Virus record (IMG/VR): IMGVR_UViG_3300035698_020047
Coordinates: 18,081-82,080 of that record
DNA from: a virus
DNA: 64,000 nt
Reading direction: 5' to 3' (one strand)
A model generated the notes under the pieces. It had not been told where the DNA came from. It saw only the letters and a list, made by a program, of their open reading frames with translations, and searched no databases. Each line of letters opens with the position of its first letter. Positions within the stretch are counted from its first letter, which is position 1. Of the stretch, positions 1 to 64,000 are shown in pieces. Position numbers and translations under genes: made by a program.

Positions 1-2444
1 CCGACCCGATTGTGATACATGACGCAGGAATCGTAGGTGCCGCCGCCGGTGTGCTGACGGGCGCTTATACCGATGCGGAAGTGACTGATGAATCAGCGGG
101 TGCTGTCACCGCTACTGTCACATTTAGTAGCGAAGCTTACACCGGATGCTTGGACGAAGTGTTCACGCTTCTAATTACTGGTGATCCTGATCTTACTGGG
201 CCGATAGATGGCGCAACCTATACCATCGCCAATAGCGGTGGCGACATAATCACGACTGGCACTCTTGGGGACGGTGGCACAGGCCTTGATAATGAATCTG
301 GTGACATCACTCTGACTGGGCTTGGAATTACATTCTCGTTCACGGTTAGTGGTGAAGTTGGCGTAGGCGATACGATCATTTTCAACGCTGAACCCGACAA
401 TACGGTAATGACTGTTATTGTTGAGAATGGTGCTGCTGAAACGGTCACCATCGCTCAGGCCACTTACACCAGTGTGGCAGCATTCATTGCGGCTGTAAAT
501 CTTGGAGCTCCAACAGATTTTACTGCTGTTTCGTCGACTGACGCCAATGCGAATACTGTTCCCGCGATTCAGACTAATACTGCCGGTGAATGGATTCAGC
601 TTATTGGTACATGTGCGTGCACCGCTGAACTTGGAGTGTCGCAGTATATCTATGACATACCGCGAAGTTATCTGATCGGTACCGATGCCGGGCCATACAA
701 CTTCAGCACTGCAAACAACCGAGTGGTACTTGATGTCATCGCATCTGATGAGACGGTACAGTTCGATTTCGACATACCTGGGATAACTGGTACGACTGCT
801 GCTGCGGTGGCGGCATCTATCGACGCCAATGCGTTGTATCAAGGTACTACTTACTTCGATTCATTTGCACTCACGATTCCTGGTGGGACTGAGCATGTTG
901 TGATTATAACATCACAAGCACGGCAGTTCGATCAGCTCAAAATGCAGGCCACATTCACTTATCTGGCCTGCTTGCGACTTGCCGAAGAGCTTGGGATAGC
1001 ATTCCCTTACACTCTGGCTTACAGGTCGTTCACAGACTCACGCACCGCATTGCCGGACGCCAGCACTGTGAATTCTGGTTTCCCAGCAAGCTGCGACGGT
1101 GGGGCTAGCACCCAATGCACCGCCGACACTGACTACTACGCAGCTATTGTCGGTTTCTTTGTTGCAAAATATTCCGGTACGTGGATCGAAGATTACTCAC
1201 TCAGCCTTGAGATATACACTGAAGGTGTTGGTGATGTTGCAGGGCGTTGGAAGATCACAATCAACGATGCCAATGGCATTACCCACGATCTCGTACAAGA
1301 TATAAGCTTTGACCCGGACGATGACCGATACGTCGGCAGTGTCTTGAATCCAGGAACAACCATTGGCGGCGTCAATGGTAATGACTTCATCAATTGGGAA
1401 GACAGACCAGCCTGGCTTCGTCCCGATGACACCACTGAGCCTAGCCCAATCCTTAGTAGTGGGTGGGGCGAGGACGGTCCTCAGAATGGCATCCCAGCAG
1501 ACGCTGAAGATAGCTCTGCGTTGGACAATGAAGTCATTGGCAACCCGTCATTGTCGACTGGAATCTACGCATTCCAGAACCCCGAGACATTCGACTTCAA
1601 CCTGTTGTTGACTCCGGGATTCGCGAGCGGTCCAGTTATCGCGCAAGCCATCCAGTTCTGCGAGAACCGTGGCGATGTGCTTTACCTAGTTGACCCGCCT
1701 TATGGCCTTAGACCTCAGCAGGTCATTGACTGGCATAATGGTATGCTGACAAGTGACTTGGCATCTGCGCTTAACACTAGCTACGGTGCGTTGTACTGGA
1801 GCTGGTTGAAGATTAATGACCTATTTAATGGCGGGACGATTTGGATTCCGCCGTCTGGCTCTGTTGCGGCAGTTTTTGCTCGCACTGAGCGTGTTACAGA
1901 ACAGTGGTTTGCGCCTGCAGGCCTCAATCGAGGCCGTCTGCTTACCGCTATCGACATTGAGTACAATCCGACGCAGGGTGAACGTGATGCTTTGTATGGT
2001 AGCGGCAACGCTGTTAATGCTATCGTAGACTTCACTCAGCAGGGAATTACGGTTTGGGGTCAGAGGACGTTACAGCGTTCCTCGACAGCTCTGGACCGCG
2101 TGAATGTCCGAATGTTGATGATATTCTTGAAAAAGAATCTGACGCGGACACTTCGTTCGTTCGTTTTTGAGCAGAATGATGCGGTTACGAGAGCACAAGT
2201 CACCAGCACAATCCGCCCATTCCTGGGTGATATTGCGGCTAGACGTGGCTTAGAAGCTTACAATGTCGTTTGCGATGACACTAACAATACGCCAGAGCGT
2301 ATTGATCGCAATGAATTGTGGGTGAGTGTGTTCTTGAAGCCCACTAGAGTCGCCGAGTTTATCGTGCTGAATCTGGTAGTTCTGCGTACTGGCGCTAATT
2401 TCGGTGCACAAGAAGTACTAGCCGCTGGCGGTGTAGTAGTTTAA
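1..2444 (+). CDS. Contractile tail sheath protein (T4 gp18-like), 5'-truncated by window
   Basis: C-terminal sheath motifs WFAPAGLNRG, WGQRTLQ, DRVNVR, FVFEQND, VVCDDTNNTP, LKPTRVAEFI; frame is open upstream of the first start codon. Confidence 0.95.
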   Translation, partial: DPIVIHDAGIVGAAAGVLTGAYTDAEVTDESAGAVTATVTFSSEAYTGCLDEVFTLLITGDPDLTGPIDGATYTIANSGGDIITTGTLGDGGTGLDNESGDITLTGLGITFSFTVSGEVGVGDTIIFNAEPDNTVMTVIVENGAAETVTIAQATYTSVAAFIAAVNLGAPTDFTAVSSTDANANTVPAIQTNTAGEWIQLIGTCACTAELGVSQYIYDIPRSYLIGTDAGPYNFSTANNRVVLDVIASDETVQFDFDIPGITGTTAAAVAASIDANALYQGTTYFDSFALTIPGGTEHVVIITSQARQFDQLKMQATFTYLACLRLAEELGIAFPYTLAYRSFTDSRTALPDASTVNSGFPASCDGGASTQCTADTDYYAAIVGFFVAKYSGTWIEDYSLSLEIYTEGVGDVAGRWKITINDANGITHDLVQDISFDPDDDRYVGSVLNPGTTIGGVNGNDFINWEDRPAWLRPDDTTEPSPILSSGWGEDGPQNGIPADAEDSSALDNEVIGNPSLSTGIYAFQNPETFDFNLLLTPGFASGPVIAQAIQFCENRGDVLYLVDPPYGLRPQQVIDWHNGMLTSDLASALNTSYGALYWSWLKINDLFNGGTIWIPPSGSVAAVFARTERVTEQWFAPAGLNRGRLLTAIDIEYNPTQGERDALYGSGNAVNAIVDFTQQGITVWGQRTLQRSSTALDRVNVRMLMIFLKKNLTRTLRSFVFEQNDAVTRAQVTSTIRPFLGDIAARRGLEAYNVVCDDTNNTPERIDRNELWVSVFLKPTRVAEFIVLNLVVLRTGANFGAQEVLAAGGVVV

Positions 2445-2461
2445 ATAACAAGGAGCCATCC

Positions 2462-2998
2462 ATGCCAGGTTTTATGATTAATGGTGATCAAGGCGGTCAA
2501 CCTAATTCGGTTGCTGAAGTTAGACGTACACATAGGTGGGTTTTTAGAGCCATTGGTACGCTTCAAGGCCGAGAAGTATTTCTAGTACTTAAGTCGGCAT
2601 CCAGGCCTTCGATAACTTTCGAAGAGCCGCCAATGCACCACAACCAAGAGCAGGTTTACTTCGCCGGCAAACACACGTTTGAGCCTCTTGCTCTCGCTTG
2701 GTATGACGTCGAGCAGGAGCCGGATGTTTCGAAGGCTATGTGGGACTGGATGGAAGTTTGCATGCCGCTATCTAATGGCGAAGCAGCCAATGTGAATACT
2801 CCGAGAGCTTACAAAAGTGCCGAGGCCAACCTAGACATGATCGATGGTGTTGGCACTGCTACTGAGTCTTGGGGAATATATAATGGCTGGCCGCAGGCAA
2901 TTAACTGGAATGCATTAGACTATAGTGCCAGTGACTTGCAGCTCATCGAAGTAAAATATCGATATGACCGAGCTGTTAGGATAGATGTGGGTAGTTAG
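2462..2998 (+). CDS. Tail tube protein (T4 gp19-like)
   Basis: Follows sheath, SD AGGAG; YFAGK..F..L, WP..I....LDY..SD, YDRA pattern of tube proteins. Confidence 0.85.
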   Translation: MPGFMINGDQGGQPNSVAEVRRTHRWVFRAIGTLQGREVFLVLKSASRPSITFEEPPMHHNQEQVYFAGKHTFEPLALAWYDVEQEPDVSKAMWDWMEVCMPLSNGEAANVNTPRAYKSAEANLDMIDGVGTATESWGIYNGWPQAINWNALDYSASDLQLIEVKYRYDRAVRIDVGS

Positions 2999-3004
2999 GA
3001 TGAT

Positions 3005-3544
3005 ATGCCTGGTTTCAGCATTAATGGCAGCAGAGGCCCAGATCCCCATGTAGAGCCATACCGGGCTCATAGGTGGCATTTCTATTTTGCGAGCATACTC
3101 GACCTCACCGACGTCGAGTTGTACGCGATGACGTGTCAACGCCCTACTGTTGATTTCGATACGATAACAATTCACAATCAGCAGACTCGTATCAATATGC
3201 CCGGCAAGCACAAGTGGGCCCCCATAAGTGTGAAATTTTACGAAACGCAGCAGGGCGAGTATTCGTCTGCGCGTTCGATATTTGATTATTGGGCTGGCGG
3301 CAGCAATTCGGTGCTTAATTTTGAAACCAATACGCTAACCAGAGATTTTAGAACGGTTGTGAAGATAGCCCTCGAATCTGGTGCTGGAGTTGGTACGCAT
3401 GCATATGAATTATTTAACACGTGGCCATCTAAGGTAGCACCGTCAGAGCTAAGTTACTCCAGCAGCGATTTAACGACAGTGCAGGTGACACTAACATACG
3501 ATTCTGCTCGAGAAGATGTTGACTTGGCAGGTTTAGTGTCGTGA
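3005..3544 (+). CDS. Tail tube-like protein, paralog 2
   Basis: Starts MPGF like the preceding gene; RP, PGK..W, WPS...ELSY.SSD, LTYD. Confidence 0.75.
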   Translation: MPGFSINGSRGPDPHVEPYRAHRWHFYFASILDLTDVELYAMTCQRPTVDFDTITIHNQQTRINMPGKHKWAPISVKFYETQQGEYSSARSIFDYWAGGSNSVLNFETNTLTRDFRTVVKIALESGAGVGTHAYELFNTWPSKVAPSELSYSSSDLTTVQVTLTYDSAREDVDLAGLVS

Positions 3545-3551
3545 GGTAATT

Positions 3552-4058
3552 ATGCCTGGGTTTAAGATAGCAGAAAAACAGGCTGGTCAAAAGCAGTTGC
3601 CCAAGAATGTTGTGTATACTTATACATGGCATATGCCACAATTCGTGGGGATGGGTGTCGATGATTTGAATGTCCATCTTAAAGAAACAAGTCTGCCGAG
3701 TTATTCGTTTGACACTGAATCAATTAAAACTGGCCATACGACATATCAATTCGCAAAAGGCATCAAGTGGTCTGATGTAAAGTTATCATTTTATGATACT
3801 GATGATGTTGGGCAATTATTGAAGCTTAATGCGGGTGAAGTTTGGACTCCACAAACAGGGTTGAAGGTGGCTAGTGAGTATATGGCCGAAAGTAAGATTC
3901 AAGTTCAATACTCTGATGGTCAATTGGCATATACTTGGACTCTCGTAAATAGTTGGATCAAATCAGTTTCATTCTCGAAACTTACATATGAGTCGAGTGG
4001 GGTCAATAACGCCAACGTCACGTTGGCGTATTCTTGGGCTACTTTTGAAGCTGCCTAA
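3552..4058 (+). CDS. Tail tube-like protein, paralog 3 (tube initiator/terminator-like)
   Basis: MPGF start; LPSY.F, W..V.L.FYD, W.KSV.FS.L.Y, V.L.Y tube-fold pattern. Confidence 0.65.
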   Translation: MPGFKIAEKQAGQKQLPKNVVYTYTWHMPQFVGMGVDDLNVHLKETSLPSYSFDTESIKTGHTTYQFAKGIKWSDVKLSFYDTDDVGQLLKLNAGEVWTPQTGLKVASEYMAESKIQVQYSDGQLAYTWTLVNSWIKSVSFSKLTYESSGVNNANVTLAYSWATFEAA

Positions 4059-4111
4059 TATTCTACTTGGCGCATCAAAGAGTAAATAAAGCACGAACTT
4101 GGAGATATACT

Positions 4112-5137
4112 ATGCCTAATGAAATTCCTGAAGTACCCCAGGACCCACAAGAAGCCCCGCAAGAAGTCGAGATTGAGATTGGCGGTGAAACTAAAGCACC
4201 ATCACCGAAGGCGCTTGAACCAATGAAACACCCAGATCTATCTGGCACCGGGAAAGATTCGACTACTGCTGCAGACCTTCTAAATGAAATCATCACGATG
4301 AAGGAGGATGAATTTATACCTTGGGAGGAAGTTACTCTCCCGAGTAGGGGCCTGTATTACGGCGGCAGGTTGCCTGGCGGTGTTTGTCGCGTACGAGCGA
4401 TGGGTATTCATGCTGAGAAGATTTTGGCAACGCAGCGGCTTGCACAAACTGGACAATCAATAGATCACCTATTTAAACATTGTATCCAACTGACGGACGA
4501 AATGGATCCGTTAGACCTTTTGTCTGGCGATAGGGTGTTTTTGCTTTATGTGTTGCGTGGCCTTACGCATGGCAATAATTATGAATTCTCTATCAAGTGC
4601 CCACATTGTGAATTTACCAGCATACAGACATATGATTTAAATGAACTAGCTGGGACGCAGACATTCGGGGATGAGTCGCTTGGGGAAGAACCATTCAAAG
4701 TTTCGTTGCCGTATATGTCTGAAGTTCTTGACCGCGAAGTATGGGTGAAGATTAGATTTATGCGTGGCAAGGACGTATCTACACTGACCAATAAGCAAAA
4801 GTTTAAGAAGCGAATTAGTCATAGTAGCCAGGGTCGGCGACCTTCGCATAATGTCGTAATAGACGAGACTATTACCGAGAATTTGTCATTAATCATTGGT
4901 GGGTTTGGTGGTGAGGGTGTTGACGGTGAGGTCAATAATAAGGCTAAAATCACAGCACTCGTAGACCGAATGCATGCTAGGGACACCTCGGAGATTCGAG
5001 AATTTTTACGTAAGAATAGTCCTGGTATTGATACGACGATTCGAGTCGAATGCCCAGAATGCGGTGCCGACTACCAAACTGACCTGCCGATCACAGAAAG
5101 CTTTTTTCGTCCGACGAGCATTGGAGAATCCCGATGA
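4112..5137 (+). CDS. Baseplate hub assembly/tail chaperone (T4 gp26-like)
   Basis: SD GGAG before ATG 4112; LPSRG..Y, GDR.FLL..LR, two CPxC motifs, PGID, ends ..FF. Confidence 0.75.
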   Translation: MPNEIPEVPQDPQEAPQEVEIEIGGETKAPSPKALEPMKHPDLSGTGKDSTTAADLLNEIITMKEDEFIPWEEVTLPSRGLYYGGRLPGGVCRVRAMGIHAEKILATQRLAQTGQSIDHLFKHCIQLTDEMDPLDLLSGDRVFLLYVLRGLTHGNNYEFSIKCPHCEFTSIQTYDLNELAGTQTFGDESLGEEPFKVSLPYMSEVLDREVWVKIRFMRGKDVSTLTNKQKFKKRISHSSQGRRPSHNVVIDETITENLSLIIGGFGGEGVDGEVNNKAKITALVDRMHARDTSEIREFLRKNSPGIDTTIRVECPECGADYQTDLPITESFFRPTSIGESR

Positions 5138-5342
5138 GCTCGAAAATGAGTATGAGCATCTGCTAGAACAGATGTTTCAACTCAAGCAACACGGGAACCT
5201 ATCATTCTTTGAGATGGACGTACTGACCTCTGAAGATCGTTCGTGGTGGGCGAAGAGGCTGAAACGGTTCCAAGAAGAGCAGGAAAAAGCAAATAAAGGC
5301 GGGAATACTCCATCAATGCCATCAAGGCCGTCGGCCACATAA
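5120..5342 (+). CDS. Small tail/baseplate chaperone (gp51-like), possibly a frameshift extension of the upstream gene
   Basis: F.L..HG..S..E...L...DR.W....L...EE pattern; overlaps upstream ORF in the +1 frame with no good SD; start uncertain. Confidence 0.55.
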
Positions 5343-5354
5343 GTAGGTATAATG

Positions 5355-5362
5355 CAAATATA
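5355..5362 (+). promoter_or_regulatory. Candidate late promoter CAAATATA
   Basis: Same octamer in intergenic gaps at 31920, 34893, 36021, 53238, 55108. Confidence 0.55.
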
Positions 5363-5380
5363 CAGCAGTAAGGATGAATT

Positions 5381-6217
5381 ATGGCTACTTATAATCGTAT
5401 TTCAGCTAGGCGTGGGCAGGATGTAGCACTTGATGCCACATTCTTTTTCGGCGGTCAACGTGCAGATCCTTATGCAGTATATCGCATAGAGATTTTCAGA
5501 GGGAGCGTTTCTGCAGAAAACATTGTCGATGCGATTGATATCGCAGCCCCCGATTCTTCAGCATATCCATCACCCTTAGTGCGCCAGCCCGATATCCCGG
5601 AGCCTGGCACATTTTGTCCCGCTCCACCGGATTGCGACTCCACCTCTCCTGGCACAGCATCGGATGATGGGAGATTTAGATATATCTGGTCTGTACCAGA
5701 TGACGCAGTCGTGCCAGATGTTTATTTCGATGTTTGGTACTTCTTCTCAGTTGACCCTGGAGGCTCGAGCCTGGTTGACCAAGAAGACGAACTGCTTAAC
5801 CAATGCAATAGGTTCTGGGTCTATCCAGACAATTGGTATGTTGATGGCGGATTGCAGACGATTCGGCTTGGATTTGAGCCGCTCGACATCAAATTCCGGA
5901 AGCCTGAACGTCGCCCTCTCGAAACAGGAATAATGCCACTACCATTATACGATTATGACTATAATCTAGTGGCACCAATCATTCCGTTCTTGACCCCGAC
6001 TATCTCCATATGGACGTCGTCTGGGGAGCCTGTGGTGGCGAATGCGGCGTGTGACATGAAGCTCCGCCAAGGTTCATTCCGCAGTAACCCGTGGGTGATT
6101 AGCTATATGCTTGATACGTGCAATTTCTTTATGAGCACATATAGATATAGAGTTCAGGTAGCGTTACCTGACGGGACGACACGTGTAAGCGGTGACTTCT
6201 ACTTTACGGTATCATAA
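5381..6217 (+). CDS. Hypothetical virion-associated protein
   Basis: 278-aa beta-rich ORF in structural operon. Confidence 0.6.
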   Translation: MATYNRISARRGQDVALDATFFFGGQRADPYAVYRIEIFRGSVSAENIVDAIDIAAPDSSAYPSPLVRQPDIPEPGTFCPAPPDCDSTSPGTASDDGRFRYIWSVPDDAVVPDVYFDVWYFFSVDPGGSSLVDQEDELLNQCNRFWVYPDNWYVDGGLQTIRLGFEPLDIKFRKPERRPLETGIMPLPLYDYDYNLVAPIIPFLTPTISIWTSSGEPVVANAACDMKLRQGSFRSNPWVISYMLDTCNFFMSTYRYRVQVALPDGTTRVSGDFYFTVS

Positions 6218-6219
6218 TT

Positions 6220-7002
6220 ATGGGCATGACAAACACCTTAGAAACTGCGGTCATCAATCACATATTAAGGCAAAGTCCTTATACTCCTGCGACGACTACG
6301 TATGCTGGGATCATTAGCACGTTGTCCGATGACGGCACAACTTTCACTGAGTTCACTGCGGCGGACTACGCGCGTCAGCCGATTAGCAGCATCGAATTCG
6401 ATGCTGCCTCAAGTGGTGCCACATCCAATAATGTTGACATTGCGTGGCCAGCGGCCGCTGTTGATTGGGGGTCCGCCAGATACATAGGAATATTCGATGC
6501 TGCTTCGGCCGGCGGTCTACTGTGGTGGGGAGAGTTACCTGTCAGTAAATTTGTCGCTCGGAGCGCTATTTTCACCATTGAAGCTGGTGAGCTTGCCCTA
6601 TCGTGCACGGGTGCTTATAGTCTTGATTCTCGCAATGGAGTGTTGAATTTAACGCTTCGCAACGATACTCCAACATTCCCATCGTCTGCACAGATTTGGG
6701 TTGGAGTAGGTTCTACCCCAGGATCTCAGAATGCATCATTGACTGAACCAGTTTCTGGATATAGCAGGGTGTTGGCAACCACTATATCGCCAATCGCCGC
6801 TGGTGCTGTGACAATTACTGCTCCAGAAATAACCTTTGCGGCAGATGGCGGCGACTGGGGCTTGATGACGCACGTTGGTTTGTTTGATTTATCGACTGCG
6901 GGGACTTTACTGTTTGCGTTGCAGCTTTCACCATCGCGAGCCATATATGATGGCGACGGGATGGTCTTCGAAACCAGCACGATTACTGCTAGGATCACAT
7001 AA
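6220..7002 (+). CDS. Tail fibre/virion structural protein with an internally duplicated domain
   Basis: Two copies of Y.R..I...A.G.....I......DWG.....G.FD...AG.LL. Confidence 0.6.
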   Translation: MGMTNTLETAVINHILRQSPYTPATTTYAGIISTLSDDGTTFTEFTAADYARQPISSIEFDAASSGATSNNVDIAWPAAAVDWGSARYIGIFDAASAGGLLWWGELPVSKFVARSAIFTIEAGELALSCTGAYSLDSRNGVLNLTLRNDTPTFPSSAQIWVGVGSTPGSQNASLTEPVSGYSRVLATTISPIAAGAVTITAPEITFAADGGDWGLMTHVGLFDLSTAGTLLFALQLSPSRAIYDGDGMVFETSTITARIT

Positions 7003-7841
7003 TGATCAGTGGGCTGACATTATCACGCGTCCCACCTGGTAACATAAATGAGGGCAGTAATTGCGCTCTTACTGTTGCGTGGTCTAATGGTGCAATCACC
7101 GGACATATTGTGGTTGTAGACTGGGGCGATGGCACGGTTGATGGTTTCGACGTTTCGTCTTCGCCGCCGAGCTACAACGAGGTATACAACCACACATATG
7201 CCACTTGGGGTCAGTTTGATATTTTGGTTGATGTGAGTGCTGGTACTGATGTGGCTTTAGAGGGGATACCAGTAACAGTTGTAGCCGTGACGCCCGTGAT
7301 AACAGTTGCCACAGGTGCCTGCGATAACGATTCTGGGGCTACTGATATTAACTTTACCTTCGTAGATCCAGGCTTGGGTGGCTTCGATATTGTGGTGGAT
7401 TGGGGTGATGGATTATCAGACTTATGGTTCGTATCGGATGCGGGTTCGTATTCTCGCAGTCATACTTACGCATCGTTTCCATCGGGCTCATTGTCGCATA
7501 GGCGCCTCATTCAGTTGTTTGTGGCCGATCGCGACACTAATACTGGGGCGGCGGCGTTTTATCCAGCTATGACGTTTATTGATGAAGTCGATGACATTGG
7601 TATCGGTATTGTCGACGGCTATAGTATTATTGAGTATCACGATACAGTAGACAAAAGTGGCTTTGGTAATACATTTTTTAATGGCATTCCGTTTTATTCG
7701 TTCGATGCTGACGGAACAGGATCGGCTGCTGCGAGTGTGTCTTCTGTTTTAGATCACGTCTCAGTGTTGATCATAACAGATGTGGTAGAGTGTTCTCAAG
7801 TTGGCAATATACCCTTTGAGCAATTGGTTCCTCCAGAATGA
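7002..7841 (+). CDS. PKD/Ig-like domain virion protein
   Basis: Two VDWGDG...HTYA PKD signatures. Confidence 0.7.
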   Translation: MISGLTLSRVPPGNINEGSNCALTVAWSNGAITGHIVVVDWGDGTVDGFDVSSSPPSYNEVYNHTYATWGQFDILVDVSAGTDVALEGIPVTVVAVTPVITVATGACDNDSGATDINFTFVDPGLGGFDIVVDWGDGLSDLWFVSDAGSYSRSHTYASFPSGSLSHRRLIQLFVADRDTNTGAAAFYPAMTFIDEVDDIGIGIVDGYSIIEYHDTVDKSGFGNTFFNGIPFYSFDADGTGSAAASVSSVLDHVSVLIITDVVECSQVGNIPFEQLVPPE

Positions 7842-8833
7842 CTACAGTAGCACAAAATAGATGGATTGAATTGATTACGATCGAGCAGGGAGTCGAAATT
7901 GTTGGCTCCGATGTGGAGACCGTAGGTGGATGGAGATACTGTAGGGGCGACAGTTGCGTCACCGATGCGGACGGCGGGGCTTTAGTGCAGACATCAAGCG
8001 ATTATGCTTCCTCCATATATGGTTCTGCCAGCATCGAAAGGCCATCATTGCCAATAGGCTCACTTATCGGTATGTGGATTGGATCTGCACCGGATTTGTT
8101 TACATTGCAACTAGATGAGTTTTTTGAACTCGGTTTAGCGGAAGTATTTAACCTATCACTGCTCGATTCTGCTGGGGTTTTTGGTAGCACACCGTTTTTA
8201 ATTGGATCGTCGTACGCTGGATTGGTGCCAGTTAGTGCCTCTAGCCTTGTGTTGGCGTTTCATGATCAGCATCAATGGAACAATAACTACGGCAGCCAAA
8301 ATGTTGAAGTCGTCTTTGATGGCCTTGGCCCATCAAATCATGTTGTACATGCCACTCAATGTTTATACTTCAGATTCGCGGGTGAGGACCTACTAGGCCC
8401 AGAGCCATATTATGAGAATATCGGTCGCGACAATACACAAAACATATATCGCCCCTTAGAGGTTGATTCACCACATAATGCAGCTATTGTTAGCATAACA
8501 GCATCGAGCGATGTTGCACAAGTAGAAGTCGACAATACTTATTCATATCTAAAATTACAACGATACCTATTTGACCCAGTCGAATATGCTGGCTTGACGC
8601 CGCGTCAAATGTTATGGAAACGTGGGTATCAGGCTCAAGAATATAACTCCTTCTTATTGGAGGATGACACACTAAATAGCGTGTCACCAACCTACGATTG
8701 TATTGCGTGCGGCATTTTGGGAACTTCGTTTTGTTCTACTATCGTTTCGATCAAGACAGATGTAAGAGCTCCAATGACGCGAATTATGCAGCGCATCAAT
8801 AAGACGCAGATACTTCCGCAGCGTGTGTGTTGA
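7838..8833 (+). CDS. Hypothetical protein
   Basis: 331-aa ORF coupled to the upstream gene by ATGA overlap. Confidence 0.55.
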   Translation: MTTVAQNRWIELITIEQGVEIVGSDVETVGGWRYCRGDSCVTDADGGALVQTSSDYASSIYGSASIERPSLPIGSLIGMWIGSAPDLFTLQLDEFFELGLAEVFNLSLLDSAGVFGSTPFLIGSSYAGLVPVSASSLVLAFHDQHQWNNNYGSQNVEVVFDGLGPSNHVVHATQCLYFRFAGEDLLGPEPYYENIGRDNTQNIYRPLEVDSPHNAAIVSITASSDVAQVEVDNTYSYLKLQRYLFDPVEYAGLTPRQMLWKRGYQAQEYNSFLLEDDTLNSVSPTYDCIACGILGTSFCSTIVSIKTDVRAPMTRIMQRINKTQILPQRVC

Positions 8834-8854
8834 CTCTTGTAGTATTCTACACAT

Positions 8855-9880
8855 ATGGCAAATCAAACGTTTAAGCCGAAACAGCAACAAATCACTGCCT
8901 GGATTGAGGCGAATTTTGATTTTAAGCCGCGACGTGGCGGTGCCGAATATGTAATATGCAATCCATTCACTGACGATAGCACATATAATTTCAATATAAA
9001 CGTCGAGGAGGGGATCTGCCACGACTGGCACGGCGACGAGTGGGCACAAGGCCAGTCGCGAACTTTCTTGCGGTTTGTTCAACTCTACCGTCGTTGCTCT
9101 TTCGTTGATGCGTTTAAGGAAGTTTGCGGCAATGATGTCACAATCGACGCAATCTACGCGAAGCTGACTAAAGAGAAGATTGAGAAGGCGGAGGAGCGGA
9201 AGTATGATCTGGCGCTACCGCCGGGCTGCCACTTGCTTTGTGATCATGGGGACACTATAAGTGGTCGCATTTTAACAACGTGGCTAAAGAGCCGTGGGTT
9301 AACTGATGCGACTATCAAATCATACCAATTATATTCCCATTCGATGCATGTGGTGTGGCCATATTATGAATATGGTTCATTGGTGTATTGGCAAGAGCGG
9401 AGTCGTATGAATAAAGTCTTCCGGTTCCCCTCGGACGCCGTCGGAGTATCCAAGGGAATGTTTCTATATGGGTTTGATATGGTAGAACCCGGTGATTATG
9501 TCGTAGTGACAGAAGCGATCTTTGACAGCACCACGCTAGGGGCACAAGCTGTGGCTAGCGGAGGGGCCGTCTTGACCGATCTGCAAGTGCGTAGGCTAAG
9601 GGCATTGAACCCCGTAAATGGCGTCATACTGGCCCCAGACAATGATAGTGCTGGCATGAAGAGTGTTGCCTCTAATTACAGATTGTTGCGGCCCTATTTC
9701 AAGAAGATTTTCTATGCCGTTCCTCCCAAAACCGAATATAAGAAGGGGCGTTTTATCAAGGATTGGAATGAGCTCATTACTGATATGAAGATGACGCACG
9801 CCGACATACGAAAGCTATTTGAAAGCAGTATTAAACCGTTGAGCCAAGTAGAAGCTGTTAGATTTATGGTTAATAATTAG
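8855..9880 (+). CDS. DNA primase (DnaG-like, TOPRIM)
   Basis: N-terminal CNPF zinc-finger-like region, W.K.RGL, TEAIFD, DND.AG, KDWNE. Confidence 0.85.
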   Translation: MANQTFKPKQQQITAWIEANFDFKPRRGGAEYVICNPFTDDSTYNFNINVEEGICHDWHGDEWAQGQSRTFLRFVQLYRRCSFVDAFKEVCGNDVTIDAIYAKLTKEKIEKAEERKYDLALPPGCHLLCDHGDTISGRILTTWLKSRGLTDATIKSYQLYSHSMHVVWPYYEYGSLVYWQERSRMNKVFRFPSDAVGVSKGMFLYGFDMVEPGDYVVVTEAIFDSTTLGAQAVASGGAVLTDLQVRRLRALNPVNGVILAPDNDSAGMKSVASNYRLLRPYFKKIFYAVPPKTEYKKGRFIKDWNELITDMKMTHADIRKLFESSIKPLSQVEAVRFMVNN

Positions 9881-10155
9881 ATGTCGTATTCTTTGTCTAT
9901 AACCACATTGTCCAAGCTGATGGTCCTATAATGGCTCATCGCATTTGGGCACATTTCTTTTATGGCCGTTACCTGGTCTTTTATCCCGAGCTTACTTAAA
10001 TAAGCACTTCGCTTTTTGAGGATCGACTTATCACGGTCGTCCATGGCATCAGCATTTAAGCAGCATAATTTCCCATTATGATTGCCAAGGGCTAATACTA
10101 GCCGATGCTGCACTTCAGACCCCTTCTTGAAATATTTTATCCAATAAAGTTTCAT
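9877..10155 (-). CDS. Hypothetical protein
   Basis: SD GGAG before ATG 10155; 92 aa. Confidence 0.55.
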   Translation of the reverse strand: MKLYWIKYFKKGSEVQHRLVLALGNHNGKLCCLNADAMDDRDKSILKKRSAYLSKLGIKDQVTAIKEMCPNAMSHYRTISLDNVVIDKEYDI

Positions 10156-10238
10156 TGTCTCTCCATAGTTGTTTAGTATGGTATCGGACTGGTAGATATA
10201 TTTACCCCAAAAATAACTTATTAAACTTGGAGTATTGT

Positions 10239-11588
10239 ATGGCCAAAACAGGCTATGGCGCATCTTGGTCCGTGGAATGTAGAATTGGTAAGGACAAGGT
10301 TCTTATTGGTGATAATAGTATTACACATTTCGAGTGGAAGAGTATGGTGAATGGAGGGTTCATAGTACGCATCAGAGCCACTGACCCGAATTTTCAGATG
10401 CTAGACAAAGTCATCGAGGCATCGGGTGCATTGCTTGAGACTGGGCGACAAACAAGTGAATTGACGCTGGTTGAATTTAAAATTAAATGGAATGGGACAG
10501 AAGAGCTACAAGAAACGAGAACGAGCCTAGCTCTTATCTCCAATCTTAAAGCTAATGGTAACAATTCGCTAAATGGTGAATTTGAATTCATAGCGGTAGA
10601 CCCAATTTCATATTTCCTTAACTCTGGCAAAAGCTCTGGTACTGCCTATACTGGTAAAATAGGCGGCAAAGACGGGGTTATAGCGCAAGTTTTTAATGAA
10701 TATGTGCCGTCAAAAGTGGGCGATTACAGCACTAGCATAGAGATTGATGAAACTGATGATGAAAGCAATACGTATTGGATGATGCGGCAGGATCCTAAAA
10801 CTTTCATTATGTCATTGTTGAATTGGTCGTGCCCATTCACTAAACACAAAACAGCGTGGAGTGTTTCTAGTGGACAGAATGCTGATGATCAAGTACTGAC
10901 TTTAAGTGTCAACGAGTCTTACACTGCGAGCCTAGTATATCCAGAGCCTAGTGATGAAGAAATGATCCTGACATACACTGGCGGGACGACTGATATTATC
11001 AAATGGGAGCTGCTGGCTGATAACTTTTTGTCTGCTTTGAACTTAAAGCTTCTAACTAGCGGTATGTCGGCAGTGTCTGGCGAATATTTCGACAAAGAAA
11101 CAGACAAGGAAGATGAGAAAAAGGTCTATGTTAAAGACGAAAATACACGTGGCAAAGTTAATCCGAAATTAACTTCAAAGCAGAGCTATACTAAGCCGCA
11201 AGATCCTGTTGATCGTGGTTGGACTCACATAAAAGCAGCACCAGAAATTTACAGTGCTGGCGATATAGGCTTCCGATACGATAGATATATCGATGGGCGT
11301 GCTAGGCAGATGTATATGGATATGCTTGGCATGTTAATGCGTATGAGGGTAACTGCAATGGGCCAACACAGATTGTTTGACTCTACAGGCCTTGGTAGAA
11401 CTAAAGTTAAATTAAGTTGGCAGTCGCCAGATCCAGAAGGCGGTGGGACTAAAACCCGCTTTTTAGATGGTGACTGGCTGCTTTATGGATGGCATCATAA
11501 AGCATCTAGGGCTGGTACGTGGGAGACTGATCTATATCTTTCTAGGCTTGATTGGGATGCAGCCAGCATTGGCAGCACTGGTAGTTAA
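10239..11588 (+). CDS. Putative baseplate hub protein (gp27/GpD-like)
   Basis: Directly precedes tape measure; C-terminal DG.WL....H....G.W.T.L.L.R typical of hub proteins; SD GGAG. Confidence 0.5.
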   Translation: MAKTGYGASWSVECRIGKDKVLIGDNSITHFEWKSMVNGGFIVRIRATDPNFQMLDKVIEASGALLETGRQTSELTLVEFKIKWNGTEELQETRTSLALISNLKANGNNSLNGEFEFIAVDPISYFLNSGKSSGTAYTGKIGGKDGVIAQVFNEYVPSKVGDYSTSIEIDETDDESNTYWMMRQDPKTFIMSLLNWSCPFTKHKTAWSVSSGQNADDQVLTLSVNESYTASLVYPEPSDEEMILTYTGGTTDIIKWELLADNFLSALNLKLLTSGMSAVSGEYFDKETDKEDEKKVYVKDENTRGKVNPKLTSKQSYTKPQDPVDRGWTHIKAAPEIYSAGDIGFRYDRYIDGRARQMYMDMLGMLMRMRVTAMGQHRLFDSTGLGRTKVKLSWQSPDPEGGGTKTRFLDGDWLLYGWHHKASRAGTWETDLYLSRLDWDAASIGSTGS

Positions 11589-11590
11589 AT

Positions 11591-14500
11591 ATGGCAGCAG
11601 CACAAGAAATGACATTTAAGGTGATGTTCGAGACAGTGGGGGAGGACCATCTTTCGAAAATCGGCGAAAAACAAATTGACAATGTAGAGGAGTTAACTGT
11701 AAAGGAACAAGACAAGCTCAAACTGATGGGTGAGCAGTTCACCAAGGTTGAGAAGATGTTGGCGATGCAGAAGGACATAGTAAAGAAAGCAGAGGTGATG
11801 TCTAAACTGCGCAAAGATGATGTTGATTCACTTAAAGCTCAGCAGGGCGAGCTCCTAAAAGCCGAAGTTGTTCTCGATAAAATTATGTCAACTCCTGGCG
11901 AGTTTGGCGTAATCGAGGGGCCGCAATTAGAGAATATCGCGAAATTGCAGAACAATATCCTTTCGGTTGATAAGGCGATAGGTGATGCGTTAGATTCTAC
12001 CAATGAGTGGAAGAAAGCATTGAAGGATGTGGGGCTTGATAAGCTCGGTACTAGTGCCAAGAAGTTGATGTCAATAGGCGGCCAGGTGGGATTCTGGGCT
12101 GGGATGTTCAAAGAGAATACCAGGCAGGCAGCATTATGGACTGATCAGAACTACCAATTGTATGGCAGCACGCAAGAAGTTGCAGATGGTATTCGAGGTG
12201 TGCAGACCCAATACGGATTGTTGCAAAAAGAGGCCGAGGTAGCCGCTAAGGCTGTGATGAACGTTTCGATGGCAGGCGACCCCGCGCAAATAAATGCTAT
12301 TACCGGTGCCGTTGGTCGATTTACGATGACTACTGGTGCTAATGTAGAACAGGCAGCTAAGATGGTTAAGCAGTACCAAATTTTGGGGTATAGCCTCAAA
12401 ACTGCTGAAAAACAGTTTAAGGCTTTGAGGATTGCTGCCGCTAACTATGGTATAACTGGCAAAGACATGGATGTTATTAACCAATATATGTCCAAGAACA
12501 TACATAATATGTCAGCAGCTGCCGGTGGATCTGCTGAAAAGATGGCTCAGTTGGGCAAGAATGTAGTGACAGCTGGAAGTATGGCTAAGCTGGCCGGGAT
12601 GGATATGTCTGAGTTCGGTGAGATAATACAAGCTCTTACAGACGACGCTACTAAATATGCTGTGCTTCTAGAGGGTGCATTGACCTCATCTGACCCAGGA
12701 GCTATGTTTTTGACTATGGGGAAGAATGCTGGTAAGGCAGTTGACTCACTTAAAGGCATTGAGAGCCATTGGCTAAAACAGAAGATTGCAAATGATACCT
12801 ATGGAATGTCGTATGATCGATTGGTGAAGATGGACAAGGCCTACACGAACCTTGAAGAGGCTACAAAAGCATCGGGGAAAGAGCTCGAAAAAATGCTAAA
12901 TGGGGAGGTGGACTTGACAGCAGCACAAGAGGAGGCGATTGAAGCATATAGAAATGAAACGGACGCTGGGCGACAATTCCAAATAGTCATGCAAGATTTG
13001 AAAAACATCTTTGTGACTATTATTGGCCCGATAGTTAAAGTCGCTGCAGCCATCGCATCTTGGATTGCGGCAGCGATGAAATTCAAGGCTGTTAGAATTA
13101 TCATAGGCATACTTGGTGGGTTGATTGTAGCTCTCGTCTTGTTGAAATGGGTAATAGGTACGTTTGCTATATTGGGCACTATTATACCACTCTTTAAGAG
13201 GCTCGGCGGGGCTTTGACCCAAACTTCGAAAGCTGCTGGGGGAGTGAAGGGCGGCGGCATATCTAAGACATTGAAATCGTTAGGAACGGGTTTAAGGCAC
13301 TTCTTCAAAAACATGGCGAGGCTCAGCTTGAAGGGTGTGTTTAAATTCGCCCTCGCAATGGTGATATTTGGCGGCGCGATGGTCGTTCTAGGTTATGCTG
13401 CTTCTTATGTTCCGCCCGGTAAGCTCCAGGAGCTGGCTACCAGCTTGGTGCTATTTGCCGGTGCGATGTGGATTACGTCGAAGATCCTAGACAAAGCATT
13501 CGGACCTGGCTTTTGGAAGGGGGTAGCGGGGATGGCCGTTTTGGGTCTTGTGCTCGTAGGGCTGGGCTACGCTGCGGCGCTTATTCCACCTACGACTCTC
13601 TTGTTCCTAGCCCTTGGAATCGCAGCGTTGGCTGGAGCGATGTGGGTATTGGGAACTCTGGCGGCTCCAATTGCTCTTGGCGCAGGAGCATTGATACTTG
13701 TTGCTGTTGGGCTCGCCCTTGTTGGTGCCGCTCTATTGATTCCATCGCTGACTGGCGATAACCTCTTGATGACATCATTGGGGCTGATGTCGCTTGCTGG
13801 ATCTATGATACTGTTCGCTGTGGCCTCTATACCATTCCTTATTGGGGCTGCTGCCACTTTGGCTGCTATGGTTGTATTGGGGGCCGCAATGCTCATCGGA
13901 GCTGTCCTAATCATACCAGCAGCGATATTCTGGGCTGCTGGCAAGCTAATTGGGTCTGGATTTGCGGCCATTTTTGCCGGGCTTCCTGGCGGGGATGCTA
14001 GCTCTTTAATAATATTGGGTAAACACGCATATAACGGGTTGTGGGGCTTAGCCGCCGGGATTAATGCTTTGACCGCTTCGAGCTGGTTTAAATTCTGGTT
14101 GGCGTCGGAGTATATTGGTGAAGGCTTGTATTATGTTATGAGAGGTTTGGCGGCTGCTGGTTCTGGAATGCAGAATGTGGCTGCTCTTGCGGAGGCGTTA
14201 CCTCAACTAGCGGCTGGCATAACTGCGTTTGCTATTGACAAGGAGACGGCCGCTGCCTTCTTTTGGACAGCTTTTAATATTGGCGATGGCTTATATTGGC
14301 TCAGTAGGGGTATACGTGACTCGTTCCTCATAATATTGTTTGCGCCACTTCTCGCAGTTAGCCTCGCTAAGCTGGGCTCTGGTATTAGGTCATTTGGCAC
14401 TTCCTCTGGGTTTGTTAAGGCCGCTATAGGATTTAGAACCGCAATCCGTATTATTGGCGATGGCCTAATGTATTATGGGTTATATGTTGAGAACGCTGCA

Positions 14501-14836
14501 AACAGAGTTCTTGCAGCGGTATTTAAAGTAGGGATGGCTCAAGAGGCTTTGAAATGGATGGGCCTCGACGAGATAGTTAAATCTGCTGCCACTGTAACGG
14601 TAAAAGCAGATGTTGAAGATAAGAAAAAAGAATCAGAAGATCGCCTCACGCAGTCTGAGTTGTTGGAAGACATTTTAACGTCAATTCAAGGATTATCTGC
14701 GGCGGTTGCTGGCCTTGTCACGGGTGGCGGCGCGGCTGATAAGGTTGAAGCAGTCCGCGAATTGTTGTCTAAATATCTCCCAGAGATTGCTGAGGGTGAT
14801 AGTCAGTTAAGCGTCGGAAATACAAACCAATGGTAA
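11591..14836 (+). CDS. Tape measure protein
   Basis: 1081 aa, helical Ala/Gly-rich with long hydrophobic repeats, located in tail module. Confidence 0.85.
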   Translation: MAAAQEMTFKVMFETVGEDHLSKIGEKQIDNVEELTVKEQDKLKLMGEQFTKVEKMLAMQKDIVKKAEVMSKLRKDDVDSLKAQQGELLKAEVVLDKIMSTPGEFGVIEGPQLENIAKLQNNILSVDKAIGDALDSTNEWKKALKDVGLDKLGTSAKKLMSIGGQVGFWAGMFKENTRQAALWTDQNYQLYGSTQEVADGIRGVQTQYGLLQKEAEVAAKAVMNVSMAGDPAQINAITGAVGRFTMTTGANVEQAAKMVKQYQILGYSLKTAEKQFKALRIAAANYGITGKDMDVINQYMSKNIHNMSAAAGGSAEKMAQLGKNVVTAGSMAKLAGMDMSEFGEIIQALTDDATKYAVLLEGALTSSDPGAMFLTMGKNAGKAVDSLKGIESHWLKQKIANDTYGMSYDRLVKMDKAYTNLEEATKASGKELEKMLNGEVDLTAAQEEAIEAYRNETDAGRQFQIVMQDLKNIFVTIIGPIVKVAAAIASWIAAAMKFKAVRIIIGILGGLIVALVLLKWVIGTFAILGTIIPLFKRLGGALTQTSKAAGGVKGGGISKTLKSLGTGLRHFFKNMARLSLKGVFKFALAMVIFGGAMVVLGYAASYVPPGKLQELATSLVLFAGAMWITSKILDKAFGPGFWKGVAGMAVLGLVLVGLGYAAALIPPTTLLFLALGIAALAGAMWVLGTLAAPIALGAGALILVAVGLALVGAALLIPSLTGDNLLMTSLGLMSLAGSMILFAVASIPFLIGAAATLAAMVVLGAAMLIGAVLIIPAAIFWAAGKLIGSGFAAIFAGLPGGDASSLIILGKHAYNGLWGLAAGINALTASSWFKFWLASEYIGEGLYYVMRGLAAAGSGMQNVAALAEALPQLAAGITAFAIDKETAAAFFWTAFNIGDGLYWLSRGIRDSFLIILFAPLLAVSLAKLGSGIRSFGTSSGFVKAAIGFRTAIRIIGDGLMYYGLYVENAANRVLAAVFKVGMAQEALKWMGLDEIVKSAATVTVKADVEDKKKESEDRLTQSELLEDILTSIQGLSAAVAGLVTGGGAADKVEAVRELLSKYLPEIAEGDSQLSVGNTNQW

Positions 14837-14840
14837 TAAT

Positions 14841-15500
14841 ATGGCATTTGAACTTTTAGAATTTGATAGGACTCTCGCTACAGAGCACATCAGTATGTCG
14901 CTCAAGAAGCCTGGGGATAAGGTCCATCCAGAATTGAATGTTGACATACCATTCCAATTTCCACCGATCATCGGCTCGGACAATAAGGAAGTTGATTATG
15001 AAGAAAAGGCGATGGCGAATATTGAGCCGCAGGTTACGTTTAAAAGTTCTAAAGCGAGAGCCATTGCGTTGAAATGGACTTATATAGTCACCGGCGCTGA
15101 GAATGGTGCGACAGCTCCAAAACCATGGAATTGTGCGTACATAGCTAAGCAGGTGAAGCAGCTACGTAGCTTCTTTTATCAGACAGCGGTACAATGGGCT
15201 ACGGGAAAGCAATTGGCCATCGGATTTCGTGGTTATGATATGGTTGGAATAGGCTCATCTATGAAACAACCTATTGATAGCAGTAGTAAACAGACGCCGT
15301 CCTTCACGTTCCGTTCAGATGGCGTTAAAGTCAAGTACAGTCCGACCGTTGTTCAAGACGGTAGTGGAGTGTTTGCACTCAAAACTGATTTGGAGATGAC
15401 AATCAAGTTATGGAGTAAAGCTGAGGGTGAAGACGGCAAACCGATGCTTGATTTGCCGTGGTTAAATACCGCCGAGAAGCTGACCCTCGACTGGAGATAA
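14841..15500 (+). CDS. Baseplate/tube initiator protein
   Basis: Follows tape measure; FQFPP.I.D motif. Confidence 0.5.
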   Translation: MAFELLEFDRTLATEHISMSLKKPGDKVHPELNVDIPFQFPPIIGSDNKEVDYEEKAMANIEPQVTFKSSKARAIALKWTYIVTGAENGATAPKPWNCAYIAKQVKQLRSFFYQTAVQWATGKQLAIGFRGYDMVGIGSSMKQPIDSSSKQTPSFTFRSDGVKVKYSPTVVQDGSGVFALKTDLEMTIKLWSKAEGEDGKPMLDLPWLNTAEKLTLDWR

Positions 15501-15503
15501 ACA

Positions 15504-15797
15504 ATGCCAATTAGCTTGCCCCTAAATTCTAGATATTTACGAACTGATCCCATTAAGTTTAATGGCGAAGAAACTATAGGCTGGTGGGCCGGTACCGGCT
15601 GGCTTGAATCTGAAGCTACTCAGACTATTGTGGCGACAGCGAGTCAAGCTGGGCGGCTGGACAACATCGCCAATGAATTTCTCGGCTCTTCTGATCTTTG
15701 GTGGACGTTGTTATATTACAATAAGAAAACTGACATTAATTGGCCGCGAGCTGGTGATGAAGTAGCAATACCCAATACTAGTTTATTAGGGACCTAA
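15504..15797 (+). CDS. Baseplate wedge LysM-like protein (gp53/X-like)
   Basis: SRY, GRLD.IA..F.G...LWW.....N, GD...IP. Confidence 0.8.
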   Translation: MPISLPLNSRYLRTDPIKFNGEETIGWWAGTGWLESEATQTIVATASQAGRLDNIANEFLGSSDLWWTLLYYNKKTDINWPRAGDEVAIPNTSLLGT

Positions 15798-17942
15798 ATG
15801 GATGATAATACTAGAAAAGTTTTTTCCGATTTCTTTAGCGAGAGAGCGGAGGCGATAGAAGAGCGGTTTGATGGGTTGTGGCGAGCTGTAGTGGTCGAGA
15901 CAAATGATCCACTGCGGATGCGCCGCGTCCGGTTTAAGATTCCTGAGCTTCACGATTGGACTCTTAAGCCAGAGGAATGTCCTTGGGCTGTAGCATCTTC
16001 CGATCTTGGTACGAAGAGGTGCGGCAGATTTTCATATCCGTGCATTGGCGACTGGGTATGGATACAATTCGAGAAAAACCATCCATACGGCCCTATTGTG
16101 GTTGGGTTTGCTGATCCTACAAGGAGAAAATTTTATCCATTGCCATCATTGCATGGCCAAACGCCGATCCCAGTCGACGAAAACAGCGATGTCGCTGACC
16201 AGCCTGAGGATTTTGATCCTGATTATATGCCAGCTGACGAACGGCCTATGAGCCACGGGTGGCAGGATCGATACGGCAACCTTGATATTCATGACTCGAC
16301 TGGCTTCTTCCCTATTGAGCATCTAATCCAGCTGCCACCACCAGACACTGATCAGCAGAGCAAGGGAAAGTTCACGCAGGCTATAGATCCGCCTGTCGCC
16401 AATGAACCCGATTCTAAGATGATGTGCCGGGTTTCAAAGTACGGTAACATAATGCTTCAGTCAGATATGGGGTATAAATGGAAAGAAGAATTCGATGGCG
16501 ATTTCGACGAAGATGAGCAATTTGAGATAGATAGGTGGCTATACCTTCAGAAACTCTTGCACGAAGATGGCGGTGATGGCCCGGATTGGCACGATCAGCG
16601 TCGGATGATGCAGCTTACCAGATATGGTCATAAGTTTGAGATGCGGGACGTTGGGTGGAATAAGACTAGGGAAAAAGAATACTCAGACGAGAAGAAAGAC
16701 ATAGGGGATGGTGAAGACGAACGCTGGATGAAGCTGCGGACAAAGGGTGGCATGCTCATCCAATCTAGCGACATTGGTATGGATCCCGAAAATGATGAAT
16801 TTACCAAGCGACTTCTTCAGGAGGAGGTTGCTGAGGTATATCTAGATAAAGAGGATCAATTCGACAAGATACAAGAAGAGTGGAATCAATATGGCACTCG
16901 CGATATGCGAATGCTGCGATTTGTGACTCGTAGCGGGATTAAGGTTGTTTTGGATGATCGTACTAGTCACGATGGTGGTGACTATCGGCTGCCGGCGAGT
17001 GCGTCAGACGAGAACAGGAAGAATGAGGAAATCGGCATAGGGGTTTTAGTTAAAGGCCGCGCGAATGCGGGCACTAAGGCCGACGGATACAATGACCTTA
17101 GTGGCGATCCTAAAGGATATTATTGGCAATTCGATGAAAGACCCGACCACAATAGTACTGCGTGGGGCACGCCTATGGGTCAGGTCATTGGGATGGACGA
17201 TAACGAAGAATACTTGGCTATTTGCAGCCGCCTCCCTGAACTGCCGACTGATTGGAAATATCTGTCAGACAATGAATTTCTTGAGCAATCTGTGGAGAGT
17301 CTCGAGCCGCATACTAATACGCACCATTTGATAATCGATCATGGCCGAGATCTTATTAGGTTAAAGTCACGTGCTGGCACAGGCGATGCGTCGCGTACTA
17401 AGAAGCTTGGAGAATCTGCTAGTGGTGAGCATGCGGGGCTTGAGATTCATGATGCCCCGGCAGATGACCCGTGGGTTGAGCTTATTGATATCGACAAACG
17501 TGGGCTGTGGTTTAACCGCCAGGATGGGGTTGGGATATGGCGTGGAAAAGAAGGCTCTAATGTTTACGTGTGGCTTGACGATAAGCAGAATAATATAATT
17601 CTTAGGAATGCCTCGGCCGGCGGCAAGGTGCAGATATACTGCCAGGGTGATGTCGACATAATATCTGACAAAGTTGTCGGCATTCAAGCCAATCAGATCA
17701 GCTTAAATGCGTCGTCTGAGATTAGATTAAGTGCTGCTGGGACTAATTATACGTTCGGAGCAGCACTTCATATGGGTGGTGACATTCACGCCCCGAACGT
17801 ATATGCACGATTCCCGTCTGCTGAGAGGCCACTTGAAGTAGCAGGTAGGGGTATCGGCCAGGCATCTGGCGGTGGCAGCGCCGCATCAAATTTACAAGTA
17901 GAAAGTCTGCCGCCTAGACAGGAGCCGAGTGATAGACTGTGA
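15798..17942 (+). CDS. Baseplate central spike/hub (gp5/VgrG-like OB-fold)
   Basis: A.VV...DPL...RVR..IP.LH, PWA, P.IGD.VW..FE.....PI..G. Confidence 0.8.
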   Translation: MDDNTRKVFSDFFSERAEAIEERFDGLWRAVVVETNDPLRMRRVRFKIPELHDWTLKPEECPWAVASSDLGTKRCGRFSYPCIGDWVWIQFEKNHPYGPIVVGFADPTRRKFYPLPSLHGQTPIPVDENSDVADQPEDFDPDYMPADERPMSHGWQDRYGNLDIHDSTGFFPIEHLIQLPPPDTDQQSKGKFTQAIDPPVANEPDSKMMCRVSKYGNIMLQSDMGYKWKEEFDGDFDEDEQFEIDRWLYLQKLLHEDGGDGPDWHDQRRMMQLTRYGHKFEMRDVGWNKTREKEYSDEKKDIGDGEDERWMKLRTKGGMLIQSSDIGMDPENDEFTKRLLQEEVAEVYLDKEDQFDKIQEEWNQYGTRDMRMLRFVTRSGIKVVLDDRTSHDGGDYRLPASASDENRKNEEIGIGVLVKGRANAGTKADGYNDLSGDPKGYYWQFDERPDHNSTAWGTPMGQVIGMDDNEEYLAICSRLPELPTDWKYLSDNEFLEQSVESLEPHTNTHHLIIDHGRDLIRLKSRAGTGDASRTKKLGESASGEHAGLEIHDAPADDPWVELIDIDKRGLWFNRQDGVGIWRGKEGSNVYVWLDDKQNNIILRNASAGGKVQIYCQGDVDIISDKVVGIQANQISLNASSEIRLSAAGTNYTFGAALHMGGDIHAPNVYARFPSAERPLEVAGRGIGQASGGGSAASNLQVESLPPRQEPSDRL

Positions 17943-18664
17943 TAATTAGATACCCAACCGGATCATATCTCTCTGTCCTTCCGCAAGAACCGGAAGACTC
18001 GGAGAGTGTTGTGTATACCATTAGTAATACTACGCCCCCGAGGTCTGAACTCAATTTTATGCAGATACCAGATGGTATAAAAAGGAAGCAGCGTGATCCA
18101 AAGACGGCTCTACCTTCGACGAGACGGTTCAATCTTGGCGACCTCGCTCTTACCTCAAAAAAGAACCGACCAGGGTCGATCGTAACTGGCAATCAATTAT
18201 TTTATATCGGCCAGGTGACTGAATTTGTCGACTCTACTGTTACTGACATAGGCGATATTAATAGTGCTTTAGTGACACAGCATGACCGGGTTTATATTGA
18301 CCCAACTCACATTGGGCTAGAGACGGATGAACTGGATGACATCTCATCTGAGGCCCTTGATGCTCAAGGGCAGATTCTTATAGAGCTAGAAGGTTTGCAA
18401 AAACGCAAAGATGACTTGCAAGTTGAAATTGTCAGCGAACAAAAAATACTTAATGATGCTAATAGGGTCATAGGAGCACTCGATATCATAGTGGACCTTG
18501 ATCCGGGCAATGTAGAGATGCAAGCTCTTAAGGTACAGACAGAAGAAGTTGCAGCAGATGCTACTGCTGCCATTGATGAGGCGGTAGTAGAGATAAATGA
18601 AATGCCGGCTGCGATTCGTGCTAAACACGATAAACTCAGAACCCTTGCTACGATGATAGATTAA
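17939..18664 (+). CDS. Hypothetical coiled-coil baseplate-region protein
   Basis: Coupled ORF with heptad-rich C-terminus. Confidence 0.55.
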   Translation: MIIRYPTGSYLSVLPQEPEDSESVVYTISNTTPPRSELNFMQIPDGIKRKQRDPKTALPSTRRFNLGDLALTSKKNRPGSIVTGNQLFYIGQVTEFVDSTVTDIGDINSALVTQHDRVYIDPTHIGLETDELDDISSEALDAQGQILIELEGLQKRKDDLQVEIVSEQKILNDANRVIGALDIIVDLDPGNVEMQALKVQTEEVAADATAAIDEAVVEINEMPAAIRAKHDKLRTLATMID

Positions 18665-18665
18665 A

Positions 18666-19052
18666 ATGCTTAATTATTTTGGATATAATCCGCCGTTCTT
18701 CGGTGGGCATCAAAATGTGATGTCCAGGCAAGCTGGAGATCGTTTGATTCAGAACGATGTCTTGCAGCTGCTTCTAACAGTGCCTGGCGAACGCGTTATG
18801 CGGCCAACTTGGGGAACGCTTATTAAGCCATCGATATTCGATACTATCGATGAAGGTTCTATAAATGCATTGCGAGAAAATATCGCAATAGCGCTTTCGA
18901 CATATGAGACCAGAGTCAATCTCGATATTAGCATTACTACCGAACAAGAGGGAACGGTATTGCGGATTCGTTTGTTCGGTGAATATACGAACGAGCCCAA
19001 TCATACATTCGAGGATGAATTGTTGCTGCCCATAATACGGGCGGAGAGTTAA
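18666..19052 (+). CDS. Baseplate wedge protein (gp25-like)
   Basis: LLT.PGER.MRP..G....FD, YE.RV. Confidence 0.9.
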   Translation: MLNYFGYNPPFFGGHQNVMSRQAGDRLIQNDVLQLLLTVPGERVMRPTWGTLIKPSIFDTIDEGSINALRENIAIALSTYETRVNLDISITTEQEGTVLRIRLFGEYTNEPNHTFEDELLLPIIRAES

Positions 19053-19053
19053 T

Positions 19054-20655
19054 ATGGCCGATACGACCGACACGACCGACACGACTGAACCCACACTATT
19101 TGACCTACCTGTCGATCCAGATGAGTTCAGCGTATTGCTGCCACCATCGGAGCTGCGGAAGATAGATTTTAGCGCACTAGAATTTGCAACGGCTCGGCGT
19201 GCGTTGGTAGAGTACATTAAGACATACTTCCCCAATGATTTTAACGACTTTATGAGCAATAATGGCGTTATGATGCTGGTAGAATTGCTGTCGTATCTGA
19301 CAGCAGTTATGAGTTTGCGAAGTGATTTGCTGGCGAACCAGAGTACCCTCCCAACGGCCACCAGTGAAGATGCGGTGGCCAATCATCTAGCACTTATTGG
19401 GCAGTCGATTTCAAGAGCAACACCAGCGATTGTTGACATTGAATGTGCGGTTGGTAGTCCGGTTAGCGCCGATATCAACATTCCACCTGGCCAACAATTC
19501 ACAATAAGTGGTGATGATGGGAGCGATATAACTTACGAGTTATTCAAATCCCCGACTAACCTTACTGGTAGTATAACTATTCCGTCGAGTAAACGCGGGA
19601 TTATAGGATATGGCGTAGAAGGTAGGTCGGACTCACTCACTGTTATAAGTAACGGGAACGCTGATCAGAAGATTACTATAAATATAGACGACGATGCTTT
19701 AGAGCAGCCGATTAGGGTTGAAGTCACTAATTCTGGTATTGTTGAAGAGTGGAATCAGATAGATCACATAGAACGAGCCATCGCTACCGATAAAGCATAT
19801 GAGGTAAGATTTTTTGAAGACAGAATGGAATTTGTTTTCGGGAATGGCATTACTGGTTCGATCCCGCCGGCAGGCACGCGAATCAGTATGGCATATAGGC
19901 TTGGTGGCGGCTCGCGTGGTAGGATTGGTGCTGGAGTGATAGATGAACAGAGATCGCTTACGCCAGAATTCCCATATACCGCCGCAGTACCTGTAAGTTT
20001 CAGGAATGTGACCCCTAGCTCGGGTGGTGTTGATAAAGAATCATTAACTGAAGCAAAGAGGCGAGCGCCGCTTGATTTTGCGACGCATGACTCTATTGTC
20101 ACTGAATCTGACTATGCTCAGACGGTAGCTTCGTTTAACCATCCAGTTTTTGGCACTATTGCGAAGGCAGTGGCAACTATTCGCACTAGCTTAAACACAA
20201 ACCTTGTTGAGATATATGTGCTCGCCGAAGGGCCCGATGGTCCAGTAGCACCCAGTGAGGGGCTGAAGCGATCTGTACAAAGTCAGGTAAATGAATTGAA
20301 TGTGCTGACTGACCATGTTTCGGTCTTAGATGCACAAATACAGGCGGTTGATATCAATGCCACGGTCGTAGTGAGCCGCAGTTCTGATGCGTCGGTTGTT
20401 GAAATCAAGGTTGAGCAAGCCATCAGCGACTTCTTCAATATTAAGAATTGGGATTTGGGCGAAGCGTTGTTTGTTTCTCAATTGTACGATGCGATGGTGC
20501 AAGTAGACGGAGTCAAGTACGTAGACATCTTCGACCCTGTCGATAACATATTGGCTACTGGGAAAGTGGATAGCTCCGACCCCGGAGTTGACATTAATGA
20601 ATTGATAGTACTCGGCAATACTGAGATTAAATACTATTATGAAGTGGCACGATAG
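19054..20655 (+). CDS. Baseplate wedge protein (gp6/baseplate J-like)
   Basis: F.DF...N.G..L.EL..Y, FGNG..G..P, YR.GGG..G, SGG.D.ES, VT..DY. Confidence 0.9.
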   Translation: MADTTDTTDTTEPTLFDLPVDPDEFSVLLPPSELRKIDFSALEFATARRALVEYIKTYFPNDFNDFMSNNGVMMLVELLSYLTAVMSLRSDLLANQSTLPTATSEDAVANHLALIGQSISRATPAIVDIECAVGSPVSADINIPPGQQFTISGDDGSDITYELFKSPTNLTGSITIPSSKRGIIGYGVEGRSDSLTVISNGNADQKITINIDDDALEQPIRVEVTNSGIVEEWNQIDHIERAIATDKAYEVRFFEDRMEFVFGNGITGSIPPAGTRISMAYRLGGGSRGRIGAGVIDEQRSLTPEFPYTAAVPVSFRNVTPSSGGVDKESLTEAKRRAPLDFATHDSIVTESDYAQTVASFNHPVFGTIAKAVATIRTSLNTNLVEIYVLAEGPDGPVAPSEGLKRSVQSQVNELNVLTDHVSVLDAQIQAVDINATVVVSRSSDASVVEIKVEQAISDFFNIKNWDLGEALFVSQLYDAMVQVDGVKYVDIFDPVDNILATGKVDSSDPGVDINELIVLGNTEIKYYYEVAR

Positions 20656-20656
20656 C

Positions 20657-21397
20657 TCACAAGGCTGCTAGCTGGTCCATTATGATTTTGTGGTAATTGG
20701 GACTCAATTCAACACCTAAATAATGACGGCCCTCTCTCCCAGCAGCGATTAGACTCGAGCCGCTGCCGGCGAAGGGATCGAACACACACCCATCGGGTCT
20801 ACACATTGCTTTCACCCAGATGCGTAATAACTCTACTGGCATTTGGGTGGCGATCCCATCAACTCTGGCTTTGTGCGTTCCGGCTATGCGTTTGAATGTG
20901 AATACATCATTTGGGCATTTCCCCCTTGAATCCGCTCGTTTGTCATTATAAGCCAGTTGCCTAGCTGAAGGCACAGCTACAGACCCCGCGTCGAAGAAGA
21001 ATTTCTTGTTTTTGACGTATCGTAGGATATGGGTTTTACTACAGGTGAACCTTTTCCGCGTGTCGAGGTTCCCGCTTTGGCCGAATTGGTAGTGCCATAC
21101 AATCCAGTTTGCACGTGTCAGTCCCAATTCTTTACGACACAGCACATCGATATCCGATACGTGCTTGTCGCTGATACAAATTAGGAGATTACCTTCGCTG
21201 TCGAGCAATCTCTTGCATTCGCTTATCCACGATTTACACCAAGCCAAATAATCATCTTCTGGTCGGTCATCGTTGTAACTATCATATTGGAAGCCGATGT
21301 TAAATGGCGGGTCAGCGATGATTAAATCCGCAAAGGGAGCCTTTACGTTCTGCATCCACTTTAAGCTATCGCCCTGTATGCAAGTGTCGATTTTCAT
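20657..21397 (-). CDS. DNA N6-adenine/N4-cytosine methyltransferase (beta class)
   Basis: Motif IV DPPF(N) N-terminal, motif I DPFAGSGS C-terminal. Confidence 0.92.
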   Translation of the reverse strand: MKIDTCIQGDSLKWMQNVKAPFADLIIADPPFNIGFQYDSYNDDRPEDDYLAWCKSWISECKRLLDSEGNLLICISDKHVSDIDVLCRKELGLTRANWIVWHYQFGQSGNLDTRKRFTCSKTHILRYVKNKKFFFDAGSVAVPSARQLAYNDKRADSRGKCPNDVFTFKRIAGTHKARVDGIATQMPVELLRIWVKAMCRPDGCVFDPFAGSGSSLIAAGREGRHYLGVELSPNYHKIIMDQLAAL

Positions 21398-21681
21398 ACT
21401 TTTAACTCTTGGTCTAAACGGCCCTTGAAATAACGTGCCATATCAACCAACAGCCGCGTCAATTGATATGTGTTGCCCTTGTTGTATATTATCGGCTGCT
21501 TCGATTCTGGGTCTATTAATACGGCAAAGGCTAACTTAACTCCCCCGTCTTCTAGCTTCTTTTCGAAATCGCCTATGAAGGATTCCGCTCTTTTTTGGTC
21601 TTCGGTTACTTCGGGTTCTGCTTGATTTTCTGTATTTTTAGATGTAGCTTGATCTTGAGGTTCATCTATGATTTCAGACAT
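21394..21681 (-). CDS. Hypothetical protein
   Basis: SD AGGAG before ATG 21681; stop overlaps methyltransferase start. Confidence 0.6.
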   Translation of the reverse strand: MSEIIDEPQDQATSKNTENQAEPEVTEDQKRAESFIGDFEKKLEDGGVKLAFAVLIDPESKQPIIYNKGNTYQLTRLLVDMARYFKGRLDQELKV

Positions 21682-22306
21682 CGCAAAGTCTCCTGACGAT
21701 ATTAAGGTTTGGAAGGTCTTTAAATACTGCGAGGATGCATTTGGGAAAATGGGTATTAATGTAGCATTCCCAAAGCATACCGACCCTAAAAAGACGTATA
21801 AATGGCGGTACCTTGTTAAGTTTGTTGAGAAACTTGATGAGTTAAATGCATCGAATGAGACTGCGATGCTGCTGGTAAGGGCGGTCGCGAAATATGCGGA
21901 TGTCCATAAACAGCGGCACAAAGGATTGTCGTTGCTGATGTCTGATAAGGTCTTGGAAGCGTGTTGTGTGTCTATCGAAAAAGATAACGCGTCGGATTAT
22001 AAATTATTGGAAAGGATTGAAGTAGATAATACGTTGGTATGCGGCAATGACTTAATGCATAAATCAAATAAACGTGGACTGCCAGATATCATAAGATGGC
22101 ACATGCAGGGGTCAATCTCAGAAGTATATATGGCTCTATCCAGGCGATGTTATGAGGCGATGTTAAAATTAGATAAAATAGAGAGATCTATGCTGCCAAG
22201 CGGCAAAGAATTGATAGCGGCCAGGGCGAAGCTATTTCGGAGTGTGCGGCTAAAACACCAAGCGAAATTGGCTATGGGTGATGATTGGAGAGATGTTTTT
22301 AACTAA
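21668..22306 (+). CDS. Hypothetical protein upstream of helicase
   Basis: 212-aa ORF whose stop overlaps the helicase start (TAATG). Confidence 0.6.
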   Translation: MISDIAKSPDDIKVWKVFKYCEDAFGKMGINVAFPKHTDPKKTYKWRYLVKFVEKLDELNASNETAMLLVRAVAKYADVHKQRHKGLSLLMSDKVLEACCVSIEKDNASDYKLLERIEVDNTLVCGNDLMHKSNKRGLPDIIRWHMQGSISEVYMALSRRCYEAMLKLDKIERSMLPSGKELIAARAKLFRSVRLKHQAKLAMGDDWRDVFN

Positions 22307-23838
22307 TGCTAGCTAGGATAGTTGACAATAAATGGGTTTATATTGAGCAGATCACTGTCCCTGAGAGTGATCTAATTGATGCTAAGCTAAGTGTGAAGCA
22401 TCCGCGTGCACAGTATATCGATTCGGCAGGCTTTTTTGATGGGGTGTTTCACAAATTCAACAAATACCACAATAGGTTGGCGCGGCCGCTATTGACTGAG
22501 CTGACTAAAATATGTAAGGGGTATGGTATGCCCTTTACCATAGCTGATGATCGTCCTCCGCTTCCGGGAGTTCAAGAATCAATAATAACACCTGATCTCT
22601 TAGCGGGCGTTAAGCTCTACGACTATCAACTCGAAGCAATCAGATCTGTCATACACAATGAAGTTGGTATAATCTCGGCTAACACCGGGAGCGGCAAGAC
22701 AGAGATCATGTCTGGGATCGTCAAAGTTGTGAACCGCCCGACTGTCATACTTTGTGATATGACAATTATCGTCGATCAAATTAAAGAGCGGTTAGAACTT
22801 AGAGAGGCCACTAAAGAAGTTGGTATGTTCTATGCTGGCAAGCGCCCAAATGGTCAGCAGGTAATAGTCGGCTCATTCCAATCCCTTATTATTCCGACCG
22901 CGCCGAAGAAGCTCGAGAAAGACACGCCCGAGTCATATAGGCTAAAATGTAGGGCATTCAATACGAGACGCAAGAATGCTAGGAACCTACGTACCATCAT
23001 AGGAAAATGCGACTTATTATTAGTCGATGAATGCGATATTGCTACTAGCAAACGATGGAAGCAACTGTTTTGGCATTGGTTCAAGGGGCGCAGGAGATAC
23101 GGGTTTTCAGGCACCCCATTCGACGACGCCAAGCCTGTTGAAAACTTGGTGCTAAAAGAGCATCTTGGCTCTATTATATTCCACGTCCCCAGGGAAGAAG
23201 TCGAGAAGAATAAGAGAATAATACCGGTATCATATACCTCCATAGCGTTCGGCGACGAAACGATGATCAGAGACAAGGCCGCCTATGACATCGCTATGAA
23301 GGAGCAGATGATAGAAAATGTGTCATTCCATAAGCTAGTCGCCACTATAGCAACCCGCACAACCAAGGACCCATCATATGGCACGCTAATATTGGTAGAA
23401 AGCCAGCCACTTGGTTATGCTTTGGAATCTATGATAGAGGGGTCCAAATTCATATGCGGCGATCACCGTATGAAGGAACGTAAAAAGGCGATCGCGGCGT
23501 TTGAGAGCCGGGAATGTCAGGTTCTTATTGGAGGTAAGATCATTAAACGCGGCCTTGATCTTCAAGGTGGCTGCGAGAGTTTGATTATTGCTACCGGCGG
23601 TAAGCTTGCATCTGATTTTGGCCAGAAGATAGGCAGAGCTGTGAGAGTTAATGAAAGAGGCTTCGCGCAGATCTATGATTTCTTTTTCCTAGGAAACCAT
23701 TATCTGTACGGACACTCGAGGAAACGGTTGAAGACGATAGTCGCAATGGAGTATCCAGCTAAGGTTGTTTTTAAAAACGGTGTAGTAGAAGCCGGTAAAT
23801 TCATAAGGTCAAGGTTTAGGCGGCCAAGACCAAAATAG
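22306..23838 (+). CDS. SF2 DNA helicase (UvsW-like)
   Basis: Q motif LYDYQ, Walker A TGSGKT, DECD, SGTP, G.D, Q.IGR..R. Confidence 0.9.
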   Translation: MLARIVDNKWVYIEQITVPESDLIDAKLSVKHPRAQYIDSAGFFDGVFHKFNKYHNRLARPLLTELTKICKGYGMPFTIADDRPPLPGVQESIITPDLLAGVKLYDYQLEAIRSVIHNEVGIISANTGSGKTEIMSGIVKVVNRPTVILCDMTIIVDQIKERLELREATKEVGMFYAGKRPNGQQVIVGSFQSLIIPTAPKKLEKDTPESYRLKCRAFNTRRKNARNLRTIIGKCDLLLVDECDIATSKRWKQLFWHWFKGRRRYGFSGTPFDDAKPVENLVLKEHLGSIIFHVPREEVEKNKRIIPVSYTSIAFGDETMIRDKAAYDIAMKEQMIENVSFHKLVATIATRTTKDPSYGTLILVESQPLGYALESMIEGSKFICGDHRMKERKKAIAAFESRECQVLIGGKIIKRGLDLQGGCESLIIATGGKLASDFGQKIGRAVRVNERGFAQIYDFFFLGNHYLYGHSRKRLKTIVAMEYPAKVVFKNGVVEAGKFIRSRFRRPRPK

Positions 23839-24135
23839 GCATGAATATGGAAGAACCAGAGTACAGTGAATGGGTGTGTTACATAATGGGGTCGCGACCT
23901 GGCGACGAGCTTGCAACCAAGTTCCGGTCAATGGTGGGGCGGGTACCGAATCGGTTCCGGAGATGGATGCAAAAGATCTTCTTCGAAGCGTATTGGGTGA
24001 AGGAACCAATGTAGCACCTGAGATGCATTGCGAAGAGTAACGTTACTTTCGTTCATTTCAATTGGGGCAGTGAAATTCCATTTCTGCATAATATAAATGT
24101 GAGAGACTACCTATCTTACGAGTATATAATTTACA

Positions 24136-24999
24136 ATGGATATTCCGGAGGTAACCACATTCCCGACGCCGCAAGTACCGGATAAGAAATTATATTTCGA
24201 CAACAATAAGGTTGAAGATCTTATGCTGCGGTACAGGTGGACGGCTTGCACTGATCAAGCTCTTCGCGATAAGATCATGGTCAACACCGAAGAGCTAATT
24301 CGCCAGATAATACGCGCACACAATCTGCATAGAATATATCCAGGCCAAGAAGAATCGGCGTTTATGGATCTATTCCAAACCGCGTGGGTACAAATAGAAC
24401 GAACTCTTTACAAGTATAAGGCCCGCGTCCATTGTGCAGCGTGCTACAATATAGTGCGTCCAATGGATTCGTGCGTGTATGATCCTCCTATTATTAACTA
24501 TGATATGATCACACCATCTGATGTGATCCGCAATAAATTAACATGTGCCAAGTGCGGGAAAATTCCGAAGAAGATTATTTATCGCGGATGCTCAAAGATA
24601 TTCAATATGTGGAGCCAAGTCGCACGCACTGTAATATTGGCACATATTAAGAAAGAAACCCGCGACCATAAGAATTCTGACGCATATCGTAGCCATCTCG
24701 ACAATAAGCGGGTGCCCAAAAGTGACGATGCATTATTGCGATTCTTAGCAGAAGTAAAAGAAGTATGCAAATATAATGAGAATTATGTAACCATCGTCGA
24801 TGCACTAGAATATATTTCTAAGACCGATAGCCGGCCTTATGAAGGTATAATTGGAAAACTGGTGCGGTTGTCTGGGCGATCTAGAGCACAGGTTGCGAGT
24901 TTCCTGAGGATGATAAGACTAAGAAGCACAGAGTTCTCAGACTCTCCGATCAACGATCGGAGCCAGAAACTCTGTGCGGTGGCTAAAGAGGATGAATAA
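24136..24999 (+). CDS. Phage sigma factor (T4 gp55-like) with CxxC..CxxC insertion
   Basis: YFDN N-terminus, DLFQ.AW...L.KY, KIFNMWSQVART.IL..IKKE resembling sigma region 2. Confidence 0.6.
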   Translation: MDIPEVTTFPTPQVPDKKLYFDNNKVEDLMLRYRWTACTDQALRDKIMVNTEELIRQIIRAHNLHRIYPGQEESAFMDLFQTAWVQIERTLYKYKARVHCAACYNIVRPMDSCVYDPPIINYDMITPSDVIRNKLTCAKCGKIPKKIIYRGCSKIFNMWSQVARTVILAHIKKETRDHKNSDAYRSHLDNKRVPKSDDALLRFLAEVKEVCKYNENYVTIVDALEYISKTDSRPYEGIIGKLVRLSGRSRAQVASFLRMIRLRSTEFSDSPINDRSQKLCAVAKEDE

Positions 25000-25925
25000 T
25001 GCTGTCATCTGATGAATTTGCCAAGAATTTGGCTGGGATTTTGTCGCTCAATTTGAAGACGCTAATTAGTGATGAGGCTGCGGCAGCAGTCACTGGCGTC
25101 GAATATCTTGGTGGAGGGCGGGTCAAGGTTACTACAAGCGAAGACAGCGATATTCTTAGTTATTATATGATATGCTCGGGTGCTGAAATGGAAGAGGAGG
25201 AGCAGCGAGCTCCCCTTGAACCTGAAGGTGACTTTGGGCCTGGGCTTGAGGGTGGCGAGCCCATTGAATCGATTCAAAAGCCCGATGAAGTTATTGCTGA
25301 GACGCAGCCGCAGGGCGTGGGTGAGAGGATAGATCGTAAACTTCGTCCTCCGAAAGTTACTCCAGTTACTAAGAATCCGGCTGAAAAGACGCCTAGACGC
25401 TCAGCCGATAACGACCCCAGAAAGACCGCAGCCGGTCGTAAGGCTATTAAGAAAGCCAAAAGGCATCCCAAAGAGAGTCTGTCGAAATTTATTGACAATG
25501 CATTGACTAGCGACCGAAAACGGATTGCCGAATTAGCATCACATATCGATCCTATCTTAGAGTCCCGGACGATTAAATCTGTTATTGGGACGAGCGATGA
25601 TAGTGAAAAATTGGCCGAAATCGGCGATATAATCCATAATGTTTGGTCTGAGAAATTCATTGAAAAACATATTGGAATTGCTAACTCCAGGAGTGGAGAA
25701 TTGGCAATGTTCGATGAGTCGGCTAAAGTATTGGACGAATTGACTGAATGGGGTACTCACCTTTGTTGGATTGAGAGAATTAAAAAGTCGGACTATGTAA
25801 TATACAAAGTTTGCGCCGACACTACTCCAAGTAAAGCCTTTGTAGAATGCAGGAATGATCATAGTAGAGATCTAATTCTATCTGGTGACCGAGCAAATAT
25901 AATTCCAAAGATCTTCGGAGATTAA
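24999..25925 (+). CDS. Hypothetical protein
   Basis: 308-aa coupled ORF with acidic and basic low-complexity middle. Confidence 0.6.
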   Translation: MLSSDEFAKNLAGILSLNLKTLISDEAAAAVTGVEYLGGGRVKVTTSEDSDILSYYMICSGAEMEEEEQRAPLEPEGDFGPGLEGGEPIESIQKPDEVIAETQPQGVGERIDRKLRPPKVTPVTKNPAEKTPRRSADNDPRKTAAGRKAIKKAKRHPKESLSKFIDNALTSDRKRIAELASHIDPILESRTIKSVIGTSDDSEKLAEIGDIIHNVWSEKFIEKHIGIANSRSGELAMFDESAKVLDELTEWGTHLCWIERIKKSDYVIYKVCADTTPSKAFVECRNDHSRDLILSGDRANIIPKIFGD

Positions 25926-25927
25926 CG

Positions 25928-27418
25928 ATGAATGACGCAGATACCCGCCAAATTGCCATAATCGCTGAGATGATAGACCAAGAAGAGTTGGATGGTGCGC
26001 CAGACGCCGGGATTCCAGGCTTCGACGATGGGATTTCTGGACCTGCTCCGCTACCCGAGCCAGCTGACATGGCGTTTGGTGGCCCAGATGAAGTGGGCGC
26101 CCAAATATCATCTGAACCTATCACCATGAGCCGCGACTTCCTATATGAGCTGCTTAGGCTTACAAAGGAAAGAGCCGGCGGCCCGTGTGATACATGCGAG
26201 GAACCGCCGATTGATCCTGAGCTTGGAGAATCGGAACCCGCAATCGATGCGTTTGAAGCTGGCGAAGAGGCTGAAGGCGAAGAGGCTGAGGCTGCTGAAG
26301 AGTTTGGGGCTGAAGAGGCCGCAGGCGAAGAGGCCGCAGGCGAAGAGGCTGAAGGCGAAGAGGCTGAAGGCGAAGAGGCTGAAGGCGAAGAGGCTGAAGG
26401 CGACGATGAAGAAGTTGAAGTCGAAGAAGGTAAAAAGAAAAGACGGGCAATCAACGAAGCCGAGGGCGACGATGATGACACTGAGTCTGATGGCCCTCCG
26501 TCTGATGATACCGAAGAAGACGACACCGACGAAGAGGCCGACGACACCGACGACACTGAAGACACCGACGACGATGAAGGTGCCGAGGATGATACCGAAT
26601 CAGATGGCCCTCCGCCTGAATTAGCTGACTCGGATGAAGATGATACTGACTCGATTCCGTTTGAGCCTGGTGCAGAAGCTGGCGCAGAGATTGATGCGGA
26701 CGTAGATGATGTTGATCCGCCAGATGGTGGAGTCAATCATGCTGATATCGAAGAGATAGTCGACAAGCTCGTGGAATTATCGGCTGGCGACCAAACTCTT
26801 ACGATGCATGACTTACCTGAGATCGTGCAATGCTGCTTCCCAGATCCTGTTTCTGACGTAGGCATTGCCGATGAAGTTCCGATCGAAGAACCGCCGATGG
26901 ACGCTCCGATTGACGCTCCGATTGACGCTCCGATTGATGCTCCGATCGATGGCCCGATCGATGGCCCGCCCGAAGACATGGGTGGTGAAGAAGAAATGCC
27001 CGAAGCTCCGCCAGAAGACATAGGCGGCGAAGAAGAAGCTCCGCCCGAAGACATAGGCGGCGAAGAAGAAATGCCCGAAGATTTGCCATTTGAATCTATG
27101 AAGCCTGTTGATGAGATGAAAGTCATAGATGAAAAATTGGCTAAGAAAATCGTTAACGAATCAGCGGTTTTAGCTAAATCGATCGCTGGATTTGCCAAGA
27201 AGATGAAGATTAATGTTGCGATGAAACCCGCTAAGAGTGAGAATGGCGCCGAGTACTTGGGTGACGAAGAGTCATTCCCCAAGCTATGCGAGGCCATCAA
27301 TAAAACGTTGGCAACAATAAAAGAAGGCAAGAAGAAGGCGAATGTCGGTGCTATGAGCAAGTACTCGAGATGCTACCCGGTGAGCGGAGCCGGCCGCCTG
27401 TTCTACGTGTTCAAATAA
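25928..27418 (+). CDS. Highly acidic repeat-rich protein (possible head core/internal protein)
   Basis: SD GGAG; D/E-rich with GEEAE and DAPI tandem repeats. Confidence 0.65.
   Translation: MNDADTRQIAIIAEMIDQEELDGAPDAGIPGFDDGISGPAPLPEPADMAFGGPDEVGAQISSEPITMSRDFLYELLRLTKERAGGPCDTCEEPPIDPELGESEPAIDAFEAGEEAEGEEAEAAEEFGAEEAAGEEAAGEEAEGEEAEGEEAEGEEAEGDDEEVEVEEGKKKRRAINEAEGDDDDTESDGPPSDDTEEDDTDEEADDTDDTEDTDDDEGAEDDTESDGPPPELADSDEDDTDSIPFEPGAEAGAEIDADVDDVDPPDGGVNHADIEEIVDKLVELSAGDQTLTMHDLPEIVQCCFPDPVSDVGIADEVPIEEPPMDAPIDAPIDAPIDAPIDGPIDGPPEDMGGEEEMPEAPPEDIGGEEEAPPEDIGGEEEMPEDLPFESMKPVDEMKVIDEKLAKKIVNESAVLAKSIAGFAKKMKINVAMKPAKSENGAEYLGDEESFPKLCEAINKTLATIKEGKKKANVGAMSKYSRCYPVSGAGRLFYVFK
26262..26403 (+). 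repeat. 15-bp coding tandem repeat (GGCGAAGAGGCTGAA; GEEAE)
   Basis: About 9 imperfect consecutive units visible. Confidence 0.85.
26899..27080 (+). repeat. 12-bp (DAPI/DGPI) and ~33-bp (PPEDIGGEEE) coding repeats
   Basis: GACGCTCCGATT-like units, then GAAGACATRGGYGGYGAAGAAGAA x3. Confidence 0.8.
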
Positions 27419-27438
27419 TCCGAACCTGACCCCCACGC

Positions 27439-27474
27439 ACAATGAGGCCTCGTCTAACGGCGAGGCCTCATTGT
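27439..27474. terminator. Bidirectional hairpin between convergent genes
   Basis: ACAATGAGGCCTCG / CGAGGCCTCATTGT inverted repeat overlapping the terminase stop. Confidence 0.65.
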
Positions 27475-29415
27475 TATATTATGCTTTGGCAATTTTACTG
27501 CGGGGAGGCCTCTAGTGCTGGAAGTCAACTGCTTTGTAAAGTTAGCGAGCTGTTCCTCTTGAGTTGGTGCATTTTTCATTATGCTGTTGTATGACAGCGG
27601 GACGATCACATTATGATCGGTAGTGTCCATTATGTTTTGCTGCTGCTCTTGTCTATCGGAGACAACAGCAGTTTTGGCCAATTTCACTTGCTTGCTGTGT
27701 GTGGGCATTAAACCAGTTGGATCTAGGTTGATCGCGTCGGGGGCCGCTACAAATGCGAGGGCTGCTGCTATCACCAAATCGTCGTGGTTGCCACGACCTT
27801 CCTGTGCGCCAGTTCTTTTGGTTTCGATGCCTCGTCTGTCGCGATGCCTAATGTATATCTGAAGCTGTTTATGTAGCCGTTCACTGTAGATTTCATAACC
27901 TTCCTCTTCCTCTGCCTTGATATAATCTATCAATGCCTTGTTGAGGGTCGGTTTAGTCTGTCCGCTGGTTGCAAACCCAAATAGGCCTAGCGTAATTCCG
28001 CCCGACGTCGACGTTTTCGAATTTGGCTTGGGTGTTCGTGCTTTCTTCCGTCGCCATATGTTGGGGTAGATTAGGTTCTGAATATCTTGTACGAAAGGCG
28101 CTCCAATACCAGTGCGTTCTGGGTTAATGAGTGCGTTATTGTACCATCGCCCCATCCAGTCAGCCATCTTGGCTAGAGTCTGGACTTGCACGTGCCCCAT
28201 GAATTCAGCGACCTGTTCCATAGTGTTAATATCAAACACTTCTATGGCACTGTAGTCATTGTTCTCGCCGGTGGCGATATCAATACCCATAACGTAGGTA
28301 TGCCCTGGGACTCCTGACTTGACTATCTTTCCGTTTCGGTATTGTGTCGGCTCACCTTTGAAAGGCTCTTTCCAAACCCATAGGCCTTCTTGAGGGCTCG
28401 ATCCAACAAAATCGATGACTTCTGTATCGCCTGTGGCTTGATTAACCCAGTTTACCGGCTCGGCAACGGTCATCGTTTCTGGTGCGTTTTCAACCATAAT
28501 GCCGACATTATAGAGCACTGTCGTGTCTAATACTGTACCACCACTACCTATGAAGTCGGCGAGAATTTCCTGCTTGAATAGGTGTGCTTCGCCTCGTAGT
28601 TGCAGGCCTTTATATTCTTGAGCTAGCCATGGTGATTTGTATGGGCCGAATTTTTCTATGTCTTCTTTTGTGGTACATTTTGTGATCCCATCGGTCGGCG
28701 CTATCCTGATGCGTCTGTTGCTGATTGGGTCCATTGCGTCAATAACCCAATCCATGTCCCACCAATTAATTAAGATAGGACTGAATAATCCATCGGGATC
28801 TTGCGAATCCATCCACTTATCCCAATACCAGTTACCGATACCATTTGGGGTCGAAATAATTATTGCACTACCACCATGCTGTAATGTGGACCATCCACCA
28901 GCCCACATGCCTTCCATGTCTGGCATAAACGCCGCTTCGTCGATAATATTCAAGAATGAAGCGTTAGATCTCAGGGTGTCGGTGCTGGATGTGAGTGATC
29001 GTATGACGGATCCATTGGGGAATCCCAATTCATGTTCATTTCGTATGACGTCTTTCCAGATTTCTCGCATCCATGTTGGAAGACGATCGTAGACGAATTT
29101 GACATTACTTTCCAGGAAATCTTTGGCATCCGTATCACGTTTTGATACGATTAGGATCTTTTTGTGACCAAAGAACAACGCAACCCACAGTGCGTACATA
29201 CCCGTGAGAGTTGATGCACCACACTGCCTACATTTTTTGAATATGTTAAACCTGTGGCTTCTAAATGAGGCTAAGCTGGAACGCTGATATTTAAATAGCT
29301 TAACCGGAATAACACCAACTTCAGGGTGCTTGATTTTGCAGCATGACTCAATAAAGAATGATACTGACTTCTGGCATCGCTTCACAAATTGTTTAATTTT
29401 AGTATTAGTTACCAT
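27454..29415 (-). CDS. Terminase large subunit (T4 gp17-like)
   Basis: LFKYQ, K.RQ.G.ST Walker A, IIDEAAF, ISTPNG, G.D.A.G...DYS, HDDLV.A. Confidence 0.95.
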   Translation of the reverse strand: MVTNTKIKQFVKRCQKSVSFFIESCCKIKHPEVGVIPVKLFKYQRSSLASFRSHRFNIFKKCRQCGASTLTGMYALWVALFFGHKKILIVSKRDTDAKDFLESNVKFVYDRLPTWMREIWKDVIRNEHELGFPNGSVIRSLTSSTDTLRSNASFLNIIDEAAFMPDMEGMWAGGWSTLQHGGSAIIISTPNGIGNWYWDKWMDSQDPDGLFSPILINWWDMDWVIDAMDPISNRRIRIAPTDGITKCTTKEDIEKFGPYKSPWLAQEYKGLQLRGEAHLFKQEILADFIGSGGTVLDTTVLYNVGIMVENAPETMTVAEPVNWVNQATGDTEVIDFVGSSPQEGLWVWKEPFKGEPTQYRNGKIVKSGVPGHTYVMGIDIATGENNDYSAIEVFDINTMEQVAEFMGHVQVQTLAKMADWMGRWYNNALINPERTGIGAPFVQDIQNLIYPNIWRRKKARTPKPNSKTSTSGGITLGLFGFATSGQTKPTLNKALIDYIKAEEEEGYEIYSERLHKQLQIYIRHRDRRGIETKRTGAQEGRGNHDDLVIAAALAFVAAPDAINLDPTGLMPTHSKQVKLAKTAVVSDRQEQQQNIMDTTDHNVIVPLSYNSIMKNAPTQEEQLANFTKQLTSSTRGLPAVKLPKHNITMRPRR

Positions 29416-29469
29416 ACATTATATATTCACTCGAATAATAAAGAACAAATCTAAAAATAGGAGTGTATT

Positions 29470-30042
29470 ATGGCAAAGAAGCCTTCTAACCCCAATGATG
29501 AGATCCAAGAACTATTGGACAATATCGAAGAGAGCGATTCAGAGCTAGTGCCGACCGAAGTACAGCTTAAAATAGCTGAAGCCGTCCCGGAGCCGAAGCA
29601 TGATCCACAGACTATAATTATAGGCGGCGAGTCAGGTCAAAGTGGGGGTGTTGATAGTAGTGGCAGTAGTGGTAGTAGTGGCGGCGATAATGACATGGGC
29701 GACTTGGCGACCAAAATATTAAAGGATTATGGCACCCGCACTGATGAGATTTGGAAGCAGCTGGTTGAGGATAGAGAGCTACTCAATAAATATATTGAAC
29801 TATTTAGCGATCGCATCAATGACCCGGAGAAGGCCAAGACTGTTAATGTTGATGCTCTCACAACGCTGCTGAATACCAAAACATCCGCATCGATAAATGC
29901 AACTAGAATGTTGGATTCGACCGCCAAGATGATAGTGGCTATCAAAAATATGAAGACGGATGGCGTCACCAGTACCAGTCTAGATGACTTACTTAGTGAC
30001 GATGGCAGCGATTCTGAAGAATTCGACATTGATCAACCATAG
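29470..30042 (+). CDS. Hypothetical helical protein, possible terminase small subunit
   Basis: SD AGGAG; between terL and portal; two predicted long helices. Confidence 0.4.
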   Translation: MAKKPSNPNDEIQELLDNIEESDSELVPTEVQLKIAEAVPEPKHDPQTIIIGGESGQSGGVDSSGSSGSSGGDNDMGDLATKILKDYGTRTDEIWKQLVEDRELLNKYIELFSDRINDPEKAKTVNVDALTTLLNTKTSASINATRMLDSTAKMIVAIKNMKTDGVTSTSLDDLLSDDGSDSEEFDIDQP

Positions 30043-30050
30043 GCCAAAAT

Positions 30051-31892
30051 ATGAGCTGGCAATTATTTGATAGAATTAGGGCGTTAACCAAGAAGGCTGG
30101 GATATATCAGCAGGAACGGTTATTTCAGGATCAGTCCTCGCTTGATCGAATCATGGCTGGTGGGGAGCTACTAGACTTTAGTCAACAGCAAGCTCTCTTA
30201 GACCAGACTAACCTTCAGATCAACCGCCTCGAGCGGTATAAGGATTATGACCAGATGGACGAGACCGGCGAAATGTCGCTGGCTCTGGATTTATATGCCG
30301 ATGAATCGAGTCTGGTCGATCCTGAACGTAAGCATACGATCATTATTAAGGCAGAATCTAGGGTTGTAAAAGAAGAACTCGAGGAGTTGTTCTTCAACCA
30401 GCTTCTGATTGACAATAATATACGCCCAATGGTGCGGTACCTGTGCAAGTATGGGGACGCACCGTTTGAGATGATACCAACAGTCGAGCGTGATGGAGTT
30501 GCGGCGCTGCGGTTCGTGAATGTGTATAATTTCACACGTATCGAGACGAAGCACGGCGACTTAGTTGGATTCTTCCACCAAGATGAAGTAATGGAAGAGC
30601 CGCAATTCATACACCCGTGGCAGCTGATGCACCTACGGCTTACTGACTACGGCAACATTTATCACCCCTACGGTAGATCGATTATGGAAGGTGGTAGGAA
30701 AGCGTTCAAGCAGCTGAGGCTGATGGAAGACGCCGCGCTGATTTATAGGATTACTAGGGCTCCGGAAAAACGAATCTTTAAGATTCCGATTGGCAACATC
30801 CCAGCCAAGGATGTACCAGAATTCATGCAGGGGATAGCCAGAATATTCAAGCAGCAACGGTTCTATGACCCGCGTACTGGTAAATTCAACGAGCGGTTTT
30901 CGCCGCTTATTCAAGAAGATGACTTCTTCCTTCCGGTTCGCCCGGATGGTACCAGCCCAGATATCAGCACGCTGCCTGGGGCGGAGAATCTGGACCAAAT
31001 AGCCGACATTGAATACTTTAAGAAGAAGATGATAGCCCCGACTAAGATACCATTTAAACGCGTTGGTATAGGCGAGGGCTCCGGCGAAGAACAGGAGAAG
31101 TCACTATCTTCCGGCGATGCACAATTTGCAAAAGCTGTACAGTGGGTGCAGCGCGAGGTCTCCGTTGGTTTAACTAAAGTGGCGATTTGCCATTTGGCGA
31201 TGGCTGGATATAGCATAGATGATCTTAAAGGTTTCGAGATTGGTATGACTGCGTCTAGTGCTATTGACGAATTGTATCGGATGGAGACATGGGGAGGACG
31301 AACATCAGTTATGGGTGACCTCAAGGACCTTGGATGGTTCCCGAGAGAGTGGATCGTTACGAGATTCACCGATCTTAGCCCTGATGAAATTGAGGAGCTG
31401 TCTGACCTTATGTCGAAAGAGACTGAATTCCCAGACCTTGAGGGTGGCGGTGGTGGCGGAGGTGGCTTACCTGGTTTGGGCGGGGGCGAGGAACTGCCTG
31501 GTATGGAGGGCGAAGGTGATATGGAGGGCGGCCCTGAAGGCGGCGGTGGCCCTGAAGATCTTGAAGCTCTTGCGGCTGGTGGTGGCGCAGAAGAAGGTGG
31601 CTTGCCGGGCGTTGGTGAACGCCACGATCGTCGCTATAAACAGGTCATCACAGAGATGCGTCGGCAGCGGCAGCTGGAGAAGGTTCGTAAATTCATAAAA
31701 CGCACTGATGAGCGTGCAAACAAGCCCAAGACCTGTCTTTATGATAACCTAATGACCAACAATGAATTAGATGGTCTTAGAAAGGGAACGGGCGGGGACG
31801 AAAGCAACGGGGAACTCCTAATTGAATGCACTATAGATGATGACGTTAGAAGCGAAGTAGTGCATGAGTATTCTAGTATACTTAAGAATTAA
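30051..31892 (+). CDS. Portal protein (T4 gp20-like)
   Basis: KQLRLMEDA.LIYRI.RAPEKR.F.I..GN, EDDFFLP.R, I.TLPG, DIEYF.KK. Confidence 0.95.
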   Translation: MSWQLFDRIRALTKKAGIYQQERLFQDQSSLDRIMAGGELLDFSQQQALLDQTNLQINRLERYKDYDQMDETGEMSLALDLYADESSLVDPERKHTIIIKAESRVVKEELEELFFNQLLIDNNIRPMVRYLCKYGDAPFEMIPTVERDGVAALRFVNVYNFTRIETKHGDLVGFFHQDEVMEEPQFIHPWQLMHLRLTDYGNIYHPYGRSIMEGGRKAFKQLRLMEDAALIYRITRAPEKRIFKIPIGNIPAKDVPEFMQGIARIFKQQRFYDPRTGKFNERFSPLIQEDDFFLPVRPDGTSPDISTLPGAENLDQIADIEYFKKKMIAPTKIPFKRVGIGEGSGEEQEKSLSSGDAQFAKAVQWVQREVSVGLTKVAICHLAMAGYSIDDLKGFEIGMTASSAIDELYRMETWGGRTSVMGDLKDLGWFPREWIVTRFTDLSPDEIEELSDLMSKETEFPDLEGGGGGGGGLPGLGGGEELPGMEGEGDMEGGPEGGGGPEDLEALAAGGGAEEGGLPGVGERHDRRYKQVITEMRRQRQLEKVRKFIKRTDERANKPKTCLYDNLMTNNELDGLRKGTGGDESNGELLIECTIDDDVRSEVVHEYSSILKN

Positions 31893-31919
31893 TAGATGAT
31901 AGATTTAATAATATCTATT

Positions 31920-31927
31920 CAAATATA
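31920..31927 (+). promoter_or_regulatory. Candidate late promoter CAAATATA
   Basis: Recurrent intergenic octamer. Confidence 0.55.
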
Positions 31928-31961
31928 GCTTATAGTAAATTAACCATGACTGGAGCACATT

Positions 31962-34826
31962 ATGGCCAACGGAAAACAGGAATCAAAGACGCCCGTCATC
32001 AAAGAGAAGGTGGCAATGGACGCTCGAAAATTCTTGTCCGCCATCAACGGCTCTGCTCAGGCACAGATAGCATTCTATGAGGATGCCGTTCGACGCTTGG
32101 GTGGACAAAGCGGGCAAGACTGGGAATTGACGGCACTTCAAGGTAGTAGGATTATCTTCGAGAACGTCGCCGACAATACGTTTATGATCGCTGACCACTC
32201 ACGTGAGAAAGGCGGTCGCGTCAAGATCTCCAATATCCGTAGGATAGAGCTGCACGAAGACAAAAAGCCTGAGCTGTTTGAGCAGGCATGCTTGTCGCTC
32301 GTCGAAGCGATTGAAGGCGGCGACGTTAAGGTCATGGATGCTGCATTCAACAAGGTTGCTGCATCTAGATTCCGCTCCACAACTATCCCGCCCAATGGCA
32401 TTGTTAAAACTAAAGACGGCATGGTTCGATGTGTGGCTGTCGAGGGCGCGAAAAGCCTCGGCGAACGCATAGTTGATCAATTGTCAGATAAGTATACCAT
32501 CGACGAGAGCGGCAACATCGAAGCCTCGTTCGTCGAGAAGGATGACGGGAATTGGGACTTTGGCGTGTCCGAGCTTACTACGCGTAGGCTAGTGGCTAAG
32601 AATATGCTAGAGGTAGCCTCCAACGCGTATAGAAGCCCTAACTTCCAGACAATGATTGAAGCTGTTGGCGGCTTAATTTGCAAGGATCGTATCGAAGAGG
32701 CTATTAAGTTCTCCTCAAAATTCCTGCGTGAGAATCAAGAATTCTGCTTACTAAATAAGGCACGTTGGGCTGATTTGGTTGGCGACGCTCTGGCGGCTAA
32801 ACTCCACTTCAATGAAAACCTCATTGAAGATGTTGCCACCTTGATGTTTAAGACGAACCTTAAAGTCAACCGCGACGAATTGGTCGATGCTTGGCGCAAG
32901 ACCGCCGAGAGAGCAGGCCATCCGGTTATGCTCGAAAACGTCGATAATCTGACGCAGGCCGATGACTTTGAAGAAGCATATGAAGAATTCTTGGGGACCA
33001 TTATAGAAGCGACTGGCGAGACGACACGAGGTGCGTTGCTTGCCGGTTTAGAACTTCTGCAGCAGAAGGTTGCCAGCGGCGACGTTGATGACCCGACTTC
33101 TGAAGAGCTCGAAGGAGCAATCTCCAACCTCCGAGACAAGGGCGACTCCGCCTCTATCTGGGAAGCTATGGAAATTCTTGACAGCGTCAGGCGACATACC
33201 GATAAGATGCAGGGCCTTGATGATTTCGACCAGATGCCTGGCCCGGGATCAGATAGCGAAATCCCAGAAGGCGAAGAAGATATGGGCGGCTTGGGCGGCG
33301 GTTTGGACGTTGGGGCCGATGCTGGTGGCAGCGATAAACCGCTTGAAATCACCATTGCGATGGATCCGGCTAAAATGGCCGCAAGTGCAGCCGCTGAAGC
33401 CGAGCCTGAAGCTGATTTAGGCCTTGGCGAAGAAGGCGAAGAGGGCGGCGAGGATTTTAATCTGTCGTCTCTTGAAGATATCGACCTTGAAGGTGAAGAA
33501 GAAGGCCTGAAGGGCGGCGAGGAAGAAGGCGGCGAAGAAGATGAATTAGCTGCATTAGCCGCAGGCCGCGAAAATGACGCTGAGCCTATTTCCGAAGACC
33601 AGAAACTTGCCAACGAATTCCTGTCGATCGAAGGAATTGAGGGTGAGATTTCTGAGAGTGGTAAGCCTTGGGAAGATGATGAAGACGATGACGACGACAA
33701 AGATGACAAAGATGGCGGCGACGATGATGATGACGAGAAAAAGGTTGATGAAGGTAAAGACAAAATAGAAACTGATGATGGTACGATTCAGGTTTCGAGG
33801 AAGTCGGTTAAATGCAAGAAGTGCAAGAAGCCTAAAGGTCGCGGCGAAGGAACATGCGACTGCCCGGCCAGCGAAGGAGTCGAAGAGGACGACGCATACA
33901 CCCTTCCAGAAGACATAGAATTGGAAGGCATCGAAATTGACTCGGAATATTCGACCCTAATCGAGACAAATGATGCTTCTGATGTTGACCTCGCTACTTT
34001 TGAGGACTTCCTTGGGAAGCAATCAGGCTGGAAGGGCGATGACGCTGATATCGCCGCTTTGGATGCTCAGGCTCAGGCCTTCGCCCGCACCCACTATGCA
34101 GAGCAGCTGCAGGGCGTTGATGAGGTGACAGCACAGACTAATGTTGAGAATCTGGCCGGTAGCCTTATTACTGGCCGCACTAAACTGCGGAGCGTGAAAC
34201 CTGGCGTAGAAGGCAAGGAAACTGACGAGGATGCCATCGAAGAGAATCAATTCAAGAGCCCACTCAGGCAGCTATCGAAACGCGGCTTGAAGAAGGCAGC
34301 CGTTGATGAATTGGTTAAAGAAGGTAAACTTTCGTGGGTAGAACGCAATAAAGAAGCAGTCCTTGGTGAGTTTAAAGGCGTTAAATTCGTAATTGACCAC
34401 AGTGAACAGCCGGTTGCGATATTGAGCCAAAATGGCAAAGTACAAGTAGACATTCCTGAAGGAATGGTGCCAGGTGCACTGTTCATAGCTGAAATTTCGG
34501 AAAAAGAAGCCGAAGCTGATGCTTTCGTGGAATGGCTTGATAGTATCATAGAATCGTTGCGCAGCGATGAAGGTGCGATAGATGAAAGTACAGTTGAACC
34601 CGAGGTTAAATCACTCGTAGACCAGGTTGCCGAGTCTATGGACGAAGAAGCAACTGAAGGTACTGAAGGTGAAATAGCTGAGGAATGCCCTGAACATCTG
34701 AAGGCGCACCAGTTTAAGAAGAAGGACGGCGGAGAAGAAACAAGCGATAAGCCCGAAGAGACAGAAGAGACAAGCGATAAGCCCGAAGAGACAGAAGAGA
34801 CAAAAGAGACAAGCGAAGAAGAATAA
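31962..34826 (+). CDS. Large acidic prohead core-like protein
   Basis: Between portal and protease; SD GGAG; many (I/L)xE sites, acidic stretches, C-terminal 30-bp repeat. Confidence 0.6.
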   Translation: MANGKQESKTPVIKEKVAMDARKFLSAINGSAQAQIAFYEDAVRRLGGQSGQDWELTALQGSRIIFENVADNTFMIADHSREKGGRVKISNIRRIELHEDKKPELFEQACLSLVEAIEGGDVKVMDAAFNKVAASRFRSTTIPPNGIVKTKDGMVRCVAVEGAKSLGERIVDQLSDKYTIDESGNIEASFVEKDDGNWDFGVSELTTRRLVAKNMLEVASNAYRSPNFQTMIEAVGGLICKDRIEEAIKFSSKFLRENQEFCLLNKARWADLVGDALAAKLHFNENLIEDVATLMFKTNLKVNRDELVDAWRKTAERAGHPVMLENVDNLTQADDFEEAYEEFLGTIIEATGETTRGALLAGLELLQQKVASGDVDDPTSEELEGAISNLRDKGDSASIWEAMEILDSVRRHTDKMQGLDDFDQMPGPGSDSEIPEGEEDMGGLGGGLDVGADAGGSDKPLEITIAMDPAKMAASAAAEAEPEADLGLGEEGEEGGEDFNLSSLEDIDLEGEEEGLKGGEEEGGEEDELAALAAGRENDAEPISEDQKLANEFLSIEGIEGEISESGKPWEDDEDDDDDKDDKDGGDDDDDEKKVDEGKDKIETDDGTIQVSRKSVKCKKCKKPKGRGEGTCDCPASEGVEEDDAYTLPEDIELEGIEIDSEYSTLIETNDASDVDLATFEDFLGKQSGWKGDDADIAALDAQAQAFARTHYAEQLQGVDEVTAQTNVENLAGSLITGRTKLRSVKPGVEGKETDEDAIEENQFKSPLRQLSKRGLKKAAVDELVKEGKLSWVERNKEAVLGEFKGVKFVIDHSEQPVAILSQNGKVQVDIPEGMVPGALFIAEISEKEAEADAFVEWLDSIIESLRSDEGAIDESTVEPEVKSLVDQVAESMDEEATEGTEGEIAEECPEHLKAHQFKKKDGGEETSDKPEETEETSDKPEETEETKETSEEE

Positions 34827-34850
34827 TAACATCCTAACTTCAAAACAAGC

Positions 34851-34880
34851 AAACGGCACGGACAATTGTCCGTGCCGTTT
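34851..34880. terminator. Perfect 30-bp palindrome / terminator hairpin
   Basis: AAACGGCACGGACAATTGTCCGTGCCGTTT equals its own reverse complement. Confidence 0.7.
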
Positions 34881-34892
34881 TGCTATATTGAG

Positions 34893-34900
34893 CAAATATA
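34893..34900 (+). promoter_or_regulatory. Candidate late promoter CAAATATA
   Basis: Recurrent octamer upstream of the protease SD. Confidence 0.55.
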
Positions 34901-34921
34901 ATATACAGATAGGAGTTAATT

Positions 34922-35629
34922 ATGCTTAAGACAATCAATTTCAACAGGGGCATCGTTGCCCAAACTGGCAATATTCCGCGTGGGGCACGATTCCTCCAGG
35001 AGACGTTCCCGCTTGAGATTAAGGATATTAAACAAGTAATATCTGAAGCTACAGGTACCAAGCAGAAAGTGCTCCGGATGACGGGCGTCTTTCAGAAGGG
35101 TAATGAATTAAACCAGAATGGTAGGGAATATTCGACCCCGATCCTTAAAGAAGCAGTTGGCACGATCCAAGAGGATTTGGGACGTCGCGTGGTAATGGGT
35201 GAATTCGACCATCCATCTGATGCCAAAATCCACCTGGAACGCGTGAGCCACCTTATTACTAAGGTTTGGATGGAAGGCAATTACGTATATGGCGAAGCTG
35301 AAGTCATCGAGGGCACGACACAGGGTAAGAATTTGGCTGCCCTACTGAAAGCCGGCGTTAAGGTCGGCATATCCTCACGCGGCGTTGGAGATATGGAAGT
35401 CGTCAATGAAGGTTCTGACGATGAGACATACGTCGTTCAACCTGGATATCGGTTTGTGACGTGGGATGTTGTTGGCGAGCCGTCAGTGCAGGAAGCCACG
35501 CTCTCTGTTATGGAGTCAATCCAGACTAGGAGAACGCGACGTAGTAATATTATCACTCGAGGCAATTTACGCCAGGCTGACCCTGAATACGCACTGTTAG
35601 AAGCGTTGAGACAAAAATTGTCGTCATAG
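34922..35629 (+). CDS. Prohead protease (T4 gp21-like)
   Basis: N.NGR.Y, GE.DHP, VSH, G.SSRG.G, D.V..PS. Confidence 0.95.
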   Translation: MLKTINFNRGIVAQTGNIPRGARFLQETFPLEIKDIKQVISEATGTKQKVLRMTGVFQKGNELNQNGREYSTPILKEAVGTIQEDLGRRVVMGEFDHPSDAKIHLERVSHLITKVWMEGNYVYGEAEVIEGTTQGKNLAALLKAGVKVGISSRGVGDMEVVNEGSDDETYVVQPGYRFVTWDVVGEPSVQEATLSVMESIQTRRTRRSNIITRGNLRQADPEYALLEALRQKLSS

Positions 35630-35647
35630 GACCGGCGATATAGTGAG

Positions 35648-35680
35648 TAAGGGGCTTACGTCATTGTAAGCCCCTTATTT
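35648..35680. terminator. Bidirectional intrinsic terminator
   Basis: TAAGGGGCTTAC-GTCATT-GTAAGCCCCTTA between convergent genes. Confidence 0.75.
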
Positions 35681-35684
35681 GTAT

Positions 35685-36008
35685 CTATTCGGTTTCTTTG
35701 ATGATTTGCCGTGCTAAAGCTTTCCCGACGATTTTCCCGGCGTAGTTTGGATGCTCCCAGTGTCTTAGGCTTTTGTTTCTGGCTATTTCCTTCTTATTTG
35801 GGGTCCAGCCTTTCTTCCCAGCACAAGATTTGCACACATATTTATCCCGTCCTCGTTTATGCTGCCGATATACAGCTTCGGCTGTAATTACCATCTCTTT
35901 GTAGCAGTTACTGCAGCTGACGCATACCTCGTTCTTCAGCAACACAGGGCTATCGTCATACACATCATGCACACCCATAGATTGTAAAATTGTCATAATC
36001 TTGTTCAT
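35685..36008 (-). CDS. Small zinc-binding protein (possible homing-endonuclease remnant)
   Basis: CxxC..CxxC followed by a basic W..P.Y segment. Confidence 0.45.
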   Translation of the reverse strand: MNKIMTILQSMGVHDVYDDSPVLLKNEVCVSCSNCYKEMVITAEAVYRQHKRGRDKYVCKSCAGKKGWTPNKKEIARNKSLRHWEHPNYAGKIVGKALARQIIKETE

Positions 36009-36087
36009 GTGTTTCTCGTTCAAATATAAATACGAATAGTGGATCAATGTCATCCATTCAAATATTTAAGTACATAGGAGTACGAAC

Positions 36088-36465
36088 ATGGCAAGCAATC
36101 GTAAGGGCAAAGGAACTTTGCAAGGCTTTGGGGCTACGACCACTAGTGGTCAAGCTAACCTCGCTGAAACTCTCAAGCAGATCGGCCAGATCATTGGCAG
36201 CAAGGGCGTTCGTCCTGTAGGCGGCAATGTCACTGGCGTTACTGGTAAAGGCAGTGGTGGCGGCGGTAGTGCCGGTAGTGGCACCGGTCAAGATATTAAG
36301 CTTAAACCAATCGCAGGCGGCAAGGGTATTGTCGGTTCTGGTGGTGGCGGCGGTGGTAAGGGCTCCATGCCGACTGATGGCAACCCATCCACATTAACTA
36401 CTGGTGAGCTTGGAGCTATGGGCAAATCCGGTCTTGGTACGAAGAATGTTCGAGATATGCCTTAA
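36088..36465 (+). CDS. Gly/Lys-rich small head-region protein
   Basis: SD AGGAG; preceded by CAAATATA (36021) and CAAATATT (36059). Confidence 0.6.
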   Translation: MASNRKGKGTLQGFGATTTSGQANLAETLKQIGQIIGSKGVRPVGGNVTGVTGKGSGGGGSAGSGTGQDIKLKPIAGGKGIVGSGGGGGGKGSMPTDGNPSTLTTGELGAMGKSGLGTKNVRDMP

Positions 36466-36532
36466 TTGTAGCAATTAGGAATGCATAATTAAGAATAGGA
36501 CTTCTACTCAAAAATAAGATTGGAGACTTAAG

Positions 36533-37330
36533 ATGGACAAGATTAAGGCATTATTGGAACAACTTGGTGGATCCAAGGAGCTGGTAGTACAGATCGTAGA
36601 GTCTCTCGATCAGTTTAAATCACAAACTGAGAAGACGATCAAAGAAGCTTATCAGCAACGACTCGTGCAAGCTAAAGAGGCTTGCATGGAAGAAGTAAAC
36701 ACTTATAAACGCGGTTTAGCGCGTAAGACGCAAATCTTCTTTGAAGCCAAGGTAGAGAAGATTGAACAGCAAATTGCAAAGCAAGTGGCAATTAAGGATT
36801 CTGCCGCCGAAACTAAACTTCAAGCCATCGTGGGAATGCTCGAGGGCGTTGAAGTGAATAGTGAAGGCAAGAATGGCGACATCCAAGCCGCGCAAAAGCA
36901 ACTCAAGGAGCTGCAGGAAGAACTTCGCAAGACGAAGGCCGCGAATACGGCTATTGCGGAGAAGGCGGAGCGAGCTCACTCAGTCGCCGAGCGAACCTTG
37001 GAACGGAATAGAGTTCTTTCAACTGAACTGGTCGAAGCCAGCCAGAAGCCTCCGTGCCCGAAGTGCAAATGCAAGCCTTGTGAATGCAAGCCTTGCAAGA
37101 CTTGCAAAAAGTCGCCGTGCACCTGTAAGGGTACTAAGTCCGAAGGCAAGAAGAAAGGCAAGAAGGCCATCTCAGAAGGTCGTAAAAGAAAGGGCAAAAC
37201 CGTTACTGCCCGAAAGGCAAGCCAAGGTCAGATCGCTAGGACCAAGAGTAAGCCAGCCAATGCTGCTCCCGAAACGCGATCCATGGACGGATTCTCGCCT
37301 GGTGGAATCGCAGAAGGAATGGACGAATAA
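36533..37330 (+). CDS. Prohead scaffold protein (gp22-like position)
   Basis: Coiled-coil protein directly upstream of MCP; Cys/Lys-rich insert. Confidence 0.65.
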   Translation: MDKIKALLEQLGGSKELVVQIVESLDQFKSQTEKTIKEAYQQRLVQAKEACMEEVNTYKRGLARKTQIFFEAKVEKIEQQIAKQVAIKDSAAETKLQAIVGMLEGVEVNSEGKNGDIQAAQKQLKELQEELRKTKAANTAIAEKAERAHSVAERTLERNRVLSTELVEASQKPPCPKCKCKPCECKPCKTCKKSPCTCKGTKSEGKKKGKKAISEGRKRKGKTVTARKASQGQIARTKSKPANAAPETRSMDGFSPGGIAEGMDE

Positions 37331-37367
37331 ACTTGAGTTGTTAACTTAGTCCGAGGAGACTACTATT

Positions 37368-38912
37368 ATGGGTAACCATGTTAAGACACTTACGGAAGAC
37401 AAAGACCCCCACGCACAAGCAGTTCTGACGGAAGGGCGCAAGAATCAAGATGTAAAGCGATGGGCACCTGTCCTGTCGAAGTGCAAAGAGATTCCGCGCA
37501 AGAAGTTGGGCCTGATGGCTTCGCTGCTTGAAAACCAGCACAAAGCCTGGGACCCGAAGAGCAGAACAGTTCTGTTTGAAGATATCACCACGACCGGTAA
37601 CGTGGCTGATTTCACTCGTTTCGCATTACCGCTTATCCGCAAGAGCTATGCTCGCCTTATCGCGGATAACCTCGTTGGCGTTCAGCCGATGAGTCAGCCA
37701 GCTAGCCTGATTTTCTACATCAGGTATCGTTACGCCCTGTCGAAGGGTCAGACGGTTGCTGGAACGCAGATCATGCGTCAAAATACCAGCCAGGCATTTG
37801 CCAAGCAGAATGGCTGGGCACTCGACCCGTACTACAGCTCCCAGATGGTCCGCGATGAGGACCTGACAGAAGCTCCGACGTCTGATGGTATCACGATTAC
37901 TGGTACTCTTCAGCATCGTCCGATTCTGGCTGGTACAGTTGTAGTTAACCTGTTCGAAGCTGACCAGGTCAATCAGGATTGTGATAACGCAGTCCCGCTA
38001 TGTCAGGTCACGTTCGACGCTGCTGGTGCAGTTGACATCGTCATCTGCCGCGACGATACCGATATTACTTCGGGCTTCGCGGTTGACACCACCCTCAGCG
38101 AGTTTGATAGCTCAGACGGTTCGGTTACCGTCGTTTTCACCGGTGCTCCCCCTGCCGGTGCATTCGCAAGAGCCAACTACGAGTACGACCTGGAAGCCAA
38201 CCCCTTCCAGCCTGAGCTAACCCTCAGCATCGACAGCGACTCCGTTGCTGCCGTTACTCGTAAGCTGAAGACCTCCTGGTCCCTGGAAGCCGCTCAGGAC
38301 TTGAAAGCGGTTCATAACATCGACGCCGAGTCTACCCTAACTGACTTGATGGCCGATGAAATGGTTGCAGAAATCGATCGTGAAATCATAAATGATTTGA
38401 TTATCGCTGCTGCAATCCGTGCAACGCACAACTTTGCAACGGCTGCTGGTGCTTCGGTCAACTTCACTGACCGCAACATCGCACTGCTCTACAAGGTGCT
38501 TGAAGTCGCGAACATCATCCACCGCACCACACTCCGTGGCCCGGCGAACTGGATGGTCACCTCGGCCGATATTAGCTCCAAGTTCGAGCAGCTGAATGAT
38601 TTCCGTGGTTCGGATGCGTTTGTCGACGAAGGTCTCGACATCGGCATCATGAATGCTGGAACCATTCAGGGCAAGATGCACCTGTACAAGGATCCGCTAT
38701 TCCCGAATTGCAAGATCCTGCTGGGCTACAAGGGTAACTCCGTCCTGGACGCTGGTTACTTCTACGCTCCGTACATCCCGCTTCTTTCGACTCCTACCGT
38801 ACTTGATCCTAACTCCTTTACTCCGAACAAGGGAATTATGACACGTTACGGCAAGAAGATGATTGAAGATGGCGGCCTGTACTATGGCGTTATAAACGTG
38901 AGTAACTTGTAA
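37368..38912 (+). CDS. Major capsid protein (T4 gp23-like)
   Basis: LLENQ, VGVQPM, TRKLK..WS.E.AQDL, EIDREI, GYFYAPY.PL, P.KG.MTRYG. Confidence 0.97.
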   Translation: MGNHVKTLTEDKDPHAQAVLTEGRKNQDVKRWAPVLSKCKEIPRKKLGLMASLLENQHKAWDPKSRTVLFEDITTTGNVADFTRFALPLIRKSYARLIADNLVGVQPMSQPASLIFYIRYRYALSKGQTVAGTQIMRQNTSQAFAKQNGWALDPYYSSQMVRDEDLTEAPTSDGITITGTLQHRPILAGTVVVNLFEADQVNQDCDNAVPLCQVTFDAAGAVDIVICRDDTDITSGFAVDTTLSEFDSSDGSVTVVFTGAPPAGAFARANYEYDLEANPFQPELTLSIDSDSVAAVTRKLKTSWSLEAAQDLKAVHNIDAESTLTDLMADEMVAEIDREIINDLIIAAAIRATHNFATAAGASVNFTDRNIALLYKVLEVANIIHRTTLRGPANWMVTSADISSKFEQLNDFRGSDAFVDEGLDIGIMNAGTIQGKMHLYKDPLFPNCKILLGYKGNSVLDAGYFYAPYIPLLSTPTVLDPNSFTPNKGIMTRYGKKMIEDGGLYYGVINVSNL

Positions 38913-38951
38913 TAGAGTCTCTCGTCTTTAACCAGTAGTAAGCAGAAAATT

Positions 38952-38985
38952 AAGAGGCCCGGCAGGAATGTCGGGCTTCTTTTTT
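38952..38985 (+). terminator. Intrinsic terminator after MCP
   Basis: AAGAGGCCCGGCA-GGAA-TGTCGGGCTTCTT then T-run. Confidence 0.85.
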
Positions 38986-39016
38986 GTATTTGTAGGGGAC
39001 AGAAGGAGTTATTAGT

Positions 39017-39697
39017 ATGGCAAACCTAAAGAAGCCTACCATATGTGAGTGCAACAGCACAGAATTCAAACACGAGTTCAGGCCAGAGAAGTGGGTATGT
39101 AAAGCATGCGACAAGGTTGGTGCCGAAAGACCACAACGCATAACTGGCGTGTGTCTCGATTGTGGTGCGAAGCGAGGTGAGAAACCCTTTGTTAAAAAGA
39201 AGAATTTATGTAAGGACTGTCTTGCAGCCAGGCAGTTAGTATACCGAGAGGAAAATGCTGATAAATTATTGGCATATCGTACAGAATATTTTAAGAATCT
39301 TGATAAGAAGGAACGATGGCAACGTGTTCGCAGGAGCATCCAGCGTAAGCCAGAATCATTCTTGCGTGACCAATTAACACATATCAAATCTCATTCGTTA
39401 CGGCCACGTAAACAAGATACTAAAGATCCGATTAAACGGGAGTATAATTTAGATATTGATTACGTAATGCAATTGTGGACCGCTCAGAATGGGATTTGTG
39501 CGTTGACTCATATTAAAATGACGCACGAATTCAATAATATGCGGTCCGTCTCTATCGACCGCATAGATTCGTCCAAAGGCCACATAAGGGGCAACATCCA
39601 GCTTATCTGTATGAGCATCAATCGCATGAAGAACAATCACACTCAGGCAGAGACTATGCAATTTGTAAGAGAGATACGTGAGCGTAATAACGATTAA
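39017..39697 (+). CDS. HNH-like endonuclease with N-terminal Zn fingers
   Basis: Multiple CxxC; Q.G.CALT, SIDRIDS.KGH..GN.QL.C...N.MKN. Confidence 0.7.
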   Translation: MANLKKPTICECNSTEFKHEFRPEKWVCKACDKVGAERPQRITGVCLDCGAKRGEKPFVKKKNLCKDCLAARQLVYREENADKLLAYRTEYFKNLDKKERWQRVRRSIQRKPESFLRDQLTHIKSHSLRPRKQDTKDPIKREYNLDIDYVMQLWTAQNGICALTHIKMTHEFNNMRSVSIDRIDSSKGHIRGNIQLICMSINRMKNNHTQAETMQFVREIRERNND

Positions 39698-39749
39698 ACT
39701 GTGTTGTGTATTCAAAAGCGTAACATCCAAAAATCTTTAGGAGAACATA

Positions 39750-40271
39750 GTGAATATTTTAGATTATATGATAGACGCGCCTGACTTCCCCACGCCTGGT
39801 GTGGTCTTCAAGGATATGGCACCTTTATTTAAGAGTATAGAAGCTCTCCGGTATATCACGAAAACGCTTGCTGACCCGTATCGTGAGAGTAACGTGGACC
39901 TTATAACCGGCATAGACGCACGTGGGTTCATCTTCGGAGCGATGTTAGCTGATGAACTCGGCGTTGGATTCGTCCCGATTCGGAAGCCTGGCAAACTACC
40001 TGGGAAGACCATATCTGAGAGCTACGCATTGGAATATGGAACGGATTCTATTGAAATTCAAGCAGATGTGATTACGCCAGGGCAGAGGATATTGATGTGC
40101 GACGATGTGCTTGCTACTGGTGGTACTATGGAAGCTGCTTGTAAGTTGGTAAGAGAATTGGGCGGCGAGATTGTCGCTGCCGTGTTTGTTATGGAAATTG
40201 ATTATCTCCCAGGTCGGGCGACGATAGAGGCGCTAGGTGTGGAAATCTGCAGCGTTGAGCATTTAAATTGA
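39750..40271 (+). CDS. apt: Adenine phosphoribosyltransferase
   Basis: PDFP.PGV.FKD, ARGFIFG, RKPGKLPG, Y.LEYG, DDVLATGGT. Confidence 0.95.
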   Translation: MNILDYMIDAPDFPTPGVVFKDMAPLFKSIEALRYITKTLADPYRESNVDLITGIDARGFIFGAMLADELGVGFVPIRKPGKLPGKTISESYALEYGTDSIEIQADVITPGQRILMCDDVLATGGTMEAACKLVRELGGEIVAAVFVMEIDYLPGRATIEALGVEICSVEHLN

Positions 40272-40328
40272 AAGTCGCGATTACTTTATTCTATTTTATT
40301 CTAAATACAATTCCTTTAGGAGACGAAA

Positions 40329-40622
40329 ATGCCAACAGTAGAACAAGCCAATAAAATCATCAAGCAATGTGAAGATTCCATAACAATATCGCTGTCCAAG
40401 TCAGGTCGCAAAAGCAATCACGGTGCAGGCGTGGATGAAATAAAAGGTGGGCTAGTGCCGACTAGCGAGCGGAGTGACCGTTTTTGGGAACCCCTTAAGG
40501 ATTTTATCAGTCAGCATAATCTAAAATTGGCTAGGGGCGGAGGTGGGGGTTATCAATTGACTGATGGCATATTGCATATTAATGACAGTACTGGTGTCGA
40601 ATGGAAGTGCCGGGCGGAATAA
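40329..40622 (+). CDS. Hypothetical protein
   Basis: SD AGGAG, 97 aa. Confidence 0.55.
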   Translation: MPTVEQANKIIKQCEDSITISLSKSGRKSNHGAGVDEIKGGLVPTSERSDRFWEPLKDFISQHNLKLARGGGGGYQLTDGILHINDSTGVEWKCRAE

Positions 40623-40673
40623 TACGCCGGGGTTTTGTATTTGAGTTTAGCACTAATATTTAAGGAGTCAAAA

Positions 40674-41024
40674 ATGGCAAGAACAGGCGAGTCTAAACCT
40701 TTAGAAGCAGTTTTCCAAGAGTCCACCCCCCAGCTGATTGGTAATATGATGAAGGCCGTCAAAGTCGATACTGGTGGAAAGGCAGAATTTTTAGCACTGG
40801 CTAAGAAATTAGCTTCGATGAAAAGTGTCGCTAAAATTGAGAAATTGCTCTACACTTTTGTAGATGAGAGGATGGCAGTAAGAAAGGATCAATGGAAGCG
40901 AGGCGAGCTAGTACAAATGCGTGCGAGTGCTAACGGCGTTCCCATTGCGTTTGTCGCTTTTTCGGAAAAGGTAGAAAAGCGGATTGCAAAGACTGTCGAT
41001 GATCGTAATAAAGTCAGAAAATGA
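40674..41024 (+). CDS. Hypothetical protein
   Basis: SD AAGGAG before ATG 40674. Confidence 0.6.
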   Translation: MARTGESKPLEAVFQESTPQLIGNMMKAVKVDTGGKAEFLALAKKLASMKSVAKIEKLLYTFVDERMAVRKDQWKRGELVQMRASANGVPIAFVAFSEKVEKRIAKTVDDRNKVRK

Positions 41025-41422
41025 CCTGGTACAAATTATCTGAATTTGGGACTACCGTTCTCGAAGTTCTGCAAGATGATTTTGAGCTGTACGAATTCGA
41101 AGACCAGTTAATAGTATACTCCGACGGATTGCACGCTCCTATTGCGACGAAGCATATTAAGCGGTTCGTTCGAGGGCGGATGGTGGGCGGCCATTGGGTG
41201 TCAGGGCATTATAAGTCCTCTTCTAGGCAATCTACTCACTGGGTTGACTCTTATAGAAGGGGCGGCTGGTGGCGGGAAGAGCATTGGGTGGACGAGATTA
41301 GCGATACATACGTCCCGCATGTAAATTTCAGTGCCGGCGTCGGACCCGAGCCTTCTGAATTTGTTGATAAATCACAATTCGCCGAAATAATAGGCAGAAT
41401 CGTGCTTGGAACCTGCGATTGA
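41021..41422 (+). CDS. Hypothetical protein with HWV repeats
   Basis: Coupled ORF; HWVSGH, HWVDSY, HWVDE. Confidence 0.55.
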   Translation: MTWYKLSEFGTTVLEVLQDDFELYEFEDQLIVYSDGLHAPIATKHIKRFVRGRMVGGHWVSGHYKSSSRQSTHWVDSYRRGGWWREEHWVDEISDTYVPHVNFSAGVGPEPSEFVDKSQFAEIIGRIVLGTCD

Positions 41423-41548
41423 CTCACCATTTCCTAGCCGCTCTCTCGCGTAACACGTCGATGCATGACACAGAACCTGAGCTATGAGTATATCGCACTG
41501 TCAATGGATACATATGCGTTAATAAAATAGTAGATAATTGGAGCAGCT

Positions 41549-42094
41549 ATGTCAGTAGACTACCAACATAATGTAATAATCGGTTTCCGCGTCGACGGGG
41601 ATTTGCTTTTCGATGAGAACACTGGCTCTTATTGGTCTTGTGAACACGCGCAAGCACTTGTAGCCGCCGCCGCCGCCGCCGCCGCCGCCGCTAATGCTGC
41701 CTCAGCTACTACTTTCGACGCTGCATCAGGTACCTCACCTAAACACTGCCCTGAATGCGGCAACGAGGTTAAAGAATTTGAAGAAACCAACCAAGTTCTA
41801 AAGCCTGAGCTTACGGCGTTGCTTGCTGACGAAGAGGAATGGTATGATGGGGTTTGGGAGGGAGACCTAAATGGGACAGTGATTCGGTTAGTGCGATATT
41901 GGGTAAACAGCGATACGTTGTATTTTGTTGGGTTTGAAATCACTTCGGGCTGTGACCGCGACGATCTTGGCATTCAACGTGAGGATGTTCCTCAAATCCC
42001 AAGTGAATCTGATATGGCAATATTCCTGGCGAATCAAGGAATCCCGTTCGACTCTGATACATGGGGCATGTGGAAGATTGGAACAGCTTCATAG
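41549..42094 (+). CDS. Hypothetical protein with zinc ribbon and poly-Ala tract
   Basis: SD GGAG; CEH...CPECG flanking (GCC)9. Confidence 0.6.
   Translation: MSVDYQHNVIIGFRVDGDLLFDENTGSYWSCEHAQALVAAAAAAAAAANAASATTFDAASGTSPKHCPECGNEVKEFEETNQVLKPELTALLADEEEWYDGVWEGDLNGTVIRLVRYWVNSDTLYFVGFEITSGCDRDDLGIQREDVPQIPSESDMAIFLANQGIPFDSDTWGMWKIGTAS
41663..41689 (+). repeat. (GCC)9 trinucleotide microsatellite
   Basis: Nine perfect GCC units. Confidence 0.95.
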
Positions 42095-42308
42095 AATACA
42101 TGAAGGCGACATTATCTGGCTTGATATGGGTTTTGGCGCATATGACATTCGCAGGATTGGCATTGTTCTGGCCAATCGTAAATCACCCATACCAATGGTA
42201 GCGCAGTCTAAATGGGCGGAGGAGATCGCCAAGGTCAAATGGCTGGATTCGGACACTGTGGAGGAATACATGTCGGTATATCTTGTGCTTTATTGTAGAG
42301 AAGAATAA
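42078..42308 (+). CDS. Small SH3-like hypothetical protein (paralog 1), start uncertain
   Basis: Shares GDI..LD, GI, EIA.V.W, Y....L.LYCR with the next ORF. Confidence 0.5.
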   Translation: MEQLHRIHEGDIIWLDMGFGAYDIRRIGIVLANRKSPIPMVAQSKWAEEIAKVKWLDSDTVEEYMSVYLVLYCREE

Positions 42309-42571
42309 TGCTAACTAACTCCAAAACAAACAGAGCATGTGTTGGTGATATCGTCATGCTCGATCATGTAGAGCAATGCCTGGAGCGATGGCGGTCTACG
42401 AGGGGGGTTGGTATTATTGTCAGTACTAGGCTAGATTATCCTCTAAAGCGTCGGGGCAAGTTACCTGATTGGATAGACGAGATTGCTAGAGTTAGGTGGG
42501 TTTCAAGCAGCGGGGCTCATATTACTGCTGATTATAAGACTAGCAGCCTCTTGCTTTATTGTAGGGATTAG
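42308..42571 (+). CDS. Small SH3-like hypothetical protein (paralog 2)
   Basis: Similar to the preceding ORF. Confidence 0.55.
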   Translation: MLTNSKTNRACVGDIVMLDHVEQCLERWRSTRGVGIIVSTRLDYPLKRRGKLPDWIDEIARVRWVSSSGAHITADYKTSSLLLYCRD

Positions 42572-42585
42572 GTCAAAGATAGGGC

Positions 42586-43181
42586 ATGCTAGTAAGCGAT
42601 AAATTAAAAATTATATTCTCACATATCCCTAAATCAGGTGGAGGGGCGTTCAGGTCCGCTATGATAGCGGCAGGCTCAGCTAAGGTGGTTGGGAGACACC
42701 ACGACAAATTCAGTGATGAGGTTATAGAGAAGCATCCAACATACCGCCGGGTAATTATAGTTCGTAACTCATATGAAATGGCGGTGTCTAATTACAGGCA
42801 GTATCTTACGAGATGTTATGCTGATGGCACACGTGCTCCGAAGGCTGACAAGGCACATAGGAGTTATTTCAATGGGCTAAATGCCAAGCAGCAGGCTAAA
42901 CATCTGAGGGTAGCCAGCAAGAAGCACCCATTTAAAGAACACGCTGATAGGCTATGGCCTGCATTGGCTCAACAAAATACGCCGAGCGTGCTACGCATAT
43001 TTTGTATTATAACAAATTAAAAGGGGAAACACATAGCTTTGATAAGAGGCTAACCATAAAGAAGAGGGTTCATTATTATGGGAAGTACAACTGGCGTAAC
43101 TTTTATGATGATGAGACCAGAGAATTAGTAGCAGAACGCTGCGCCAAAGACATTGAAAGATTTGGCTGGAGCTTTGCATAA
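42586..43181 (+). pseudogene. Sulfotransferase family 2 protein split by a frameshift
   Basis: F.HIPK.GG and VRN.Y...VS.Y in ORF 42586-43020; Y.DETR.LVA.....DIE.FG..F in the overlapping frame 42954-43181. Confidence 0.7.
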
Positions 43182-43182
43182 T

Positions 43183-43794
43183 CTATTTATTTAGTATTAT
43201 CTTGTAGCACAGGTCGTCGCTCACCATCACTTCTGGCTTCAACATAATGCCACCAAAGGTGTAAGTTCCCACAATTTTGAAGTTGAATATTGGAACACGC
43301 CCTCTAACGATCACATACCGGCTGTGGTATACCCTGTTGACGTTTATATATAATGGCTTTTGGGTGGGCTGCGTCTTCACTTCGAGGTCTATGTTAAGGC
43401 CGGTCCAGGCTTTTGGCCAGTCTCGGCCCGCGTTGCCGCCATTGGGGCCGTAGACAGCCACCGACTCCTGCCACAGCATAAGTTCTTTGTCTGGAACGTT
43501 GAACACCATACCAACATGAAGCTCGCCCATTATGGACGATGGATGGTCAATTTCATTCCATTTATTAGCCTGACCCATGGTAGTATGGTGTATCCTGTCA
43601 TAAGTACACGCATTCAACCACAATATTGTGTATTCTAAATCTTTGTATTTAGGATGGTTATACCAATCTCGAAATCCATGGTTTAATAATGTATCAAATA
43701 AGAAACGCCTTAATTTGCCTGCAGGTAGGTTATATTTCTTTATTTCTTTAAACTTGCGCCGAGCAATAGCAAGCATTTCTGAGGTTATGACCAT
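43183..43794 (-). CDS. Hypothetical protein
   Basis: 203-aa ORF. Confidence 0.6.
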   Translation of the reverse strand: MVITSEMLAIARRKFKEIKKYNLPAGKLRRFLFDTLLNHGFRDWYNHPKYKDLEYTILWLNACTYDRIHHTTMGQANKWNEIDHPSSIMGELHVGMVFNVPDKELMLWQESVAVYGPNGGNAGRDWPKAWTGLNIDLEVKTQPTQKPLYINVNRVYHSRYVIVRGRVPIFNFKIVGTYTFGGIMLKPEVMVSDDLCYKIILNK

Positions 43795-44122
43795 GCATCA
43801 AAAATACGCGTGTAGCAGTAGGAATTGCCCAGCCTGGCGCTGTGTCGCATTGTACCTTTTAGGAGAGCTAAGCTAAATGAGATGGAAAGCTAAGAAGAGA
43901 CCACAACGTGGTGATAATCGCACCATAACCAAATTTTTATTTATCCCCCTCGATACGTCAGGAACGTGTGAGATATGGATTGTGGGCGGATAGAACATGG
44001 GCCGATGCCACTTGAACAAGGAATGATTAAAATGCTAGCTTGTCCACATTGTGTATCAACGATAATTATCGCCGTCGCTGCCTCAGGTGGCGCCATGTGG
44101 GGTGTAATTAGATCTGGGATAA

Positions 44123-44461
44123 TTGGTAGCTTCATTAGGAAACTCAGGAGGAAGCGTTGAATTGGCTACAATTCTTAAAATTGTCGGCGTCAAGGATGGT
44201 AGAATATGCGAGATGGTCGAACCATCTGAGACAGCGTGGTTTCTTATTATGCTGGACTGGGGAGGCAGTATCGATGGCGGCGCGTCATCTCGCCTGCGGC
44301 TAACTAATGGGGTTGATTTCTTCAAATTCAGGCGAGACAAATATTTCGTGAGCTTAGCGGAAGCGATGCTAGATATCTATCAGATGCATGGCATCCAATT
44401 ATGGCTTCCTGATGAGGAGGTGGGGGGAGCAAATTCCGCATTGGGAGGTAGACGAGAGTGA
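44123..44461 (+). CDS. Hypothetical protein (start uncertain)
   Basis: ORF with AGGAGG upstream of an internal near-cognate start. Confidence 0.4.
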   Translation: MVASLGNSGGSVELATILKIVGVKDGRICEMVEPSETAWFLIMLDWGGSIDGGASSRLRLTNGVDFFKFRRDKYFVSLAEAMLDIYQMHGIQLWLPDEEVGGANSALGGRRE

Positions 44462-44484
44462 AAGATACATAGTTAATAATCTTA

Positions 44485-44763
44485 TCAAAAATTATGTTGC
44501 AAGTCTGAATCTGACTGAATAAAAGGGTTTGAATAACCACTTCGATGCAATTCGCTGACCATCGCCCAGTGGCCGAAATTGTGAACATAAGTGTTCCAAG
44601 AACTGAGCGTAGGGTTGTATTTCACAGCCAATCTGCCAATAACAAATAATGCGGCAGAGTATATTTCTTCGGGGTCGTGGTACAGGGGTTCGCCAGCACA
44701 GCTCCATCTAAACCGAGTGGCTAGATCTTTCGCCGACAACAGGAAGTCAATGTCCGCATCCAT
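44485..44763 (-). CDS. Miniature sigma-70 region-2-like protein
   Basis: D.EE..S.A...I......Y.P....W.TY......AM..ELR-like. Confidence 0.45.
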   Translation of the reverse strand: MDADIDFLLSAKDLATRFRWSCAGEPLYHDPEEIYSAALFVIGRLAVKYNPTLSSWNTYVHNFGHWAMVSELHRSGYSNPFIQSDSDLQHNF

Positions 44764-44843
44764 CTTACCTTTATATTTATCGGATAATATTATTAATCCA
44801 TTTTTATCCAGAAGTGATTAACACGTTATGGGACTCGAAGTGG

Positions 44844-45152
44844 TTATGCTTCTTCGGCTTCTTCGGCTTCTTCGCGACCGTCTTCGACTGACGAATTGTG
44901 TGTGTCGTCTAGGTCCCCAAGTAGCTTCTCAAGCTCGCCGATATGGACTTCCTCTTCGCTGGCGATGTCAAGGACCATCTTTTTAACGGTGGCGTTGCTA
45001 GTTGCTTCTGCGATTTGCTCGTAAAGATTAACGGCGTCGAATTCGGCTTGGATCGCGCGGCGAATTAAGACTTTGTCTGAGTATGCTGCACTCTCAGGTA
45101 CACCAGGGGCCGCCATTTCTTCTGCGATTATTTTTGGGGTATTGTAATCCAT
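44844..45152 (-). CDS. Ferritin-like protein (encapsulated-ferritin/rubrerythrin-like)
   Basis: AI.AE.DAV.LYEQ.A, DIA.EE.VH.GE...LL. Confidence 0.8.
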   Translation of the reverse strand: MDYNTPKIIAEEMAAPGVPESAAYSDKVLIRRAIQAEFDAVNLYEQIAEATSNATVKKMVLDIASEEEVHIGELEKLLGDLDDTHNSSVEDGREEAEEAEEA

Positions 45153-45349
45153 TTCATTATTTTTGCCAGTTATAATTTCTATGCGCAGGCCAATGTCGCA
45201 CGATCTGATATGAGTGAAATGCCAAACATCCCCGAAGATCAACGAGCTGCACTTGTATTTATCGTCGAGCGACTTTTAAAGCACCCAGAGTTGATAGATG
45301 AACTCCGGGAACGTCTCGAAAGTGACGATCTGGTCGACTAAGGTGGCTC

Positions 45350-45787
45350 ATGCCAAGATGGTGTTACTTAGAGAGCGCTGAATGCACAGGCGTTGCGGCC
45401 ATTAAAGATGGTCAGCTATCGAACTGTACGGCCCCAAACAAGTCTGCTATTGTATATGTGCTGCGTACGCGGAGGCGATTATTTAACACCAATTTGATTA
45501 GCCCTGCGTTTGCAGCATATGCGATGCCAATCATTAGACAGCGGTATGCGGCTCTAACTATTAATAGTATAGTTTCGGTCCAACCGCTCAATCAACCGAC
45601 TGGTCTTGTTAAGTACCTACATACTCCATATAAGCCTGAGTTCGATGGAGATATGGTATTCGATGGCACGAAGGCATTTGAGAGACCAAAATCGGGTATT
45701 TGTTTCGTACAGCGGGCGTATTTAACAAAGGCATCTAGGCAGTTGGTGCTAGAAGCCATAAAGGAATTCACAGGCGAATTTGATTAG
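45350..45787 (+). CDS. Hypothetical protein containing a gp23 major-capsid-like segment
   Basis: 16/38 ungapped identities to the window's own MCP. Confidence 0.6.
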   Translation: MPRWCYLESAECTGVAAIKDGQLSNCTAPNKSAIVYVLRTRRRLFNTNLISPAFAAYAMPIIRQRYAALTINSIVSVQPLNQPTGLVKYLHTPYKPEFDGDMVFDGTKAFERPKSGICFVQRAYLTKASRQLVLEAIKEFTGEFD

Positions 45788-45796
45788 GAGTATGTT

Positions 45797-46075
45797 ATGG
45801 GCTGGTGGAAAATTGCAGACGTTGAGACAGGGCAGATATCGCAGGAGATGCCGTCCGGGCATCCTGGAGAAGAATGTTCGTTGGTAAATGCAATTCCAGG
45901 CCGCGATGCGGCTGAGGATTATTACAATGGCGATGGCCCCGCTGATATTATGAGCCGGGCGATTAAAGACATAATTGAGCAATACAAGGAAGCGTGGGGT
46001 AGGCCTCCATATCTCGAAGAGCTTGAGGCAGCTAATTTCACCATGAATCCCAGGCGCAAGAGCGATAAGGAATGA
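45797..46075 (+). CDS. Hypothetical protein
   Basis: SD AGGAG; MGWW start. Confidence 0.6.
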   Translation: MGWWKIADVETGQISQEMPSGHPGEECSLVNAIPGRDAAEDYYNGDGPADIMSRAIKDIIEQYKEAWGRPPYLEELEAANFTMNPRRKSDKE

Positions 46076-46407
46076 AACCGGAAGTAGTGTGCCTTGTGGC
46101 TATCCGCGATGGCTGCGTGATCAATTGCGACATCCAAAATCCTGATAGCGATGACCCGTGGTTTCTTATGTGCTTCGGCGATGGCTTCATTATAACCAAT
46201 AGTCTCAAATCCTATTACCTAGCCAACGCTGACGACGACGACAAAACAAACTATCGCCGCGCGGTTGGCAGCCTGCTTCTCGCTCAGCTAGTGATGGCGA
46301 ATTTGATAGATGGGGCTCGGTTCAAGATCGGGCTTGAACTAATACCGGACGCCGAGAGCCGAGGCTTGATAGCGAAAGCAGTTAACAAATTTGTGGATGC
46401 AGAATAA
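46072..46407 (+). CDS. Hypothetical protein
   Basis: Coupled ORF. Confidence 0.5.
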   Translation: MKPEVVCLVAIRDGCVINCDIQNPDSDDPWFLMCFGDGFIITNSLKSYYLANADDDDKTNYRRAVGSLLLAQLVMANLIDGARFKIGLELIPDAESRGLIAKAVNKFVDAE

Positions 46408-46799
46408 TGGCTACTTCAAAAGACATACTAGAAAAACTTCGAGCGGCTTCCGACGCAATCATAGAAGCCACAGGTTTTGAGGGTCATCAGGTTTGTGATG
46501 GCATGGTTGAGCCCGATGGGATGACTGTACCCAATTCTCAAAGAGATCTGACGCAGGCTGAGATGAATCAGGTTGCCCGCGATTGCTGCCCAGTTTGTAT
46601 GGGTGGTAGATTTTATGCTGGGCCGTCGGCCGGCGAATCGACGAACATATTATGCTCATCATGCGGCACTGAGATATGGTGGTCCCCTCCATTCACTGCC
46701 TACATAATGAAGAGGGACGAGAGTCGGGGGTGGGCTTATGGGGTACCCGAATTCCCCAAGTGGGGATTTGTGCGAATGCCTGCCGTGAGCGACGAGTAG
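46407..46799 (+). CDS. Zinc-ribbon hypothetical protein
   Basis: CPVC...CSSCG. Confidence 0.55.
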   Translation: MATSKDILEKLRAASDAIIEATGFEGHQVCDGMVEPDGMTVPNSQRDLTQAEMNQVARDCCPVCMGGRFYAGPSAGESTNILCSSCGTEIWWSPPFTAYIMKRDESRGWAYGVPEFPKWGFVRMPAVSDE

Positions 46800-46843
46800 C
46801 GTAAATATGATCACAAAATTCCTCTACCCCCTTAAGGATTATT

Positions 46844-47014
46844 ATGAAATATTTTATCGAATTTAAAGACAGAGGCAAGAAATCTTGGTTCCGAATTGTA
46901 CACAAGAATGGTAATATCATTACCACAAGCGAAATGTATACCCGCAAGGCAGCGAGATCTAGAGTAGCCAATAATCTGTCAAAGGCGACTGGGATTCCGG
47001 TTAAGACCGACTAA
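46844..47014 (+). CDS. YegP/DUF1508-like small protein (missed by ORF track)
   Basis: 56 aa MKYFIEFKDRGKKSWFRIVHKNGNIITTSEMYTRK...; SD AAGGA; W.....NG.II..SE.Y..K signature. Confidence 0.7.
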   Translation: MKYFIEFKDRGKKSWFRIVHKNGNIITTSEMYTRKAARSRVANNLSKATGIPVKTD

Positions 47015-47649
47015 GTAGGCCATTTGATTGCTTTGATCAATGCGGTGACCAGCTCATTCCAATTCAAAATGCGGCTATGGTCCACTTGAGCTTCGAGATC
47101 TTCAACGCTCTCGAAGGCTACCGACAGTGAGACACCAACAATTTTGCCAGGATGGTCTGAATCGTCGTCTCCTCGCTCAGCACATACGGCTTCGAGTTGC
47201 ATTTTCGGAATAACGTCCGGATTCTCTAAGCTGCCTTCAGACACAATGTAGACATTGAATGCGTCGATGAATTTATCGCCATTCTTCAATGTGCTGATTG
47301 AATCGTCTGGGGCTGATTCGCTTAGGAGTACTTTGTCCATTATTATATGGTCCATGCTCTTATATACAATGTCAAGTGCGTCGATGTGTCCTATGACGGC
47401 GTCGGCTCGCGACGTATATCGTTCCTGATACTGATCCTCTGAGCCTCCGAAGATCATCGTTTCCCATAGGACGGGCGGTCCACTGCCACCAAAGTTGTGG
47501 TTGATAGGGAGGAAAACGGTGGATACATCAACTCCATTGATATCTGTGCGTGCAACATGCCTACTGTTCTTGAAGCATTCGCCCCACAGATCTAGATCAG
47601 CCATTTCTTCTGGCTGCCCTTCAGAATTTAACATATAGCGATCGGTCAT
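47011..47649 (-). CDS. Conserved phage hypothetical protein
   Basis: VSTVFL..H.F...PP...ETMIFGG...Q.RY....A..GH motif. Confidence 0.6.
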   Translation of the reverse strand: MTDRYMLNSEGQPEEMADLDLWGECFKNSRHVARTDINGVDVSTVFLPINHNFGGSGPPVLWETMIFGGSEDQYQERYTSRADAVIGHIDALDIVYKSMDHIIMDKVLLSESAPDDSISTLKNGDKFIDAFNVYIVSEGSLENPDVIPKMQLEAVCAERGDDDSDHPGKIVGVSLSVAFESVEDLEAQVDHSRILNWNELVTALIKAIKWPT

Positions 47650-47704
47650 GACTGTCTGTTGCGCTTTGGCAGCTTTGCAGTAACTGGTTATGTATTGTAA
47701 TTTT

Positions 47705-48004
47705 ATGACAACAAAAATATTTAAGCTGGTAACGGGTGAAAACGTCATCGCCGAAGTTGTGGAGCGTTGGGAGAATGGACGCGATGGCACTTATACAATA
47801 GACAAACCTTTTGCTATAATAGTGACAAAAGAGGGCATAGGATTAATGCCGTTTGATATGTTCGGTAAGGCTCAGCCGATAGTGATTAAAGAATACCACA
47901 TCATGTTTGCGGCTGAGCCAGATCCAGAAATTCTCGCCGCTTACAAGTCTCAAACGGGTGGAATTGTTACGCCCGATTTAGGGATCCAAACAGGCGGGCT
48001 GTAG
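47705..48004 (+). CDS. Small Sm-like-fold phage protein
   Basis: KL.TGE..I..V, P.......G.GL.P, Y....GGI.TP typical of T4-like small proteins. Confidence 0.6.
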   Translation: MTTKIFKLVTGENVIAEVVERWENGRDGTYTIDKPFAIIVTKEGIGLMPFDMFGKAQPIVIKEYHIMFAAEPDPEILAAYKSQTGGIVTPDLGIQTGGL

Positions 48005-48029
48005 CCAAACATATTCATAGAGCTGCCGA

Positions 48030-48359
48030 GTGGCTTTATTAAATATGATTGGATATCCTATGTCTGACTTCTCAAAAGTGGCATCAGCACTATCGCGGCG
48101 TACGCACGATACTAACAAAGACAAATCCACAGACCTCGATATTGCGCAGGCATCTCATGCGTTGAAAGTTCTTAAAGAGATAGCGTTAGATGAGCCTGGC
48201 CTCGTTACTAGAGTTTTAAAGATACGACCTAGGCTCAAGCTTGAGCCTGATCGTAAGCTTGGCAGGCGTAAACGCAGAGCAGGTCGCATGGAACGGCAAA
48301 AAGCTTGGCTTGCGTTGCGGTTCTCTACAGCATATTCTAGATATGGGGTTAAGCACTAG
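48030..48359 (+). CDS. Hypothetical protein
   Basis: ORF, start uncertain. Confidence 0.4.
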   Translation: MALLNMIGYPMSDFSKVASALSRRTHDTNKDKSTDLDIAQASHALKVLKEIALDEPGLVTRVLKIRPRLKLEPDRKLGRRKRRAGRMERQKAWLALRFSTAYSRYGVKH

Positions 48360-48403
48360 TTCCTGCGTTGCTTGCGGCGCAGCACCTCGTTGTGAGGTGC
48401 GAA

Positions 48404-48757
48404 ATGAGCGAACTTACAGATTTTGAGGCGGCGACCATATCATACACAGACCCTGAAGTGGAACTTGTGGGTATGGTTCGTGTCAACGACGCTTGGTGCG
48501 TTAATAGCAGGATAGATTTGGCTGTGCCTGGTACTTTTGTATGGTATCTGGTTACTATAGCTAGCATAGAAAGGAATAGTTTCATAAAGGTAATTACCAA
48601 TAAGGAGTTATTTTATAAATGCACTAAGCTTACTTCCTCTTTTTCGAGTCGGAGTGGCGACATATATGGTGCCACTAGCGGGGAGACAATCCCATCATAT
48701 ATAACAGATGTGGCCATTAAGGCGATTGCGGCGTTCGATCAAGGGGCTAGTGCTTAG
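48404..48757 (+). CDS. Hypothetical protein
   Basis: SD GAGGT before ATG 48404. Confidence 0.5.
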   Translation: MSELTDFEAATISYTDPEVELVGMVRVNDAWCVNSRIDLAVPGTFVWYLVTIASIERNSFIKVITNKELFYKCTKLTSSFSSRSGDIYGATSGETIPSYITDVAIKAIAAFDQGASA

Positions 48758-49308
48758 GCGATCGAGGCGTTAAGGATAACCTGCTGGAGGGCGGCTTCAA
48801 TCGCAGCTTCCCATTCGTCTCCTGACGTCCATGCGTTGTCCACGAAGAACTGGTTGGTTGCTTCGTCTACGTGGCTTGCTCCGGCACCCGGTTGGGCCAT
48901 GTGTGTCCATGTGCCGGAAACCGGGAAGTGATCGCCGTCGTTGAAGGAAACGATGCCGCGTACGTGAAGGGCATAATCAACAATGGTTTTTAATGGGCTG
49001 GGCGCTGCTGGGTCCACAGCAGGATTCCTTACCAGAGTCGCGGTCGGGCCTGTTGCGGTTCCCAAAGCAGTTATGAAGAACCACTGCAATTCTTGGAACC
49101 AAGAAGCCGCAGCAGTAGTAACCCCAGAATCTGAGGGCGTGCCAGCTGAATTCTGTATTTGGGCGTCGGTGTTCAGGCCTTCGGCACCGTCTACAGTATA
49201 AGCACCAGCGTTGCTATCGTAGTAGCATTCTATAGTAGAGGTGCTGCCATCAGAATACGCAACATTGCCAGAAAACGCGAATACTAAATCATTAACAGTG
49301 TCGGCCAT
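48754..49308 (-). CDS. Hypothetical (possibly virion) protein
   Basis: SD GGAG; CAAAAATA-like motif upstream. Confidence 0.6.
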   Translation of the reverse strand: MADTVNDLVFAFSGNVAYSDGSTSTIECYYDSNAGAYTVDGAEGLNTDAQIQNSAGTPSDSGVTTAAASWFQELQWFFITALGTATGPTATLVRNPAVDPAAPSPLKTIVDYALHVRGIVSFNDGDHFPVSGTWTHMAQPGAGASHVDEATNQFFVDNAWTSGDEWEAAIEAALQQVILNASIA

Positions 49309-49497
49309 GATAAATCTCCATAGTGTTATTATATTTTTGCCCACATATTACTGGCCGCAACGTATTACTAATATCTCGTGCTGCGTCGTATTTCAAGAGA
49401 TCTGCGATGGGCATTTTCCCACGCCGAAACAGCGCTGGACAAACGGCGTAGCAAAGTCAGCAAAAACCTTAGCAGCATAACGAAAAAGGAGCAGCAA

Positions 49498-50235
49498 ATG
49501 TCAGCGAAACTTTGTCAAATAATCGCCGTTGTGAACGGCCAGAAATCTCGGACTACAGCCGAGGTCACCAAGTGGCACAAGATGACTCAGAAGCCGGAGC
49601 TGTTGAAAGGTATCTCCAGGGTCTACACCCCCAAGGACGACGATGGCGACGCATACCCGCCTGAATCACAGAAGGTTCAGCTTACGGCGGAGACGGCCAT
49701 TGAGAAGGCCTCCAAGTCCTTCATCAAGCTGTTTGATGTTGTGGCTACCCAAGACGCAGCTAACTGCGAAGCCAAGGCGGACGTCAAGGTCGGAGATACG
49801 GTTGTCCTCCAGCAAGTCCCCGTAACCACATTGTTGTTCCTGGAGAAGCAGCTCCACGATATTCACAAATTCGTGGACATAATTCCGGAGCTGCCTTCGT
49901 CAGTGGACTGGAAGTATGATGTGAACAAGGGCTTCCACCAGACTGACGCGATTGTGGCCAATAAGACCAAGAAGATCCAGAAGCCGGTCGTACTGGCCCC
50001 TGCTACCAAGGAACACCCCGCACAGGTTCAGCTTGTCGGCGAAGATATTATAGTCGGGACTTGGGCCACAACCCACTTCTCTGGCGCTCTTCCTGCTGAC
50101 GAGAAGCGAGCAATGCTGAAACGCATTGTCGAATTGCAGGACGGTGTAAAATTCGCTCGCGAAGAGGCGAACGGACGCGAAGTCGTGGATGTTGAACTCG
50201 GGCAGAAGCTGTTCGATTACATCACCACTAAGTAA
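49498..50235 (+). CDS. Uncharacterised 245-aa helical/coiled-coil protein linked to the downstream ncRNA
   Basis: SD AAGGAG; C-ending codon bias like the MCP; L.QIIAV, G.SR.Y.P.DD.G...PPE, VP.T.LLFLEKQL, AT..HPAQV, FSGA, VK.ARE.AN. Confidence 0.85.
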   Translation: MSAKLCQIIAVVNGQKSRTTAEVTKWHKMTQKPELLKGISRVYTPKDDDGDAYPPESQKVQLTAETAIEKASKSFIKLFDVVATQDAANCEAKADVKVGDTVVLQQVPVTTLLFLEKQLHDIHKFVDIIPELPSSVDWKYDVNKGFHQTDAIVANKTKKIQKPVVLAPATKEHPAQVQLVGEDIIVGTWATTHFSGALPADEKRAMLKRIVELQDGVKFAREEANGREVVDVELGQKLFDYITTK

Positions 50236-50330
50236 CAACTGAATATTGATCTTATCGTGGTCGGCACCAAAGCGTGAACCGGCTACGATTAAGTAGCGCA
50301 AGTTTAGTCTTAGATTTAGATTGAACAAAG

Positions 50331-50414
50331 CACTCGTGCAGGTTCGAGTCCTGCCTCCCGCATTCTTTGTTGAACCTACTCGCGGGAGTGGCGGAATTGG
50401 CAGACGCGCAGGTG
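50331..50414 (+). ncRNA. Permuted tRNA-like domain 1 (Leu-like)
   Basis: T-arm GCAGG-TTCGAGT-CCTGC 50338-54; CTCCCGC 50355-61 pairs GCGGGAG 50382-88; TG; D-arm GCG-GAATTGGCAGA-CGC 50391-407. Confidence 0.85.
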
Positions 50415-50512
50415 GCCTAAGTTACCATCTGTGAGTAGCTGAATGAGATTGAAACTATCGCTACAGTTTCAGCAGCGATGCTGGCTGCTAAATCGAGGTC
50501 CAGGTTCCCCTA

Positions 50513-50609
50513 ACCGCTGTCAATGCCGGTTCAAATCCGGCCCCCTTCTTTCTTTAGACGTAGAATGACGAACCCCCGAAGGGGTAGCTCAACGGCAGAG
50601 CAGGGCGGT
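50513..50609 (+). ncRNA. Permuted tRNA-like domain 2
   Basis: T-arm GCCGG-TTCAAAT-CCGGC 50525-41; CCCCTTC 50542-48 pairs GAAGGGG 50578-84; TA; D-arm GCTC-AACGGCA-GAGC 50587-601; ACCGCT/GGCGGT closing stem. Confidence 0.85.
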
Positions 50610-50712
50610 CTTAAATTAAACACCTGGATTAAACGGATAAAGTTAGCAGTTCGAGACAGGCGTCGGTTAAATAACTCTTATTGAAAAATAACTAGTGAAA
50701 TAACCAACTATT

Positions 50713-50752
50713 GGCCCCGGCGGCACAGGACAGGTCTCCGGGGCTCTTTTTT
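50713..50752 (+). terminator. Intrinsic terminator
   Basis: GGCCCCGG...CCGGGGCT followed by a T-run. Confidence 0.75.
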
Positions 50753-50804
50753 ATATATTCAGAGAGGGAAACAATATTGAGGCGTCTCGTTGTATATGAC
50801 TGTT

Positions 50805-51266
50805 ATGGAAAATGATAGTCAAAAACGATGGGATGAGTACTTTCTTAAGATGACAGCACTTGTCGCAACTAAGAGCAAGGACCCTAGTACCCAAAGCGGA
50901 TGCGTGATTGTGGGACCCGACCATGAAGTCAGAAGTACTGGCTACAATGGTCTGCCACGGAATTGCACGGATGGCGTTGCTGAGCGGGATGTACGTCCAA
51001 TCAAGTATTTGTGGTACGAGCACGCCGAGCGGAATGCTGTATATAATGCTGCCAGGCACGGTGTTGCACTTGCCGGTTGTACTGCTTATATAAATTGGCA
51101 TCCTTGTGCCGACTGCGCTCGAGGTCTCATACAAGCAGGGATTGTTAGAATTGTGACATTTGAGACGCCGGAAGAGCTAAAAGAGCGTTGGGGAGATCAT
51201 ATAGTTGTCAGCAGCGAGATGCTGAGCGAGTCTGGGGTAGTCTACGTTGAATACCCTAGTTTCTGA
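50805..51266 (+). CDS. dCMP deaminase family protein
   Basis: WD.YF, SKDPST, GYNG.P, HAE.NA, PC..CA. Confidence 0.92.
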   Translation: MENDSQKRWDEYFLKMTALVATKSKDPSTQSGCVIVGPDHEVRSTGYNGLPRNCTDGVAERDVRPIKYLWYEHAERNAVYNAARHGVALAGCTAYINWHPCADCARGLIQAGIVRIVTFETPEELKERWGDHIVVSSEMLSESGVVYVEYPSF

Positions 51267-51308
51267 GAGGCTTCTGCCGAAATATAACACGGCGACAAGG
51301 AGCTGGTT

Positions 51309-51818
51309 ATGCATTGGGCTAGGAAGATTGTTGGGCGTCTTATAGACAATGCTCAATATTATACTCGTCGTGTTTGGTACCCTATAAGGTGCTGGCTTCG
51401 CCCTTATAATGTAGTCCGAATTAAGACGCTACCAAGAGGATGGACGGATCGTACTGAAATTTTGCTGCATGCGTCCTTCCAAGTCTTGGTTGATTTTGTA
51501 GAGAAGGAAGAGTCGATCGACCAGTCATCTGACCCTGATACGACGGAGGCAACATTTCTCTATAACTGGTGGACTGTTGAACGCCCGAGACGCCTTGACA
51601 TAAGCGAGTCTGTACCACTTTTTGTTGAGACTAGTACGTTTGTCAAGTGTATAGATGGTAATCGAGTTATGTATACGATGGAAGATGTCGGAGGCTCTGA
51701 GGCTGACGCAGCGAGGGAGCTAATGGCTGAAAGCCTGCGGCATGACGATGAATGGTCCGCTGAAGACGATGCTATGCTAAAACGCCTAATCGACATTCGC
51801 GGGTATTTGTGGACCTGA
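51309..51818 (+). CDS. Conserved phage hypothetical protein
   Basis: LLHA.FQ.LVDFVEKE, LY.WW, ML.RLI.IR..LWT. Confidence 0.65.
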   Translation: MHWARKIVGRLIDNAQYYTRRVWYPIRCWLRPYNVVRIKTLPRGWTDRTEILLHASFQVLVDFVEKEESIDQSSDPDTTEATFLYNWWTVERPRRLDISESVPLFVETSTFVKCIDGNRVMYTMEDVGGSEADAARELMAESLRHDDEWSAEDDAMLKRLIDIRGYLWT

Positions 51819-52721
51819 TCACAAGATACTTATTTTGTATCTTTTCAATATTGGGCCGATCGGGCTGTGGAGGGTGATTGTGTCGGACCCGGCGAACAAC
51901 AGACCCACGGGTCGCCGTTTCTTATCCACCAATAAACTTCCACTATCGCCCCCAGCACTCATGTCTGTAGTTACGATGCAGTTCTTGATTTTGTAACTTC
52001 TTTTACTGTCATACCATACGCGGAATGTTCCGCTTTTGGCTATAATTTTTCCACTAGTTAACCCGGTAGTGCGGCCGGATTTCATAACTCTCAAGCCAAC
52101 TCTGGGGAGTCTTATTTTGCGTCTTAGATGGCCGATGCGATTTATGACCCTTGAGTAAGATGTCTTAACTATAGCGATTGCAGAATCTTGATTCACGCCA
52201 TTCTTGAGTTTGGTAAAAGCGGCCAAATATCCAATCACGTTTCTGGGCCTTCGGCGTGAGTCATATGTTCCTGGCTGATATATTGGGTCGCCGACCTTGG
52301 CTTTATTTGAATTGGCAATAACGTGATTATTAGATAACAATACTATCTGCTTTTTTCTGTTCCGGCACAGTACGCCAAGAGTTCCCGCTGTGACATTGCG
52401 ATGGGATATGCTAATGCCTCCCATTATTGGCCTGGTGCGTTTTTTGGGATTTCGTCTTTTGGCACGGTGTGACGTTGTAACCCATGGTTTTGGGTACTCT
52501 GGGCGGAGTCCCGAGGCCGATATTCTACCGGTTTTACCAACTACGTCTGTTGGCAATCCATCGATTGTGTCTTCGATAATGTCGTCTGCGTCTAAACTAC
52601 TAAGTGGCTCTTTCTTTTCAACGAACACCAACACGGCTGGCTGCCCTGTTGATTTACCATTAGTCCATTTTTCACCACGGGCGATCCCAACGACGTTCTT
52701 TTTATTTATTGTAGATTTCAT
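51819..52721 (-). CDS. Trypsin-like serine protease
   Basis: GTLG, LSNNHV, QPG, D.A, K.GRTTG.T.G, GDSGS. Confidence 0.85.
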   Translation of the reverse strand: MKSTINKKNVVGIARGEKWTNGKSTGQPAVLVFVEKKEPLSSLDADDIIEDTIDGLPTDVVGKTGRISASGLRPEYPKPWVTTSHRAKRRNPKKRTRPIMGGISISHRNVTAGTLGVLCRNRKKQIVLLSNNHVIANSNKAKVGDPIYQPGTYDSRRRPRNVIGYLAAFTKLKNGVNQDSAIAIVKTSYSRVINRIGHLRRKIRLPRVGLRVMKSGRTTGLTSGKIIAKSGTFRVWYDSKRSYKIKNCIVTTDMSAGGDSGSLLVDKKRRPVGLLFAGSDTITLHSPIGPILKRYKISIL

Positions 52722-52760
52722 ATTATAAATTTGAGCAAATCTAGAATATGGAGTGTAGTA

Positions 52761-53057
52761 ATGCCTACTAAAACTTTTAAGACAATTTCTAAAAAGAGTA
52801 AGAAATCGGCCGACGATATGCATCGATATTGGGGCCGTGCCCAAAAGTCATATAAACGAGCACAATCTAGGGCTAGGCAGGGGCTTAGAGAGCCAGTTAG
52901 AGATAAGCATTCATATATGATGGCCACTACTCTACGGCAGGCTCAAGGAACTGGGTCGAAGCCGCACAAGCCGCTCGGCGGCAAAAAGAAAAAGAAGAAG
53001 GGCTCGAAGAAAGAATCTTTCGAGATGAGAATCGACCAAATACTCGAATCAATTTAA
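52761..53057 (+). CDS. Small basic protein
   Basis: SD GGAG before ATG 52761; Lys/Arg-rich. Confidence 0.55.
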   Translation: MPTKTFKTISKKSKKSADDMHRYWGRAQKSYKRAQSRARQGLREPVRDKHSYMMATTLRQAQGTGSKPHKPLGGKKKKKKGSKKESFEMRIDQILESI

Positions 53058-53225
53058 TACATCTCTAATCGGGGCTCTGTCAGAATAGAATTTCCTATTA
53101 TCCTTGCGGCCTATCTGCGCAACATTAGCAGGGTAGAGCCGCTTCTTGGCCGGGATGTTGCGTTTCTGTGCGGGCTTGCGCCGCTTGCGGCTTGGCGTTG
53201 TGGTGTGTAAGTCTGACATTCTCAT
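53049..53225 (-). CDS. 58-aa basic protein (missed by ORF track)
   Basis: MRMSDLHTTTPSRKRRK...; ATG 4 nt after a minus-strand CAAATATA. Confidence 0.5.
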   Translation of the reverse strand: MRMSDLHTTTPSRKRRKPAQKRNIPAKKRLYPANVAQIGRKDNRKFYSDRAPIRDVLN

Positions 53226-53229
53226 GTAT

Positions 53230-53245
53230 TATATTTGCAAATATA
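53230..53245. promoter_or_regulatory. Back-to-back divergent CAAATATA promoters (palindrome TATATTTGCAAATATA)
   Basis: Each half is followed after 4 nt by an ATG opening an ORF. Confidence 0.65.
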
Positions 53246-53249
53246 TAGT

Positions 53250-53927
53250 ATGTTGATATCGGAACTTTATTTGATGGAAGACTGGAATTGGAAACGCATG
53301 GCTAGAGGTGCTGCATTAGGGGCGTTAGTGTCATCTCCACTTCTGGCACTTACCCCCGGTAAAACTGCACCAAAACCTACGTCAAGGCCTGCGCCAACAT
53401 CGCAAGCAAGACAGCCCGAGTCAGCACAAGCCGAACCGGAGATAAGACCGAAGCCCGAATCGCAGCCAGCTAAATCACAGCCAAAGACGCAGCCAAAGAC
53501 GCAGCCTAAGCCACAACCAAAACCGCAATCGCAGCCCAAGCCAAATCAGCTTACTGCGAATTTTAATTTATCAGAATTTGCATCTAAGGATGGGTCAAGG
53601 ACCCCGCCGCAAGTTGTGGTCAAGTTAAAAGAATTAGCACAGAATCTGCAGGTTTTACGTGACGTTGTTGGGGTGCCAATTAGTTTAACTAGCGGTTATC
53701 GCTCGCCCGAGCATAATGCCAGAGTTGGTGGAGTGTCAAATAGCCAGCACGTGCAAGGGACTGCCGCTGATATACGAATCTCTGGAATGAAGCCAAAAGA
53801 GGTGCACGCTTTAATTGAAAAATTAATTGCCGATGGTAAGATGGCTCAGGGTGGGCTGGGCTTGTACACCAAGCAGGGTTTTGTCCATTATGATATTAGG
53901 GGAACTGCATCTAGGTGGGGTAAATGA
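53250..53927 (+). CDS. Peptidase M15A (D-Ala-D-Ala carboxypeptidase/endolysin-like)
   Basis: NF...EF, SGYRSP.HN..VGG...SQH..G.AADI, FVH.D.R; Pro/Gln/Lys linker. Confidence 0.9.
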   Translation: MLISELYLMEDWNWKRMARGAALGALVSSPLLALTPGKTAPKPTSRPAPTSQARQPESAQAEPEIRPKPESQPAKSQPKTQPKTQPKPQPKPQSQPKPNQLTANFNLSEFASKDGSRTPPQVVVKLKELAQNLQVLRDVVGVPISLTSGYRSPEHNARVGGVSNSQHVQGTAADIRISGMKPKEVHALIEKLIADGKMAQGGLGLYTKQGFVHYDIRGTASRWGK

Positions 53928-54346
53928 AGCTACAAGCACTAAGTGGTGGCATACAGGAAGCCCTAAGCCAGCAACAATTGACAGCAATAATCGATGCTGT
54001 TAACGAATATAGGACAGAATATAAATTTATGCCTGCTCTTAACCGTGTGATGCAATTGTATGGTTATACTGGCGATAAGGCAGTAATCAGGCAGGTGACG
54101 CAGGAATTTAATAGAAGGTCTGCTGCCGCGAAGGCTGCAAAAGCTGAGAGGGAATATTCCGAAGAGCCAGGATATGGTGGGAAATATGAAACCTGGCAAG
54201 CTGCTAAATCTGCAAGGCGTGAATTTGACCATGCTGTGGCGGCTTCGCCGAGGGTAGACGCTGTTGATGCTTCTGACTACATCTCAAATGCCGCTGGGGA
54301 ATTCAATGTACCCTACGACGCTGTCGCCCGTATCTTCTATGCTTAA
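53924..54346 (+). CDS. Hypothetical protein
   Basis: Coupled ORF. Confidence 0.55.
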   Translation: MKLQALSGGIQEALSQQQLTAIIDAVNEYRTEYKFMPALNRVMQLYGYTGDKAVIRQVTQEFNRRSAAAKAAKAEREYSEEPGYGGKYETWQAAKSARREFDHAVAASPRVDAVDASDYISNAAGEFNVPYDAVARIFYA

Positions 54347-54423
54347 AGGTATATCTCAATACTATTTGAGGCACAGAAGCTAAAGGGAAGGCACGGAAGA
54401 GCCTCTTCGATACTATGGAGAGC

Positions 54424-54768
54424 TTACAGCTCTAATTTTCTAGCACCGCGTTCTAGGGCTTCACTTGGCTTGAATCTTTGAGGCGGTGGAGGCGGGATTG
54501 GTGCTGGGGCGGGTATTGGGGTTGCGGAACAATTATGCAAGTCTTTTTGTTTTGCAGTAATACACCGATAACCACTCATCTCAAGTAGTGTTACTGATTT
54601 GGCTTTGCGGCTTGCCTTTGCATAATGCGATGGGACGTCGTAATCACGAGAGTTGTCGTGACGCTCTGGTGGTGTGGCATGCATATTGATGCCCTTGGCA
54701 AGCCCATTGTTGGTTTTTAAGTCGTCAGTGAGTGACTCGGCAATTTTGTCTATGTCGTCATAATTCAC
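54424..54768 (-). CDS. Hypothetical protein
   Basis: In-frame GTG 4 nt after a minus-strand CAAATATA. Confidence 0.55.
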   Translation of the reverse strand: MNYDDIDKIAESLTDDLKTNNGLAKGINMHATPPERHDNSRDYDVPSHYAKASRKAKSVTLLEMSGYRCITAKQKDLHNCSATPIPAPAPIPPPPPQRFKPSEALERGARKLEL

Positions 54769-54848
54769 ATTGTATATTTGCTGACATCGTGGCATAGTGT
54801 AACGCGAGGTGTGTATTAGAAGGTACCGCTAGCAATCAAAGGTTTTAT

Positions 54849-55106
54849 ATGGTAACTAAAAGAACGAAAGTCCCATTCGGTAAGAATGGGCGAGGAGGCT
54901 ATCGAGGGAAACGGCTTTGCGATTGCCCAAATAGCTTTTTGACATGGGTTTCGACGAAGTTATGGGACACTGACCTTCACGAATTTGCTTTTGTTTCGAA
55001 AGCAATCTTAAAGGAACGTGAAACTGAAGATTCGAGCCCTCAAGATCTCGAGCAGGCTGCAGACGAATTTCTCCGCAGTCACGGAGTAAATCCAAAGGCG
55101 TTATAA
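54849..55106 (+). CDS. DUF3820/exonuclease X C-terminal-like small protein
   Basis: PFGK....YRGK.L.D.P..FL.W. Confidence 0.65.
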   Translation: MVTKRTKVPFGKNGRGGYRGKRLCDCPNSFLTWVSTKLWDTDLHEFAFVSKAILKERETEDSSPQDLEQAADEFLRSHGVNPKAL

Positions 55107-55119
55107 CCAAATATATAAT

Positions 55120-56019
55120 ATGAAATTGCAGAATTTGCATATCGATGAGAGTCTCCAGACATTGGAAAGACTAGAAGCGAGTCTTGAAGGTAAGACATTA
55201 ATTGTTACTAGTCTTAAGGCTACGGATCCGGATCCAAAACCGCGTCACTCGCAGATAACCCATATTACAGCTGTGGCTGTAAGTGTTAATACTGGTGAAG
55301 AGCTGGGGCCGCCGTTCAATGAAGAAGCAGAATTAGAAATTGCGACGATGAATAGGCTTAAGTATGAGGACAACTTAAAAGCTAGGGATGAATGGCCGCT
55401 TGACCAGATGGCAGTGAGGGATTGGCTGAATGCTAGCGGCTACAATCTAGCTGCGGCTGAGGCTGGAAGACGGAAGCCTTCGGATTTAGAAGTTGCAATG
55501 GCTTTCCAGGATTTCTATGAGGAATACGATAACACGCAAGTTCTGATCGCGCACAATATTCCTTTCGTAATGAATCATTTGAATCATATACTACCATATC
55601 CAATGAAGGTATCGCAAGACATAGACACACTTGGCTTTGCACGTAAGTTCTTTATGCCTTTACTGCGACTAAAGATGACAAGCGGACATGACACCTCTAA
55701 TAAGATTGGCGAAAAGATGCTTGACACTAGGGGCAATCTTGACCCATCGACCCATAATCTTGGCCGTGCATTCAATGTGAGTAAGTCAAGACATCGTTCG
55801 AGCGCAGTAGAGGACGTTCGCCAATTGGCTAAAGTGTTTTATAAGATGGTGGGTTTCGTAAGGCTGCATCGCGATATGCTCGACCACCCTCACTTTAAGC
55901 AGTATGCCGCATTGCAATCCCAGTCACAGACTGAATTTGAAGATGAGCCGCCTGTTGAGCTTGAGCCGGAGGATTCTGGTTTTGAGGAGCCAGCACACAT
56001 AGACGAGCCGGTTCAATAA
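55120..56019 (+). CDS. DEDDh exonuclease-fold protein, catalytic residues degenerate
   Basis: QIT.I.A, IAHN..F, IDTL..AR, H..A..DV retained; ExoI D/E absent. Confidence 0.65.
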   Translation: MKLQNLHIDESLQTLERLEASLEGKTLIVTSLKATDPDPKPRHSQITHITAVAVSVNTGEELGPPFNEEAELEIATMNRLKYEDNLKARDEWPLDQMAVRDWLNASGYNLAAAEAGRRKPSDLEVAMAFQDFYEEYDNTQVLIAHNIPFVMNHLNHILPYPMKVSQDIDTLGFARKFFMPLLRLKMTSGHDTSNKIGEKMLDTRGNLDPSTHNLGRAFNVSKSRHRSSAVEDVRQLAKVFYKMVGFVRLHRDMLDHPHFKQYAALQSQSQTEFEDEPPVELEPEDSGFEEPAHIDEPVQ

Positions 56020-56049
56020 CGTAGATAAGGTCAGATTAGGAGCTTATTT

Positions 56050-56418
56050 ATGGAAATTCAAGGTAAGGTATGGGGTTTTACTTCAACAATATTCAAAAAG
56101 AATAATGTACAGATTAATAGGATAGAGGGTGTTAAAGGCGGATATTGCTCGAAGCACAAGCATAACCACAAATTCAATATGTTTTTCGTGGAGAAGGGGC
56201 AATTGTCTGTGAGCGTATGGAAGCACGACTATAAGCTTGTTGACGTCACTGTGGTAGATGCATTACAATCGACAGTTGTGAAGCCAGGTGAATACCACAA
56301 GTTTGAGGTTACCGGAGAAAATACCATAGCGTATGAGATTTATTGGATAGAACTTGATGATGAGGACATTGCCAGAGAAGACCATGGAGGCGTATCGGGT
56401 CAAGAAGATACCCAATAA
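56050..56418 (+). CDS. Cupin-domain protein
   Basis: K.WG, CS.H.H..K...F.V..G, PG..H.F. Confidence 0.8.
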   Translation: MEIQGKVWGFTSTIFKKNNVQINRIEGVKGGYCSKHKHNHKFNMFFVEKGQLSVSVWKHDYKLVDVTVVDALQSTVVKPGEYHKFEVTGENTIAYEIYWIELDDEDIAREDHGGVSGQEDTQ

Positions 56419-57253
56419 TATAAAATTTGTATTTGATGAGGCTTTCGCAGCCAAGGGGGCTAAAAATAAGTTTAATGAGTTTAATCCCAATCTTCCTGGG
56501 ACTTATGGCCCCAAGTTATTACTGCCCCGCGATCAAGAGCGGGAGCTCTTCCTGAAATTTAATTATGCCAAATATCGTGCGTCGGGGATTGTCAATCACA
56601 GATCGGTTAAACGGTGGCTTACAAAAGCGTCATATTATAAAGATGTAATTGCATATCATAATCTAAAGCTTGCTTATAGTATGGTAATTAAATTATGTAA
56701 GTATGGTAATTCAGAAGAGCTAGAAGGTGCGGCTCTATTTGGCCTGTGTAAAGCCATTGATGGATTTGATGCTGGACGTGGCAATAAGTTTTCGACCTAT
56801 GCAACTTGGGCAATTAGGACGCACGTTTGGAGACACAAGCAGAAAGTAGCTAAACACGCCCATGAAGATTTAGAGTATCAATATGGCGTTAGCGATCCGA
56901 GATCTAAGAATGATACTTATACGGCGGATGCGGCAGTAGATGTTGCGGCCCTACTAGACAATAGTGGTTTGACATCTACTGAACGGTTTGTCATTGCTTC
57001 AAGGTTTGGCTTGGGGTCACTCAAGCCAGCTACATATTTGCAATTGGGTGTTGCACTTGGTGTATCTAAAACATACATACAGCATATTTTGAGCCAAGCT
57101 TTGAGAAAGATAAATATCTCATATGACAGAGAGCAAAAAACCCAAATCAGAATTGACCAAGCCAAAGCCAAAGGCAAAGCCAAAACCCAAGCAAAAGGCC
57201 AAGCCAAAACCCAAGCCAAAAACAAGCGGGCATTCGCAAACTACGCCAGATAA
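56384..57253 (+). CDS. Sigma-70 family RNA polymerase sigma factor
   Basis: LL...QE.ELF...NY.KY, NL.L, GL..AID.FD..RG.KFSTYATWAI, ER.VI..RFGL, T...LG..LGVSK. Confidence 0.85.
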   Translation: MEAYRVKKIPNNIKFVFDEAFAAKGAKNKFNEFNPNLPGTYGPKLLLPRDQERELFLKFNYAKYRASGIVNHRSVKRWLTKASYYKDVIAYHNLKLAYSMVIKLCKYGNSEELEGAALFGLCKAIDGFDAGRGNKFSTYATWAIRTHVWRHKQKVAKHAHEDLEYQYGVSDPRSKNDTYTADAAVDVAALLDNSGLTSTERFVIASRFGLGSLKPATYLQLGVALGVSKTYIQHILSQALRKINISYDREQKTQIRIDQAKAKGKAKTQAKGQAKTQAKNKRAFANYAR

Positions 57254-58319
57254 ACGTCCAATAATACTTGAGTCATGGCTTTCGCCGGGCGACATAGTAG
57301 TTATGACGGCGGCTGTACGCGACCTTCACTTAAATTACCCAAATCGCTATATTACCGAAGTGAGAACCTCGGCTGGGCAGATATGGGAGAATAATAAGTA
57401 TATCACTGAAATTAACCGCGATGCTGACGAAGTTGAGGTTGTGAGTGAGTACAAGGTCATAGAAGACGGCGAAGAGAAGATCAAGCTCACTGACGTCAAA
57501 AAGGTTAGGCGTGATCTCAATAAGGTGTGGAAACAGGGGAAAGTCCCTAGAGTTAAGATTCATTACCCATTAATTCATAGGTCAGGCACGGGCCCTAGCC
57601 ACTTCACAGAGGGATATACCGATTATTTAGAACAGATCTTCGATGTGCGGCTTCGCGATAGATTGATGCAGGGCCACGTAGAAGTTTCTGATGACGAGAA
57701 ATCGTGGGTTTCACAGATTCACGAGGCCACTGGTGTCGATGACTACTTCTGGATTGTTGTAAATGGAGGGAAGACTGATTTCACGGCGAAGTGGTGGGAT
57801 CCAGTAAGAATGCAACGAGTTGTGAGCAGTCTCCCCAATATGTTATTCGTTCAGGTAGGGCAAAAAGAGCATTACCACGTCGAGTTACAAGGTAACAACG
57901 TGGTGAACCTTATTGGCAAGACCGACATGCGTCAGCTTATTAGGCTGGTTTATAATAGTAGTGGTGTTATATGTCCGGTGACACTCATGATGCACCTTGC
58001 CGCTGCTGTGCCAGTGCGATCGGATAAATGCTACGGACGCGCTAGCCGCCCGTGTGTAGTTATAGCTGGCGGACGGGAGCCGGCGGCGTGGGAGGCGTAT
58101 ACGCATCACTCATACCTCCACACTTGTGGGATGCTCCCATGCTGCGACGTTGGCGGTTGCTGGAAGGCGAGGGCAGAGCCAATCGGGGACGGGGATGAAA
58201 AAGATGAATCACTCTGTCTGCATCCGGAAGCTACTGAGAATGGGGTTATTATACCGAAGTGTCTCAAGATGATTGGTGTTGACGATGTAATCCGCGCAGT
58301 CAAAAACTACTTACCGTAG
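57123..58319 (+). CDS. Glycosyltransferase family 9-like (heptosyltransferase-like)
   Basis: SPGD.V..TAAVRDLH, K.W, NL.GKT..RQLI.L, MHLAAA. Confidence 0.75.
   Translation: MTESKKPKSELTKPKPKAKPKPKQKAKPKPKPKTSGHSQTTPDKRPIILESWLSPGDIVVMTAAVRDLHLNYPNRYITEVRTSAGQIWENNKYITEINRDADEVEVVSEYKVIEDGEEKIKLTDVKKVRRDLNKVWKQGKVPRVKIHYPLIHRSGTGPSHFTEGYTDYLEQIFDVRLRDRLMQGHVEVSDDEKSWVSQIHEATGVDDYFWIVVNGGKTDFTAKWWDPVRMQRVVSSLPNMLFVQVGQKEHYHVELQGNNVVNLIGKTDMRQLIRLVYNSSGVICPVTLMMHLAAAVPVRSDKCYGRASRPCVVIAGGREPAAWEAYTHHSYLHTCGMLPCCDVGGCWKARAEPIGDGDEKDESLCLHPEATENGVIIPKCLKMIGVDDVIRAVKNYLP
57157..57222 (+). repeat. 6/24-bp tandem repeat read in two overlapping frames
   Basis: CCAAGC/CAAAAC-type units encode QAKAKG.. 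in one frame and KPKPK.. in the other. Confidence 0.75.
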
Positions 58320-58332
58320 TAAAGGAAGCAGC

Positions 58333-59391
58333 ATGCGAATAGGAATTTTTTCAAAATACGATATGTGCGGCGGCTCCGAGCTGAGGTGCATAGAGATGGC
58401 GAATGCTATCTCCAAATACACAAGCCACACGCCTGTTATATTGTGCGAAAAAACTTTATCTAAGAGGATAAACAGTTACATAAACGACGGAATAGAAGTC
58501 GTAGAAAACGTTTTCCTTCCAAATCCCACCAACTTAGATGCTCTTTATTCTGTGGATTCAATTCTCATAGTCAACACAGATAGCAGAGACTTTTCCAAGT
58601 TGGACTATTGGGAAGGGAAGACATCTCGGCACAATGTAGAGGCAGATATATCCAGAATACCACAGATGGTTTTCCTATATAACTTCCTGGTAAGCCCATC
58701 GAAGCACTTGCACGCTATCGCTGAAAAGTGCGATGTCAGAATTATAACGACGAACAAGAAATTCTTTGAGGAGATTACTAAACAAGATCGATATGAGGGA
58801 GTGAGACATCTGCCAAGGATGATTTTGGAGAGTCCGATAAACACTGATAATATAAGTTCCACAAAAACCGAATGCGGCAAGATAAGGATTGGCAGGCATT
58901 CGCTGTCGGCTGAGTCGAAATTTAACAGAGAAACTGTAGATCTAATAAAGATGGTGAACAAGAGATACGAGGATAAAGTCCAGTGGGATTTTATGGGGGT
59001 CCCGGATCGTGAGATGAAAGATCTACAAATTGGCAACGTTACTGTTAGAAAAGCTTTCTCCAAGCCTGTTCCTGATTACTTGAATGATATTGATATCTTT
59101 TTATTCTTTGTTTCTTGGAGTAGAGAAGAGCCGTGGTCTCGCGCCGTCGCAGAAGCGATTGCGAGTGGTTGCCCGGTATTGGCAACAGATAAGGGTGGGA
59201 ATAAAGACCAAGTTGTTCATGGCAACAATGGATTCTTATGTAAAGAGACAAAGGATTTTTATAAGCACATTGTATACTTGATGGAGCATCAAGAGAAGAT
59301 CCAAGAGATGGGACAGAATAGTATGCTTTATTCTAGATTCTTCTCCTCAAAATGTGTTGTTGAGAAATTTATCAAGTTTATAGGAAAATGA
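58333..59391 (+). CDS. Glycosyltransferase family 4 (GT-B)
   Basis: GGSE, E.W.R...EA.ASG.PV.ATD.GG..D.V.HG.NGFL. Confidence 0.88.
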   Translation: MRIGIFSKYDMCGGSELRCIEMANAISKYTSHTPVILCEKTLSKRINSYINDGIEVVENVFLPNPTNLDALYSVDSILIVNTDSRDFSKLDYWEGKTSRHNVEADISRIPQMVFLYNFLVSPSKHLHAIAEKCDVRIITTNKKFFEEITKQDRYEGVRHLPRMILESPINTDNISSTKTECGKIRIGRHSLSAESKFNRETVDLIKMVNKRYEDKVQWDFMGVPDREMKDLQIGNVTVRKAFSKPVPDYLNDIDIFLFFVSWSREEPWSRAVAEAIASGCPVLATDKGGNKDQVVHGNNGFLCKETKDFYKHIVYLMEHQEKIQEMGQNSMLYSRFFSSKCVVEKFIKFIGK

Positions 59392-60521
59392 AAAATATAA
59401 TTGTTTGTAACGTCTCAGAGGAGAAGCATTTTAAACAATATGAGGGGTATGTTAAAGCTCAGATAGATAATAGCCTTTCTTTCGGGTGGGATAAAGAAGA
59501 TATTATCTTGGTTGCAAATTTCCCCTACACATATAGGGGTATTGAAGCCATAGTTTCAGATTTCGACTGCGATTTCTGTTTAACTGGCAGTAAAACGTTT
59601 GCGATTGTGAAATTATTTGAGCTGGGTCTTATTCAAGAGAACGCCTGGCTGCACGACTTAGATGTGTGGCAGACATCTAAAATTGACTTTCCTGAGATGC
59701 TAGATATTGGAATGGCAAGGTACATTGGTCGCTGGCAGGGCGGTAGCGTGTTTTTAAAGCCGAGCTCGGGAGATATCTTCTCAAGGATAGCGGACGAGAT
59801 AAGAAAGCAACAGGCTGGCAAAGAAGAACCGATAATTAAGGAAGTTCTGAGAATTAAAGAGTATGGGGATCGCGTCACGAGGATAGACAACTCATATAAT
59901 GTTGGTGCTACTGGTTTTGAAAAGAGGTACAACCAAAGCCAAAAACCAATAAGAGCAGTACATATGCACCCACAGCGCGGTTCAGACCACAATCGAAATA
60001 TAGCCGGGATGAACAGATTAGGGGTTAGAACTGTTGGTAGTTGTTTGCTAGACATATTTTCGGAATATTTTGGTTTGTCTGGGGATTTGATAAAAGATGC
60101 CTCAATAGATGTGAGTGTGGACAATTCTGATTACGAAATAAGAGGCTTGTGCGCCGAAGCAGAATTTCACACTAATAGAAAGTTCAGCTTTACAGAGATT
60201 CCAGATGTCTTATTGGGAAGAAAGTTTTTGGCACTGCCACACAAAAAGAAGGTATCTATCGATATCACTGCCACCAGCCCTGGGATTTTTGAGATTGGGC
60301 TCTGCGATGAGCATGAAGAAATAATATCTAGTTTTAAGGAATATTATGAGATGGAGCATATTCCACTTAAAACGGATTATAGAGACGCAAAGAAGATTAG
60401 GCTGTTTAGGAAGTTTTTTGAAAAAGGCGAAACCCTTAGATTAAAACATAAATGGCGTGTTAACCCTATCATGATCGCAAATGAGATAACTTGTAGGAAA
60501 AATAATGGCTATATGGAATGA
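59388..60521 (+). CDS. Putative GT-A glycosyltransferase-like protein
   Basis: W.HDLD (DxD), YN, VH.H; paralog of 62176-62982. Confidence 0.5.
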   Translation: MKNIIVCNVSEEKHFKQYEGYVKAQIDNSLSFGWDKEDIILVANFPYTYRGIEAIVSDFDCDFCLTGSKTFAIVKLFELGLIQENAWLHDLDVWQTSKIDFPEMLDIGMARYIGRWQGGSVFLKPSSGDIFSRIADEIRKQQAGKEEPIIKEVLRIKEYGDRVTRIDNSYNVGATGFEKRYNQSQKPIRAVHMHPQRGSDHNRNIAGMNRLGVRTVGSCLLDIFSEYFGLSGDLIKDASIDVSVDNSDYEIRGLCAEAEFHTNRKFSFTEIPDVLLGRKFLALPHKKKVSIDITATSPGIFEIGLCDEHEEIISSFKEYYEMEHIPLKTDYRDAKKIRLFRKFFEKGETLRLKHKWRVNPIMIANEITCRKNNGYME

Positions 60522-61308
60522 TTACAATTGGGATATATGGAACGACAAGAAAGCACCTCTTCCAGAGTTTCCATCGAGATATAGGAAGATATCGCTTTGT
60601 ACAACATGCATGAATAGGGCTGAAAATTTGAAGGCGACGCTTCCTAAAAACATAGAAGACAATAAAAGTTACCCTAACCTAGAATTTGTCATTCTAGATT
60701 ATAATAGCACAGACGATCTGCGGCAGTGGATGCGGCAGAATATGATGGACCATATTGAACGTGGAAGGGTTGTTTATTGTCACACTAGAGAACCTAAATA
60801 CTATCAGATGGGCCATTCTCGTAATGTTGCTTTCAAATTAGCATCAGGAGACATAATTAATAGCGTAGATGCTGATAATTATATAAACGAAGGGTTCGCT
60901 GATGTCTTAAATAAGATGGCAGATGTGTGTCCTTCAAAAGGTGTTTTTTGTAAAGGCAAAAGATCGATGCATGGCCGCATAGGCTTTTATAGGGATGAAT
61001 TTTTGGCTCTTGGCGGATATGATGAAGACTTAATTGGGTATGGGTTTGATGATCACAATCTTGTCTATAGAGCTATGGCTAGCGGCTATAAAATGATGTG
61101 GTGGGGAGGGAAGTATTGCGATAGGATAAAAACAGATAGGAAAGATGTTACAACTAATATAGAGAGTAAAAGTTGGAAAGCAACAGAAAAGATAAATAAA
61201 GAAATAACTTTTAATAAGTTAGAAGCGGAGGAGTTTGTAGCAAATCAGGATCGGCATTGGGGAAAGGCGAGAGTCACAAAAAACTTTGGGCCTATGATGG
61301 ATATTTAA
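60505..61308 (+). CDS. Glycosyltransferase family 2
   Basis: ILDYNSTD, RN.....A.GD....VDAD, GGYDE...GYG.DD..L..R. Confidence 0.85.
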   Translation: MAIWNDYNWDIWNDKKAPLPEFPSRYRKISLCTTCMNRAENLKATLPKNIEDNKSYPNLEFVILDYNSTDDLRQWMRQNMMDHIERGRVVYCHTREPKYYQMGHSRNVAFKLASGDIINSVDADNYINEGFADVLNKMADVCPSKGVFCKGKRSMHGRIGFYRDEFLALGGYDEDLIGYGFDDHNLVYRAMASGYKMMWWGGKYCDRIKTDRKDVTTNIESKSWKATEKINKEITFNKLEAEEFVANQDRHWGKARVTKNFGPMMDI

Positions 61309-62166
61309 ATGGCCACATATGACAATTTGGGGAAAGTGGGTAAACACATTACTGCATTTGGTCTATCTAGATCTGGCAATCATTGCATTTTTAATTGGAT
61401 AATAAATAATTATGTAAAGAATGGTATGGGTCCAGTTTGGTATCTGAATGGTTGTAGGAGTGGGTATGGGGATATATATTCCAAAGAATGTATTGTTTAT
61501 GACGGATTGGGCACAAAAAAGCTTAGCAGGAGAGGCGTTAGTGCGGAAGTTAAGTCGTCGTCAGATAAGCCAATATTATTCACATCTTTCGAAAACTTGC
61601 CCCACATAATGGATTTCGAAAACAAAACATCATACTTTAATTATAATTTAAGTAACAGTACTATAAAAGACGAATTTACTATTCATATTCTGCGTGATCC
61701 ATTCAATTTATTGGCTACTTATATGAAGCACCCTCCACGTCTGGGCCAGCCCAAAAAGTGGCAAGAATCAATTGATTTGTGGAAGTATCACGCTAAACAG
61801 GTTCTAGGCTACAAAAAATATCTGATAGAGCCGATAACTACAATTCTTTACAATAAATGGAAAAAAGATAAGTCCTATCGCAAGTCAATCGTATCCAGCT
61901 TTGGGATTAAAAATTATTGCGATTCCGTTGATTTTGTGCCTAGCTACGGCGCAGGTAGCTCATTTGACGGCTTTGACTTTCAAGGAAAGGGAAGCCAAAT
62001 GAAGACGTTGGAACGTTGGAAGACTTGCAGAGAAAATGAATGGTACATAGATCAAATTAGGCAAGACGAAGTTCTGGACCTATCGGCGGAAATATTTCCA
62101 GAATTAACGCAAAAAATTCGCAGGCATATAAGCAAGTTTGACAAGCATAAAACATTTAATTGTTAA
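61309..62166 (+). CDS. Sulfotransferase-like (P-loop) protein
   Basis: GL.RSGNH and LRDPFN PAPS-binding-like motifs. Confidence 0.6.
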   Translation: MATYDNLGKVGKHITAFGLSRSGNHCIFNWIINNYVKNGMGPVWYLNGCRSGYGDIYSKECIVYDGLGTKKLSRRGVSAEVKSSSDKPILFTSFENLPHIMDFENKTSYFNYNLSNSTIKDEFTIHILRDPFNLLATYMKHPPRLGQPKKWQESIDLWKYHAKQVLGYKKYLIEPITTILYNKWKKDKSYRKSIVSSFGIKNYCDSVDFVPSYGAGSSFDGFDFQGKGSQMKTLERWKTCRENEWYIDQIRQDEVLDLSAEIFPELTQKIRRHISKFDKHKTFNC

Positions 62167-62175
62167 AGATAACTT

Positions 62176-62982
62176 ATGAAAAACTTAATGATATATATAG
62201 ATCAAACCGGCCAAGGCGGGTTTAGTAGAGCGTGCAACAATGAAGCTCTTAGGATGGCTAGGGTTCAAATAGACAATAGCCTGGATTTGGGATGGAAACA
62301 CGACGACATAATGATAGTGACAAACTTTGAATTTGAGCACAATGGAGTCAAGGCCATTGCATTGCCAAATTGCGAGGAAATCTGCTGTAAATATCGCAAA
62401 AGATATGGTTGGATACAAGCTAAGACGTGGGTCACGCCCATACTTTTTGAGCGTTCTATCTTGCCAGCCGACGAAGAATTTTGGCTGCACGACTTTGATG
62501 CTTTTCAGGTACATCCATTCACAGATACTGGTTCGGCAGATGTGAGGTTGACAACGTTCGGATTTAAAGATTTGGCTAATGGCGGCTCTACGTTTTTCAA
62601 GTCTAGCGCGTGGGATTTATTCCAAATAGCTAAAAACAATCTTATAAAGAATCAAACTCTTTTAGTACGGCATGGCGAGAATATAAAGTATAATGAAGAG
62701 TTCGCATGGGAGGATGTGTGGGAGGATGAAGTGCATAGGCCTAGGATGGAAAAACTTAATTTAACATTTAATTATGGCATGCGCTTCAAACATTTCAACC
62801 AGATGTGGCCAAAAGCAGACAAACCTATTCTAGTGGCACATTTTCATCTTGAAAAGAAGATAATAGTAGATGGATATCATCTTTACAGGGCATTTTGCGA
62901 AGGCGAGAATCCTGGTGGCGTTGAGATAGTTAATGGAAGATTAAAGAAGATACTCAACGATCACGGATTTTGTGGAAAGTAG
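62176..62982 (+). CDS. Putative GT-A glycosyltransferase-like protein
   Basis: QIDNSL..GW..DI..V.NF, W.HDFD, GGS.F.K shared with the 59388 gene. Confidence 0.5.
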   Translation: MKNLMIYIDQTGQGGFSRACNNEALRMARVQIDNSLDLGWKHDDIMIVTNFEFEHNGVKAIALPNCEEICCKYRKRYGWIQAKTWVTPILFERSILPADEEFWLHDFDAFQVHPFTDTGSADVRLTTFGFKDLANGGSTFFKSSAWDLFQIAKNNLIKNQTLLVRHGENIKYNEEFAWEDVWEDEVHRPRMEKLNLTFNYGMRFKHFNQMWPKADKPILVAHFHLEKKIIVDGYHLYRAFCEGENPGGVEIVNGRLKKILNDHGFCGK

Positions 62983-62984
62983 TA

Positions 62985-63567
62985 TTAATTTCGTCGGAAG
63001 ATCATTAAGTTCGCCTTTACCCATTCTGGAATTTGTGTTCTCCACCCATTCCACGTTTTGATCGTTTTATTAACGTCTTTCTCCAAATACGTGAACCCTC
63101 GAGCCTTTATGTTATCTATCCAAGATTGTTTTGGTCTGCAATTAATATGGCCTCTCCCTGCTTGCCCAGGAGGTGCTGCTGTTAGTATTATGTATCGCTC
63201 CGCAGTTGTTAAATTTTTGATGAATTGCTCAGTACCCTCCGGCTTTATGTGCTCTGCGGCTTCAAAGGACCAAGCACAATCGAACTTCCCCATGTTGATT
63301 GGGTCTGTTATGTCTTTGCCGAAGATATAAGGCACAATTCTATAAGGCATATAATCTTTGGCGACTTCGTAGTTTATCTCCAAACCGGCAACGCGGGTTA
63401 GGCCACAATCCAAGCCCCCCTCCAAGAAGGAGCCTATGCCGCAACCGTAGTCGATCATCGATGTTATTCCATACCGCTTTATGATCTCTTTGGCGACATA
63501 GATTTCCCAACGACGAAACTTTTCAAGATGCCAACGGTAGTATGCCGAATCATATCCTTTGCCCATA
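62985..63567 (-). CDS. Class I SAM-dependent methyltransferase
   Basis: DYGCGIG, FD...S.E.AEH, TAAPPGQ.G..HIN. Confidence 0.88.
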
Positions 63568-63661
63568 TCATTTACCTTACGCAATAGCCAATGTAAGTTT
63601 GCGGCGGTTTACTGCGTACATAGAGTTATTCACAATTCATAGAATTTAACAGGAACATACA

Positions 63662-64000
63662 ATGACAAGACGACTAGCATTTAACACGCAACAATCACCT
63701 GAAGTACGAGACAAGTTGCGGGCCGGCATTCAGCAACTCGCGGATGCTGTCAGAATAACACTTGGCCCCTCAGGTCGTGTTGTCATGTATGAACGTGAGT
63801 TTGGTGATCCGGCCATTACTAAGGATGGTGTTACTGTAGCCAGACAGGTCACATCGCCCGATACGTTTGAAGACATGGCCAGTGGCTTTAAGCTGATGTG
63901 GTGGGGAGGAAAGTACTGTAAGAGGATTAAAACAGATAGGAAGGACATTACAACGAATATGATCCACAAAAACTGGAGGGCAACAGAAGAGATAAACAAA
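63662..64000 (+). CDS. GroEL N-terminus fused in frame to a GT2 C-terminal segment (runs off window)
   Basis: [33 protein letters not shown], then [14 protein letters not shown].. Confidence 0.8.

What the first reader, a model, noticed from the sequence alone, without database searches (positions are those of the whole stretch)
49361..50752. Candidate new RNP system: uncharacterised helical protein plus a ~500-nt RNA with two circularly permuted tRNA mimics
Seen: right after the 245-aa gene (49498-50235) is a non-coding stretch with a hairpin (50254-50289), two long arms and a terminator (50713-50752). Arm 1 pairs GTAGCG 50293/CGCTAC 50459 and AGTTTAGTCTTA 50301/TGAGATTGAAACT 50444. It is tipped by a T-arm (50338-54), a perfect 7-bp acceptor stem CTCCCGC/GCGGGAG closed by a 20-nt loop, and a Leu-type D-arm. 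Arm 2 pairs CGATGCT 50476/GGCGTCG 50659, CTGCTAA 50485/TTAGCAG 50643, TCCAGGT 50499/ACCTGGA 50622 and ACCGCT/GGCGGT. It is tipped by a second, sequence-different T-arm (50525-41), acceptor CCCCTTC/GAAGGGG with a 29-nt loop, and a D-arm. Both keep U8, the D-loop GG and TTCRA but have no anticodon loop or CCA. Established: this T-acceptor-D order occurs in bacterial YrlA Y RNAs, which partner Ro60/Rsr. No Ro60/TROVE gene is in this window and the adjacent protein does not resemble one. Inference: a co-transcribed protein-RNA pair displaying two tRNA elbows, e.g. as a decoy for tRNA-targeting defences, a ribosome/RNase P ligand, or an RNA antitoxin/scaffold.
Basis: partly seen in the sequence, partly recalled or inferred. 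Interest (0 to 1): 0.92.

Follow-up and report, generated by a model that had tools for sequence, protein, structure and literature searches.

The report
Double tRNA-mimic RNA beside DUF7873
A jumbo-phage gene of unknown function (DUF7873) is followed by a folded RNA of about 470 bases that carries two back-to-front tRNA look-alikes; the same gene-plus-RNA pair recurs in many phages and bacteria, so it is probably an undescribed RNA-protein unit related in design to bacterial Y RNAs.

Summary
Against the nearest relative, 84 proposed pairs are 95.8% paired with 21 compensatory changes, and slid controls give 0-3.

The 245-aa protein is Pfam DUF7873. It has no structural relative that I could find.

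A permuted T-arm / 7-bp acceptor / D-arm module lies within 1 kb downstream of the gene in 32 of 34 non-duplicate loci. Elsewhere there are 3 hits in 590 kb.

The RNA resembles YrlA Y RNAs but fails the family tests. It scores 26 bits against a cut-off of 69, has no GNCGAA Ro-binding motif, and has no adjacent Ro60 gene.

"No Ro60" cannot be claimed for this phage. The record is about 22% complete, and its closest complete relative encodes Ro60 with its own Y-like RNAs 60 kb away. Ro60 is still dispensable for the pair in general. Eight of 10 phage records carrying the pair lack it, as do 38 of 96 DUF7873-bearing species in one bacterial family.

Function is inferred, not shown. This scan has reported the same system before on other DNA.

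The parts
49361..49497 (+). Upstream untranslated region. It holds a GTATT motif at 49362-49366 and a GGAG ribosome-binding site just before ATG 49498. Promoter status is unverified.
   Evidence: Sequence read. The consensus scan places promoter-like sites only further upstream, at 49265-49335, and finds no more than in shuffles. An earlier unchecked note on this genome (e1-6121364) proposes GTATT as a phage promoter motif.
49498..50235 (+). DUF7873 protein gene (245 aa)
   Evidence: Pfam PF25283, E 8.9e-94, 314 bits against a cut-off of 27. The motif TKEHPAQVQ is invariant in 26 aligned homologues. The AlphaFold2 model has mean pLDDT 89.9.
50254..50289 (+). Hairpin between the stop codon and the RNA body
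   Evidence: -17.6 kcal/mol, z -3.83. Its sequence is not conserved in L002.
50293..50464 (+). Arm 1 with module 1. Basal stems: 50293-98/50459-64 and 50301-05/50452-56. Closing stem: 50329-35/50433-40. T-arm: 50338-54. Acceptor: 50355-61/50382-88, with loop 50362-81. U8 G9: 50389-90. Leu-type D-arm: 50391-50407. Anticodon-arm-like hairpin: 50408-32.
   Evidence: My covariance model R1 scores 32.5 bits at 50325-50418. The D-arm is the same as that of relative G001's own tRNA-Leu genes.
50465..50475 (+). Linker between the two arms. It is part of a junction sequence (…UAUCGCUaCAG…) that is conserved in the two-module subfamily.
   Evidence: Alignment; listing across loci.
50476..50665 (+). Arm 2 with module 2. 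Stems: 50476-82/50659-65, 50485-91/50643-49 and 50499-505/50622-28. Internal loop: AUCGAGG (50492-98) opposite UUAAACGGAUAAAG (50629-42). Closing stem: 50513-18/50604-09. T-arm: 50525-41. Acceptor: 50542-48/50578-84, with loop 50549-77. U8 A9: 50585-86. D-arm: 50587-50601.
   Evidence: YrlA model, full length, 26.2 bits at 50499-50631. R1 scores 60.5 bits at 50511-50610. ATCGA lies upstream and TTAAAYG downstream of module 2 in 11 of 38 loci, all from the two-module subfamily.
50713..50752 (+). Intrinsic-terminator-like hairpin with a U-run
   Evidence: -20.3 kcal/mol, z -3.02. A GC-rich hairpin sits at the same place in L002. The consensus scan did not list it because its loop exceeds 8 nt.

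Best explanation
The locus encodes a two-component unit: the DUF7873 protein and, on the same strand just after it, a structured non-coding RNA of about 470 nt.

The RNA presents two circularly permuted tRNA-like heads at the tips of two long arms. Each head has a T-arm, a 7-bp acceptor stem capped by a loop, and a D-arm.

I read it as a ribonucleoprotein of the Y-RNA design with a different protein. DUF7873 would hold the conserved non-tRNA parts, namely the arm junction and the AUCGA / UUAAACG internal loop of arm 2. The two tRNA-like heads would be recognised by enzymes that handle tRNA: RNase P at 50381/50382 and 50577/50578, 3' trimming enzymes, CCA-adding enzyme and tRNA-modifying enzymes. 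Recognition would either process the RNA into base-paired pieces with tRNA-like ends or tether those enzymes. The role would be general RNA or tRNA upkeep, which large phages copy alongside tRNAs, tmRNA and Ro60.

Shown: the structure, its covariation, the gene-RNA linkage, and the wide distribution.

Inferred: that protein and RNA bind, that the RNA is made and cut, and what the unit does.
For: Linkage:
- 32 of 34 non-duplicate loci have a module within 1 kb downstream on the same strand, against 3 hits in 590,352 nt elsewhere.
- My covariance model adds one of the two misses (L012) and finds the other (L015) upstream of the gene.
- Cultured phages Racecar, GodonK and KpLz-2_45 show the gene followed by an unannotated gap of 400-700 nt that holds the modules.
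- Seven of 7 chromosomal actinobacterial loci have the modules. DUF7873 is the only reading frame shared by all seven, apart from an opposite-strand frame that overlaps the DUF7873 gene itself.

Structure: 21 compensatory pairs against L002, and 19 of 21 pairs covary across 18 sequences.

Likeness to tRNA ends:
- All 44 modules have 7-bp acceptor stems (required by the scanner).
- 25 of 44 carry NCCA right after the stem. Chance is about 1 in 64 per module.
- Only 13 of 71 neighbouring tRNA genes encode CCA.
- M. smegmatis YrlA, which has a 7-bp stem, is cut by RNase P and receives CCA in vivo (PMC4201824, passages read).

Breadth:
- 1845 protein clusters at E <= 1e-5.
- 96 of 151 species sampled in one bacterial family carry one highly conserved copy, next to CoaE, S4-domain and ABC genes.

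Independence from Ro60:
- No TROVE match in 8 of 10 phage records, or 5 of 7 counting only complete or >=90% complete ones.
- 38 of 96 DUF7873-bearing species lack a TROVE match.
- In G001 and G007 the Ro60 gene has its own adjacent Y-like RNA, separate from the DUF7873 RNA.
Against: - There is no transcript, binding or processing datum.
- DUF7873 is not a typical basic RNA binder. Its pI is 6.6 here and 5.2-9.4 in 18 homologues.
- The window's own modules lack CCA. Five of 7 chromosomal actinobacterial module-2 loops are a fixed GCTCGA without CCA, so opening of the acceptor may not be general.
- My model R1 scores the Ro60-adjacent RNAs of G001 and G007 at 40-50 bits. The tRNA-like core therefore does not separate the two classes.
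- Ro60 may still matter. It is present in the closest relative and lies 4.5 kb from the pair in G007. It is enriched among DUF7873 carriers in a phylum sample, 6 of 8 against 7 of 393 (one of the 13 TROVE genomes, G059, is unpublished). It is weakly enriched within the family (odds ratio 2.1, p 0.04, not corrected for relatedness).
Confidence: 0.45

Rival explanations
1. It is a true Y RNA. The RNA serves a Ro60 protein, encoded by the phage outside this fragment or by the host, and DUF7873 is an accessory or unrelated neighbour.
For: - Full-length YrlA match, E 0.0022.
- The closest complete relative G001 encodes TROVE.
- In G007 the TROVE gene lies 4.5 kb from the pair.
- 58 of 96 DUF7873 species in one family also have a TROVE match.
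- Six of 8 carriers against 7 of 393 non-carriers have TROVE in the phylum sample.
Against: - 26.2 bits is far under the cut-off of 69, and the same model also rings at E <= 0.001 in 6 of 14 control genomes.
- The GNCGAAN0-1G Ro-binding motif is absent from the stems.
- Ro60 genes in G001 and G007 have their own adjacent Y-like RNAs.
- TROVE was not found in 8 of 10 phage records or in 38 of 96 species.
- The TROVE matches in that family cover only model positions 277-357 or so and may not be Ro60 orthologues.
Confidence: 0.2
2. It is a phage decoy. The anticodon-less tRNA mimics soak up or inhibit host tRNA-targeting defence enzymes, and DUF7873 stabilises them.
For: - The pair sits inside phage tRNA clusters.
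- tRNA-like ends with NCCA occur in 25 of 44 modules.
- That phage tRNAs can counter tRNA-cleaving defences is recalled knowledge, not from a call.
Against: - The same pair is a conserved single-copy chromosomal gene in 96 of 151 species of one bacterial family, among housekeeping genes. That argues for a cellular function.
- This window holds no tRNA gene.
Confidence: 0.12
3. It is a cis-acting 3' element of the DUF7873 mRNA, serving stability, processing or termination, with no function of its own in trans.
For: - The RNA is on the same strand downstream in 33 of 34 loci.
- No promoter-like site lies between the gene and the RNA.
Against: - A 470-nt structure with covariation in 13 helices and conserved loops is far more than an mRNA end needs.
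- In L015 the module lies upstream of the gene.
Confidence: 0.08
4. The modules are permuted or split tRNA precursors that are cut and rejoined into working tRNAs.
For: - Module 1 has the D-arm of the relative's tRNA-Leu genes and a hairpin in the anticodon-arm position.
- NCCA is frequent.
- In the single-module subfamily the closing stem is followed by a U33-like anticodon half-loop in 17 of 19 modules, by my reading.
Against: - No anticodon is conserved. The hairpin loop differs between the window and L002, and the helix is not kept in register.
- ARAGORN finds no tRNA here, and the tRNA model gives 15 bits against a cut-off of 29.
- No RtcB ligase was found in the record.
- Bacteria that presumably have full tRNA sets (not checked here) keep the pair.
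Confidence: 0.05

Closest known systems
YrlA / YrlB bacterial and phage Y RNAs with Ro60 (Rsr); Rfam RF02553; Chen et al. 2014, PMC4201824
   Same: - Same order of T-arm, loop-capped acceptor stem and D-arm, with the anticodon arm replaced by a long stem formed by the RNA's two ends.
- Often two such RNAs in tandem.
- The M. smegmatis form has a 7-bp acceptor stem, is cut by RNase P and gains CCA (passages read).
- My model built on the DUF7873 RNAs also scores the Ro60-adjacent RNAs of G001 and G007.
   Different: - Both heads lie in one transcript-sized unit of about 470 nt rather than in separate RNAs of about 110 nt.
- There is no GNCGAAN0-1G motif.
- The YrlA score is 26 bits against a cut-off of 69.
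- The constant neighbour is DUF7873, not Ro60.
- NCCA is encoded in most relatives. The Ro60-adjacent modules in G001 and G007 have 4-5-nt caps without CCA.
Permuted (two-piece) tmRNA genes with SmpB
   Same: - The gene order is circularly permuted. The transcript is cut by tRNA-processing enzymes into pieces held together by pairing (PMC11915505, introduction passage read).
- A tRNA-like domain without an anticodon works with a dedicated small protein.
- smpB-ssrA adjacency in some bacteria is recalled, not from a call.
   Different: - No Rfam family reaches gathering score, the tmRNA families included, and ARAGORN calls no tmRNA.
- There is no G3:U70 pair. The third pairs are G-C and A-U.
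- No tag reading frame was identified, and there are two heads.
- DUF7873 has no detectable likeness to any solved structure.
Class II tRNA-Leu
   Same: - The module 1 D-arm (UGGCGGAAUUGGCAGACGC) matches the D-arm of relative G001's tRNA-Leu genes.
- The base after acceptor 1 is A.
- The long arm leaves at the variable-arm position.
   Different: - It is permuted and capped at the acceptor.
- The anticodon arm is degenerate, with a 9-nt loop that is not conserved.
- tRNA finders do not recognise it.

Membership tests
YrlA (Rfam RF02553) | Reaches the family's gathering score (69 bits) | tested here: not met
   No hit at gathering score. 26.2 bits at 50499-50631.
YrlA (Rfam RF02553) | tRNA-like domain in the order T-arm, capped acceptor stem, D-arm | tested here: met
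   Both modules have it, with covariation.
YrlA (Rfam RF02553) | Ro60-binding stem with the GNCGAAN0-1G motif (Chen et al. 2014) | tested here: not met
   The pattern is absent. The only GNCGAA, at 50567, lies in acceptor loop 2 and is not followed by G.
YrlA (Rfam RF02553) | Encoded next to a Ro60/rsr gene | tested here: not met
   No TROVE match in the 82-kb record, which is about 22% complete. In G001 the Ro60 gene is 60 kb away and has its own Y-like RNAs.
YrlA (Rfam RF02553) | Bound by Ro60 in cells | not testable with these tools
   Needs immunoprecipitation.
tRNA (RF00005) | Contiguous cloverleaf with an anticodon loop, recognised by tRNA finders | tested here: not met
   ARAGORN finds 0 genes in the window. 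The tRNA model gives 15 bits against a cut-off of 29.
Permuted tmRNA | Match to a tmRNA model, a tag reading frame, and a G3:U70 pair | tested here: not met
   No Rfam match at gathering score. ARAGORN finds no tmRNA. The third acceptor pairs are G-C and A-U.
DUF7873 (Pfam PF25283) | Score over the curated cut-off along the full length | tested here: met
   314.2 bits against 27, residues 3-243 on profile positions 2-242 of 244.
Ro60 / TROVE (for the protein) | TROVE domain or HEAT-ring fold | tested here: not met
   DUF7873 is the only Pfam match. There is no fold match at E <= 0.001 in PDB or BFVD.

The most novel reading that the evidence does not exclude
DUF7873 and its double-headed RNA form a third widespread tRNA-mimic ribonucleoprotein of bacteria and phages, alongside tmRNA-SmpB and Ro60-Y RNA. 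A protein of new fold grips a scaffold whose two heads are opened by RNase P and end in CCA. The heads then act as real tRNA-like ends: the Leu-type head might even be charged. The unit would work in translation or RNA quality control without Ro60.
Probability: 0.22. Interest if true: 0.9.

Novelty: new variant of a known kind. Interest (0 to 1): 0.78.

Why it matters
Bacteria have two well-studied tRNA-mimic RNPs, tmRNA-SmpB and Ro60-Y RNA. A further pair would be a sizeable gap in the map of RNA metabolism if it holds up. It would be a conserved protein with no known fold and a two-headed tRNA-like RNA. It is present as a single conserved copy in about two thirds of sampled species of one large-genome actinobacterial family, and it has been copied into many large phages.

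It is directly testable. The pair occurs in cultured phages of Arthrobacter, Gordonia and Klebsiella and in culturable bacteria.

For this window, the finding adds a member in a salt-lake jumbo phage (the six largest run shares, 0.40-0.76, are all labelled salt lake metagenome). Its module 1 keeps an anticodon-arm remnant, which points to an origin from a tRNA-Leu gene.

Tried and rejected
Structure of the protein. The AlphaFold2 model is good (pLDDT 89.9). Foldseek found nothing at E <= 0.001 in PDB (best TM 0.23) or BFVD. A profile search of PDB sequences gave only E 0.37. The protein atlas gave DUF7873 clusters and weak TM 0.45 rows. The libraries pdb_via_wide and pdb_via were not on the machine.

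Protein-protein test. Complex prediction for a DUF7873 dimer was not available.

Expression. No RNA holder was listed for this stretch. I did not lay reads.

Fused forms. A search among longer proteins found none, which is weak evidence.

Bacterial context. I used the genome search and the fetch from genomes instead.

Literature.
- 'DUF7873' gives 0 papers.
- 'YrlA' + 'phage' gives 6 papers, none on this pair by title and abstract start.
- 'permuted' + 'tRNA-like' + 'bacteriophage' + 'acceptor stem' gives 4 papers, none relevant.
- Streptomyces / tRNA-like / Y RNA / small RNA found nothing relevant among the 10 of 94 papers listed.
I could not check them.
- Supplements were closed. Those of Chen et al. 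2014 list the >250 Y RNA loci and might include DUF7873-linked RNAs.

Ideas dropped.
- A tmRNA-like tag. An 11-codon frame at about 50479-50511 keeps its length in L002 by my reading, but the peptide is not conserved.
- ARAGORN's tRNA-Leu and tRNA-Phe calls over the start of the RNA in two bacterial loci have weak arms and look spurious.
- The phylum-level link of DUF7873 with TROVE mostly reflects one family that has both. Within that family it is weak.
Full report
**Where the window lies**

The window is bases 18081-82080 of an 82-kb IMG/VR virus record. CheckV rates the record 22% complete, so it is a fragment of a large phage.

Its nearest complete relative in the collections is G001, a 341-kb contig with terminal repeats. 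Around the finding the two are syntenic. Two upstream reading frames, the DUF7873 gene (60% identity) and the downstream dCMP deaminase (63.5%) keep their order.

**The observation**

All 16 occur once, at the stated positions, and are complementary as claimed.

- The hairpin 50254-50289 and the terminator hairpin 50713-50752 fold well against shuffles (z -3.8 and -3.0).
- The whole 525-nt stretch folds better than all 100 shuffles (z -3.65).
- ARAGORN finds no tRNA or tmRNA in the window.
- No Rfam family reaches its gathering score.

With permissive thresholds the YrlA model matches over its full length at 50499-50631, but at only 26.2 bits against a cut-off of 69. The same model also rings at E <= 0.001 in 6 of 14 control genomes. 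That score alone therefore proves little.

**Is the structure real?**

The relative L002 (from G001) keeps the whole RNA. I then counted them on that alignment.

- 95.8% of cells pair.
- 21 pairs have changed on both sides.
- Partners slid by 1-3 columns give 0-3 such pairs.
- Both acceptor stems, T-arm 2 and all three outer stems of arm 2 show compensatory changes.

One helix fails. The hairpin 50408-50432 is not kept in register in L002 (68.8% paired).

Across 18 diverse module-2-type sequences, 19 of 21 pairs covary. My scanner had demanded pairing in the T, acceptor and D stems, so those counts are partly circular. It did not demand the closing stem, which is 74% paired with all 5 pairs covarying.

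**Anatomy**

Arm 1 (50293-50464) ends in module 1:
- T-arm 50338-54
- acceptor 50355-61/50382-88 with a 20-nt cap
- U8 G9
- a 3-bp D-stem with an 11-nt loop

That D-arm is the one found in G001's own tRNA-Leu genes.

After the D-arm comes an 8-bp hairpin with a 9-nt loop, and only then the 3' strand of the closing stem. Read around the junction, the hairpin sits where an anticodon arm would be. The long arm leaves where the variable arm of a class II tRNA would be. Module 1 therefore looks like a permuted tRNA-Leu with a decayed anticodon arm.

Arm 2 (50476-50665) ends in module 2:
- T-arm 50525-41
- acceptor 50542-48/50578-84 with a 29-nt cap
- U8 A9
- a 4-bp D-stem with a 7-nt loop

Its anticodon-stem equivalent (50513-18/50604-09) runs on into the long arm, as in YrlA.

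**The protein**

The 245-aa product is Pfam DUF7873 (314 bits) and matches no PHROG family. In 26 aligned homologues the stretch TKEHPAQVQ is invariant.

The AlphaFold2 model is confident (mean pLDDT 89.9). It shows four long helices and a 16+16-residue beta-hairpin whose tip carries that motif.

No solved or predicted viral structure matches at E <= 0.001, and a PDB profile search found nothing. The protein is near neutral: pI is 6.6 here and 5.2-9.4 in relatives. That is not what one expects of a classic RNA binder, and I count it against my reading.

**Linkage of gene and RNA**

A simple scanner looked for three things in order:
- a 5-bp T-stem with a T-loop-like 7-mer
- a 7-bp acceptor stem closed by 3-119 nt
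- a D-arm two bases later

It found such a module within 1 kb downstream, on the same strand, in 32 of 34 non-duplicate loci with at least 200 nt of downstream DNA. I left out six exact duplicates, and L010, which has no downstream DNA. Everywhere else in those loci, on both strands, it hit 3 times in 590,352 nt.

A covariance model built from 18 modules recovered one of the two misses, L012 (47.7 bits). It placed the other, L015, upstream of the gene (53.1 bits). It found second modules in L013 and L016. In the window it found only the two known modules.

That model also gives weak hits at junctions of tandem tRNA genes. It scores Ro60-adjacent RNAs at 40-50 bits, so it does not tell the two RNA classes apart.

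In cultured phages Racecar, GodonK and KpLz-2_45 the gene sits in or near tRNA clusters. It is followed by an unannotated gap that holds the modules.

**CCA**

In 25 of 44 modules the acceptor 3' strand is followed at once by N-CCA inside the cap. Neighbouring phage tRNA genes encode CCA in only 13 of 71 cases by a lenient count. Racecar has 0 of 8 and GodonK 3 of 20, yet their modules have ACCA or TCCA.

The CCA is therefore a feature of the RNA itself, not the local style of tRNA genes. It fits processing into tRNA-like ends, as shown for M. smegmatis YrlA (PMC4201824, passages read) and for permuted tmRNA genes (PMC11915505, passage read).

It is not universal. The window, L002, L008 and L013 lack it. 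Five of 7 chromosomal actinobacterial module-2 caps are a fixed GCTCGA. Earlier notes of this scan had already seen CCA-bearing modules.

**Ro60**

The record has no TROVE, RtcB or CCA-adding enzyme match, but it is a fragment.

G001 has a TROVE reading frame 60 kb from its DUF7873 locus. Directly after that frame lie three YrlA-like RNAs scoring 42.9, 33.1 and 31.6 bits. Their caps are short and lack CCA.

G007 has Ro60 with its own upstream module, and 4.5 kb further on the DUF7873 pair.

The other eight phage records have no TROVE match. Among records that are complete or at least 90% complete, 2 of 7 have it.

In a sample of 401 genomes from the phylum of a Mycobacterium MAG, DUF7873 is in 8 and TROVE in 13, with 6 shared. 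One TROVE genome, G059, is unpublished. This looked like strong linkage, but it mostly reflects one family.

Among 151 sampled species of that family:

| | TROVE match | No TROVE match |
|---|---|---|
| DUF7873 present | 58 | 38 |
| DUF7873 absent | 23 | 32 |

The odds ratio is 2.1 with p 0.04, uncorrected for relatedness. The TROVE matches there cover only about 75 profile positions.

Two conclusions follow. Ro60 is not needed for the pair to persist, but a functional tie cannot be excluded. For this phage the Ro60 question is open.

**Cellular setting**

In seven chromosomal loci of that family the modules follow the gene in all seven. No other protein gene is shared by all. The neighbours I scanned are housekeeping types: dephospho-CoA kinase, an S4-domain protein, ABC ATPases and a methyltransferase.

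The family holds 1845 clusters at 90% identity with E <= 1e-5. I found no longer fused forms.

**Conserved non-tRNA parts**

The two-module subfamily, to which the window belongs, shares three elements:
- a 5' segment (…AGCGCAAG…)
- a junction (…AUCGCUcCAG…)
- an internal loop in arm 2, with AUCGA on the 5' side and UUAAAYG on the 3' side

The internal-loop pair is present in 11 of 38 loci, all of this subfamily. These are my candidates for the protein's binding site. That is inference.

**Verdict**

- The RNA works like, and probably descends from the same stock as, YrlA-type tRNA mimics.
- It fails three of the four family tests I could run.
- It has a different constant partner.

I file it as a new variant of a known kind, with a function still to be shown. 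I found no description in print in the searches. Two papers that might bear on it were not held. This scan has reported the same system on many other genomes.

Noticed in passing
L056 (G001:309500-317500), Ro60 frame at 1693-3000, RNAs at about 3516-4060: The closest complete relative encodes a Ro60 (TROVE) protein followed by three tandem YrlA-like RNAs with short CCA-less acceptor caps. They lie inside a cluster of 15 tRNA genes, 60 kb from its DUF7873 locus.
   Followed up: partly
L055 (G007:203500-213500): A Ro60 frame (1996-3645) has its own upstream Y-like module at 1097, with the acceptor capped by GCAA. It lies only 4.5 kb before a DUF7873 gene (7431-8036) and its CCCA-bearing module (8193).
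   Followed up: partly
Single-module loci L017-L034, L046-L048, L051 (listing): After the 5-bp closing stem, the 3' side reads like half an anticodon loop, with U at the position-33 equivalent in 17 of 19 modules by my reading. The next triplet is a leucine anticodon (UAG, AAG, CAG or UAA) in 10 of 19. The window's subfamily does not show this cleanly.
   Followed up: partly
window 50374-50381 versus 50437-50442: The 3' end of acceptor cap 1 (AACCUACU) is conserved between the window and L002 although the stem beside it has changed. It is complementary to GAGUAG, which also pairs with the closing stem. This suggests a possible alternative pairing.
   Followed up: no
L006:4153-4221, L007:3295-3363, L016:5273-5348, L011:3962-4036: ARAGORN calls tRNAs with a CUA anticodon (labelled Pyl) or an odd anticodon shortly after the DUF7873 RNA in several phage contigs. 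They could be amber suppressors or mis-read parts of the RNA.
   Followed up: no
L020/L021:2161-2528: A phage-encoded tmRNA (tag DKSYALAA) lies just upstream of the DUF7873 gene in two related contigs.
   Followed up: no
window 50790-51266: A dCMP deaminase gene (Pfam dCMP_cyt_deam_1, PHROG 174) follows directly after the terminator. It is syntenic with G001.
   Followed up: yes
window 49362-49366: A GTATT motif lies 11 nt before GTG 49378 and about 130 nt before the likely start, ATG 49498. Another first-stage note on this genome proposes GTATT as a promoter motif.
   Followed up: no
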